A DNA stretch of 64,000 nucleotides from positions 65,970,001 to 66,034,000 of the forward strand of contig CM059432.1 in assembly GCA_030390025.1 (NCBI GenBank). Reading direction: 5' to 3'. Below, piece after piece: positions 1 to 64,000 of the stretch (within the stretch, counting starts at the first letter, position 1; each line of letters starts with the position of its first letter). The position numbers were made by a program, and so were the translations under genes. This DNA comes from Squalus acanthias. Its lineage: Eukaryota. The notes under the pieces are model-generated. The model searched no databases. It was given only the letters and a program-made list of their open reading frames with translations, and was not told the origin of the DNA.

Positions 1-1709
1 AGTCGTCATGAAATAACTTGAGCAGTGTATTATTAAACTCAAAGGGCAAAACAGCCGCAACATTAATTAACCAAAAGCAATTCTGACAGTCTGTCCACAC
101 TATGGCTCATATTTTCCTCTGTGTATAAAATATAACTCTAAGGGTGGAGCAAGAGCAATAGAAAGTAATGATTTTACTGCTACTTTGAGTCTTGCCTCCA
201 TGATAAAATGGATGTGACACGTCGGGATTGTCACCCTCCGAAATAATGTCATTGGCGAATTTCTCGAGGGCAGCCTGTTTTACATATTTTGGGTAGGCTT
301 TTAGTGGGATTCCCGCCTACATGGGAAAGCTCCCCTGCACCCCCTTGGGGGGAAAGTGGCTGCTGTGGGTTTTGGACACCAGCAGCAGTGGAGTGAGACC
401 TGCGGCCTGTGAGACAGGAAAAGGTAGCCTGACATTTTTGGGCCCAAATTTTGTTCTTTGTGCACTTTTGCATCGAAGCAAACTGTGTTTTGTAATTGAG
501 ACATGAAATCACCTTAGTCACTTAGTCAAGTAGAGCAGTTAGACTCACACTGCCATTCACTGTTAGGGGTGCCCTGTGTTACAGTTGGTTGGGGATCATT
601 GCTATCTGAGGTGTTTCCTGCAGCCACTGTGGAGGGACACGCATTGGCCCAGAACTGCTGATAGTATTACATGACTGTTCCTGTGCTTCTTCATGCACAC
701 CACTATTGAAAGCTACTTCTCCCTTTGCAAATAAAGGGCTAATTCCATTGGTTTTAATGGACTCAAGTCAAAATGCCAGTTGCATGCCTTTTTGCTTCAG
801 ATGACTCTGTGCAAAACAGATTTGTTTATGGGACGGAAAGAAAATTGGCCATTTAGACTGCACATTTAAAAATGCTCCAGTCAGGCTTGTCAGTATGCTA
901 AATTGGTGTTTAAAGATTATAAATGATCATTTCAAGTTGATTAAAACTTTTGAAAAAAAGACAAGGCCAGGACATGACATTCTGCTTAACAGCATTTTTG
1001 AGAAATATAAGGAACTTTTTGAGTTGGTGGGGTTAGTCCCCAAACTTCCAGCAGACACAAAAGGGTAGATTTCCTCCTTCGCTGCGCCTGGGGAATGCTC
1101 AGTTCTCAGATGCAGTGGAGAGGAAGCGGGAGTAGAGACCCATTACACCAGATCTCCTCCACCACCACAATGCTGCCCTGGGATTTCTGGGGGTTCCCTC
1201 AGTGGGTGGCACTGGTAGTGGGGCATTCGCCAGGACTCTACTCAGACTGTGGAGGGTCTGTGGGGGTCTCAGGAACACCTCAAAGTTGGAGCCTGGCTAA
1301 AGGTGACGTTATGTTCTTACTTCTTTATTTATAGGTGGATCTTCAAGTCCAGAGGCCATCTAAACCTTGATGCCAATGGCCAGGAGCACACCTGATGTAG
1401 ATGCTGACCTCTCTGGCCTGCAACTGTGCTCCTGTTTCCACTCCCTGTTCCCAGCTCAGTCCTGCCAGTGGGTAAGCCTGCAATGGAAGAGCCATGCAAA
1501 TAGTTTGGACCAGAAGATTTGGCTGCCCTCTGCCTGTACACTATGCGTGTCTGTGGAACGAGAGGACAATTGGCAGTATGCCACAAACTGGATCAAGTCG
1601 AGGTCAAGCAATAGGACGGTCAGGTATCAGGTTCAGAAGAAGTTTCATGATTTGAAAAGCAGCACTTAGATATGGCAAGAATATCACCCTGTCTTAATAT
1701 GGAGATATA

Positions 1710-4383
1710 GGCCAGAATTTTTCCCTTAGGGCGCATAGTGGGTTGCCATCACAAAGTTTTCAACAGCGCGTTCTGCACTGTGCGTTTAACTGAATTAGAT
1801 CAATTGAATGAGTCATGCGGGTTTCCCGGCCAATTAACTGGAGCGGGTCTGATGATGTCACCGATGACTCGCTTTCAGCTCTGATATTTAAAGGAGTCTT
1901 GCACACATCAGCGTTGAAGGTTGTTGTAGGAGGCTTAGAGGTGGTTGGGAGAGGTGGCTATTCTTATCTATCGAAGACTCTTGTGAGGGTGCAAGGAAGG
2001 ATGGAGTCACAGCACCAGAAGGCTGTGCCCGGGTTCTCGGATGCCTCCCTGGAAGTCCTGGTCCAGGGAGTCAGAGCACGGAGGGAAGTCTTATTCCCTG
2101 GTAACGGCAAGAAGAGACCAGCCAGTGAAACAAAGAGGGCATGGCTGGAGATCACACAAGAAGTCAGCAGCAGGGGTGTAGTGAGCTGCTCCTGGATACA
2201 GTGCCGCAAGAGATTTAATGACCTCATGAGGTTAGGAAAGGTGAGTACAATGCCACATCCAACTACATCCTGATGTGTGTGTCACCCCAACCCCATCACT
2301 CTGCCTTCCCAAGCCTACTCCTGCATGTCACTCCTCACACCAACCTACCTTGCAGGTGCGTCCATCCCTCTCTGTCTATGTTCCTACTCACATCCCCAAC
2401 TGACTAACCACCACTGACACTCACCCTCAGCCTAATGCAATCATAGAAAGTAACGCCACAGAAGGAGGCCATTTGGCAATGTCACGCCACTCCCTCATAG
2501 TCACCCTCTACAGATGTAGCCCATCCATTCCTTACACTCATTTCATCACTCTCAAACGAAGTTCTCTTCTTTCCTCCCTTGAAGGAGAAGAGATCACAGA
2601 ACAAGAGAGAAAGAGAAAGAACCAGAGGTGGCCCTCCAATAAACATTAATTTGACGCCAGCAGAGGAGGAGGCGCTGGAAATAAGTTGAGTGGCAGAGCT
2701 GCTGGCGGTGGGAGATGGAGAGAGGGGAACCTCCCAGCAACCTGGTGACAGAATTAAATATATAGCCACATGGCATACAACCGTCACTCATGGTGACTGA
2801 TGTCAGCAGCCAGTGAAATATCATCATGTGCATAATAGTAACGTTTCACATTCTTAACATTACAGTTCTAATTCATGTCTTTACTCTCCCACAGGTCCAT
2901 CAAGTGCCACCCCCGCTCCCCCCCCACCCCCCCCCACTGTCCAGCCAGAGGAGGAAGGCAACTCCTCAGCTCCACTCTCTGAGGGTGCACCATCACCAGA
3001 CCCATGCACACCCAGCACCAGCGCAGATATGCACATGTCGGTGGGTCCTGTGAGAGAGAGAGTAGTGTTGTCACCTGGAGTCTCACACATCACAAGTGAG
3101 CAAGAGCAGATGGTGGAGACAGGGACAGCAGTGGAGAGTCCTCGCCGGAGGGCGCAGGACACTCCAAGCTCTGCTCAGCTGCATGCAGATGCTGAACCTC
3201 AGGAGCCGTCGACAAAAAGGTTGATCTTGGAGGAACAGAAACAAATGCGCGAGGCTCTGGCGATTGTAGAGAGAATGGAGGAGTCCATCTCTAACATGAG
3301 CAGCACCATATCGCAGGTGATGGCGACGATGTGCTCTTCCATGGAAAGGATGGCCACCTGCATGGAGCAGTAAATGCGCCAGTCAAACGAGAATATACTT
3401 GCTGTGGACAACAACTTGCAGACTCTTATTGAACTAATCTCTAGAAGGGATAGCAACGCAGGCTTGGGCCTTCATCGCCCCATTGATGTGCAGCAAGGTG
3501 CTCTCCAGCTCCTTGCTAGCAGGGAAGCGTGGGTGGCCCATGAGAGGGATGATGATGAGAGGGCACGTGGAAGTGGGGGCTCTTCTCAAAGCGCTCCCAC
3601 TTCGCCCCTGTTGCCTCTCCTCAGTCAGAGCCCCACATGCTGCCTCGGATCCCGATGGCCGAGTCTGCCCCTGCACAGTTGCAGGAGGAGCAGTCTTTGG
3701 CAGGGCCCTCACAGGCTCCAAAACCCAGAGGACGACCACCAAAAGTGTCTAAGCAGTCACAGCAGGGAAGTGAGCAGCCTGCCACTGCTTCTGCTGAAGC
3801 CACAGGGGTTGCACCTCGTAGAAGCACTCGGAAAAGAAAAATGACACAATCGTAGATGCACAAGGGTATGCACATGGGGGTTTGCCAAAATGTTAGTGTT
3901 AAGTTTCAGTTCTGTTTATGACGCACATAAATTTATTTCTTTGCACCACTTTCCCGTCTTGTCCATGTTTGCCTGCTACCTGGGAAGTGGCCTTGTCACT
4001 TGGAGTGAATGGTGAGACATTAACCTCGAGCAATGGGCGTGTGTGTAACAGGAATGGCAGCGGTCGTGGTCTACCCCACCCCCAGCACTGATCTCTGGCT
4101 TTTCCACCTCCCGATTGCCTCTCTTCCCCCCCACCCTCAAGCCCAGATCACCGACCTTCCCCCCCCCCCCAAGGGTCCGCTGTTGCGGCCTCCTGCTGCT
4201 GGTTTTCCCGCCCAGCATCTGACCAGCCTGTCAATTTGGCCGGCTGCTCAATGGGATAGGAGAGGAAAAAGTGATAATGAGGTCTTGCCATTAAATTTGG
4301 CAGCACCTCCGTGTCCGCAATGCGCTCCCCGGCTGTTTTCGCTCTCTCCGCACCCTCCCCACCTCCCCCTAAATATCAGGGCC
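1710..4383 (+). mobile_element. PIF/Harbinger element copy 1: Myb gene retained, transposase deleted, divergent right end
   Basis: Ends ggccagaattt and aaatatcagggcc, each flanked by ATA. Collinear with copies 2 and 3. Confidence 0.75.
2001..3855 (+). pseudogene. Harbinger Myb/SANT-like (ORF2) gene, 3 exons (2001-2240, 2585-~2744, ~2895-3855), disrupted
   Basis: FSDASLEVLV...AWLEI...QCRKRFNDL Myb/SANT motif, GT/AG junctions, in-frame stops and frameshifts. Confidence 0.8.
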
Positions 4384-5097
4384 ATAGTGCCAGTTCCACA
4401 TCATTCTCTAGACAATGAGAACAGAACTCTGCTCATTGACATTTGGATGCCGGTTACATTTTAAAAAAAGTTAAAAGGGTCACTGTGCAACAGCTGCAGT
4501 TAGATGGAAGCTGACTATGACTCGAAGCAGTTTAAGTCTAACTATTGGAGGGCAACAACTTGACTAAGTGATGAAGAGGGCGATTTTAACCTAAGCTGCC
4601 TGTTGGAAAACTGACCGGATCGGGTGCAATGCTGAGCTTACATCCCGCCCGGTTTTACTCTCCATTGAAGCCAATCCAAAGCAGTATTGGGCGAGGTGTA
4701 GTTCCACCCAATCCTGTGGGTTTCCCGCCCAGCGAGTTGGGTTCAGATTACTCTGGTACTAAACACAGTTTGTTTTGATGCAAAGGTGAAACTGGTTCAT
4801 ATTGATCAAACTGTGAGCTATAACTACTATAATTGTATGTGTCTTATGTGTATGTGTGTTATATTAAACACTGTTGCTTAGGGTCAAAGTGAATACTTTT
4901 CAGACAACCCTAAAATGGAGTGAATTCTTTGAGTAACAAGTCACCACTGCTTGATATTGAATTAAGGAAGGTTTACATTACTCCTGTTGGGTCCTATGAG
5001 GAACTCATTTAAAGGTAGGACGACCATCATTTTGCTTGTATTGTTTACACAGGTGTTAATAGCTGTGCTAAGCGAAGTTATGACTGTCCTGGAACAA

Positions 5098-7905
5098 AAA
5101 AATGCCCCGCTGAGACCGCCGTGGTGGCGGTGTGGCTCTCATCACCAAATCACACCTTGGTCTGTCCCTCTATTCCACCGGCAGTTTCTCCTCCTTTGAG
5201 CATCTCACCTTATTCCACCCCTCTCACCTCTCATTTAAAATTCTTGTTCTCTACCACCCGGCCAAGTACCATAAAAATTTTATTACTGAGATATCTTCAC
5301 TGTTCTCCTCCCTCAGCCTCTGCACCGAACGACTTCCCATCCTTGGTGATTTCAACCTCCATCTCAATTCATCATGCTCTCTGTCCTCTGAGTTCACTAG
5401 CCTCCTATCCTGTCTTAAACTCCCCAACCCATATTTTCGGCAACCCCCTCGACCTTGCCATCTCTCATGGCCTCGCTACTCCCATCATGTCAATCGCAGA
5501 TAAGGCCATCTCTGACCACTTCCTCGTATCGCTCTCCACACACATCCCCCTTCCACCACCACCCCCCCTCCCCCACCCCCACCCAACCCTACTTCCTTCT
5601 GTGTCCGCCCCTGGAAAAAACTCTCTCCCAACTCTCTTACAACTACACTTACGAAATCCCAACTGTTCAGCCTTTGGCCCTCCATTCACCACGACATTTC
5701 TGCAGCTACCGATCTGCGCAACCACACCCTCACCACCACCTTTGATGCCCTAGTCCCTACTAAAACAATTACCCTGTCTCACCCTGGCCATTCCCCCTGG
5801 TACAGCCCTCATCTTCACTCCCTTAAATCCAAGAGACGCAGACTTGAACGGATATGGCGGACAACTGGTTTAGCCATTCACCGCCAGATCTGACTGGACC
5901 ACATAAAGCACTATCGGGTCCTGCTCTCGTCTGCCAAAATTGCTCACTATTCCAGAATCATTCTGGAATGCAAAGATAAACCCCGGCTCCTATTCTCTAC
6001 TGCTAACCATCTTCTTAAACCCCTCTCCCCTGTCTCCTCCACCCTCACCTCCGATAACAAGTATGAGGAGCTCATGGACTTCTTTGTCTCTAAGATTGAG
6101 ACCATCCGTTCAGCTGCCTCTGCCACTTCCCTTCCTTCCCCTAGCCCACTGGGCCAAAGTTCCTCTAAGGTGCCCCCATGCCCTAGCCCTGAACTCACAT
6201 CTTTCTCCAGTTTCTCTCCGATCTCCCCTCATGATCTCTCTGCGCTCATTTTGTCCTTGAGACCCACTTCCTGCTCCCTCGACCCTATTCCCACCAAACT
6301 GCTGACCACCCAACTTCCTTTTCTTGCTCCCATGTTAGCTGACATTGTTAACGGTTCTCTCTCTCCTCAGGTACTGTCCCCCACTCCCTCAAATCTGCCG
6401 TCATCACCCCTCTCCTCAAAAAAACAAACCTTGATCCCTCCGTCCTTGCAAACTACCACCCCATCTCCAACCTCCCTTTCCTCTCCAAAGTCCTTGAACG
6501 TGTTGCTGCCTCCAAAATCCGTACCCATCTTTCCCACAATTCCATGTTTGAATCCTTCCAATCAGGTTTCCGCCCTTGCCACAATACCGAAATGGCTCTC
6601 ATCAAAGTCACAAATGACATCCTTTGTGACTGTGACAAAGGTAAACTATCCCTCCTCATCCTTCTTGACTTGTCTGCAGCCTTTGACACGGTTGACCACT
6701 CCATCCTTCTCCAAAGTTTCTCCACCATTGCCCAGCTGGGTGGGACTGCACTCGCCTGGTTCCATTCTTATCTATCTAATTGTAACCAGAGAATCACCTG
6801 CAATGGCTTCTCTTCCCACTCCCGCATTGTTACCTCTGGTGTCCCCCAAGGATCTATCCTTGGCCCCCACCTATTTCTCATCTACATGTTGCCCCTTGGT
6901 GACATCATCGGAAAACACAGCGTCAGTTTCCACATGTACGCTGACGACACCCAGCTCTACCTCACTACCTCTTCTCTCGACCCCTCCATGGTCTCTAAAT
7001 TGTCAGACTGCTTGTCCGACATATAATTCTGGATGAGCAAAAATTTTCTCCAATTAAATATTGGGAAGACCGAAGCCATTGTTTTCGGTCCCCGCCACAA
7101 ACTCCGTTCCCTAGCCACTGACTCCATCCCTCTCCCTAACATCTGTCTGAGGCTGAACCACACTGTTCGCAACCTTGGTATCATATTTGACCCTGAAATG
7201 AACTTCCGACCACATATCCGCAGCATAACAAAGACCGCCTACTTCCACCTCTGTAACATCGCCCGTCTCCGCCCTTGCCTCAGCTCATCTGCTGAAACCC
7301 TCATCCACGCCTTTGTTACCTCTAGACTTGACTATTCCAATGCACTCCTGGCTGGCCTCCCACATTCCACCCTACGTAAACTTGAGGTCATCCAAAACTC
7401 GGCTGCCTGTGTCCTAACTCGCACCAAGTCCCATTCGCCCATCACCCCTGTGCTCGCTGACCTACACTGGCTCCCGGTTAAGCAGCGCCTCAATTTCAAA
7501 ATTCTCATCCTTGTTTTCAAATCCCTCCATGGCCTCGTCCCTTCCTATCTCTGTAATCTCCTTCAGCCCCACAACCCCCCGAGATATCTGCGCTCCTCTA
7601 ATTCTGGACTCTTCAGCATCCCTGATTATAATCGCTCAACCTTTGGTGGCCGTGCCTTCTGTTGCCTAGGCCCTAAGCTCTGGAATTCCCTGCCTAAACC
7701 TGTCTGCCTCTCTACCTCTCTTTCCTACTTTAAGACGCTCCTTAAAACCTACCTCTTTGACCAAGCTTTTGGTCACCTGCCCTAATTTATCCTTATGTGG
7801 ATCGGTGTCAAATTTTTTTTTTGTCTTAAAATACTCCTGTGCAGCGCCTTGGGACATTTTACTACGTTAAAGGTGCTATATAAATACAAGTTGTTGTTGT
7901 TGTTC
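5098..7905 (+). mobile_element. L2-clade LINE, decayed ORF2 (endonuclease remnant + RT)
   Basis: ILGDFN, QSGFR, LDLSAAFDTVDH, GVPQGSILGP, YADDTQLY and LHWLPV motifs, with a (GTT)n tail. Confidence 0.9.
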
Positions 7906-7909
7906 AATG

Positions 7910-10337
7910 GTGACACTTTATTATGAAGTTAATTTTAATATGCAACTGACATTTTTCCACCAAGGGGCACAAAAGATTTAAAGGAACATTTCTTGCCCCA
8001 GTCATGAGGGTATGAAATGTAACTAAGTGTCTCAAGATGGCACAGAAGTTAAAAAGATCCCCTTCTCTAGGGGTTAGAAGTAAGGCAGTAATGGCATTTC
8101 CAGTGACAACCTTTTCATAGTAGATTTTCTAGAAAATGTCTGTGTTTGGGGAGGGGGTGAAGTCCTAAAAATAATACAGATAGATGGCATGCCATGAATT
8201 TAGATAAGTGGTACAGACCATAGTGCTGATAATATTTAATGATAAGTTAATAATATTCATTGCAATAATAGCTGTTTTGGTACTGCCATTGATTTTTGAT
8301 GCTATTTCTGGAACATTTTCAGAACTTTGATCCCACTTCTGAGTTGTCACTAATAAATAACCCTAAAAGAATCCTATCAAAGTACCTAAGGTTCTACCCC
8401 ACTGATAAAATGGAATGAATTTGACTAGAACCAAATGTTGCTGGTAACGTGACCACCTTTAAAAGATGCCACAAATGACATTCACATTGTATACAAAGTA
8501 ATACAGATCCAAATGAAACAACCCATAGAAAGTACATATCAGAAGATGGTCCTGGTATACAGTGCAAAAAAAAAATCAGATCACAGGAGTAGCCCTTTAA
8601 TTAATATATTTAAGAAAAAAATTGCACAAAACATATTCTAACCCCATTTAACAAACATCATACCTAGCACCACTGAGTTTAAAAAAAAATGTTTTTACCA
8701 ACTGTGTTCCAGCAACTGAAATAAATATGCAAAATTAACAGGCAAACATTTCCAGTCACTTTTAGCCATCAACTGCTGTCCCAAACACAAATACATGTAC
8801 ACACTTAGACTCATTCAAGCACACGCAGGCGCAAGAACAGTGTGTGCATGTGGTACATGTGGGCGTGCACACAAACGGCCATTCATACACAAAGGCAGTT
8901 TTTAGCTAATTCATGATGTAATATAGTGTACAAGAAATTTGACATTTTACAGTTTAAAAAAATCAATAAAAACATTTTCGTACAAGCAATTTGTTGATAT
9001 TTCTCTAGTCCTTTGCTTCTCTGTTACTGTACAGTAGTCCCTGATATACAGACTGTATCTGTCATGAACTGTTGCTAGGATGAGTATTTTTGTAAAACAG
9101 ATGTACCGTATTTAAGTTTCCACTAGAGGACAGTGTTTCACATTACACTTTCGTTTTGCATGATCCTTTTATAATTGATTGCTTTGTTGATCGTACAAAA
9201 TGCAATATAAAAAGTAAAGAATATATATATATAGCAAAACACAGTAATAAGAAAATAAATGCATCAGAACACAAACGAACAGAACTAAAAAAATCCTTTT
9301 TTTGAAACTCACATAAGACATAAATAATATTTTGTTATTTGTCATTCGAGCCCAAAGAGAAATGTCACTTATAAAAAGAAATCTGTTTTCTTTTCTTGTT
9401 TTAAAATCTACACAAGCAAAATAATTTTATAAACCTCTCCCAGAAAACCATTTCTGTAAATATAATAATGTTCGCATAATTAAAACAACTAAAAAGTCTT
9501 AAATTAAAAACAATAAATAATATTTATAAAAATAACCTAATCACACACTTTTTACATCAAATTATAAAAAAGAAAAAAAAAACTGGTGCAAAAGGAAATA
9601 ATTTTAAGTAAGTGCAGTGTTCTAGATGCTGTCATCCCTTCCAATTTGCTTTTAAAGAGTCAATGTCCCATCATAGACCTACATGGGCTGGATATGAAAA
9701 CTATTAAAAATCAGCACTACACAACATTCTCCTTTACTTATCGCACATGATGCACACAGTTGAAGATATTTTAAACATACTAGCCCTGAAATCACGCAGT
9801 TGGGTCCTAACATATGAACACCTAATCTGTTTGTCTATAATTCCTCCCTCTACTATTTTAGCAGAGGTGTGAAACCCATTTATTTTAGGTGGGTTAACAC
9901 TGCTGCTGAAATAGCAGAGAGGGACATTTTAGGTGAACATGTTAAGTGTTCATATGCTATCACTGCATAATTTCACGGCCGCTTTTTTTGTAAGTAACAA
10001 GACAGTTATACTACAGAAATTTGCCTCTAATTTGATTTCATAAGGGGTCTGTAACTCTGCGCCATCATCTCGGAGCATTGACAAACAGCAATGTTTTATG
10101 ATGCTTCAATGTATATTATCTAGCTTTTGTTTATGATACCTTTGAGTTGCAGCCCATAACGAAGGGATACTAATTTGTCTTGCGATGTGGCTGTTGTAAA
10201 TATGGTTTTTGCATTTCCTAAGACATGCGACTAATACATGTGCGACAAACACTTGAAGCTGAAGTGTACTGCCTATGAATAAAAAAATGTCATTAGCATT
10301 TACAGAAGCGGCACCAGGAAACTGGCGCGGACAAGTT
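7910..10337 (-). other. Putative ST18 3' UTR (3' end uncertain)
   Basis: AU-rich, nearly TE-free stretch after the stop. Minus-strand AATAAA at 9879-9884 and 7917-7922. Confidence 0.5.
9783..9979. repeat. Imperfect ~200-bp palindrome (old MITE-like hairpin) in the putative 3' UTR
   Basis: Complementary arms gccctgaaatcacgcagt/actgcataatttcacggc, catatgaacac/gtgttcatatg, ctattttagcag/ctgctgaaatag and aaccca/tgggtt. Confidence 0.75.
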
Positions 10338-10478
10338 TCACACCTGGATACCCTTTACTGCTTGTTTTATGCTTTCCAGAAGGGCCTTGCTTTCGGGGGT
10401 GTAATTCCTCTCCAAACTGCTGTACATGTCAGTCAGAGTGTTCACATACAAATCAAAATTCTGTTCGCTGATTGGCTC
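10338..10478 (-). CDS. ST18: ST18-like last coding exon: [46 protein letters not shown]
   Basis: 141 nt, AG acceptor, TGA at 10338-10340. Family C-terminal motif. Confidence 0.93.
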
Positions 10479-11616
10479 CTAAGTGAAAAATTCACATTTA
10501 ACATAATTAATATACAATTCATGATTAAGGGCATCATGCTCAAATAAAAAAAAAAGTCAAAAATTAAAAGTAGCGTTTGAATGGACATTAAAGTGTGGCG
10601 CATTTGGGAAGCAATTTGATTGCTGCTTGCTCATATGAGGGTGTACAATCTAACCTGGGGTTATGGAAACTGAGTGTAAAAGAAGATTACTCATTGCTGC
10701 AGCCACTATTTTTGCAGCTCATGGAGCAAAAATAAAGCATTCTTCTCAGAAATAGCTGCCATTTGTGGGTGATTTTCGTTCTTTATTTTTTTTAAATTTC
10801 TGGCACATCTTCCAGTAAACAGCACTGAGTTAATCCCCACAGTGGGTGCCAACCATAGGGATTTTTCTTTTGACTGATCCCGTTCTTTGTCTACCTGCTT
10901 TTGAGTTACAAAGATCCCGAGGAAAAAATAGTTACCATCACTAATTGCACCAGGACAACTCATAACAAGAAACGGGGACTGTTAATGGCCAATCTCCCAT
11001 CATGTTTAGCCCTGAGCAGATGTGCTGCTCCATGTACCGCTGGGCCACCATTGACAGCTCACCAGGATGTTGCTGGAGCTGAGTCTCATATGCTTATACC
11101 ACAGATTATCAAACTGGGTTTCCTGGATCCTCAGAGGTCCGCAGAGGAACACCGGGGGTCTGTGAGGTTACCAGATATCTGCATTTGCTGAATGGCTAGT
11201 GTTATTTCTGTTGCTATATACTAATAAAACACATTGGTCTGAATTTCCGCAGTGGGAGATTGACGGAATCCCTCCCCCGCCCTCCACCCCGAGAAATGGC
11301 AACATGGCCATTTTCAACTGTATATGCCATTTCTTTGAGGATTTGCCAATTTCCTGCCAAGGTTATGGCAAGAAATCAGGAGAGCTCCAATGGAAATTCA
11401 GGGCCATTTTCTGTAATGAGAGTGCTATTTTCCTTTGATTAGCTGACATTAACGGGAATTTTCTCGGAGCTGCCCCGTTCTGCTGCTATAACTTCGCTGG
11501 AAGTTACGTCAGCAGAGCAGAAGCAGCTCTGAGGAAGTTGCCAACCATTGCCTTTTGGAAGTTAAAAATGAGAAGTCGCACAACACCAGGTTATAGTCCA
11601 ACAGATTTATTTAATT

Positions 11617-11655
11617 TTACAAGCTTTCGAAGCAGTTCGCTCCTTCGTCAGGTAA
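11617..11655 (-). ncRNA. Second hammerhead motif (inverted copy, sense to the ST18 pre-mRNA)
   Basis: Reverse complement of 12637-12675. Confidence 0.62.
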
Positions 11656-12636
11656 GTTAGCAATGAGAGAATCTCCCAGAATTCACAATTTAAACCCAGA
11701 CAAAGTCTATTCACATTATTCCCTACAACAAAGAGCATAGCCAAGACAATGAGATGTGTCCCAGGGGGTCCAACGTGTCAAACCACCTGCTGGCTGCATA
11801 TCCTGTCAATTTGTGTTCTTGTGTTAGACTTTTTTTATGATGACGATGACGACGAACACCTTGCTAAGGCCATCCCCACGCCTCCACTACTCGCCTTCAA
11901 GCAGCCGCCTAACCTCAAAAGTACCATAGTTCGCAGCAGATTACCCATCTTTCAGGAGAACAGCAACCAAGACACCACACAACCCTGCCACGGCAACCTC
12001 TGCAAGACATGCCAAATCATGGACACAGATACCATCATTACACGTGAGGACACTACCCACCAGGTACACGGTACATACTCATGTGACTCGGCCAACGTTG
12101 TCTACCTGATACATTGCAGTAAAGGATGCTCCAGAGCATGGTACATCGGCGAGACCATGCAGACACTGAGACAACGTATGAACGGACACCGCGCAACAAT
12201 CGCCAGGCAGGAGGGTTGCCTCCCAGTCGGGGAACACTTCAGCAGCCAGGGGCATTCAGCCTCGGATCTGCGGGTAAGCGTTCTCCAAGGCGGCCTTTGA
12301 GATACACGACAGCGCAAAATCATAGAGTAGAAACTGATAGCCAAGTTCCGCACTCATGAGGATGGCCTCAATCGCGATATCGGGTTCATGTCACGATACA
12401 GAACGTGACTTGACATCATGGCCGGTCTTCCCAGGTGTTTTTTTTGTTTTTTTAAAAAAAAAGTCTAACACAAGAACACAAATTGACAGGATATGCAGCC
12501 AGCAGGTGGTTTGACACGTTGGACCCCCTGGGACACATCTCATTGTCTTGGCTATGCTCTTTGTTGTAGGGAATAATGTGAATAGATTTTGTCTGGGTTT
12601 AAATTGTGAATTCTGGGAGATTCTCTCATTGCTAAC

Positions 12637-12675
12637 TTACCTGACGAAGGAGCGAACTGCTTCGAAAGCTTGTAA
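12637..12675 (+). ncRNA. Minimal type-I hammerhead ribozyme motif in the Penelope pseudo-LTR
   Basis: ttac-CTGACGA-a-ggagc(gaact)gcttc-GAAA-gctt-gtaa: catalytic core, stem II, palindromic AAGCTT and stem I. Confidence 0.65.
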
Positions 12676-13164
12676 AATTAAATAAATCTGTTGGACTATA
12701 ACCTGGTGTTGTGCGACTTCTCATTTTTGTCCACCCCAGTCCAACGCCGGCATCTCCACATTTTGGAAGTTAGCACGGGAGTTTCCCAGGCGTGTGTTAA
12801 TATTTGCAGGGGACACAATAGAAAATGTAAAACCCTCTGGTTTATAATATACAGATAAATAGATATTGAGATTGTGGCCCTCAACAGACTTTAGCAAGTA
12901 ACCCTGAGCTATATTGATTGAGAGCCACTCTTCTAATTTCAAAGTACAGCTTACCAACAAAGTATGAAGATTTTTCTTGCATTCTAGTTGTAACAAAATC
13001 ATAAATCTGTTCTTTATGAATGCATTTATGATTTTGCCACACCTATTCCAGAAATGAAATCTCCCCCCTACATGACTTCCCATCTAACATTACCATGGAC
13101 GTTATTATAATGTTGCTGGGGCTTCAGGACGGCACTGGTTAAATGGAAACCACAACCTCGCTGC

Positions 13165-13790
13165 ATAAATCGCGTTTGACAAATTTATTAGAGTTTTTTG
13201 AGGATTGAACTAGCAGGGTAGATAAAGGGAAACCAGTGGATGTAGTATATTTGGATTTCCAAAAGGCATTCGATAAGGTGCCACATAAAAGGTTGTTAAG
13301 CAAGATAAGGGCTCATGGGGTTGTGGGTAATATATTAGCACAGATAGAAGATTGGTTAACGGACAAAAAACAGAGAGTAGGGATAAACGGGTCATTTTCA
13401 GGTTGGCAAGCTGTAACTTATGTAAGAGTCTGAGGGTGATTGACAGGGTAGATGCTGAGAGGTTGTTTCCCCTGGCTGGAGAGTCTAGAACTAGGGGGCA
13501 TAGTCTCAGGATAAGGGGTTGGCCATTTAAGACAGATATGTGGAAGGATTTCTTCACTCAGAGGGTTGTGAATCTTTGGAATTCTCTACCCCAAAGGGCT
13601 GTGGATGCTGAATCATTGAGTATATTCAAGGCTGAGATAGATAGACTTTTGGACTCTGGGGGAATCAAGGGATATGGAGATTGGGCGGGAAAGTGGAGTT
13701 GAGGTCGAAGATCAGCCATGATCTTATTGAATGGTGGAGCAGGCTCAAGGGGCCGATGGCCTACTCCTGCTCCTAATTCTTATTTTCTTA
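13165..13790 (+). mobile_element. CR1 LINE 3' fragment with internal deletion, followed by a short L2 tail to ~13885
   Basis: VYLDFQKAFDKVPH and FFTQRVVNLWNSLP motifs plus CR1 3' UTR. Confidence 0.85.
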
Positions 13791-14608
13791 TGGTGTCAAA
13801 CTTTGTTTGATATCACTCCTGTGAAGCGCCTTGGAACATTTTACCATTTTGAAGGTGCTATATAAATGCAAGTTGTTGTTGTTGCTCCATGCCTCCGATG
13901 TCTTTTCTTGACATTCATGAATAGTCAGCCACTCAGTGCCATTGGCGGCAGGGGACTCACTTTGTTTATATTATAGTGAGTTGTTAGCGACAGGAATACT
14001 GTATGCCTGTCACCAATGACATACTATCAGTATAAAATTGCTCAAACCTACCTTGTAACCACCTACTGTGTCTATGGGAAGTTTGTGAGCTTCCTTCGTG
14101 AGTTATTTCTTTCTTTAAAGTATTAACCGCGGCTTGTTATGGTAGGATGTCTAAATCTCCTCATCACAAGCAGTGCTCCGACTGCCATGAGGACAGTCAA
14201 GGCATCTCGGCCCAAGCTTTTTTTTATGAAGATGTGAACTGATGCTTGTTTCCTTAGCTAATTCCAAAGCGCAATCATAGCCCTGGTAAGTAGCCAAAAA
14301 AGGTTATGCTCCCTTCTGATTCAGATTTGTAACCAGTCTCCTCAGTGTGTTAGTAAAATGGGCCAATTCTTAACAAAGGTGTCAGAGACATAGGTGAAGG
14401 GCCTGGATTTGTCTGCTCCCCATGTTGCAGGTGGTTGTAAGTTAATGATTTTGTGTGACTGGAGTGAGCAGAACAAACAGAAGTTTGACTAGAATTCAAC
14501 TAATAGCATTAATGTTGCAAAAATAAATAATATCCATTCAGGTCTCAAACACCAGGGGGCTGATTTTAACTTTCGGCGGTGGCGGAAAACAGGTGCGAGC
14601 AGATATTC

Positions 14609-16045
14609 CTACCATTGAACAAAGGAAAATGATAGGTCATTCAGCAACTTGAGCTTATTGCACCATCCATAGATCATGGCTGATCTGTACCTCAACTCCA
14701 CTTTACCCACCTTTGCTCCATATCCCTTGATACACTTACCTAACAAAAATCTATCCATCTCAGTTTTATATACAATTACACAGAATATATGGCACCGAAA
14801 CAGGCCATTCAGCCCAACCAGTCCATGCCGGCGTAAATGCTCCACTCGAGCCTCCTTCCACTCTTCCTCATTTAACTTTATCAGCATAACCTTCTATTAC
14901 CTTCTCCCTCATATGCTTTTGGCCTCCCCTTAAATACATCTATATTATTCACCTTAACCACTCCCTCTGGTAGCGAGTTCCACATTCTCACCACTCTCTG
15001 GGTAAAGAAGTGTCATCTGAATTCCCTATATGATTTCTTGGTGACTATCGTATATTGATGGCCTCTAGTTTTGCTCTTTCCCCTAAGTGGAAATACTCTC
15101 TCTGTGTCTACTCTATCAAAACCTTTCATAATTTTAAAGACCTCTATTAGGTCAGCCGTCAGCCTTCTCTTTTCAAGTGTGGCATCTAATCAAAGGCCTT
15201 TTGGAAATCTAGATAAATTGCATCTACCACATTACCCTTGTCTACTCTCATTGTTACCTTTTCAAAGAATTCAATGAGGTTGGTTAACGAAGACATTCCC
15301 TTTTGAAATTCATGCGGACTATTCATTATTGTATTTTTGGTTTCTGGGGGGGGAGATATTGGGTACCTTTGCGCCTCCCGTTATCGCCTCTGGGGGCGAT
15401 AATGGGCCGCTAGCCAATTACCGCCTAGGCGTAGTGAGAATATCACCTCCTGCTAAATTTGGTGGGAGGTTTGCGGTGGTGGTATGGCATTGCGCCCCGA
15501 TCCTTCGCCTGGAGATTGAGCCCCGGACTCGAACTTCAGTTTCGCCCCCTGCAGCATTGCCGGGCGACAACACTATAGGAGGCGTTCATCCGAAGGCCGG
15601 GTGCTTCGGGGGCGATATTTAAAGGCGAAGTTGCCGGGGTAGGGAAAAAATAATCAAAAGCACGTTTTCTGTTTTTTTTTCCTTTTCTCCCCAGCACTCG
15701 ATCAGTCTGGCACTCTGCTGCAGTGATCGGGCTGATCCTTCTTGGAGTGCAAAACTGAATTTTTTAAAAAGTTGTGAAACATTAGCGCCTGGTGCTAATT
15801 TTTTCAACTTCTAAAAGTTAAAGCCCCAAACGGGTCCTTTAGTAGGGATTCCATTATTTTTCCTACACCAATGTTAAGCTGACTGGTCTATAGTTCCCTG
15901 GACATGTTCTATCTCCCTTCTTAAATATATGTATAATGTTAGCAGTAACACCACTCCTCTGGTACTACACCTTTTTCAAACAAATTATTAAATATGTTTA
16001 ATAGTGCCTCTTGTATCTCTTCCCCAGATTCTTTTAAAATGCGCT
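14609..16045 (-). mobile_element. Fragmented CR1 pieces interrupted by a GC-rich Harbinger-type MITE fragment (~15346-15835)
   Basis: Antisense CR1 3' UTR and RT remnants. The GC-rich insert resembles the ends of the 27653 MITE family. Confidence 0.6.
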
Positions 16046-17500
16046 TGAAAGTCAATGTATAGGAAAATCGGCCAGGGTGTATAACGGGCGACTGATACAT
16101 TACCACCCATTGCCAAAAGTTAAACTCAGCCCTCATGTTTCATGTCACCTTAAATAATCAACAGTGCTGTATGAAATAATCACCGCTGAGCACACATTTA
16201 TTTCCCCTAATTATAAAACACAGAGATTTCAAGTATTGATTCAATATAATATTAATACAACACCACTCACTATTAAACAGGTTTGATTTTTTTTAATAGT
16301 CATTGTTAGTTATTTTAATGTTTGACTCCATTTTCAGCTGGCCCTACATTTTAAGTTACCAGTAGGTAGAACTGTAAGGTTAGATAGTAAATCGTGACGC
16401 AAACCATACTTCAGTTGATTATGCTCTGACTATTTTCTATCACACCAAGCTAAATAATACGATCCTGTATGCAGCACACGCCTATCGATTTCTCAATTGA
16501 TTGATTACAAGTCGCGTTACTTCTAACACCATCCAACATTATAGATTTGCATATAAAAATGTGAGGGAAAATTTTAACTAACCCGCCCGGAGGGAAACGG
16601 GTTCACCACTCATTTTACACCACGTAATTTTCCTCTCCATTGAATTCAAAACCCCTATAATGTTCGTTAACTGAGCTTCCTGGGGCTTGGGGAAACCACC
16701 TCTTAACTGGAGACCTACAACCTCATGTGTCTCTGATGGTTAAACTTCGGGGGTTGGGGGAGGGTGGGTGAAATTTCTTGCTTCAGATAATTTTTGTGAA
16801 AATACCAGCGTGAGTACAAAGTGGTATCACTTCCCATTTGCACTATAATTATCCTCAGAAGGAATTCCACCATCAGGCATGGAATTGGCCTAGTGGCACA
16901 GTGTCCTAGTGATCCATTCCTTCATGGTTCAGGATGTGGCTTTGCATTCCCAGTTTCCCACATAGTGATGGTCAGAAACTTGCCGGTATAATGGGTGGGA
17001 GGCATAGAGCCCCCTCACCCCCCATTCCTAAAACGCTCTCACACAGCTCCAAGCAACCACCTCAAAAGCATTACTGGCAGTGGCCTGGGTGGAGGAGCCC
17101 TGACCACTGCCTCAATAGGGTGAGGCACAGAGAGACTTGAAGGGAGGAAAGAATATCATTAAAAAAAAAACCAAAATAAAATAGCAACATAAAATATCAT
17201 TGTTGTTTAATTCTATTCTATCAGCAGCACCCAATAATTAACATGGCTGAGACAGCAGTATACTGTATATAGAAAGGATCTATCATTTATTTTAGTTTTG
17301 CTTTTATGTATATTTTTAAAAACTTTACAGGGAAAAATGAGCGGCAGATATATAAGTTTAAAAAGTCTGAAATGCCCAAATGACATCACAAAGCATATAA
17401 GTTAAAAAAATTGATTTAAGGGGTCAGAAATACTCACATTTTCATAGTCATTATGCTGTTCAAAAATGTTTTAGTTTCAGTTACTTAATTGATATCTTAC

Positions 17501-17644
17501 CATTTGTGGGAGTTGGATGTCAGCGAGGCTGTTAATAAGGGCCTGACTCAGGCCAGCTAATTCCTTTAACAAACTCTCATTGTGCTGCTCAATTAGTTTA
17601 TTCTCCTCCTCAATTGTTTTCAAATTGCTCTCCATGGAAGTAAT
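17501..17644 (-). CDS. ST18: ST18-like exon: [48 protein letters not shown]
   Basis: 144 nt, AG acceptor and gtaaga donor. Close to the ST18 C-terminus as I recall it. Confidence 0.93.
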
Positions 17645-18048
17645 CTAAAAATTTAGAAATAATTTTTCTTTAATTACATAATGGGCGTTTTACAAATTTC
17701 ACAGAAATACAGCTTTTATTTATTACTGACAATGTAGCACTAAGATGCTTGCAGTTCTTCATCTACAGAATTAGGATGTATGCCAAGTTGAGTTTATTGA
17801 TGTGGGTATCAGCTAAATCATAAAGGTGTAGTATTTATTCAACACTGTGGAACGATAAATGGAGAAATAAAAAATTCAAACATTTTAAGAAGGGACCAAT
17901 TTTATAGCATTGTTTTGAGTCGCAGAAAAATGTTGTACTCTAGTGTAGCAAACCCATTTCTTCATGTAAACCATTTCCATAGTCCCTGCAAAAATGCAGT
18001 AACTGGTTTCTGGGATTACGTTCAGTTCTAATACTGGCTAATGTTTAC

Positions 18049-18152
18049 CTGTGTCTGGAGTTTTATCATATCTGCTTCCATTTTTAAGTTTGATTCATTC
18101 AGCTCCTTAATCTCATCATCCAAATGATTGATTTCCTCATCGTTTTCAGCTC
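18049..18152 (-). CDS. ST18: ST18-like exon: [35 protein letters not shown] (coiled coil)
   Basis: 104 nt, AG/GT ends, phase 1 to 0. Confidence 0.92.
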
Positions 18153-18540
18153 CTATAGAAAATAAAGGCATGAAATTTACTGATATAGAATATACCTTTA
18201 GATGGCGCACACAGTCTATGGAAAGCATATGTTACCTGGAGGTCACTTGTAAGTTTAGTTTAGGTACTGCAGACTGTATGTTCAGTGCTAACCTTGCTTA
18301 AGTTTGCATAGTCAGAGGGAGGTCCCTTAATCTGCATTTGGTTTTCCCCCACAAGCCAGAGGAACATCTGTCCTTTACTGGGGCCGGGAGGAGGTGGTGG
18401 CAACCCCCCAAAAAAAGTCTTGTTTGTAAGGAAGCCGAAATGCTAACTAAAGTTACGTTCTTTCCTCAGGGTCCAGGCTGAAATCTAGGTCTGGACCTCC
18501 ACGTGCTCCCCATTACCACTGTTTGGCAACCCGTACTCTT

Positions 18541-18999
18541 TGATGAGACCCCTAGTCTTATGGTGAGATCCCTAGTCTTATGGTGAGATCCCTAGTCTTA
18601 TGGTGAGATCCCTAGTCTTATGGTGAGACCCCTAGTCTTATGGTGAGATCCTTAGTCTTATGGTGAGATCCCTAGTCTTATGGTGAGACCCCCTAGTCTT
18701 ATGGTGAGATCCCTAGTCTTATGGTGAGATCCCTAGTCTTATGGTGAGACCCCTAGTCTTATGGTGAGACCCCTAGTCTTATGGTGAGATCCCTAGTCTT
18801 ATGGTGAGATCCCTAGTCTTATGGTGAGATCCCTAGTCTTATGGTGAGATCCCTAGTCTTATGGTGAGACCCCTAGTCTTATGGTGAGACCCTAGTCTTA
18901 TGGTGAGATCCCTAGTCTTATGGTGAGACCCCTAGTCTTATGGTGAGATCCCTAGTCTTATGGTGAGATCCCTAGTCTTATGGTGAGATCCCTAGTCTC
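18541..18999. repeat. 20-bp minisatellite (TGGTGAGAYCCCTAGTCTTA) x ~23
   Basis: Direct tandem units with no spacers. Confidence 0.95.
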
Positions 19000-19782
19000 A
19001 CCAATGATGCACTCACCAACTGAGAGGTCAGAGAGGCAGGAAATCCTGGCAGTGGAGTCCCCACCCCTACTATGCTGCTGGCCTATTGTTGAGGTGGTCA
19101 GTGCCCCATTTCTGCCAGATGGCTTCACAATCAACTCCTCTGCTTCTTCGGACGGAGTTTTCTGTACCTGGGTGGGTCAGATGCGGGCGGTCGTCGTGGC
19201 AGGTCACAACTCCACTCCTCATTCCATTCCGCTCCTGAGATTGACTTTCCAGTAATGGCAGCTATTAAGGCAACCCTGCGCGTTACCCGGTGGGTCTGAT
19301 GACATCATCGATGACGCGTTTTCAGCCGGGATATTTAAAGGGACCATGGCCACATTGCATTTGAGGGTTCATCTAGGATAGTGCAGTCAGGGCACTGAAC
19401 CATTGGAGTGTTGCAAAGAGTGGCAAACATGATTGCACAGAGACAGAGGACTGCACCCAGGTTCTCGATGATTCCCTCCATATGCTTGTGGAGGGAGTGA
19501 GAGCATGCAGGGAGGTCTTCTTCCCTTCCGATGGGTGGCAGAGACCTCGCCAGGAGACCAAAGGAGCCTGGCTCCAAATTGCAGAGGAGGTCAACAGCAG
19601 GGATGTTGTCAGGAAGACCTGGGTGCAGTGCCGCAAACGTTTCAGTTATCTCATTAGATTAGGAAAGGTGAGTGCAAAACTACACTCAACTTCATCAACT
19701 TCATCCTGTTCAACTTCATCCACACATTCCCATCACTCTGCCTTCCCAACCCTACTCCTGCACATCATTACTCACACCAACA

Positions 19783-22187
19783 TAAGTAGCAAATGGCAGA
19801 GGCTTTAACCAAATATTTTGTATCTGTCTTCACAGGAGAAGACACAAAAGTATCAATAATAGTGGGGAACAAAGGGGCTAATGAAAGCGAGGAACTTAAA
19901 GTAATTAACATAAGTGGAGAAAAAGTACTTGTGAAACTAATGGGACTAAAAGCCGACAAATCCCCTGGACCTGGTGGCCTACATCCTAGGGTACTAAAAG
20001 AGGTGGCTGCAGAGATAGTGGATGCATTGGTTGTGATCTTCCAAAATACCCTAGATTCAGGAAAGGTCCCAGCATATTGGAAGATAGCAAATGTAACTCT
20101 GCTATTCAAGAAAGGAGGGAGAGAGAAAACTGGTAACTATAGGCCAGTTAGCCTGACATCATTTGTCGGGAAAATGCTGGAATCCATTATTAAGGAAGTG
20201 GTAACAGGGTACTTAGAAAATCAAAATATGATTAGGCAGAGGCAATATGGTTTTATGAAAGGTAAATCGTGTTTGACAAATTTATTAGAGTTTTTTGAGG
20301 ATGTAACTAGCAAGGCAGATAAAAGGGAACCAGTGAATGTAGTATATATGGATTTCTAAAAGGCATTTGATAAGGTGCCACATAAAAGGTTGTTAAGCAA
20401 GATAAGGGCACATGGGGTTGGGGGTAATATATTAGCATGGATTGAGGACTGATTAATGGACAGAAAACAGAGAGTTGGGATAAACGGGTCATTTTCAGGT
20501 TGGCAAGCTGTAACTAGTGGGGTGCCACAAGGATCAGTGCTTGGGCCTCAGCTATTTACAATCTATATTAATGACTTTGATGAAGGAACCGAGTGTAATG
20601 TATCCAAGTTTGCTGACGATACAAAGCTAGGTGGAAAAGTAAGCTGTGAGGAGGACGCAAAGAGACTGCAAAGAGATATAGACAGGTTAAGTGAGTGGGC
20701 AATAAGGTGGCAGTTGGAGTATAATGTGGGGAAATGTGAGTTTATTCAATTTGGTAGGAAGTATAGAAAAACAGAATCTGGGGAAATTCGGTTCCGCCCC
20801 GTAACCGAATTAGCGCCAGACATTTAGCGCCCGGCGTGGGAGTACTGCCCCGGCCGCTAAATTGGGCTTCCCGCCCGGTGAGGAAGCGGAGCGCTATCTC
20901 GGGCACTCCACTTCCTCTCGGGGTGGTGTCTGGGGTGCAAAGCGCGGTAGCGCCGGAGCGCTACGCGGCCGCTCCACGTAGCGCTGAGGCATTTCACCAC
21001 CCCATCCCTTCTGTTAAAGGGGAGGGACACTGCGAGCTCTGCAGGCCGTTTGATGGCCTCCACTAGCCCACCAGGGCGGCGTGGTGCCGTGGCCGCAGGG
21101 CCAAGGGCCGCCACGAGGGGCCAACCTGGAGGTCGGCCAGAAGAGAATGGCAGCGCGGGGCGCAGCCGGACATCTCCTTTAATTACCGCCCTGCCAGCGG
21201 TGTGCGGCCCGATTTACGACCTGTGAGGCTGTTGCTGACATCGCCCGTGGCAGCCTCGCGGGGTGCTGCCGAATATCTGCCGCGGGGCGGTAAGGAGCCG
21301 TGGCGGGGCGCTAAGGGGCCACGTCGCTCGGCGATGAAGTCATTGCCGGCAGGCGATAACTCCTTTGTGCCCCGTTAGCACCCCCCAGAGGGGCTAACGG
21401 CGGGCGCAAAGGAGGCGAATTTCGTCCCCAATATTTCTTAAATGGTGAGAAACTATTAAATGTTGGTGATCAGAGAGTTTTGGGTGTCCTAGTACAAGAA
21501 ACACAGAGAATTAACATGGAGGTACAGCAAGCAATTAGGAAGGCAAATGGCAATTTGGCCTTTATTGCTAGAGGGTTGTAGTACAAGAGTAAGGAAGTTC
21601 TGCTACAATTGTACAGATCTCTGGTGAGACCACACCTGGAGTACCGAGCACAGTTTTGGTCTCCTTATTTAAGGAAAGATATACTTGCCTTAGAGGCGGT
21701 GCAACAAAGGTTCACTAGATTAATTCCTGGGGTGAGAGGGTTGTCCTATGAGGAGAGATTGAGTAGATTGGGCCTATACTCTCTTAAGTTTAGAAGAATG
21801 AGAGGTGATCGCATTGAAACATATAAGATTCTGAGTGGGATTGACAGGGTAAATGCTGAGAGGTTGTTTTCCCTGGCTGGAGAGTCTAGAACTAGGGAAC
21901 ATAGTCTCAGGATAAGGGGTCGGCCTTTTAAGACTGAAATGAGGAGGAATTTCTTTACTCAGAGGGTTGTGAATCTTTGGAATTCTCTGTCCTAAATTGC
22001 TGTGGATGCTCAGACATTGCGTATATTCAAGGCTGAGATAGATAGATTTTTGGACTCTGGAGGAATTAAGCAATAGGGCAGGAAAGTGGAGTTGAGGTCG
22101 AAGATCAGTCATGATCTTATTGAAAGGCGGAGCAGGCTCGAGGGGCTGTATTGCCTACTCCTGCTCCTAATTCTTATGTTATTATGT
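19783..22187 (+). mobile_element. CR1 LINE inserted in Myb intron 1
   Basis: [25 protein letters not shown] and RPHLEY motifs plus 3' tail. Confidence 0.9.
20778..21429. mobile_element. GC-rich Harbinger-type MITE inserted in the CR1
   Basis: Imperfect TIRs and AAT TSD. Removing the insert restores CR1 KTEYFLNGEKL. Confidence 0.8.
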
Positions 22188-22672
22188 CCACCCATCATTC
22201 TCTCTCTATCTACATTATCGCATCCCCATCTGACTAACCACCCCACACACTCACCCTCATCCTAATGCAATCATACCAACTAACAACACACAAGGAGGCC
22301 ACTTTGCATTGCCACCCAACTCCATCATAGTCATCCTCTAAAGATGTAACCCATCCATTCCTTACACTCATTCCATCACTCTCACTCAACCTTCTCTTCT
22401 TTCCCTCCTTGCAGAAGACAGCCCACAATAAAAGGGAGAGGGAGAGAACTGGAGGTGGCCCTCAATCATTGGCCACCTTAACAGCAGCAAAGGAGGTGGC
22501 CCTGGAAGTGTCAGGAGTCGCAGAGCAGCTGGAGGTGGGAGACAGAGAGAGGGGGACATCTCAGCAACCTGGTGACAGAATTACACCTCATACAGCCACA
22601 TGGCATACAGCAGTCACTCATAAGGGGAATTAGGTCAGCAGCTAGTGAATGTTCATCATTGCATAATGGTAC

Positions 22673-24395
22673 AGAATCATAGAATGGTTACAGCACAGAA
22701 GGAGGCCATTTGGCCCATCGAGCCCATGCCGGCTCTCTGCAAGAGCACTTCAGCTAGTCCAACTCTCTCTAAGGCCTTCACATCCTTCCTAAAGTGCGGT
22801 GCCCAGAATTGGACACAATACTCCAGTTGAGGCCGGACCAGTGTTTTATAAAGGTTCATCATAACTTCCTTGCTTTTGTATTCTATGTCTCTATTTATGA
22901 AGCCCAGGATCCCGTATGCTTTTTTAACCGCTTTCTCAACCTGCCCTCCCACCTTCAATGATCTGTGCACATATACCCCCAGGTTTCTCTGTTCATGCAC
23001 CCGCTTTAGAATTGTACCCTTTAGTTTATATTCCCTCTCCTCGTTCTTCCTACCAAAATGTATCACTTCGCACTTTTCTGCGTTAAATTTCATCTGCCAC
23101 ATGTACGCCCATTTCACCAGCCTGTCTATGTCCTCTTGAGGTATATCACTATCCTCCTCACTGTTCACTATACTTCCAAGTTTTGTGTCATCTGCAAATT
23201 TTGAAATTGTGCCCTGTACACCCAAGTCTTAATCATTAATATCGATCAAGAAAAGCTGTGGTCCTAGTATCGACCCCAGGGGAACACCACTGTATACCTT
23301 CCTCCAGTCCGAAAAACAAACGTTCACCACTACTCTCTGTTTCCTGTCACTTCGCCAATTTCATATCCATGCTGCCACTGTCCCTTTTATTCCATGGGCT
23401 TCAACTTTGCTGGCAAGCCTATTATGTGGCACTTTATCAAACACCTTTTGGAAATCCATGTACACCATGTCAACCGCATTGCCCTCATCAACCCTCTCTG
23501 TTACCTCATCAAAAAACTCAATCAAGTTAGTTAAACACAATTTGCCTTTAACAAATCTGTGCTGGCTTTCCTTAATTAATCCATACTTGTCCAAGTGACT
23601 GTTAATTTTGTCCCTGATTATCGTTTCTAAAAGCTTCCCCACTACTGAGGTTAAACTGACTGGCCTGTGGTTGCTGGGTTTATCTTTACACCCTTTTTTG
23701 AAGAAGGGTGTAACATTTGCAATTCTCCAGTCCTCTGGCACCACCCCGGTATCTAAGGAGGATTGGAAGATTATGGCCAGTACCGCTGCAATTTCCACTT
23801 TACTTCCCTTAGCATCCTAGGATGCATCCCATCTAGTCCTGGTGACTTATCTACTTTAAGTACTTCCTCTTTATCAATTTTTATCTCATCCAGTATCTCC
23901 ACTACCTCTTTTTTCACTATGACTCTGCTAGCATCTTCTTCCTTATTAAAGACAGATGCAAAGTATTCATTTAGTACCTCAGCCATGCCCTCTGCCTCCA
24001 TGCTTAGGTCTCCTTTTTGGTCCCCAATCAACCCCACCCGTCCTCCGACTACCTGTTAACTATTTATATGCCTACAGAAGACTTTTGGATTCCCTTTTAT
24101 GTTAGCTGCCAATCTATTCTCATACTCTCTCTTTGCCCCTCTTATTTCCTTTTTCACTTCCCCTCTGAACTTTCTATATTCTGCCTGGTTCTCACTTCTG
24201 ACATCTGTCATACGCCCCCTTTTTCTGCTTCATCTTACTCTCTATCTCTTTCTGCATCCAGGGAGCTCTGACTTTGGTTGCCCTACCTTTCCCCCTCGTG
24301 GGAATGTACCTCGACTGTACCCAAACCATCTACTCTTTAAAGACAGCGCATTGTTTGATTACAGTTTTGCTTGCCAATCTTTGATTCCAATTTAC
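22673..24395 (-). mobile_element. CR1 LINE inserted antisense in Myb intron 2
   Basis: RT ORFs 22677-23225 and 23361-23798. Similar to 63020-64000. Confidence 0.88.
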
Positions 24396-25759
24396 CCAAT
24401 CCTACTCTTTATTGATATGACATATCTAACTCATCTCTTTACTGTCCCACAGGTCCGTCAAGATCTCCCCCCCGCCCCCCCCCCCCCTCACTGTCCAGGA
24501 GGAAGAGTAAGATGACACCTCAGAGGAGCCTCCAGCCTCTGAGGGTGCACCATCACCAGACATAAGCACACCCAGGACCAACGCAGATACAAACACCTCG
24601 GTGGGTGCCACGCGAGATAGAGTAGTGTTGTCACCTGGTGTCTCACAAGTCACAAGTGAGCAAGAGAAGATGGTGGAGACAGGGACAGCAGTGGAGACTC
24701 CTCACCGGAGGGCACAGGATGCTCCCAGCTTTGCTCAGCTGCATGCAGACGCTGAGCCTCGGGGGCCATCCAGAAAGAGGGCATTCCTGGAGGTGCAGCA
24801 AGACATGCAGCAGGCTTTGACAGGTTTTGTGATCCTGATGTCTGCAAATGTGCAGAGAATGGAGGAGTCCATCTCCAACATGAGCACCACCATGTCGCAG
24901 GCGATGGTGACTGTAGGCTCTTCCATGGAAAAGCTGGCCACCTGCATGGAGCAGCTAATGCGCCACTCACAGGAGCACATGGTCTCGATGGAGAATAGAT
25001 GGCTATCTATGGAGAATAGGTGGCAGATGCCCATAGACCTACTGTCTAAGTGGGATCTCAGTGTAGACGTGGGTCCTCATGCCCCACTGCTGTGCAGCAA
25101 GGTGCTCTCCAGCTCCTTGCTAGCAGGGAAGTGTGGGTGGCCCATGAGACGGATGATGGTGAGAGGGGACATGAGAGGGGCTCCTCTCAAAGCGCTCACA
25201 CTTCTCCCCCGTTGCCCCACCACCCCCTCAGTCAGAGTCCCAGATGGCTCCTCGGATCCCGATGGCCGAGTCTGCCCCTGCACAGTTGCAGGAGGAGCAG
25301 ACTTTGGCGGGGCCATCACAGGCTCCAAAACCCAGAGGACATCCGCCAAAAGGGTCTAAGCAGTCGCAGCAGGGAAGTGAGCAGACTGCCTCTACCTCTG
25401 CTGAAGCCATAGGGGTAACACCTCATAGAAGCATGGGTAAGAGAAAGATAAAACACAAGTAGATGCACAAAGGTAGCCACTTGGGTGTTTTAATAAATGT
25501 TTGTGTAAAGTTTCCATTACTGTGATGTTACAGATAAAAATATTTATTTTCACCACTTTCCGGCCATGGACAAATTTGTGTGCAACTTTGGAAGTGGTTT
25601 AGTGAGTTGGAGTGAATGGTGAGACATAACAATACCTCCAGCAATGGTGGTCAGTATGAAAGGATTGGCTTGGTCATTGTAGGGATGCTTTATGGTGTTG
25701 CTGTGGGGTGGTACGAACCTGGTGCAGCATGTGACAGCCATATGGGTGCAATGCCTGAA

Positions 25760-26957
25760 GTTAAGTAAATCTGGCCATGATGAGGCCATCCCTGGCCTCC
25801 CGGGCAGCAATGTGCTTGGGTGCTGGTGGGATCTGGACCGCAGGTTGCTCCTGTTTCCTCCTCATCATCATCTTCTAGCTGATGCTCCTCTTGCTCCTCC
25901 TCTGAAGAGGCTGCGCGCTCAAAGCCTTGCTCCTCATGCAGCACTAATCCTCACTGCTACGCTATGTTGCTCAGGACACAGCAGACCACGACGATTCTGG
26001 AGACCCTGGTTGGTGGGTACTGAAGGGCTCCTCCAGATCTGTCAAGGCATCTGAAGCACATTTTCAGCATGCCTATTGTCTGTTCTATGACACATCTGGT
26101 GGAAATGTGGCTTTCATTATATCTTTCCTCGGCCTCAGTACTTTGCCTCCTCAAGGGTGTCATGAGCCACGTCTTCAGTGGATAGCCCGTGTCTCCAAGC
26201 AGCCAACTGTAAAATCTGTTTGGAGGAGTGAAGAGCTGAGGGAGAGTGGGCAGCTGCCAGGGTATTTGAAACACACATGCATGATGATCTTCCTATAGTT
26301 GCAGACGAGCTGCACATTGAGGGAGTGTAAGCCCTTGCGGTTGACAAAGACTCCTGGGTGATGCCCTGATGGCCACATGTGTGCAGTCAATGATGCCCTG
26401 CACTCGTGGGAAGCCAGCCAGAGCGGCAAAGGCCAGCGCCCGCTCAATAACACTGGCTTCATCAGTGGCAAAGTTGATATAATTGGCTGACTTGTCAAAG
26501 AGGGCATCGGTGACCTGTATGATGCATCTGTGGACTGCCGACTGCGAGATGCCGCAAATGTCTGCTGCTGGTCCCTGGAAGGAGCTTGAGGTGAAGAGGT
26601 TGCAGGCACTGGTGACTTTGACAGCCACTGGTAAGGCATGTCCACCCAGTCCTCTGGGCTGCAGGTCTTGCTACAACAATTTACAACTGTCTACGACGAC
26701 CTGGTGCGATAGCCTGAGCCTCCTTTGGCACTACTGCTCCGTCATGTTGAGGAAGCTCATCCTCTGCCTGTATTCCCTGTGCTGGGGGAATTGCCTCCAG
26801 CGCACTGATGCCCTCTGTCCTGTGCAGCATCAGAAGGTTGAGGAGAAGGTTGGTGTTGTTGTTGTTGGTGCTGCTGGTGTGCCTGGTGCTGCTGGTGTTG
26901 GGGCTTATCGTGGTCCGATTCTGAGGACCAAGGTGAGACAGTATAAACGGCACCCAT
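25760..26957 (-). pseudogene. Harbinger DDE transposase (HARBI1-like, DDE_Tnp_4), decayed
   Basis: [31 protein letters not shown] and [12 protein letters not shown] motifs spread over shifting frames. Q/H-rich N-terminus. Confidence 0.88.
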
Positions 26958-27652
26958 GCTTATGTAATAGCTGGCAGGTCAAGTAGAGATGACAGAAACA
27001 AGCTGTTTTATCAATGAGGTGACAGTGGATCGAGACTTTGCTGAAAAGACTTGCAACCTCTAGAAAGCTAAATTTGTGCTGACAATGCACTTAGCAACAG
27101 CATCTGCCTTAGGAAAGTGACCAGGTGTCAGGTGGGAGTTTTTATTGTACTTTCCATGCTGTGCACTAATGAGCTGCATCAATGGCCACTGAACTTCTGT
27201 CTCAGGTTGACAGACATGGTTCCCCAGCTGCGTGATTCCCGTGGTCATTCAGGGAAATTTGAAAGGTAGGGTTAAAAAGAGGTTTAAGGGTCTGACAAGT
27301 ATCTCATAATGATCTAAATTACCTCAGCCATCTCTGCCTCTCGGGTCACTGCTGTGCTGGCAAATGCGCCCGAGGGAAAGGCGCGTGGGGGCGGGATGAC
27401 AGCGGTTTCCCGACCCGCTCCAAGGTATTTCAAGTTTCCCTCCCAACCCGCCTCCAATCCCGCCTGCATGGACCCCAGAAAATTCCGACCTTCACCTCTC
27501 TCTCCTCCTTTAACACCCTCCTTAGAACCCACATCATTGATCAAGCTTTTAGTCACCCCTCCGAGTATCTCCTTCTTTGGCTTTGCGTCAATTGTTATCT
27601 GATTACACTTCTGTGAAGTGTCTTGGGACATTTTTCTACTTGAAAGTACTAT

Positions 27653-28532
27653 GGGGGAAAAATTCAGTTGGTTGCGCCTTCCGTTAGCGCCTTAAGAGGG
27701 CGCTAATGGGGCGCAAAGCATCTAGCGCCCGGGCGCGGCGATGTTTGCGCCGCTCGCGAAATTAACTAGACATTTTGCGGCGGCGCTAAACACTACCGCC
27801 ATGATCTCCTGCGCCGGCAGATCGTGACGTCAGTCGAGTGCGCAACGCCCCGTTATCGCCCCGGAGCGGATATTGAGTGGCGCCCCCTGCCTTACCACCT
27901 GCCGCTGGCAACGACAGGTTGAGGGGAGTGTTTTGCAGTCAGGAAGGGACTGGGGGAGCACTATTTAAAGGTGACCGCTTCCTGCCTTTTATTGTTGGCA
28001 ACATTTTAAAACCACGCATTCTGAGAGAGAGAGAGAGAGACTTCTGGAGAGATTCAATGCTGTGTGAACTGAGCAGCCCTTTGCAGGTTCATTTTGATTT
28101 GCCCTTCCTGGTAACGATTTAGAAGAGACTGTGGGGGCTGCACTCTGAGCTCTTTCCCTGGTATTCTCCATTGTTCTTTCCAGCAGATTTGATGTGCAGG
28201 TCTCTCCAGGCCGAGATTCAAGGCTGCAATGAGCAGGATGTGGATGGAAAGCAAGATCAACCCTCCCCTTTAAGAACTGGCCCACGCCATTGTGTCTGTG
28301 TTCCATTGCTGACTGACATCGCATGAGCTTCGCCAGTGCTCTGAGGCAGCGCCTCGCGCCTCGGCCTTTGCGCCTTAAGACAGGTGTGAAGCGCCTGATT
28401 TAGCGCTCCAATCACCTCCAGGGGCGATAAAAGTCAAGTTTGCAGTCGGTGGCGATAATTAGCGCCAGGCACTAATCTTTGCGCCCGGACGATAATTGCG
28501 CCCCAAATGGGGCGATACTGAATTTCTCCCCC
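27653..28532. mobile_element. ~880-bp Harbinger-type MITE A, inserted in an L2 tail
   Basis: TIRs gggggaaaattcagt and actgaatttctccccc, with TAT TSD. Confidence 0.85.
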
Positions 28533-28780
28533 TATATAAATGCAAGCCATTGTTGTAGTAGTACATTACCCTCATTAATAGCCCTCACTCTATTGACATA
28601 GGAGGGAAAACAGAGGAGGAGAAGACAGGTACAGCACACAAAAACAAAAAAATTAAGGACTGGAGTAAGAATTGTATTTGAGAACAATAAAAGAATGTTT
28701 TGAATTTCACGAAGGAAATGGTCAAAGTTATATTATAAAAGAACAAGTAGGAAGTTCTTGCATAGAAAGATAGAGATTTT

Positions 28781-29673
28781 GGGGGAAAAATTCAGTTCGT
28801 TTGCGCCTCCCGTTAGCGCCTTAAGAGGACGTTAATGGGATGCAAAGCAACTAGCGCCCGGGCGTGGCGATATCTGAGCCTCTCGCGAAATTAACTAGTC
28901 ATTTTGCGGCGGCGCTAAACACTACCGCCACAATCTCCTGCGCCGGCAGATCGTGACGTCAGTCGAGTGTGCAACGCCCCGGTAGCGCCCCGGAGCGGAT
29001 ATTGAGTGGCGCCCCCTGCCTTACCGCCTGCCGCTAGCAACGACAGGTTGAGGGGAGCGTTTTGCAGTCAGGAAGGGACTGGGGGAGCGCTATTTAAAGG
29101 CGAACGCTTCCTGCCTTTTTTTGTTGGTGACATTTTTGCACCACGCATTCTGAGAGAGAGAGAGAGAGACTTCTGGAGAGATTCAACACTGTTGAAGGAG
29201 TTTTGGGTACTGAGCAGCACTTTGCAGGTTCATTTTGATTTGCCCTTCCATGCATCTATTTAGAAAAGACTGTGGGGGCTGCACTCTTAGCTCTTTCCCT
29301 GGTTCTCTCCATTGTTCTTTCCAGCAGATTTGATGTATAGGTCTCTCCAGGCCGAGATTCAAGGCTGCAATGAGCAGGATGTGGATGGAGAGCAAGATCA
29401 ACCCTCCCCTTTAAGAACTGGCCGGCGCCATTGTGTTTGTGTTCCATTGCTGACTGACATCACATGAGCTTCGCCAGCGCTCTGAGGTAGCGCCTCGCTC
29501 CTCAGCCTTTGCGCCTTAAGACAGGTGTGTAGCGCCTGATTTAGCGCTCCAATCACCTCCAGGGGCGATAAAAGCCAAGTTTGCAGTCGGAGGCGATAAT
29601 TAGCGCCAGGCACTAATCTTTGCGCACAGCCGATAATTGCGCCCCAAACGGGGCGATACTGAATTTTTCCCCC
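28781..29673. mobile_element. ~890-bp Harbinger-type MITE A' (same family as 27653-28532)
   Basis: Collinear high similarity and the same TIRs. Confidence 0.85.
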
Positions 29674-29835
29674 AATTTATTTAGAGAACTGTTGATATAG
29701 TGGAGTACTAGATAGGAATGGGGTCCCGTGTATGTACTTGACATGATGGGGTGTTTCTTCTTAACCTAAACAAAGTGATTTTAATTGGATGTTTTATGCC
29801 TTTTGATCATGTTTAGCATTAATACTTGTTCTTAC

Positions 29836-29927
29836 CGCTACTTGCCCTGAGCTTGATGGTCATCATTTCATCACCTGAAAGTTTGCCTTTCTTCAGTGCT
29901 AGGGAAGCTCGGGGACAACCTGACAAA
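29836..29927 (-). CDS. ST18: ST18-like exon: [31 protein letters not shown]
   Basis: 92 nt, acceptor ttttcag and donor gtaaga, phase 2 to 1. Confidence 0.9.
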
Positions 29928-31080
29928 CTGAAAACATAAATATGTGATGAGAAAGATAATTTTCTGTCCATTTTAAAGAAACAAATTCAGTTAAGTGCAG
30001 TTACTTACGAAACTGTACAAATATATATTGAAATGCTGAGTACTGAGGTGCAGATACATAAGTAGCTTTGAATCAAGCAGTAGTTTCAATTAAGGGACAC
30101 ATGCCTTTCATCTGTGGGTGTCAATGATCCCAACTACAAATCAATTTAGAGTCACTTAAAGCTACAAATCACTAGTGGCAAAAACAAAGGGCGATTGGTT
30201 GACACGTTCGTATGATATTCTGCTCTTTGCTACTTTGACAGATGCATTAAACCATTTATTTTAAAATAATGAACAGAAGAATATCATAGAAACACATTAA
30301 AGATTCATCTGCTAATATCAGCAGCCATAATTTCTAGCCTTAATCCTAAAACGATGAAAAATAAAATAAGGATACTTTTGAACTATATATAACCAAATTA
30401 GATGTTTTAAAAATTGGATTTGGTTGCCCTGTCCATGACCTGACTTTATACATAAATAGTACTTCACTTAAATTATCCTTCTGATTATAACATTTTTTCT
30501 AGTTATTATGGGATATATTTTCCAACTAATAAGTGCTCAAATGTCACAAATATATTCCATCTTTCTGCATGCAACTTGAACGACTCCATAAAGAATTGAG
30601 CACTCACATTAAATTCATCTGAAACGGGCTATATTTTCTGACTAACCCATTTAAGGTTAACGGGTTTATGCATGGATTTAAAAAGTGCACAGACGGATTT
30701 AGTACGAGTGTGCTAAGTGTTCACAGGGAAATAGCACCAGTCGGAAAATGTACCCTGTCTCAAATCATAACAATGCCTCTTTGCCTCTTGTTATCTCTCT
30801 CATTATAACATCTTTTCATTTGCTTCATATTCGGACCCATCTCTTAAATATCAAACAAATATAATGCATTTCTTAAACAGTTTTAATTTGGTCATGTGTG
30901 ACAATATTACAAATGAAAAGCACCTTTTAAAAATTAATGCAAATAGACTAAATTCATTTGCATTAAAGTATGTACAATGTAGGGCAAGTCCTCCAGTCTG
31001 AGTCCACTCATTACAAATATGGCTACAAAGTAGGTGCATTTTTTTTACAGGCGTAACAAGAAGAAAGCGTCCATACTGAC

Positions 31081-31302
31081 CTTCGGTGGGTGACAAAACT
31101 GCCATTAATGTGACCAGATCCATCACAGCCTGGTGTAGGGCAGGTTGTACCTTCAGCTTTACCAGATTTCCATGGGAATTGGGAACCATTCAGAGAAGCC
31201 TCCTTTTGTCTCTTTGCGGCTAGAGGGCAACCTGATGCACTGCGATGCGATGAGTACTTGCCAGATATGTGACCCTGCCCATCACAACCTATCACTGGGC
31301 AC
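31081..31302 (-). CDS. ST18: ST18-like exon with two C2HC fingers: [25 protein letters not shown]...[20 protein letters not shown]
   Basis: 222 nt, AG/GT ends. [16 protein letters not shown] is the ST18-type variant as I recall it. Confidence 0.93.
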
Positions 31303-32469
31303 CTTAGAAAGACAGAAACAATGCGCTGTAAACCTCATTGTCAATGAATAGGTCAACCATGTTATCAGTTCACATGCAGAAAATAGTGTTATTAATTCTG
31401 TGTCATTTTTCTTCTTATGATATACAAGTGATTTAAATAACATTGTTTTAAATGTTAAGTTGCCACGACATATTTTGGACAGTACAGCAGAAACAATAAC
31501 TCATAATTGATTTTAGGACTGATCTATTCAAATGTCGGAAACACATGGCACACAACTGATCATTTCATTCATTGCCAAATCTGTCTCGAGCATGTCCAGA
31601 ATTACCATGCCATGCTCTCTGCAGCCAATACCTCCTGCTACTCCAGGATCATCCTGGAGGGCAAGTACAAGCCTAGGCTCCACTTCTCCACAATGTACCA
31701 CCTCCTCAAATCCCAATCCCTCTCATCCTCCACCTTTACCTTCAATACCAAGTGTGAAGAGCCTACAGAATTCTTTGGGGGTGAAATTAGACGTGGCTGC
31801 GCCTGTTTTCCAGGTCAAAAGCGGGTGCAAAGAGGTTCAATTTATGAGGCCAACCTCTGGCACCTGAATAGTATTGGAAACATGTCCTATGCCATATTGG
31901 TTCTGGAGTTGTAGAGGCGTCCCTGGCGGCTGCCTAAAACAGGTGTTCGGCCCCTTGGATATGCGAATAAGGGGCCTAACGCCTGTTTTAGGACCCAAAC
32001 TTGAAATTGATAAGCCCTGAACGCAGCAGGCATCGCACCATAACCAATTTCCACCCCATATTCTTCAGTCCACCTCTTCCTCATCCATATGCTGCAGTCA
32101 ATGACATCATCTACAGGCACAGGGTCAACCTCCATATCAATGGTGATGACATACAACTCTACCACTCCACCACCTCTCTCGAACCCATTACTACCTCCAT
32201 GCTATCTGACCAGCTGCCTGACATAACATCATAAATGAGTCACAGCCTCTTTCAATTGAACAGCGGGAAGATTGTTGCTATCCATTTTGGCCACCACTAT
32301 AAACTCTGCTTCTTTTCTACTGACTCCATCCTCCTTCCCAGCCAAATGTTCAACTGAACCAGGCCAGGCAAAGTCTTGATGTGCCTTGGACCTGGAGCTG
32401 AGCTTAGGAGTCCACATCCTGTCCAGCACCAAGACCACGTACTTTCCCCTCCACAGCATTGCCTGCATG

Positions 32470-32790
32470 GTCAACACGGTGGCATAATGGTTAGCGCTGT
32501 TGCCTCACAGCGCCAGGGACCCAGGTTCGAATCCGGCCTCGGGTGACTGTCTGTGTGGAGTTTGCACATTCTCCCCGTGTCTGCGTGGGTTTCCTCCGGG
32601 TGCTCCGGTTTCCTCCCACAGTCCAAAGATGTGCGGGTTAGGTTGATTTGGCTATGATAAATTGACCCTTAGTGTTAGGGGGATTAAATATGTGGGGTTA
32701 CGGGGATAGGGTAGGATATGTGTCGGTGCAGGCTCGATGGGCCGAAATGGCCTCTATCTGCACTGTGGGGATTCTGTGATTCTGTGATTT
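32470..32790 (+). mobile_element. HE1-like V-SINE (tRNA head, V-domain, CR1-type tail), inside a decayed L2
   Basis: A box tggcataatgg, B box ggttcgaatcc, V-domain gtggagtttgcacattctccccgtg, and gattctgt tail repeats. Confidence 0.85.
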
Positions 32791-33087
32791 ATCTTAATCT
32801 TTCATCACTTCTATTCTTGCTAACATACATTGGCTCTCTGTCCTGCACAGACATTACATTTAAAATCCTCTGCCTCATCTTCAAAGTCCTCTATGGCCTT
32901 GCCTCACACTAGCTATGCAACCTCATTCAGTTTTATATCCACTCCATCACCTTTTGGTATTATGCTTATGGCTTTTTGAGCATCCTGCCCTCCCTTCACC
33001 CATCACTGGTAGTAGAACTTTCAGCTACATGGGCCCTACATTTTGGAACTCCCTCGCTAAACTCTTTCACCTCCATTTCTCTCTTTA

Positions 33088-35160
33088 CATAGAAATACAC
33101 AGAATTACGTAGAATATATGGCACAGAAACAGGCCATTCGGCCCAACCAGTCCGTGCCGACATTTTTGCTCCACTCGAGCCTCCTCCCATCCTTACTCAT
33201 CTAACTCAATTAACATATTCCTCCAGTCCCTTCTCCCTCATATGCTCATCTAGTCTCCCCTTAAATGCATCTATACTATTCACCTCAACTACTCCCTGTG
33301 GTAGGGAGTTCCACATTCTCACCACTCTCTGGGTGAAGAAGTGTCTTCTGAATTCCCTATTGGATTTCTTGGTGACTATCTTATATTGATGGCCTCCAGT
33401 TTTGCTCTGCCACACAAGTGGAAACACTCTCTCTGTGTTTACTCTATCAAAACCTTTCATAATTTTAAAGACCACTAATAAGTCACCCCTCAGTCTTTCC
33501 TTTTCAAGAGAAAACAGTCCCAACCTATTCATCCTTTCCTTATAGGTATAAACTTGCCTTTCTGGTATCATCCTTGTAGATCCTTTTTGCACCCTCTCCA
33601 GTGCCTCTATCCTTTTTATAATACGGCGACCAGAATTGTACACATTCCAAGTGTATTCTAACCAAGGTTCAATACAGGTTTAGCATAACTTCTCTACTTT
33701 TCAATTCTATCACTCTAGAAATAAACCCTAGTGCTTGATTTGTATTTTTTTATGGCCTGACGTTGCTACTTTAGTGATTTGTGTATTTGCACTCCCAGAT
33801 CTAGATTCTTATTTTCCAAGTAATATGTGACCTCCTTATTTTTCTTACCAAATTGTAATACATCACACTTATTTGTGTTAAAATTAATTTGCTAATTATT
33901 TGCCCATTCTGCAAGTTTATTATTGTCTTCTTATAATTCTTGTAACATTCGCGCCACACAAGTGCCAGGCAATGACTATCTCCAACAAGAGAGCGTCTAA
34001 CCACTGCCCCTTGACATTCAACGGCATTAACATCGCCAAATCCCCCACCATCAACATCCTGGGGGTCACCATTGACCAGAAACTTAACTGGACCAGCCAC
34101 ATAAATACTGTGGCAACAAGAGCAGGTCAGAGGCTAGGTATTCTGTGGCGAGTGTCTCACCTCCTGACTCCCCAAAGCCTTTCCACCATCTACAAGGCAC
34201 AAGTCAGGAGTGTGATGGAATACTCTCTACTTGCCTGGATGAGTGCAGCTCCAACAACACTCAAGAAGCTCGACACTAACCAGGACAAAGCAGCCCGCTT
34301 GATTGGCACCCCATCCACCACCTTAAACATTCACTTCCTCCACCACTGGCACACCGTGGCTGCAGTGTGTACCATCTACAAGATGCACTGCAACAACTCG
34401 CCAAGGCTTCTTCAACAGGATCTCCCAAACCCACAACCTCTACCACCTAGAAGGACAAGGGCAGCAGGCACATGGGAACACCATCACCTGCAAGTTCCCC
34501 TCCAAGTTACACACCATCCTGACTTAGAAATATATCGCCGTTCCTTCATTGTCGCTGTGTCAAAATCCTGGAACTCCCTCCCTAACAGCACTGTGGGAGT
34601 ATCTTCACCACAAGGACTGCAGCGGTTCAAGAAGGCGGCTCACCACCACCTTCTCAAGGGCAACTAGGGATAGGCAATAAATGGTGGCCTTGCCAGTGAT
34701 GCCCACATCCCAGGAATGAATTAAAACAAATTGTTGCAGTCCTCCTCAGCATTGACTATCCCACCCCACCCCCACAATTTGGTGTCATCTGCAAATTTAG
34801 AAATTATGTTTTTGATTCCAAAGTCTAAATTGTTAATATAAATTGTGAGCATCAGTTGTCCCAACACTGATCCTTGTGGGACCCCACTTTCCACCTTCTG
34901 CCACTCTGAATAGCTATCTTTACCCTTACCCTCTGCTTTTTCCCTTGCAGCCGGCTAGCTATCTATTCTGCTACTTGTCCCCTGATTCCGCATGCTCTGA
35001 CATTTTATTATGTGGCACCTTATCAAAGGCCTTTTGAAAATCTAGATAAATTACATTTACTGCATTACCCTTGTCTAATCTCTGTTACCTCTTCAAAGAA
35101 TTCAATGAAGTTGGTCAAGCAAAACTACTCTTTTGAAATCCATGCTGACTATTCATTATT
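33088..35160 (-). mobile_element. CR1 fragment split by an RTE-X-like insertion
   Basis: ORF 33206-33643 (LERVQK...FFTQRVVRMWNSLP). The RT continues at 34730-35160. Confidence 0.8.
33940..34727 (+). mobile_element. RTE-X-like LINE 3' fragment
   Basis: VTFAPHKCQAM...ILGVTIDQKLNW...YKAQVRSVMEY...WNSLP, with a gaatgaattaaaa tail. Confidence 0.72.
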
Positions 35161-35504
35161 ATATTTTTTTAAATTACTTTTACAAATCTACTTAAAACCC
35201 ATCATTTTGATCAAGCTTTCAGTCACCCCTCCCAACCTCTCCCTTCATGGCTTGGCATCTACTCGCCCATCTACTTCTGTTGTGAAGTGTCTGGGGATTT
35301 TTTTTTACATTAAAGGAACCATATAAATGAAAGTTGTTGTTATTATTTAATATTAAGTGACATGACAAATCCTATTCTGGGAAAATGATTTCAACAGATT
35401 TTTCACACAACTGATTATTTCATCATAGTGCATTTTTTTGGTGAATGATAAGCATTATAGGCAGCAGGTGTTAATTTAAGTTTAATTTTAAAAGTATAGA
35501 AAGA

Positions 35505-36421
35505 GAGACTTGTTATTATATAGTATGTATTATATTATATACAATGAAGTACTTTTGACGTGCAGTCACTATTGTAATGTAGGAAACACGACACTAATTT
35601 GCACACAAGGTACCACAAACAGCAATACAATAATGACCAGATAATCTTTTTTTCATGATTTTTTTTGTGTGTCAGCTGTGGCTCAGTTGGTAGCACCCTT
35701 GCCTCTTAGTCAGAAGATTGTGGGTTCAAGTCTGCACTCCAGGGACTTGAGCACAAAAATCTAGGCTGGTGCTCCAGTGCAGTACTGAGGGAATGCTGCA
35801 CTGTTGGAGGTGCTGTCTTTTGGATGAGATGCTAAACCAAAGCCCTGTCTGCTCTCTCAGGTGGACATAAAAGATCCCGTGGCACTATTTCGAAGAAGAG
35901 CAGGGGAGTTCTCCCTGGTGTCCTGACCAATATTTATCCCTCAACCAGCATCACTAAAACAGATTATCTGGTCATTATCACATTGCTGTTTGTGGGAACT
36001 TGCTGTACACAAATTGGCTGCTGCATTTCCTACATTACAACAGTGACTACACTTCAAAAAGTACTTCATTGGCTGTAAAGTGCTTTGGGATGTCTGGTGG
36101 TCATGAAAGGTGCTTTATAAATGCAAGTCTTTTTTTCTTCTTTATGATGTTGGTTGAGGGATAAATATTGGCCTGGACACGGGAGGAAAACTCCCCTGCT
36201 CTTCTTCAAATAGTACCATGGATCTTTTACATCCACCTGAGAGGGTAGACGGGGCTAATATCTAATTGGTCTAATATCTCATCCGAAAGACAGCACCTCC
36301 AACAGTAAAGCACTCCCTCAGTGTTAGCCTAATTTTGTGCTCAAGTGTCTGGCGTGGGACTTGAACCTAAAATCTTCTAGACTCAGAGGCAAGAGCATTA
36401 CCACTGAGCCACGGTTGACAC
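35505..36421 (-). mobile_element. Same-family SINE in antisense, split by the 35668-36135 copy
   Basis: The tail half (35505-35660) and head half (36145-36421) are reverse complements of the nested copy. Confidence 0.75.
35668..36135 (+). mobile_element. tRNA-derived Deu-domain SINE (SacSINE1-like), full length
   Basis: A box tggctcagttgg, B box ggttcaagtc, Deu-like core and L2-type tail. Confidence 0.8.
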
Positions 36422-36687
36422 ATGTGAGCCTAAGCTCAAAGAAGCTTAGGGTGCTTTGATGTTAATTCAAATTTTAAGTCACTGTGGACCAAAAACACCC
36501 ATAAAGATTTCTCATAGTTTACCCGCAACATATGCTCACACATCACCTGTAGATTAGTTCCCAGAAATAAATCTCTTAATTTACTGGCCCACTAATAAAC
36601 AAAGATATCTTTGTCAGAAAAAGTGATGTCAAAGTCATTACCAAGTGGCAGAATTTCTAAATAATGGGCTGTTACTCTCCATCCTAC

Positions 36688-36771
36688 CTGACTAACTCTG
36701 AGTCTTCTTTGTCATCCTTACTGGGTGTCAGTTTAAATCCACCTTTTTTTGCACGTGGGCATCCAGAGAGG
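36688..36771 (-). CDS. ST18: ST18-like exon: [29 protein letters not shown]
   Basis: 84 nt, AG/GT ends, follows a 92-nt intron. Confidence 0.92.
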
Positions 36772-36863
36772 CTGGAAGATAAAATTGATCGTACACTCAC
36801 ATATGGAATATCTGTTGTTTATCAACACTGCCCTTATGTTTTTCAGTATGTTACCATACTTAC

Positions 36864-36926
36864 CTTCTGTGTGAAGCATAGTTTCCAGTCACATGACCAG
36901 AGCCATCACAACCAGGTGTTGGACAC
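36864..36926 (-). CDS. ST18: ST18-like exon: C2HC zinc finger [20 protein letters not shown]
   Basis: 63 nt, AG acceptor and gtaagt donor. Confidence 0.93.
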
Positions 36927-36949
36927 CTAACATAATAAGAGAAAAATAT

Positions 36950-37075
36950 AAAAGGTCATCGACCTTAAACGTTAACTCTGTTTTTCTCTCTACAGATGCT
37001 GCCTGACCTGCTGAGTATTTCCAGCATCTTCTGTTTATACTTCAGATTTCCAGCATCCGCAATATTTTGCTTTTG
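36950..37075 (+). mobile_element. Short non-autonomous repeat, probably Penelope-derived
   Basis: ggtcatcgacc...aaacgttaactctg...acagatgctgcctgacctgctg, with a related copy at 38036-38165. Confidence 0.55.
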
Positions 37076-38914
37076 TAAGAGAAAAATATGTTGAACAAAA
37101 CTGTATTGTGTACTAAAGCTGACATGATTTTGACTACTTATTGGACTATCATTCAACAATAAACCCCTTTCTAGCAGATTACTAAGAACATAGCAAATCA
37201 TTGTAAGTGCTGATCAATGCACATAACTTACAAATCATGTGGACTTTACACCCTCCATTTGACAAAAAGGCGCTAAAATAGAAGCTCAAGAAATTAGCGC
37301 GAAGTGCTGCATATCTTGGTTTCAGCCTGCCTTGAAGAAACCTGAGTCTTTGTTATATTTTATGGAGCTACCGTCTCGATGCTGAACTCGTCAGAGAATC
37401 TGCTCCTCTTTCTCCACTTGGCAATCTTCCAGGATTGTCCTGGAGTCTCGTGGAATTGAAGATTAATCTCCTGGACAGCGCTGCGAGCAACCCGGGAGAA
37501 AAATGTGTGTTTTTTAAAAATTCTTAGAACATTTTTGTTTATTAATTTTAACAATATTGGAGATGAGAAAAAGGGCTGTTTGACTGGGTGGGGTGGTTGG
37601 AGGTGGGAGGTCATATGATGAAACATCCAGGAAAACGTTCAACGAGAGTTGGCATCCCCATCGAACACAGAGGAAATATTTGTGCCTTAAAATCCTATTT
37701 TCTCAGCTATTCAACATAGAATTTGCCACTTTAGTGCACAAGAGAGGAAGCTACTAATATCTATGCACATAATTTGAAATATGCTTCCTTTGGTGTTAAT
37801 TGTTAAAAAGAATGACATCAATTTATATCTTGATGTAATGTAGGGCTTTTGTTCCCCTGGAAACAAGAATCCCTTTTAAAACAAAGCTTAGTTTGTGAGG
37901 TGGCCCACAACAGAGAGCATTTGGGTACTATCAATCAGTGCCATAGAGTGGGATTAATGTAGGTTTATTCCTTGCTTGATCTATTCACATTGAGTATATC
38001 CCATGCCTGATCTATCAGCAGCAGAGGCATCAATGCAGACAGCATCTGTGGAGAGCAGGAGGTTCTGACAAAAGGTCATCAACCTGAGGCTTTAACCCTA
38101 CCGTTCACTCTCCACAGATGCTGTCTGACCTGCTTTGTGTTTCCAACATTTTCTGGTTTTATTTTTGTTCTTTGAGCTAACTGCTATGAGATATTATAGA
38201 ATGACCTCAGGCTCCATCCTGTTTGCCCTCCTTTACTGTGGTGAAGCAGCTAACCTCCACTCTGTACTGTACCTCCCCAAATAGCACGGCCAAGATGAGG
38301 AATGTCAGATGTGAGAAACTGTACACAGCCTCATATTATGCCAATTCACAATGCAGCACATTTCTATACCACTGTTCTGTACAACAGAATTCGTTGAAGA
38401 GCAAATTATTTCTTTTACTGTTTTCCTGATGGGAGTGACTCATATTGGAATACAGTACCCTCTAGTGCAATTCTAAATCTGAGAGCCTCCGTCGTGAGTA
38501 TCTGCAGGCAATTTGACAATAGAGATTATTGAATCTGATCCCATCTTCCCTGCATATACAATATACAGCAAGCTTCACTAGAGAGTAACCAGGAGTGCAA
38601 ACCCTGGCTGATCTCCTCCCTCTCCAGATCATGGACACTGAAGCCAATAGTAGCATCTCTTGGTGCCCCAGCTGAGACTAAGTGACTCAGCAAGTACCAA
38701 CAGAGCCATTGGAGAAGCCCAGAGCAGAGCATTTATTAAGAATTTATTTTCAAATCATTCTTGTTGACTGAATATAATCTTTAGCATGCCAACAAAAAAA
38801 AATGACACTATCTCCCTCTGGTCAGCATGCCTCCTGTCAGTCACTCAAGCCTGACATTGACAACGGCCATGGAAAGATACAGGAAAATTATATAAAAGAG
38901 AGTTTAAAGCATAC

Positions 38915-38983
38915 TTCAGTTCCTGGGAGCTGGCTGCCATAAGACTCTTAAGGCTCTTGTCAGCCAAAGGACAACCAGACACA
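38915..38983 (-). CDS. ST18: ST18-like exon: SVSGCPLADKSLKSLMAASSQELK
   Basis: 69 nt with polypyrimidine tract, AG and gtatgc donor. Completes the preceding finger. Confidence 0.92.
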
Positions 38984-41042
38984 CTGCAAAAAGAAAGCAA
39001 ATATTTATTTTCCATTACCTTTCTGATTATATATTAATATTTTCTAAGCAAGAAAAAAATGTAATATGACCGAGAAACCTTATAACACATTTACCTGCCA
39101 ACAGAGAATCTTGCTTTTAGATTCAAACTATCCAATCAGATAACTGGATATTTGGTTCTGATTATTTCAATGGATATGTAATTTTTTTAAAATCCAATCA
39201 GAATAACGGATTTTGACATACTCGTTGACAGATTAAGTTGTTGCAGGTTATAGTTGACTTCATTACTGGCATTTCAGAATGATTCAAAACATTTAATTAG
39301 TAATGAACTGCTGAGTGAGTGGCTTAATGTACATCCTCCTGTCACCACTAACTACCTTTCAGAAATGTATTATGAGATGATACAGCATTATTTAACTTTC
39401 CTGCATAATTTATACTTTTGGCTTTAAATTTTAATAGAAGCTTATATTGAACTATTAAGATAAAGACAAGGGATATGTTCTGAAATTTCTGATTGGAAGC
39501 ATGTAATTTTGCATTACACAGTAATGTAAATTTGCAATTTGAAGTGCGTTAGATGCTAAATTGCCTCTAACTTTTCACCAGAACAATCAATCTCATGTAA
39601 AGGACACAGTTACCATGAAGACTAGCCAAATATATTTTTTAAAGAATCAGGTAATGAATATTTAGAAGAATGCATCTCTTAGTTTCCTCTACTTGATAAA
39701 TTATTGCAATCTGGGAAATGACAGAATAACATAGATGTAAGACTTGTGTCTCAATACCATGCCCACTCTTTGCTGTTGATATTGGAGGTACCAGTGTTTC
39801 AGCTGAGCACTAAGATTTTTTATTAAACCTGAACACATTTTTTTAACTCTGTCTGTAAAACTGCACAAAGGTCTGTATAAAATCACATGCTAGCACAAAC
39901 TTGGGCCCAACACAACACAACAAAAACGCATTTTTACCATGCAAATGAATATTAACTTGGGCTGGTCTTTTATACATTATGTGTGTTTTAATAATGATGT
40001 TCATAAATATCACAGTTTTTTTATTGCTTATAGAAACAGATTGAGGAGGTTTCCATCTACTGGGAAAAACCCCATATTTGTGACTTTTCCTACAATGGAT
40101 AAACTCCAAGAGAAAATTCAATTTAAATCGCTTAAGATTCAGATGTAGTTCCTTTAAAACCACAAACATGCTATATTATTGCAGTGTGTCCAGTTAGATA
40201 AGCACAACAGTCACATGAGACATTTTGAAAACAAATATGCAGCTTACTAGAGAGCAGTTTTTAATTTAGCCACAAACTGCAGGCCAATTTTCTGTTTTTA
40301 AAAGATACAGTTGCTGGCAAAACACATAATGCAGAAATTATGCATATTCTGTGCAAATTATTTTTATAATTTGTGATCCAGGCTGCAGTTATCTACACTA
40401 GTGTCTGAGCGCATTGGCTGTAGAGCGTAAGATGTTATTAGCAAGACTGGAGTTAAATCGCTGTTTGTAACTTGCACCTTGTCCATCAGCACCATACCTT
40501 GTACCCCTGTGCTTACATGCATATGCAGAGCTGTACCCCTGGCCAGTAAATGTTGAATATTTTCAGCACACAGATGGGAGTGTCCACTTTCTTAAAACAT
40601 AAAAAAACTCTACAGCAAATTTACAAAAGATCCAGGAGGTACAACTGACCCCATGAACACTTGCGAGATGACCTTCCCAAGGGGATGTCACATCACTGCT
40701 TACAGTCGGATCAGGACCTGACTGCAATTATACTGTTATTTTTGTATCACTGTAAATGGAAACTGCTTTGTAATGAGGCAAAAGTGACTGTACAATTGCA
40801 CCCTGAGTGTACAAAATTCATCCTGTTTTGAAAGCCTAACTCTCCCACATAGGAGGATATACTGCAGCTCGAAAAAAATAAGCACCTCTGGCACATGCAC
40901 AATGAAAGTGTAGGGAGAAAATCAACACATAACAATGTAACTGAACATTGCAGTAAAACTTGCTAAAGTGTCATTGGTTTATACACTATTAATTCACTGC
41001 TTCTCATGGGTGGTGGGAGTGAGGAAAACTGCTTTCACATAC

Positions 41043-41105
41043 CTGCGGTGTGATGCGTAATTTCCAGTCACATGGCCACTACCATCACATCCTGGGGTTG
41101 GGCAA
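41043..41105 (-). CDS. ST18: ST18-like exon: C2HC zinc finger [20 protein letters not shown]
   Basis: 63 nt, AG/GT ends, phase 2-2. Canonical CCHHC finger. Confidence 0.93.
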
Positions 41106-41847
41106 CTATAAAAGAGCATAAGCACAAAAAGATGGTCAGATCAACAGCTCTAGCAACAATAAGAGCAGATCTAGGCATTCAAGTAGATCATCATTTAAGT
41201 CAAGAATACCCGTGCTTTTGTGTTCAGGGGATGTGGTTAAGTCTCAGTTTCGCTACAAAGAGTCACCTCTTGAATTGTAATTTGACATACATTATTATTG
41301 TGCTTAAAGGGTAACTCCAAACTCTGAACAACTAATATTTTGTTAAGATTCTTCAGGAAAACCTTTGTAACCAGTTATTACACAGAACATTTGCTACCTG
41401 TTAATGGTTATCTTACACTATAGAAAAGGGAAATAAATGTAAATCAGGAGGCTTCCTATGTAAACAAGCAGCACGAGATTCTGGCAATGGTTTCTAGTGA
41501 TAGCTTCACAATAATTAATGGTGCTGTTAGTAAGTAGAGGCGATCATTTTGAAAGAAAGAAGAAATAAATAAATAAAGAAACAAAAAAAGACTTGCATTT
41601 ATATAGCACCTTTCATGACCTCAGGACATTGCAAAACACTTTACAGCCAATGAAGTACTTTTGAAATGTACTCATTGTTGTAGGGAAATGCTGCAGCCAA
41701 TTTTCACACAGCGAGGTCCCACAAACAGCAATGAAATAATGACTAGATAATCTGTTCATCTGGTGATGATTGGTGGAGGGATAAATATTAGCCAGGACAT
41801 CGGGAGAACTCCCCTCCTCTTCTTCAAGTAGTGGCATGGGATCTTTT

Positions 41848-44800
41848 GGCCAGAATCTTCACCTTGGAGTCGGGTTTTGTGCATGCGGGGTGCATAGTGG
41901 GTCGGGAAGGCGGTGTTCTGAGCAGCGCGTTGTTCAGAGCGACTTTAACTTAATGGCCCCAATTGAAAGGCTCATCGCATTTCCCGGCCCAATTAAATGG
42001 AGCGGGTCTGATGACGTCATCGATGACCCGTTTCCAGTGCCGTCTGCACACATCTCATTTGAAGGTTGATGGAGTGTGGAAGGTCATTTGCAGAGCTCTG
42101 GCTACTATTACCAAGGTGAAAAAAGTATCACTCATGGATGCACAAGGCACAGGGCGGCATCAAGCGATGCATCCCTTCATATTTTGGTGCAGGCAGTGAG
42201 AGCACGCAGGGAGGTTCTGTTCATAGAAACATAGAATCTAGGAGCAGGAGTAGGCCATTCGGCCCGTCGAGCCTGCTCCACCATTCAATACGATCATGGC
42301 TGTTGGCATAAAAGATCACCCAAAGAAACCAAAATAGCATGGTCAGAAATCACAGAAGAGGTCAGCAGCAGGGATGTTGTCAGGATGACGTGGATCCACT
42401 GCTGCAAGAGATTCAATGATCTCGTGAGGTCAGGAAAGATGAGTGCAATGCCACACTCACCTTCATCCTGATGTGCCTGTCACCATATCTCCATCACTCT
42501 GCCTTCCCAAGCCTACTCCTGCATGTCACTCATCACACCAACATACCTTGCACATTCACCCATCCTTCTCTGTCTATATACATGCTCACATCCCCATCTG
42601 ACTAACCACCCTTGACACTCACCCTCATCCTAATGCAATCATAGCAAGTAACACCAAAGAAGCAGGCCATTTGGCATTGGCACCCCACTCCCTCATAGTC
42701 ACCATGTACAGATGTAACCCATTCATTCCTCACACTCATTCCATCACTCTCACTCAAAGTTCTCTTCTTCCCCTCCTTGCAGGAGAAGAGAGCCCAGAAC
42801 AATAGGGAGAAACAGAGAACTGGAGGTGGCCCGTCAGTATTCACACAATTGACTCCAGCAGAGGAGGATGCCCTGGAGATTTCTCGAGTTGCAGAGCTGC
42901 TGGCAGTGGGAGACAGAGAGAGGGGGACTTCCCAGCAACCTGCTGACAGAATTACATCTAATTAAGCCACATGGCATACGGCAGTCACTCATATGGTGAC
43001 TGATGTCAGCAGCCAGTGAATTTTGCAGTAAATGTTACCCATTCTTAATATAAAACTTCTAAATCATCTCTTTACTTTCCTACAGATCCATCAAGTGCCC
43101 CCCCCCCCCCCTCCACTGTCCAGCCGGAGGAGGAAGACAACTCCTCAAAGGAAACTCCAGTCTCTGAGGGTGCAGTGTCAGCAGACCCAACGCACCCAGC
43201 ACCAGCGCAGCGCACCTCGGTGGGTCCTGTGAGAGTTAGAGTAGTGTTGTCACCTGGTGTCTCATAATTCACAAGTGAGCAAGAGCAGTTGGTGTTGACA
43301 GGGACAGCAGTGGAGAGTCCTCTCCGGAGGGTGCAGGACGCTCCCAGCTCTGCTGAGCTGCATGCAGACGCTGAGCCTCGGGGGCCATCCAGAAAGAGGG
43401 TGATCTTGGAGGGGCAGCAACAATTGCATGAGGCTCTGGCAGCTTTTACAGCTGTGATGTCTGCAAATGTGCAGAGAATGGAGGAGTCCATCGCCAACAT
43501 GAGCACCTCCATGTCGCAGGTGATGGCGACGATGTGCTCTTCCATGGAAAGGATGGCCACCTGCATGGAGCAGCAAATGCACCACTCACATGAGCACATG
43601 CTAGCTGTGGACAACAGATGGCAGGCGCTCATAGACCTCCTTTCAAGGAGGGATGTAAACGTAGACTTGGGCCGTCATTGCCCACTGCTGTGCAGCAGGG
43701 TGCTCGCCAGCTCCTTGCTAGCAGGCAAGTGCAGGTAGCCCATGAGAGGGATGATGGTGAGAGGGATCATGGAAGTGGGGGCTCTGCTCAAAGTGCTCCC
43801 ACTTCTCCCCCGTTACCTCCCCCTCAGTCAGAGCCCCACATGCTTCCTTGGATCCCGATGGCCGAGTCTGCCTCTGCACAGTTGCAGGAGGAGCAGACTT
43901 TGGCGGGGCCATCACAGGCTCCAAAACCCAGAGGACGTCCACCAAAAGTGTCGCAGCAGGGAAGGGAGCAGCCTGCCTCCACCTGTGCTGAAGCCACAGG
44001 GGTTGCACCTCATAGAAGCACTTGGAAAAGAAAAAAGACACAAAAGTAGATGCACAAGGGTATGTACATGGGTGTATGAACAAATGTTAGTGTTAAGTTT
44101 CAGTTATTTTTATGGCACAGATAAATGTATTTCTTTGCACCATTTTCCAGTCTTGTCCATTTTTGCTTGCTACCTTGGAAGTAGTTTTGTCACTTGAAGC
44201 AATTCAGCCCTGTGCTGGCCCCCTCTCTCCTGTGGAGCATCAGGTCATTGAGGAGAAGGCTGCTGTTGTGGTTGCTGCTGCTGCTGGTGCTGCTGGTGTT
44301 GTTGGTGCTGGGGCTCAACTTGGTCCGATTCTGAGGTCCAGGTTGAAACAGCATAAACAGCACCCATGCTGATGTAATAGATGGCAGGTCTTGTCGAGAT
44401 CAGAGGCCCAATCCCTCAATGTTGTGAAAGTGACTAGCAATGTGGTGAGAGTGGCTTCCGAGGTTACAGAAAAGACCTCAAAACTGCTGACAGCTAAATC
44501 TCTGCACAAAATGAAGTCAGCAAGAGCCTTTCCATTAGCCATGTAATCAGGTTTTATGTGGGAATATTTATGTGTTTTTCCCAGCTCTCAATTAATGCCC
44601 TCGCACAATGGCCACTGAGCTTCTGCCTCCCCTTCATAGGCAAGGTTCCCGAGTTGTGTGATACCCGTGCTCCTGAAGTTAAAGCCTAAAGGTGTTAAAA
44701 ACCCTCTAAAGAGTCTCTCAACAAGCAGTGTCTGTGGTGAGTTGGGAAACACGCCCGAGTTAAATACAAAAGTCGGCGGGATGATGGCGGGTTCCCGACG

Positions 44801-44876
44801 CGCTGGCAATTTTGGCGATTTTTACTGCTGACCTGCCCCCCAAATCCGCACACTCAGCAACGGGAAATTTCCGGCC
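41848..44876 (+). mobile_element. PIF/Harbinger element copy 3: decayed Myb gene (42137-44049), transposase reduced to its N-terminus
   Basis: TIRs ggccagaatcttc and gaaatttccggcc, with TTT TSD. Splits a minus-strand SINE (41590-41847 and 44877-44992). Confidence 0.85.
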
Positions 44877-46144
44877 TTTATGTTCACCTGAGAGAGCAGA
44901 TAAGTCCTCAGTTTAACATCTCATCTGAAAGATGGCATCTCATCTGAAAGATGACAGTGCACATTCCCTCAGCACTGCACTAAAGTGTCAGCCGTGAAAC
45001 TTGTTTCTCCTGTTCCGATGAAATGCTGACATAAATTAGCACTCAGAACTGAAAGTAAGTCAAATTTTCTGTATATCAACCACATGTTGGTTGGAGCCCA
45101 GAGTTTCCCTTCAATTCAGCCTTGTGCAACCCCAGCAATACCCATAATTTCACTGCACAGCATGATTTATGGACATGGCAGTGCTGCAGAGTTAAGTTAG
45201 AAACTTTTACAAACACTTTTTGCCTATTTGCTTTGTGAGTATACAAGTTTGGTATAATTCGGTTACTGGGTTATTTGTCCATTTTTTTAATCCCTCAAAC
45301 ACTCTGCCAATCCAAGTCTGCAGCACAGAGAAAGAACTGGGCTTTACTGAGAGTTAAGAGATGTTGAAGGAAAAAAAAGTGTTTGACACATAGGTAACTG
45401 ATCTTCTTGGAGATAGCTTTAGCAATTGAAATGTGGAGTTCTATTGAGACCATGAGTGAAGAATTAATAGAAAAGGGTTATTGAAAAATCATTAAAGCTA
45501 AGAGGTGATACCTGTCAGTTAAACTTGTAAAAGGCATGAATAAACTACCTTTGAAGAACTGAAAGAAACAAGATTTCACTGCTCCATCAAAGGGCATGGA
45601 TTTAAGCATTTCAACTATGGCACAATGGGAGAAGTAGAAATTGTGAGCATCAACAGAATGCAATCTATTGGAAGTTGATGACTGTAGATGAGATAGGGTT
45701 GAATGGTGATTGCAAAGTTTCTGGCATAGTGATAGAATATGCCCCTAACACATAGTGCATATTGACAAAAAAACTAAAATTACCTTGGATGATTCTTGGT
45801 TTGCAGTATTGTATTTTTCCCATTAAAATAAAAATACTAGAGTTGGCATATTGCAACATCTTTAGTGTATGGAACATTAAAACAAAATTCAATGGTGCAT
45901 AGAATGATGCAAAAAGTGCACGCAAGCGATTTTCACTCCATTCACATATCATTATAATATTAATGAGGACACAAGGCATTACTTTCCTCCTCAGCAAGAA
46001 GGCACTTAAATGGCAGTTTAGAATAGAAATGCCACAACACAAGTGGAAGTTACACATGTGCAGCATAATTTTTTTTGACAGAAGATTTGAAATCCTTCCA
46101 CTTTCTCCCCAGTTCTCTTGCTTTGCCAAATCACATCATTCAGT

Positions 46145-46302
46145 GGGGGTAGATCTTAACTTTGTGTGATACGGTAAAATGGCTGATAGCGATCGGCAGC
46201 CCGTTTTACTTCAATGGAAATAAAAATCGGGAGAGATGTAAAACGGGCTGCCGATTCGCTATCAGCCATTTTACACTATTGCCCAAAGTCAAAATTACCC
46301 CC
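46145..46302. mobile_element. Small palindromic MITE (related copies near 4578-4750 and 54144-54325)
   Basis: Long TIR gtaaaatggctgatagcga-tcggcagcccgttttac and its reverse complement. Confidence 0.75.
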
Positions 46303-46380
46303 ATTAAGTTTTATAACCTGCAATGTTCATATATTAATTAAATGATAAGTGCAAGCTGTTGAGATAAGTCATGAACTTAC

Positions 46381-46496
46381 GTTATTAGCTCCTTCTTAGA
46401 GTCTTTGCTTGGAATTTTGGACTGAGGACTTGGAATAGTAACCTCACCAGGATATCTCCTCTCTTCCATACTTTCCTCTGGGCCAACGTCTTCTTT
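46381..46496 (-). CDS. ST18: ST18-like exon: [39 protein letters not shown]
   Basis: Acceptor gatcacag and donor gtaagt, 116 nt, phase 0 to 2. [14 protein letters not shown] and KKELIT motifs. Confidence 0.9.
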
Positions 46497-46589
46497 CTGT
46501 GATCATAATAAACCAAATAATAAATATATACATTGGAGTAGAGTTTCCACTTTGGGTGCAATCGGTGAGTCTGGCGCAAATAGCGAACC

Positions 46590-48490
46590 GTTGTTTAATA
46601 AGGGAGAAAGGGATAGACCGAGTAATTACAGGCCAGTCAGCCTAACCTCGGTGGTGGGCAAATTATTGGAAAAAATTCTGAGGGACAGTATAAATCGCCA
46701 TTTAGAAAGGCACGGATTAATCAAGGACAGTCAGAATGGATTTGTTAAGGGAAGGTCGTGTCTGGCTAACTTGAATTAATTTTTTGAGGAGGTAACAAGG
46801 AGGGTTGTTGAGGGTAGCACGTTTGATGTAGTCTACAGGGATTTTAGCAAGGCTTTTGACAAGGTCCTACATGGTCGGACTGGTCAGAAAAGTAAAAGTC
46901 CATGGGATCCAGGGAAAGTGGCTCAGTGGCAAGAAGCAAAGGGTAATGTCGACGGGTGTTTTTGTGAATGGAAAGCTGTTTCCAGTGAGGTTCCGCAGGG
47001 CTCCGTACTAGGTCCCTTGCTTTTTGTGGTATATATCAATGATTTAGACTTCAATGTAGGGGGCATGATTACAAGGTTTGCAAATGATACAAAAATTGGC
47101 CGAGTAGTTGTTAGTGAGGACGAAAGCTATAGACTGCAGGAAGATATTGATGGACTGGTCAGGTGGGCAGAAAAGTGGCAAATGGAATTCAATTGGGGAA
47201 GTGTGAGGTAATGCATTTGGGGAGGGCTAACAAGGCAAGGGAATACACAATAAATGGTAGGATACTGAGAAGTGTAGAGGAACAGAGGGACCTGGAGTGC
47301 ATGTCCACAGATCCCTGAAGGTAGCAGGACAGTTAGATAAGGTGGTTAAGAAGGCAAACAGGATATCTTCCTTTATTAGCTGAGGCATAGAATATAAGAA
47401 AAGGGAGGTTATGCTTGAACTGTATAAAACTGTATGCAGTTCTGGTCACCACATTACAGGAAAGATGTGATTGCACTAGAGAGGGTACAGAGGACATTTA
47501 CGAGGATGTTGCCAGGACTGGAGAATTTTAGCTATCAGGAAAGATTGGAGAGGCTGGGATTGTTTTCTTTGGAACAGAGGAGGCTGAGCGGAGACTTGAT
47601 TGAGGTGTATAAAATCATGAGGGGCCTAGATAGAGTGGATAGAAAGAACCTATTTCCCCTTGCAGAGAGTTCAATAACCAGGGGACATAGATTTAAAGTA
47701 ATTGGTAGAAGGATTAGGGGGAAGTTGAGAAGAAATGTTTTAACCCAGAGGGTGGTGGGGGTCTGGAACTCACTGCCTGAAAGGGTGGTAGAGGCAGAAA
47801 CCTTCATCACATTTAAAAAGTACTTGGATCGGTACAGCAAGCAATTAGGAAAGCAAACAGTATGTTAGCCTTTATTACAAAAGGATTGGAGTATAAGAGT
47901 AAAGAAGTCATACTGCAATTATTTAGGGCCTTGGTGAGACCACACCTGGAGTATTGTGTACAGTTTTGGTCTCCTTACCTAAGGAGGGATATACTTGCCT
48001 TAGAGGAGTGCAACGAAGATTCACTGGACTGATTCCTGGGATTGGGGGATTGTCCTATGAGAACGGATTGAGTAGACTAGGCCTATATTCCCTAGAGTTT
48101 AGAAGAATGAGAGGTGATCTCATTGAAATGTATAAAGTACTTAAGGGGTTTGACAGGGTAGATGCTGGGAGGGTGTTTCCCCTGGCTAGGGAGTCTAGAA
48201 CTAAGGGTCACGGTCTCAGAATAAGGGGTCGGCCATTTAGGATTTAGATGAGGAGAAATTTCTTCACTCAATGGGTTGTGAATCTCTACCCCAGAGGGCT
48301 GTGGATGCTCAGTCATTGAGTATAATCAAGACAGAGATCAATAGATTTTGGATACTAAGGGAATCAAGGAATATGGAATAGTGTGGGAAGGTCGAGTTGT
48401 TGTAGAAGATCAGCCATGATCCTATTGAATGGCGGAGCAGGGTCGAAGGGCTGAATGGCCTATTCCTGCTCCAATTTCTTATGCTCTTAT
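46590..48490 (+). mobile_element. Two tandem CR1 fragments (junction near 47830)
   Basis: RT motifs, with the C-terminal region present twice in different subfamily versions. Confidence 0.85.
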
Positions 48491-48630
48491 GAGGGTAGCA
48501 GTATATGGGCAAATCGGCAAAGTGTGTTAACATATTGTACTTAATCTATGGTACAAGTATCCTATAAAATGGCAACAGCTTTGTTCTCCAATATATGTGG
48601 AGCACATTCTGGTGGTCTAAAAAGAAAAAA

Positions 48631-48945
48631 AGACTTGGATTTATATAGTGCCTTTCATGACCTCAGGACTTCGCAAAGCGCTTTACAGCCAATAAAGTAC
48701 TTTTGAAGTGTAGTCACTGTTGTAATGTAGGAAACGCAGCAGCCAATTTGCGCACAGCAAGGTCCCACAAATAGCAATGAAATAAATGACCAGATGATCT
48801 GTTTTAGGTGTTAGTTGATGGATAAATGTTGGCCAGGACACTGGAAGAACTCCCCAGCTCTTCTGCGAATAGTGCTATGGGTTCTTTTACGTTCACCTGA
48901 AAGGGCCGACAGGGCCTCGGTTTAACGCCTCATCCAAAAGACAAA
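48631..48945 (-). mobile_element. Deu-domain SINE, 5'-truncated
   Basis: Reverse complement of the 35800-36135 core and tail. Confidence 0.78.
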
Positions 48946-49233
48946 TCCAGGTCCAGTTATTAGTGGAAATCAATCCAACCCAAATGACCAATCCAAACCT
49001 GATACAATTTGGCAATCTCACTGTGACATATCAAAAATAAGGAGAAGAGAAAAACTTTCTCCCTTATCTTATTTCAATGAAAAGTAGATATTTGCATAAA
49101 ATGTAGAACTCTGCTTTATACTCATGTTTACATTCTTGCTAAGTAAACAGAGGAATATACACCCCCAGAATGTAATTCCTCTGTCAAATTCTATGCATTG
49201 ATGTATGACCTTGTAACTACCATAGAAACACAT

Positions 49234-50069
49234 CGGGGGGAATTTAATCAATGGGAGCGCGTTGGAGGCGGGACTGCTGCTTGTCGGGTTTCAGTCCCGC
49301 CCCCAATGACGTCCGGCCAACCCATGCTATTTTCCCTTGATTGACCTTGTTAAGCCCGCCCTGCGAGCTTAGCCAGCCAATTAAGGGAAAGCCGGTGACA
49401 GAGAACGTCAGTGTATGATGTTTCATCTGTTGAAAATTTTTGACAGATGAATTGTCATCGTTTGACAGCTTTGAGAAGCCATCAAACACTGACAATCTCT
49501 GTTCTTTGGAAAGTCCTTGTACTCAAGACTCAACAAACCTCTTTCCTGAGCAGAAATCAGATGGCTGTTGCATCGGAGAATGCAGCAGCCATTCTGCCAT
49601 CTCTGCCGTGGAGATGCGGGAGTCTCCAGTTCCCCAAGGGTTGAAGCCTGCAGGAGGAAACAAAGGTAAGGAAACTTTTTCTAACACTTTTCACTCACCT
49701 CTCCACACTTGCACCCATCACTCACCTCCACAGCGCACTTTTCGAACCCTCTGACGCCTGCAGACCCACTTTGCTTGCGTCGCTGACCCTGGCGGGGTTT
49801 CCCAACGTCGGGAAGTCCTGCACTTGTGTTGGTAAAATGGGGATAAGCCTCATACCTGCCTGTTAACTACCTGTTAACAGGCAGTTAAGTGGCTGTAATC
49901 CCCTTCCCGCCTCGAGGAGACAGGTCCCAGCGTGAGTCGGGGACCCGCCTCCTGGGAAGATGGCACGGAGGTGGGTTGGGAGCGGGTTCGGTACCCGCTC
50001 CCAGTTTCTGCCATTTTCCCGGCAGTCCTGCCTCCAAACCCGCCTCCCCAAGGCTGGCAAAATTCCCCC
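49234..50069. mobile_element. Harbinger-type non-autonomous element
   Basis: Ends ggggggaattt and aaattccccc, probable CAT TSD. Confidence 0.65.
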
Positions 50070-50075
50070 CATGAA

Positions 50076-50840
50076 GTCAGAATTTACTGTAACCGGTGAA
50101 TGAATGGCACCTGCTATTCGTTCGACTTGCCTTTGCACATTTAATTTCCAGGAGCTTTTGCACAGCAAGTTGCTGCAAGTGGAATGGCGCAGCGCATTCT
50201 ACAGGCGATCTGGAACCTGTGTGAACAGGGCAAGCAACTGTGTACCTTTAACCAATCAGATTGAAGAATCGTTAATGAAAAGCGCAGAGTCCGAACCAGG
50301 AAGTGTAAGTTAGAATATTTAATTCAATGTCAAATCAAGTACAGAAAGCAAAATAAACAAAGAGAAAGAAAGATTGGATTATGAGAGAAAAAAGCAACAG
50401 AAAGAAGTAAAACACATTTTTTTATCTAATTAAAAAAAAAATCTCCAACAACAATTAAAAGTTCAAGGACTGAGACTCCACACTTGTAAAAGTGAATTTT
50501 CTGTGCTAGAGAGGTTGCTTGGCAGTAATTAAGACTTATCATGCTGTGGAAAAGGGTACTTAGACGGAAATGGACAAGCGCTAACTTTCTATGGTGAGTT
50601 TAGTCCATACCTACGACATAAGTACAGGAACTTCACGTTGTACAATACATTTGAATGGGCAGCCAGATGGCGAGATGCTGTTTTGCGCAGCTTACGGAGG
50701 AGCGGTGCATCTCGGACAGCACTTACGGATTTTCGCGTTTAACTGCGCATCTGTGTTCACCTGAAGTTGCTGTCCGATTTGTGCATAAATAATAGTGAGC
50801 TCCGTTAGCCTTACCATTATCTTTACAATAAATTCTGTCC
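50076..50840. mobile_element. Non-autonomous TIR element
   Basis: Ends gtcagaatttactgtaa and ttacaataaattctgtcc. Confidence 0.55.
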
Positions 50841-51201
50841 CAACATACTACAATTTAATCTGATATGCAAATATATATATTTTTTAAAATGGTAATTCTG
50901 CGATCCAGCACTTCGAGTGGGAAGTAGTAGTCACAGGGAAACTGGGAAAATGAATAGATGGAACGTAATGGACTGCAGCCGCAATTTCCAGACTTGGATC
51001 CCTACATACACCACTCTCTGCTGGGAGCAACAGATCACAGAATCACCACAAAAATCCTTTGCTTTCCCAACCCAGGCTTTCATAGCAAAGGATATTTCTG
51101 TTAATAGTTAAAATTTAGTTGACACAAAAGTGGCCAACCACGGCAACTCACATTTATATACGGCCTACATAAATTATCAAAAAGAAATCCTTCTGAGTTA
51201 C

Positions 51202-51439
51202 CTCTTTCTCCTCTTCCTTGTGTATCTGTGCTTTAGTGTAGTTGACAGGTGCATCCCATCCTTCTTGTTCACACAGCGCTTGGTAGTACTGAGGAGTTAT
51301 CAAGATACTGTTTAGGTATGAGGGAGAAGATTCCTGGTGTAGTTACTGCAGAACTGACAGTGGCGACTTTGTCCCGGTTTCTATTCTTGTTCATGCTTAA
51401 ATCAAGCGTTCCATTTTCATCCACTTCTATGTCTGTGTT
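51202..51439 (-). CDS. ST18: ST18-like exon with internal +1 frameshift: NTDIEVDENGTLDLSM...VTTP / ESSPSYLNSILITPQYYQALCEQEGWDAPVNYTK...EEEKE
   Basis: The conserved IEVDENGTLDLSM and QALCEQEGWD motifs lie in different frames. The exon is 238 nt (3n+1) between phase-0 neighbours. In-frame TGA at 51269-51271. Confidence 0.88.
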
Positions 51440-52157
51440 CTGTGTTAAAAGATGCCTACAACTGTCATTATTTGTCATATATATGTGATCTACTGTACTT
51501 ATTAAAGGGGTTGCATTACTTTGAAGATTATTTTGCAGAAGATCAATTGGCAGTGTGGTGTTGTAGCTTTTGCCTGTTGCTTCAGATGCAAATGTAATCC
51601 AGTAACTCCAGCTGATGACCAGCTCTGTCAAATCTCAAAGATTGGAGAAAATCTTTCATCCTTTAATAAAGCTCTAAAAATAATTATTTTTGCAGTAGGT
51701 TCTGGAAAGACCCAAGAAGTAATGTAGGCGATTGGAAAGAGTTATTTGATGTAAAATAAATATTTACCACAAATGTGATGCAGTAAAAATGGAGTTTACG
51801 GCTACAAGCCACACTGACAGTAATGTACACAACACAAATAATTGTTTCATAGCACACTCAGGAGAAAAAAATGGCTGTGTTTCAAAGATTGACTCTGTAT
51901 GGGCAATGTGGAAATAGTCTGCGGCTGAAAGTTAATGGGTAATTTTTGCAAGAGAAAACTTCATCAGGTCAGATTGAGGGCATTTGGCAGTCATGGAGTC
52001 TGCTTAATTTTTACAATTATGATGTTAGTAGTTTTGTAAATACATTTTCACGTGTTGAGAAAAAAAGAGCCATAACAGTTGCTTTTAGTTTTCCGAACAT
52101 GATTTGAAAAGGCACTTATTCCAATGGTTTACACTTTGTTTTTCTCTGGATGACATC

Positions 52158-52560
52158 TAACAACAACAACAACTTGTATTTATATAGCGCCTTTAACTTA
52201 GTAAAATGTCCCAAGGTGCTTCGCAGAATGTTATCAAATAAATTATGACACTGAGCCACATAAGGTGGTATTAGGGTAGATGGCCAAAAGCTTGGTCAAA
52301 GAGGTAGGTTTTAAGGAGCGTCTTAAAGGAGGAGAGTTAGAGAGGCGGAGAGGTTTACGGAGGGAATTCCAGAGCTTAGGGCCTCAGCTGCTGAAGGCAC
52401 AGCCGCCAATGGTGGCGTGATTAAAATCGGGGATGTGCAAGAGGCCAGAATTGGAGGAGCGCATGATATTTCGGAGGGCTGGAGGAGGTTACAGAGATAG
52501 CAAGGGACAAGGCCATGAAGGGATTTGAAAACAAGGATGAGAATTTTAAAATCGAGGGTT
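52158..52560 (-). mobile_element. L2 LINE 3' fragment
   Basis: (AAC)n tail and reverse complement of ~7490-7905. Confidence 0.85.
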
Positions 52561-55405
52561 GCTTTACCTGGAAGTTACTGTGTGGGCTGTTATTGCATGA
52601 AATATTTAACAGACTCGTATCAAATTTTTCTCTGCGCTGTTTCAACCGAAGCATTACTCATTTAAAGAAACATAATTTGTAGACTCTAGTGAATTTTTCA
52701 AAAACATAATTTTGGAAATTACAATGGGCTTGTTGATCCTGCAGCGTGTTGAATACCTAGATGACACCACCCCTTTAATAATACTGGGGTCTTTGGCAGC
52801 ATTTTCCCACTTCTTCATAATTATTCTTTTCCAAAATTCAGTGTGGTGGTACCTTTGATTGGAACAGGGAGGGCTCTCCCTGTAGAGGATGTTGCCCTTA
52901 GGTTATGCTCCAGTAGATGGCACAACTCCTGCTCAATCATAGATGGTGAAGGCAGATCTCTTCCAACATGCCCAAGTAGTTGTGCCTAGATCTTGTCATG
53001 GAAGTCCTGCATCACCTACAGCTGGGCACCAGATATCTGAAGTTCAATCCCACCTGCCTTTCCTCCCTTTGCAGGAATTCCTTTTCCTCCTTCACTGTCA
53101 GAACAGCCATTGATGGGTCTAATGAAATGCCCATGCAATGTCCTTACAGCTGCGGATGGCAACTGCGGCAGCAAGAATGGTGCTGCTGAAGATGCACACA
53201 AAAGGAATGCTGAATTGCAGAGAAACAGCAGCAAGCAGCAGGAAAAAAGCGCACCAGCTATAACGTACAATGTTCTCTGTGGCAAATCAAAAACAGCTAT
53301 CAAAATGCAAGTCTCACAAATATGGCAACCTAGGTTTAAGTGGTGGAGTTCTGGTTCAAATTGCTTAGAGATCGCCCAGCACCTATTTTATACATACACT
53401 AAGCGAATAATGCGTTGCCCTGCAGAGTAGCATCGGACATTCATCATGAAACTGATTTTCCCATTCATAAATACTTTTGTAGCATGTGATGGGACATGCA
53501 CACGCATGTAGCGTGGTCTCAAAAACTCTTCTCCCATGATTTCGGGAGATCAGTGCCAATTACGCTGAGGCATACATTCCCAAATCCGCAGGTCTCGCCC
53601 ACTCCGGGTGGGGGACTGCTCTCCTAGCGCGACATCAGGGAATCACCCCTTTGATACATTCTATACCGTGCTCTCACTGTGCACTGTAACAAGAAGTTTC
53701 TTACTTTTTACATCTGATTAATGAGTCATTTAAATAAAAACTATCTAAAATATCCCACCATCTTTACTGAGAATATTACAAAGCACAACTTTTTTTTCCA
53801 GGGCTGAGTTAAAGCAGTAGTTTGAATGTGCAGCAACAACGTATTTGATTATAAATGATAAATAACCTCCAGCAAGAGTTGATCATCAGTCACAGCCATT
53901 GGGTTACATCTGCATCTGAAGTGACAGGTAAGGCCTGTAACACAATGTTACCAATTCATATTCTGTTCAGATGAAAAATGGGTTGCATCAATTTTTGTTG
54001 GCACAAAAAGAATCAGACTTCTTAGCTCATGTCCTTATAACTTTTGTCGTGGAATGGCTTAAATTGGTGCGATAATTTTTAAGGACATCCATTTACCTCT
54101 CCCAGCCCAACACTCCAATCAATGCTGTATAAGACACTTGGGTGGTGAGATTGGTCTTCGCCAGTAGAGGAAAATGTGCGACAGTGAATCAGCAGCCCGT
54201 TTTACACCACTCCTGATTTCCGTTGCCCTTACTGCCTTTGGAAAAGAATATTGGGCGGGGTGTAAAACAGGCTGTTGATTCGCTAGCACACATTTTGTGC
54301 TATCTTCAAAGACCAATTTCACCCGCTGCACTTTTCCACTCCCCAGGTCTCTGAACAGCTCAATGTTGAGCATTTAGTAAATTAGCAAGATTGAAAAATT
54401 GAATGAGTGCTACATAAGACTTATGTTTTGTGCAGCTCTGATTATCTTCTCAATTGCTGTCCTCACTAAATGCAGTAAAGGAACATTTCCTTTATAGAAC
54501 AATTCTTAGTAACTTTTTTATGGGATGGGGAGAAGAATTGGAAAAGCTATGCACCATTTTTGACATAATATGCATTTTGATATGATTTGAACATATGTCA
54601 GAAAGCACAGAATGAGTAAAACACATCAAACCTTGCCCTTCCACAGATCATATATAATAACCCAATTTTATGGATTCTACCTAGGAAGAAGTTGCACGTA
54701 ATTTTTTCTTCATCCTTCAAGATAATGAAATAAAACTCAAGAGCCTGGATATAAGTGTTGGTGTTATTAGCAAATAAACACTTAAAACATTCATATGGCA
54801 TACCTCTGTTTGGTATTTTAACGGAGGTGTTAATTCATTTTAAATAAAAATAGCGGACAAAGATATGTCATATATTTGTGTTAAGCATTCTTCCTACAAT
54901 ACTACCAACAGCAATTTCCAGTTCCAGATATTTCATCCATCCCCACCTTTCCACTATTCTGCTGCCCTTCCCTTCCCCCAGCCCCAACAGAACATGAACC
55001 ACCATGTCTCATGTTTATCAACCTTATCACACATGGTCTAGATATCCTGCACATTCATAGTCAATGAACCAAACACTTAACCCAGAGGTTTATAAAGAAA
55101 TAAAAAATACAAATGCATTTTCATTAAGACGGTGCCACTTTAACATTCCAGTCTGTTTTCTTATCTTAGTGCTTGGACTTGCTTTGTTTGCTGATTATTT
55201 CACTGGGTAAAAAGCCAATCATTTGCAATCCAACAGCTCAAATGAAGTTGAATAATATCAGTTCCATTTGTATGAATGAAGCATAGGATACTCTGAAGGT
55301 GGTTGTGGTATCTAGATGTTCATTTCCTACCTCAGAAACCTTTTAGTTTTACACTTTTCAGTGATAATTTGAGTGCAACCCACTGTTTTGTACATACTAT
55401 CTCAC

Positions 55406-55608
55406 CTTAGTTGACAAATCTTGCGGCTTTGTGGAGAGGTTCTGTGGCATCTCTCTACAGCGTGTGGATAGGTTGAGGATAGCTGCAGCTGCTATGTGAG
55501 TGGCTTCAGTATCATGACTGTAACTGTAGACACTGGAATGGCATGGGCTTTGTACAGAGGCACTAGACAGTCGGCTGCAGGAAGTCACTGGACTTGAAAA
55601 GTGTTTGG
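55406..55608 (-). CDS. ST18: ST18-like exon: SKHFSSPV...[32 protein letters not shown] (MYT1 domain)
   Basis: AG/GT ends, 203 nt, phase 1 to 0. [12 protein letters not shown] motif. Confidence 0.9.
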
Positions 55609-56478
55609 CTGGCAACAGATGCAGGTGAAATGTACATTAAAATTTGTGCAATAACTTTACTGCATTTATAGTTCAACCTATTTCCTAACCTTTAAATTAT
55701 TTTTCTAGTTTAACTGACATAACAGGTACAAAGATATCTACATAAACCAAATAGCTATTAAACAGAAATTTAAGAGTAGCACACTATTTTGGTTGTGCTG
55801 TAATGCAAACATAAAATCTACCAGTAACTGAAAAAGTGCTGCAGTGGAGTACTAATATTTGACACCAGTGTAGTGAAGATATGGGACTGTCCCTAAAGTC
55901 TCTATGATATCCCAATTTATATAATATTAAAGTACAACATACTATGAAAAGAAAAGTAACATTAAATTGATCAGTTAACCCTTCAAGTGCCGTGGGTGAG
56001 TTCTCAGATTGTTAGTAGCTGTCATTTCTGCAAATGAGATAACTTGCCCTGCCATAGTGTTCATTGGGTGATATTTTAAAATGCATCAATTGACCTTGTC
56101 ATATATATGGGTTTGATACAGTTGTATGTGCTTCATATATCGGGTACGGTAGTATAGTGTTTATGTTACTGGACTAGTTCAAATCCCACCGTGGCAGTTT
56201 GAGAATTTGAATTCAGTTTAATAAAAATCCCACATCCGAGAATGAATTAAAAAGCTACAGTCTACAATTTGATACTGTTTTTTAGCCAATCAGAAACAAA
56301 TGTGAATCCCATCTCTAAAATGGACAGTGGGACCTAGAGGCTGACAAAAAAACAGATGAATAAAAGTATTTTAAATTTCAAAAATATATAATAGTCTACA
56401 TTAAAGCAAAAGTAAAACTAGGATAGTAAAAATAGAAGAGATTGGGGAGAAAAGAAAGGAAGGGTAAACAGAAATAAA

Positions 56479-57654
56479 GGGGGGAATTTTAATCTAAAAA
56501 ATCAGGTGGGTTAGGAGCGGGGGGGTGTATTTAAAGTGTTAAAAATCGGAATCCCAACCTCAACCCGCCTCCAACCCACCCACTTCCGATTTTGACGGGA
56601 TCTGGAACGGGGGCGGGCAGCCAACCCGCTGCCAGGAGGCGGGACATCAATTTAAATATTATAATGAGGCTGGCAGCCTCTTCTTTAACCTCCATTTTGT
56701 GTTTAACTGTAGCTGGTCGAGTTTTGCACACCTCGTAAAACCCAGCAGCTACAGCAAGGCGAGGATTGCTGCATCCAGGAGGCAAGTGCCTTTATACCTA
56801 CCTCCTGGATCCAGGGTCCCTGCCTAACCCACCCCCCGCAATTGGAGACCACCTCACAAGGCCTCCGATCGCCTTCTGCCCCCCCTGCCCCCCCCGCCAC
56901 CGATGATCCTGAGGCCTGCCCTGATGTCTTCTCCCCCCCCACCGATGATCCCGATCTTCTCTCCCTCCTCCTGATCCTCCAGCCCCGATCTTCTCTCCTC
57001 CACCATCCCCCCCCCACCCCCCGATTCTCCGGTGGCTGGCCACGATCCCTCACCCCCACTCAAAGATTCTCCGGCCCAGATCTTTCCTCCCCGCCCCCCA
57101 CTATCCTCCGGCCACGATCCTCTCTCTCTCCCCCACCCCCGATCCTCCAGCCCCGACCCTCTCTCTCCCCCCCCCCCCCCACTATCCTCCAGCCCCGAAC
57201 CTCTCTCTCCCCCCCTCCACTATCCTCCAGCCCCGATCCTCTCTCTCCCCCCCCCCCCACTATCCTCCAGCCCCGAACCTCTCTCCCCCCCCCCCCCCAC
57301 TATCCTCCGGCCCCGATCCTCTCTCTCCCCCCCACCCCCGATTCTCCGGTGGCCGACCACGATCCTCTCTCTCCCCCCCACCCCCGATCCTCCGGAGGCC
57401 AACCCCGGGCCCCAGCTGATCCCTCCCTCCCTCCTCCGTGCAACTTAGTGCTGCAGGCCTACCCGCCCGGAGCCAGAAAGCCTCTAAATCTGGCTGGCTG
57501 CAGGTGGGAAACAGAGGCCTCGCATGCAAATCAGGCCCTGCCGTTAAAGTCGGCAGGGCCTGCAGGAAATCCGTTCTCCAGGGTTTCCCACCTGCCTCGG
57601 AGCGCCCCCCACCACCACCCGCCCCAACCCACCTTCCCCATTAAAATCCAGCCC
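56479..57654. mobile_element. Harbinger-type element with an internal C-rich minisatellite (~56860-57410)
   Basis: Ends ggggggaattttaat and attaaaatccagccc, AAA TSD, ~40-bp units ctatcctccagccccgatcctctctc(C)n. Confidence 0.75.
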
Positions 57655-58419
57655 AAACTGTTTACATTTTAAATGTTAATTTAAAAGTAATGCACATTTA
57701 TCTTATACAGGGTTATTATGACAGTAATGAAGCTACTCATAGCATATCAGTAGCTTTATTACTGTAATAGGTTTGTTTCAGCACCACTGTGTTGAGCAAG
57801 CTGAAAAGTTAAAAAGTAGCTAACCGAGGCAATTTGTAACTTCCTTGGACTTGCCAGCAGCCTAAATGTTAACATGGCTGCACAGAATGATAGCTCAGTG
57901 CAAAACTACAGTTTTACTGTTAACTTATACTTGGAAAGAAGTTAAAGGTCCAAGTATTCCCTGGGTTACACTCCAGTTTAACCTCCAGCACTGACCCCAT
58001 CGGCTTTTGCAGGAAAAGTGAGAGAGCATCTCATTAGCATGGGGCAGGTGGGCAATCCCATATTCAACAAGGCAATAGTTCTATTGGCCCCTGAGCAATG
58101 GGGCTGATCTACAGAATTGTAAGACTCTTCGGATGACCAGGATGATTGCCTGGCCTGGACCCCACTGGTGGAAGGATTCGGGAGTTCCTGCTCCTGGTTC
58201 CATACCCTGGAAGACCTGCCCTTATGAGGCACTAAAGAATCTCCCAGAAACAGTATTAAGAGGCCTCTGTGCTTTTACTGGGAGTTCTGCCCAGTTCCGG
58301 CTGGAGTTACAGTGGGAGAGCAGGGAAATAATTTCAGCTCTACTATACATCAGTGATTTCTGCTTCCTAATGTTTCAGTAATATCTTCTACTATAATCAT
58401 TTTGTTCTTCAATACTTAC

Positions 58420-58628
58420 ATTCACAAAATTGAACAGCTTCCCATTCTTGAACTTTTGATGTTACTGTGTGCTTTCCAAATACTTGTGCATCAAAGCTAG
58501 CATAATCAAAGGGAGCCTTAGTATATTTGTCCAGTTCTTTTGATATGTTGGTATGGGATGCGCTGATTGGCTGTGTGGGTCCATAGCTGAACTGAGCAAT
58601 CTCCATTTGTTTCACCAGACACATTGGC
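58420..58628 (-). CDS. ST18: ST18-like exon (first in window; upstream exons lie beyond 64000): RPMCLVKQ...FDYASFDAQVFGK...FCE
   Basis: Acceptor tttctgtag and donor gtaagt. FDYASFDAQVFGK is a MYT1/ST18 family motif. Ends in phase 1. Confidence 0.88.
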
Positions 58629-59396
58629 CTACAGAAAAGACAGAAAAGCTATGAACTACTTTGTCTGTTTATTCTCTGTTTATTCTTTGTTTATTTACTC
58701 TCCCAAGTTCCCCTGCTATGCAAATTGTACATTCTTCAGAAGGGCATTCCAGCCCTTCTCAGCTGCTGTCAGTGTCACTCCTTGATTGCCCCACCAGGTG
58801 GCACACTGAAGCAATGAGAATGATGTTCCATGTATCCCTGTTTTCCCCCTGCCCCTGCTTCCACAGATGGACTGAGAATAGCCATTGTCTAGAATACGTC
58901 TAATGTGAATATCGGTCGAGACTGGAATTCTTAATCTCATCTCACAGTATGAAATTCTGGGCAGGACAGAGCAGCTGCCAGTCCACCTTGACCCTGACCC
59001 AATTTTAGTGGGGCAGGTGCCCTTGCCAGTAGCAGCAACATAGGGGCACTAACTAGGTTGGCTAGTCAGAATAGCAGAGAGGTACATTACCACTCTGAAG
59101 GTGAGTGCAAAAGGCTTGTTGGACAAAAGACTGGAGGCAGTTCCATAGTTATGTAACAATGCTTCAATGCTGGCAAGCTCTGAATTGAACGGTAATTAAT
59201 CCTTCATTTTAGGACTAACATGAAGTCCAAAATAGCACCTAGGTCAGAATTGGCTGCTGATGATCTCTACATCAACTGCATTAAAATTCCATCCCAAGAA
59301 GGAATGGAATTTCTGGGATCAGTACTCTAGTATTACAGTTAGGTCATTTTTTAAACAATTTTTTGCTCCTCTCATTTTTCTGCTGATTTTTTGCCA

Positions 59397-60403
59397 TAAG
59401 AACATAAAAACATAAGAATTAAGAGCAGGAGTAGGCCATACAGCCCCTCGAGCCTGCTCCGCCATTCAATAAGATCATGGCTGATCTTCGACCTCAACTC
59501 CACTTTCCTGCCCGATCCCCATATCCCTTGATTCCTCCAGAGTCCAAAAATCTATCTATCTCAGCTTTGAATATACTCAAAGACTCAGCATCCACAGCCC
59601 TTAAGGTCGAGAATTCCAAAGATTCACAACCCTCTGAGTGAAGAAATTCCTCCTCATCTCAGTCTTAAAAGGTCAACCCCTTATTCTGAGACTATGCCCC
59701 CTAGTTCTAGACACTCCAGCCAGGGGAAACAACCTCTCAGCAACTACCCTGTCAATCCCCTCAGAATCTTGTATGTTTCAATGAGATCACCTCTCATTCT
59801 TCTAAAATCCAGAGAGTATAGAGCCAATCTACTCAAACTCTCCTCATAGGACAACCCTCTCACCCCAGGAATCAATCTAGTGAACCTTTGTTGCACCGCC
59901 TCTAAGGCAAGTATATCTTTCCTCAGATAAGGAGACCAAAACTGCACGCAGTACTCCAGGTGTGGTCTCACCAAAGCCCAGTACAATTGTAGCAAGACTC
60001 CCTTACTCTTGCACTCCAACCCCCTTGCAATAAAGGTTAACATGCCATTTACCTTCCTGATTGCTTGCTGTACCTGCATGCTAACTCTCTGTGCTTCCTG
60101 TACGAGGACACCTATATCTCTCTGAACAGCAACATTTAATAGTTTCTCACTATTTAAAAAATATTCTGTTTTTTCTATTCTACCTGCCAAAGTGAATAAC
60201 CTCATATTTCCCCACATTATACTCCATCTGCCACCTTATTGCCCACTTACTTAACCTTTGCAGGCTCTTTGTCTCCACCTCACAGCTTACTTTCCCACCT
60301 AGCTTTGTATCGACAGCAAACTTCAATACATTGCACTTGGACCTTTCATCCAAATCAATAATATAGATTGTAAATAGCTGAGGCCCCAACACTGATCCTT
60401 GCA
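59397..60403 (-). mobile_element. CR1 LINE 3' fragment
   Basis: QGSVLGPQLF and RPHLEYCVQFWSP motifs, with antisense tail repeats cataagaa. Confidence 0.9.
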
Positions 60404-63400
60404 GCATCTGAGTCGGCAGCAGAGGAGGCGGTAGCAGAGGATGAAGAGCGCGAGACCCGAGGACAGCGGACCTGGAAGGAATCGGCATCTGAGGAGGCAG
60501 CAGCAGAGGATGAAGAACGCGGGACCCGAGGACAGCGGACCTGGAAGGAATCGGCATCTGAGGAGGAGACACAAATCCGCCGAATTCCAAAAGAACAGCA
60601 AAAGCAAGGAGTGATGTCACAGGACTGCAGGTAGGTGATTGGTGGGTGAGTATTAGCGTTTTATTCTCTCTAAGGTAACTCGATAAACTAACTAATATAA
60701 CTATAAATAATCATGTGAATAAAGACTTTAAGAGAGCGAGAGAAGCGGCCGGAGATAAAGGTAGGCCCGACTTTTAAGACTCTCAGGGCTAGAAATTCCG
60801 TAGCGCCCCGTTTGGGGCGATAACTTTTGAAATCTCGGAAAAGTATCGCCAGGCGATAATCATTTTCTGGTCCCGGGAAATTGAGCTTTAACGCTCCAAG
60901 AGGGAAGTGGAGCGCTAAATCAAGCGCTAACCACTTCTCTTAGGGCGCTAAAGTGTGAGAGCGGGGCGGTAGCGGCAGAGCGCTGAACAATGTGGAGTGC
61001 AAAGATACCGGCATTGGAGGCTGCTCCCCTCGCTTAAAGGGAAGGGCCAATGATGGTGCACAACATACTTCTGCTCAGTTCTGTGTTGCCAGGCGACCTG
61101 CGCGACTGCCATTACAGCCCCAAACGCTCTCAGAGAGTGGAGGGCTTGGACATCTCGCAGCAATAAAGCATCGAAAACTTTCAGCAGACACCAGACTGGT
61201 GCAAAGAATAAAGTTTGGTCTACCTGAAAACCATTGCTTTTAATTAGCGCTCCCCAAGAGGCCAGCTGTGGTGACAACGCCACCTCTTCCTGCTGGCGTC
61301 ACTGCAGTGCATCCGTGAGGCTGAGAGATACGTGGATAGCATGTTTCAGGAGGTGGTCACCCCACAGCGTAAGAGTGTGCAGGCAGAGACGGAATGGCTG
61401 ACCGTCAGACAGACAAGGAGGACCAGACAGACAGAGCAGGAGTCCCCTGAGTGCATCTCGCTCTCCAACCAGTATTCACTGGTGAGGACGATGGTTCCTC
61501 TGGAGAGTACAGCCAGAGCCAAGTCCACGGCACCACGGGTGGCTCAGCCGTATGGGGGGAGGAGGAGGAAGATTGGAAAGGCAATAGTGGTAGGGATTCG
61601 ATAGTTAGGGGAACCAACAGGCGTTTCTGCGGCCACAGACGTGATTCCAGGATGGTATGTTACCTCCCTGGTGCCAGGGTCAAAGATGTCACTGAGTGGC
61701 TGCAGAACATTCTGAGGGGGGAAGAGTGAACAGCCAGAGGTTGTGGTCCATATCGGTACCAACGACATAGGTAGAAAGAGGGATGAGGTCCTGCAGGCAG
61801 ATTTCAGGGAGCAAGGAAAGAGAGTAAAAAGCAGGACCTCAAAGGTAGTAATCTCTGGATTACTCCCAGTGCCACACGCGAGTGTTTATAGAAATAGGAG
61901 GATAGAGCAGCTGAATGCGTGGCTGGAGAGATGGTGCAGGAGGGAGGGCTTCAGATTCCTGGGGCATTGGGGCTGGTTCTGGGGGAGGTGGGACCTGTAC
62001 AGGCCAGACGGGTTGCACCTCAACAGAGCCGGTACCAATATCCTTGCGGGGAGGTTTGCTAGTGCTGTTGGGGAAGGTTTAAATTAAGTTGGCAGGGGAA
62101 TGGGCACCAGGATGCAGCATTAGAAAGGAGAAACGAAAGGCACAAAGGATTGTGAGAGACGGATAGCACTAAAATAATAAATAGTAAGGTATTAGGTGGG
62201 GTCAGACTAAGAGAGAACGCAGGATATTCTAAGATAGGTTTACAGTGTATATATGTGAACGCACGAAGCATAGTAAACAAGGTTGGAGAGTTGCAGACGC
62301 AAATAGCCACATGGGAATATGATGTTGTGGCAATAATGGAGACCTGGCTAAAAAAAGGGCAGGATTGGGTATTAAATATTCCTGGATATAAGGTGTTCAG
62401 GAAAGATAAGGAAGGAAAGATAGGAGGTGGTGTGGCATTACTGGTTACGGAGAATGTTACAGTGCTGGAGAAAGAGGATGTCCTGGAGGGGTCAAGGACA
62501 GAATCTATATGGCTAGAGTTAAGAAATAATAGAGGTGCCATTACACTACTAGGTGTATTCAATAGGCCACCAACTAGTGGTAAAAATATGGAGGAGCAAA
62601 TTTGCAGAGAAATTACAGAGAGATGCAAGAACTATAGAGTAGTGATAATGGGGGACTTCAACTATCCTAACATAGACTGGGATAGTAATAGTGTAAAGGG
62701 CAGAAAGGGGGAAGAATTTCTGTAGTATGTTCAGGAGAACTTTCTGGATCAGTATGTTTCTGGCCCAATGAGGAAAGAGGCATTGCTGGATCTGGTTCTG
62801 GGGAATGAGATAGGTCAAGTGGAGCAAGTGTCAATAGGTGAACATTTAGGGAACAGTGATCATAGTATCATAAGGTTTGGATTAGCTATGGAAAAGAACA
62901 GGGAGCAATCTAGAGTAAAAATATTTAATTGGAGGAAGGCAAATTTCAGTGGGATGAGAACAGATCTGGCCTGGGTAAATTGGAATCAAAGATTGGCAGG
63001 CAAAACTGTAATGCCTTTAAAAAGGAAATAGTTTGGGTACAATCCCACTAGGGGGAAAGGTAGGGCAACTAAAGTCAGAGCTCCCTGGATGACGAATGAG
63101 ATAGAGAGTAAGATGGAGCAGTAAAAGAGCACGTATGACAGATGTCAAGTCGAGAATAAATCTGAGAATCAGGCTAAATATAGAAAGTTCAGAGGAGAAG
63201 TGAAAAAAAAATAAGTGGGGCAAAGAGAGGGTATGAGAATAGAATGGCAGCTAACATAAAAGGTAATCCAAAAGTCTTCTATAGGCATATAAATAGTAAA
63301 CGGGTAGTAAGAGGAGGGGTGGGGCTGATAAGGGACCAAAAAGGAGACCTATGCATGGAGGCAGAAGGTATGGCTGAGGTGCTAAATGAGTACTTTGCAT

Positions 63401-64000
63401 CTGTCTTTACCAAGGAAAAAGAAGCTACCATAGACAGAGTGAAGGAGGAAGTAGAGCAGATACAGGATGGGATAAAAATTGATAAAGAGGAGGTATTAGA
63501 AAGGCTGGCTGTACTTAAAGTAGATAAGTCACCAGGACCAGATGGGATGCATCCTAGGACGCTGAGGGAAATGAAGGAAGAAATTGTGGAGGTACTGGCC
63601 ATAATCTTCCAATCCTCCCTAGAAATGGGGGTGGTGTCAGAGGACTGGAGAATTGCAAATGTTACACCCTTGTTCAAAAATGGGTGTAAAGATAAACCCA
63701 GCAACTACAGGCCAGTCAGTTTAACCTCGGTAGTGGGGAAGCTTTTCGAAAAAATAATCAAGGACAAAATTAACAGTCACTTGGACAAGTGTGGATTAAT
63801 TAAGGCAAGCCAGCACGGATTTGTTAAAGGCAAATTGTGTTTAACTAACTTGATTGAGTTTTTTGATGAGGTAACAGAGAGGGTTGATGAGGGCAATGTG
63901 GTTGACGTGGTGTACATAAACTTCCAAAAGGCATTTGACAATGTGCCACATAATAGGCTTGCCAGCAAAGTTGAAGCCCATGGAATAAAAGGGACAGTGG
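60404..64000 (+). mobile_element. Near full-length CR1 LINE 5' part: 5' UTR, SGNH-esterase ORF1 (~61300-62087), ORF2 endonuclease/RT running off the window; decayed
   Basis: GDSIVR, LPGA, VHIGTND and DGLHLN (ORF1). NARSI, ETW, GGGVAL, MGDFN, LDLVL and SDH (APE endonuclease). A Harbinger-type MITE fragment lies at ~60787-61300. Confidence 0.88.

Follow-up and report, generated by a model that had tools for sequence, protein, structure and literature searches.

A one-base frameshift in ST18 exon 10 of the Squalus acanthias assembly, in a gene that is otherwise intact, is very probably a consensus insertion error

Introduction

ST18 has a role in brain development and belongs with MYT1 to a family of neural zinc finger factors. 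The ST18 proteins (MYT3/NZF3) of cartilaginous fishes are the closest described relatives of the gene analysed here. The Heptranchias perlo protein XP_067831641.1 (P0029), in which six PF01530 stretches were found, is one example, and further named relatives are those of Heterodontus francisci (XP_067887928.1; P0005) and Mustelus asterias (XP_078073103.1; P0001). The MYT1 domain was described to be repressive, with SIN3B binding in MYT1 and MYT1L (PMC9307810, available part). ST18 itself has been proposed to have arisen together with myelin in the jawed vertebrates, and its loss was found to delay myelination in the mouse (accessible sections of PMC13734250).

A St18 null allele is known from the mouse. 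According to the accessible part of that study (PMC9751150), exons 9 and 10 are lost, resulting in a frameshift and a premature stop, and no protein was detectable, which was attributed to NMD and instability. The same text describes fewer pallidal projection neurons for the frameshift allele. In genome assemblies, a frameshift may also be technical: among the consensus errors of vertebrate assemblies from long reads, short frameshifting indels are described as the commonest kind (PMC8081667), and polishing leaves some frameshifted gene models (10.1101/2021.07.16.452324; both as stated in the available parts).

The DNA analysed here, called the window, is a stretch of 64,000 nucleotides (contig C8 of assembly G000, positions 65970001-66034000; genome size 3.7 Gb). 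Its ST18 gene has the six C2HC fingers and the MYT1 domain in common with the cartilaginous proteins, and differs from their models in one extra base at 51333-51334 of this assembly. As in the residual long-read errors described in the available text of both assembly papers, this is an isolated one-base indel in a conserved gene that is otherwise intact. In addition, judged by length, the extra base appears to be lacking in independent read contigs, and further conserved genes of the assembly are hit. A real insertion would resemble the mouse null in that it would cause a mid-gene frameshift and a premature stop in the full-length transcript. The mouse allele is an engineered deletion of two exons, whereas exon 10 of the window is a phase 0-0 exon that can be skipped in frame, so that the loss caused by a real insertion might be no more than partial.

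Results and Discussion

Structure and identity of the ST18 locus

Thirteen coding exons of ST18 (exons 8 to 20) were located on the minus strand of the window, and seven further exons upstream in the same assembly complete a sequence-derived model of 20 exons. The upstream part was built from 200 kb of fetched sequence, and the model starts at the conserved MDTDSEEKRL. Exons 8 (58420..58628; 209 nt), 9 (55406..55608; 203 nt, end phase 0) and 11 (46381..46496; 116 nt) are intact and enclose exon 10 (51202..51439; 238 nt as written, phase 0-0), which encodes part of the MYT1 domain. These are followed by exon 12 (41043..41105; 63 nt) with C2HC finger 3, exon 13 (38915..38983; 69 nt), exon 14 (36864..36926; 63 nt) with finger 4, exon 15 (36688..36771; 84 nt), exon 16 (31081..31302; 222 nt) with fingers 5 and 6, exon 17 (29836..29927; 92 nt), exon 18 (18049..18152; 104 nt), exon 19 (17501..17644; 144 nt) and the last coding exon 20 (10338..10478; 141 nt including the TGA).

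All internal exons of the model have AG/GT ends and compatible phases. Neither a stop nor a shift was found in 19 of the 20 coding exons, exon 10 being the exception. The coding sequence as written is 3,181 nt in length and contains six C2HC motifs, two before exon 10 and four after it. The MYT1 domain (PF08474) was matched above the cut-off by exons 8 and 9 and by both halves of exon 10.

In the protein comparison, the named best matches were ST18 in 13 of 14 cases, the 14th being unnamed. Two further MYT-family loci, on C9 and C11, show lower identity, and their homologous exon is open in one frame. By these similarities the locus is identified as an ordinary ST18 orthologue and not as MYT1 or MYT1L. 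Neither a second ST18 copy nor an alternate haplotype was found in assembly G000, which contains one ST18 locus, and compensation by a duplicate was therefore rejected.

Some additional features were observed in the surroundings. Three stretches of C8 further upstream of the gene model (66108214-66108348, approximately 66155400-66155550 and 66236226-66236375) match the differing N-termini of the Heterodontus, Chiloscyllium and Mustelus ST18 proteins and are candidates for alternative first exons. Lone C2HC-finger matches beyond the three MYT-family loci, at C8:94474928-94475056 and C11:20349137-20349280, probably belong to other finger-bearing genes. The intron above exon 8 contains open frames at 59744-60710 and 62156-63704 of the window, which we take to resemble LINE reverse transcriptase/endonuclease fragments.

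The frameshift in exon 10

Exon 10 (51439-51202, minus strand) is flanked by AG upstream and GTAACT downstream. Its first part contains IEVDENGTLDLSM in frame 0, the exon start reading NTDIEVDENGTLDLSM, and its end, YYQALCEQEGWD...EEEKE, lies in the next frame (frame 1). In tblastn searches with the ST18 proteins of Mustelus, Heterodontus and Chiloscyllium, all three alignments switched from frame -1 at 51335 to frame -2 at 51333, leaving exactly one base unmatched. The plus strand at this site reads ...AGATTCCTGG..., with CC at 51333-51334, corresponding to GG on the coding strand. This doubled base is the site of the +1 frameshift and a likely consensus insertion. Both exon halves exceeded the Pfam MYT1 cut-off of 27 bits, with scores of 38.3 and 44.5, and they match consecutive parts of the profile (positions 129-163 and 167-208), which excludes a chance resemblance.

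In the frame as written, translation ends at a premature TGA (51269..51271, minus strand) at codon 672, and the last exon junction lies 1,024 nt further downstream. Two of the six fingers are encoded before this TGA, compared to six in the exon-skipped form. The last-junction rule is the usual basis for calling NMD targets, and by this rule the ST18 transcript as written is predicted to be one.

These results bear out the preliminary description of the locus. The 238 nt between phase-0 junctions were confirmed from the splice ends and the 20-exon model, the different frames of the N- and C-terminal motifs from translation and the tblastn switch, and the coordinates of the extra base (cc at 51333-51334) from the break at 51335/51333. 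The stop was correctly placed before the four downstream fingers, and the remaining 12 window exons were rightly called undamaged, as seen from their AG/GT ends, phases and lack of stops.

Conservation in cartilaginous fishes

The comparison with other shark orthologues, to which the preliminary description had pointed, included the ST18 proteins of 22 cartilaginous fish species. In 19 of these species, the corresponding exon encodes 79 aa (237 nt), and the models of the remaining three lack exon 10 altogether. A shifted tail like that of the window was found in none of the ST18 models of the 22 species. Exon 10 of the window equals P0029 at 78 of 79 positions, each half in its own frame. Compared to Mustelus, 35 of 39 and 43 of 44 residues of the two halves are identical, and the splice sites are canonical.

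The identity to Heterodontus ST18 was 588/650 (90.5%) before the break and 349/361 (96.7%) after it. For eight other species, the values against the same protein range between 79 and 88% before and between 91 and 97% after the break. When the window ST18 was compared to 10 cartilaginous proteins, identities of 80-90% (before) and 93-98% (after) were obtained. Since the identity is equal to or above that of the other species, there is no sign of decay. Several lesions or relaxed conservation would characterize a unitary pseudogene; here, one lesion was found in 20 exons and the identity to orthologues is undiminished. Judged by sequence, the ST18 gene is not a decaying pseudogene. Among the titles listed in a literature search, with subscription journals mostly outside its reach, no report dealt with shark ST18 in connection with a pseudogene or frameshift.

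Read contigs from independent samples

For the sampled words, 24 sequencing runs were listed, of which five, from two samples (S1 and S2), represent one organism (organism A). For organism A, 34 of the 37 sampled words were present (0.92). Contigs of three of these five runs (X1, X2 and X4) and of one run of a second organism (organism B) were aligned to positions 48500-54000. Organism A is nearly the same as the window, most of its unique contigs deviating by 0-2 letters, and organism B has 44 other letters in 1,386. From the near-identity of organism A, which includes the introns, we infer that it is the species of the assembly.

Between 50764 and 52184, the contigs of X1 (S1) and X2 (S2) represent 1,421 window bases as 1,420 letters, and for X4 (S2) 1,420 window bases (50764-52183) are represented as 1,419 letters. 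Over the exon 10 stretch, each of the three shows one gap and one or two other letters. All three aligned runs of organism A, and both samples, are one base short where the protein alignment needs one base fewer. The gap is bracketed only to these 1.4 kb as a whole, in a 5.5 kb alignment that contains repeats. The stretch of 1,421 bases has 11 homopolymer runs of at least five bases. In X2, another one-base gap was found in the adjoining contig (50687-50792), which means that indels relative to the window arise outside the exon too.

Two calculations bear on the position of the gap. The likelihood of the word share of 34/37 was 0.22 for a substitution only and 0.13 for a substitution plus an indel, which speaks weakly against a gap in the exon and cannot separate the two cases. 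The length match, on a rough judgement, gives a factor of 3-4 in favour of a gap in the exon, in addition to a strong prior. Read contigs lose rare alleles, and the samples are not linked to the assembled animal. With both organism-A samples one base short over the 1.4 kb to which the gap is bracketed, the contigs point to an insertion that is not fixed in the species.

At position 51319 (plus strand), 14 bases from the extra base, the window has a T and a C was found in four of four runs from organisms A and B. This difference is synonymous (TCA versus TCG) and affects a CpG; no second contig was found over this position in X1, X2 or X4. The window also differs from both organisms alike at 52565 (four of four runs) and at 50185 (three covering runs). 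At each of the three positions, the window has either a private variant of the assembled animal or a substitution error.

The search for a short contig-derived protein that passes through the site and has the intron flanks of Squalus acanthias gave no candidate, the proteins found being 32-104 aa in length and uninformative. One protein, P0011, reads through the site, and its exon part resembles skate models and not Squalus acanthias.

Frame breaks in conserved control genes

The control set consisted of large spans from three families (9 Frizzled, 29 Connexin and 17 IRK_C), resulting in a total of 55 genes or exons with 35,570 Pfam-matched bases. Five multi-exon Frizzled pieces (SMO-like, second exons), one partial connexin on C12 and 10 short IRK_C pieces were omitted from the rate. 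Frame breaks were identified in two of the 55 (FZD8 and a GJD2-like connexin), and the 17 IRK_C spans, which are counted in the rate, contained none. In FZD8 (L034; C4, approximately 150145710), the single exon carries a +1 shift from a doubled T after the TVPATIVVA codons (...GTG GCC T TGC...), likely another consensus error. In the GJD2-like connexin (L035; C28, 13995382-13996117), the +1 shift is located within the cytoplasmic loop.

A third break lies beyond the counted span, in a Frizzled gene on C25 (L043; approximately 32661460), where one base is missing in a T run within the cysteine-rich domain (HLRLF/LCSLY). This gene is closest to the FZD9/10 group, its nearest solved relative is FZD4, and it is presumably FZD9. 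Two of the six single-exon Frizzled genes that were fully read are broken. On C12, a connexin-like match (L036; 4853941-4854204) spans profile positions 140-224 only, and the first half of this gene was not found in the 3 kb fetched.

The counted break rate was 0.056 per kb (95% 0.007-0.20), which corresponds to about one break in every 18 kb of coding sequence. For 3,180 nt, the length of ST18, the probability of at least one break is 0.16 (95% range 0.02-0.48). The assembly therefore has a background of comparable breaks in conserved genes besides ST18. Since several such genes are unlikely to be truly broken in one animal, we infer that the control breaks are probably errors.

Exon skipping and a possible cassette exon

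Exon 10 has the symmetric phase and the open frame upon skipping that characterize a cassette exon: computed on the model, the transcript without this phase 0-0 exon retains an open frame of 981 aa with all six fingers. The earlier proposal that skipping keeps the frame therefore holds, and it also agrees with annotated models of other species. The sole ST18 models found for Carcharodon, Rhincodon and Hemiscyllium (P0049, P0050 and P0051) connect exon 9 directly with exon 11, and the Stegostoma isoform P0030 enters the exon at YYQALC. An internal acceptor, CTCCTCAG/TACTAC (51289/51288, minus strand), is located downstream of the extra base in the window and is an entry point in common with P0030. 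Its use would give a candidate short exon 10 (51202..51288) of 87 nt, which is in frame.

A crude motif rule showed the TLDLS part of the exon to be absent from 19 of 68 MYT1L-like models and from 4 of 70 ST18-like ones; these counts are from automatic models among the best 120 of 644 matches, 38 without the second anchor being excluded. The homologous MYT1L exon is missing in models of several frogs and of a pheasant (e.g., P0056 and P0109). This pattern suggests that the MYT1 repressor domain contains a family-wide, possibly ancient cassette exon. Since the models are automatic and represent the best 120 of 644 matches, the cassette exon is suggested rather than demonstrated, and the skips in the models could be annotation artefacts. 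The sequencing-run word search recorded no RNA runs for the exon 10 sequence, and among the titles listed in a literature search mostly without subscription journals, none concerned the skipping of this exon, whether for ST18 or for MYT1L.

Because the exon is skipped in annotated models, a real insertion need not be null. Skipping reduces the cost of a real insertion, without making one likely.

Origin of the extra base

The surplus base in exon 10 is very probably a consensus insertion error of the assembly. The frameshift is most likely absent from the animal and reflects an ordinary sequencing error, not a gene loss. The assembly consensus would have doubled one base in exon 10, and polishing would have missed it. 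The base lacking in the organism-A contigs would then be the one at 51333-51334, and the CpG difference at 51319 may, with less confidence, be a true variant beside which polishing failed. Given a consensus error, a normal ST18 protein with all six fingers is likely made in the animal. The shorter contigs and the other broken genes support the order given in the preliminary description, in which an assembly or consensus indel came first and a recent loss-of-function allele second.

It is unlikely that the base represents a real, recent insertion allele of the sequenced animal, probably heterozygous and on a haplotype that also carries the T at 51319. Under this explanation, full-length transcripts would be degraded by NMD, and exon-skipped or short-exon transcripts, for which in-frame routes are available, would survive. 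The two window-private differences (51319 and 51333-51334) are maybe 14 bases apart, and one rare haplotype would suffice for both; neither organism-A sample has the T at 51319, however, and both are one base short. A rare allele might be lost from contigs whose samples are not linked to the assembled animal, and a recent origin would leave the other exons undecayed, as seen. These points are weighed against the frameshift background of the assembly, which is sufficient alone. It is rare for an individual animal to carry a null allele of a particular conserved regulator. In the mouse, according to the accessible part of PMC9751150, a frameshift allele yielded embryos that are St18-null in the whole animal, which is compatible with a real insertion allele. 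The extended version, in which the allele segregates and is tolerated since exon 10 is an ancient MYT1-family cassette, ST18 being locked in its short form, is decidedly unlikely.

It is very unlikely that the insertion is fixed and that ST18 survives only in an isoform which skips or shortens the exon and lacks part of the MYT1 repressor domain. The 981-aa form with all six fingers would permit it, as would the sole models of Carcharodon, Rhincodon and Hemiscyllium without the exon, the internal acceptor used in Stegostoma and the 19 of 68 MYT1L-like models (best 120 of 644 matches) in which the homologous exon is absent. Both organism-A samples are one base short, however, and the exon halves remain near-identical to relatives (35/39 and 43/44 to Mustelus), with canonical splice sites.

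That a real base is removed during expression, by an intra-exon intron (exitron), ribosomal frameshifting or RNA editing, is hardly conceivable and was rejected: introns from a GT at 51358 or 51346 to the AG at 51289 (70 or 58 nt) can be drawn and 21 GT..AG pairs of length 3n+1 leave an open frame, but that many pairs are expected by chance, each deletes residues conserved in 19 species, no orthologue model has such a deletion, and the contigs are one base short already in the DNA.

Implications for ST18 and the MYT1 family

If the extra base is a consensus error, as preferred here, it serves as a warning only: the assembly breaks conserved single-copy genes at about one per 18 kb, with a wide interval, and 'gene losses' called from single indels in it therefore have to be backed by reads. 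A real base would mean that ST18 is naturally knocked out in a shark, partially or fully, which would be relevant to the proposed origin of ST18 together with myelin. If the cassette reading is true, inclusion of exon 10 would add part of the MYT1 repressor domain and skipping would remove it, and a real allele that locks ST18 in its short form would provide a natural test of the function of this domain.
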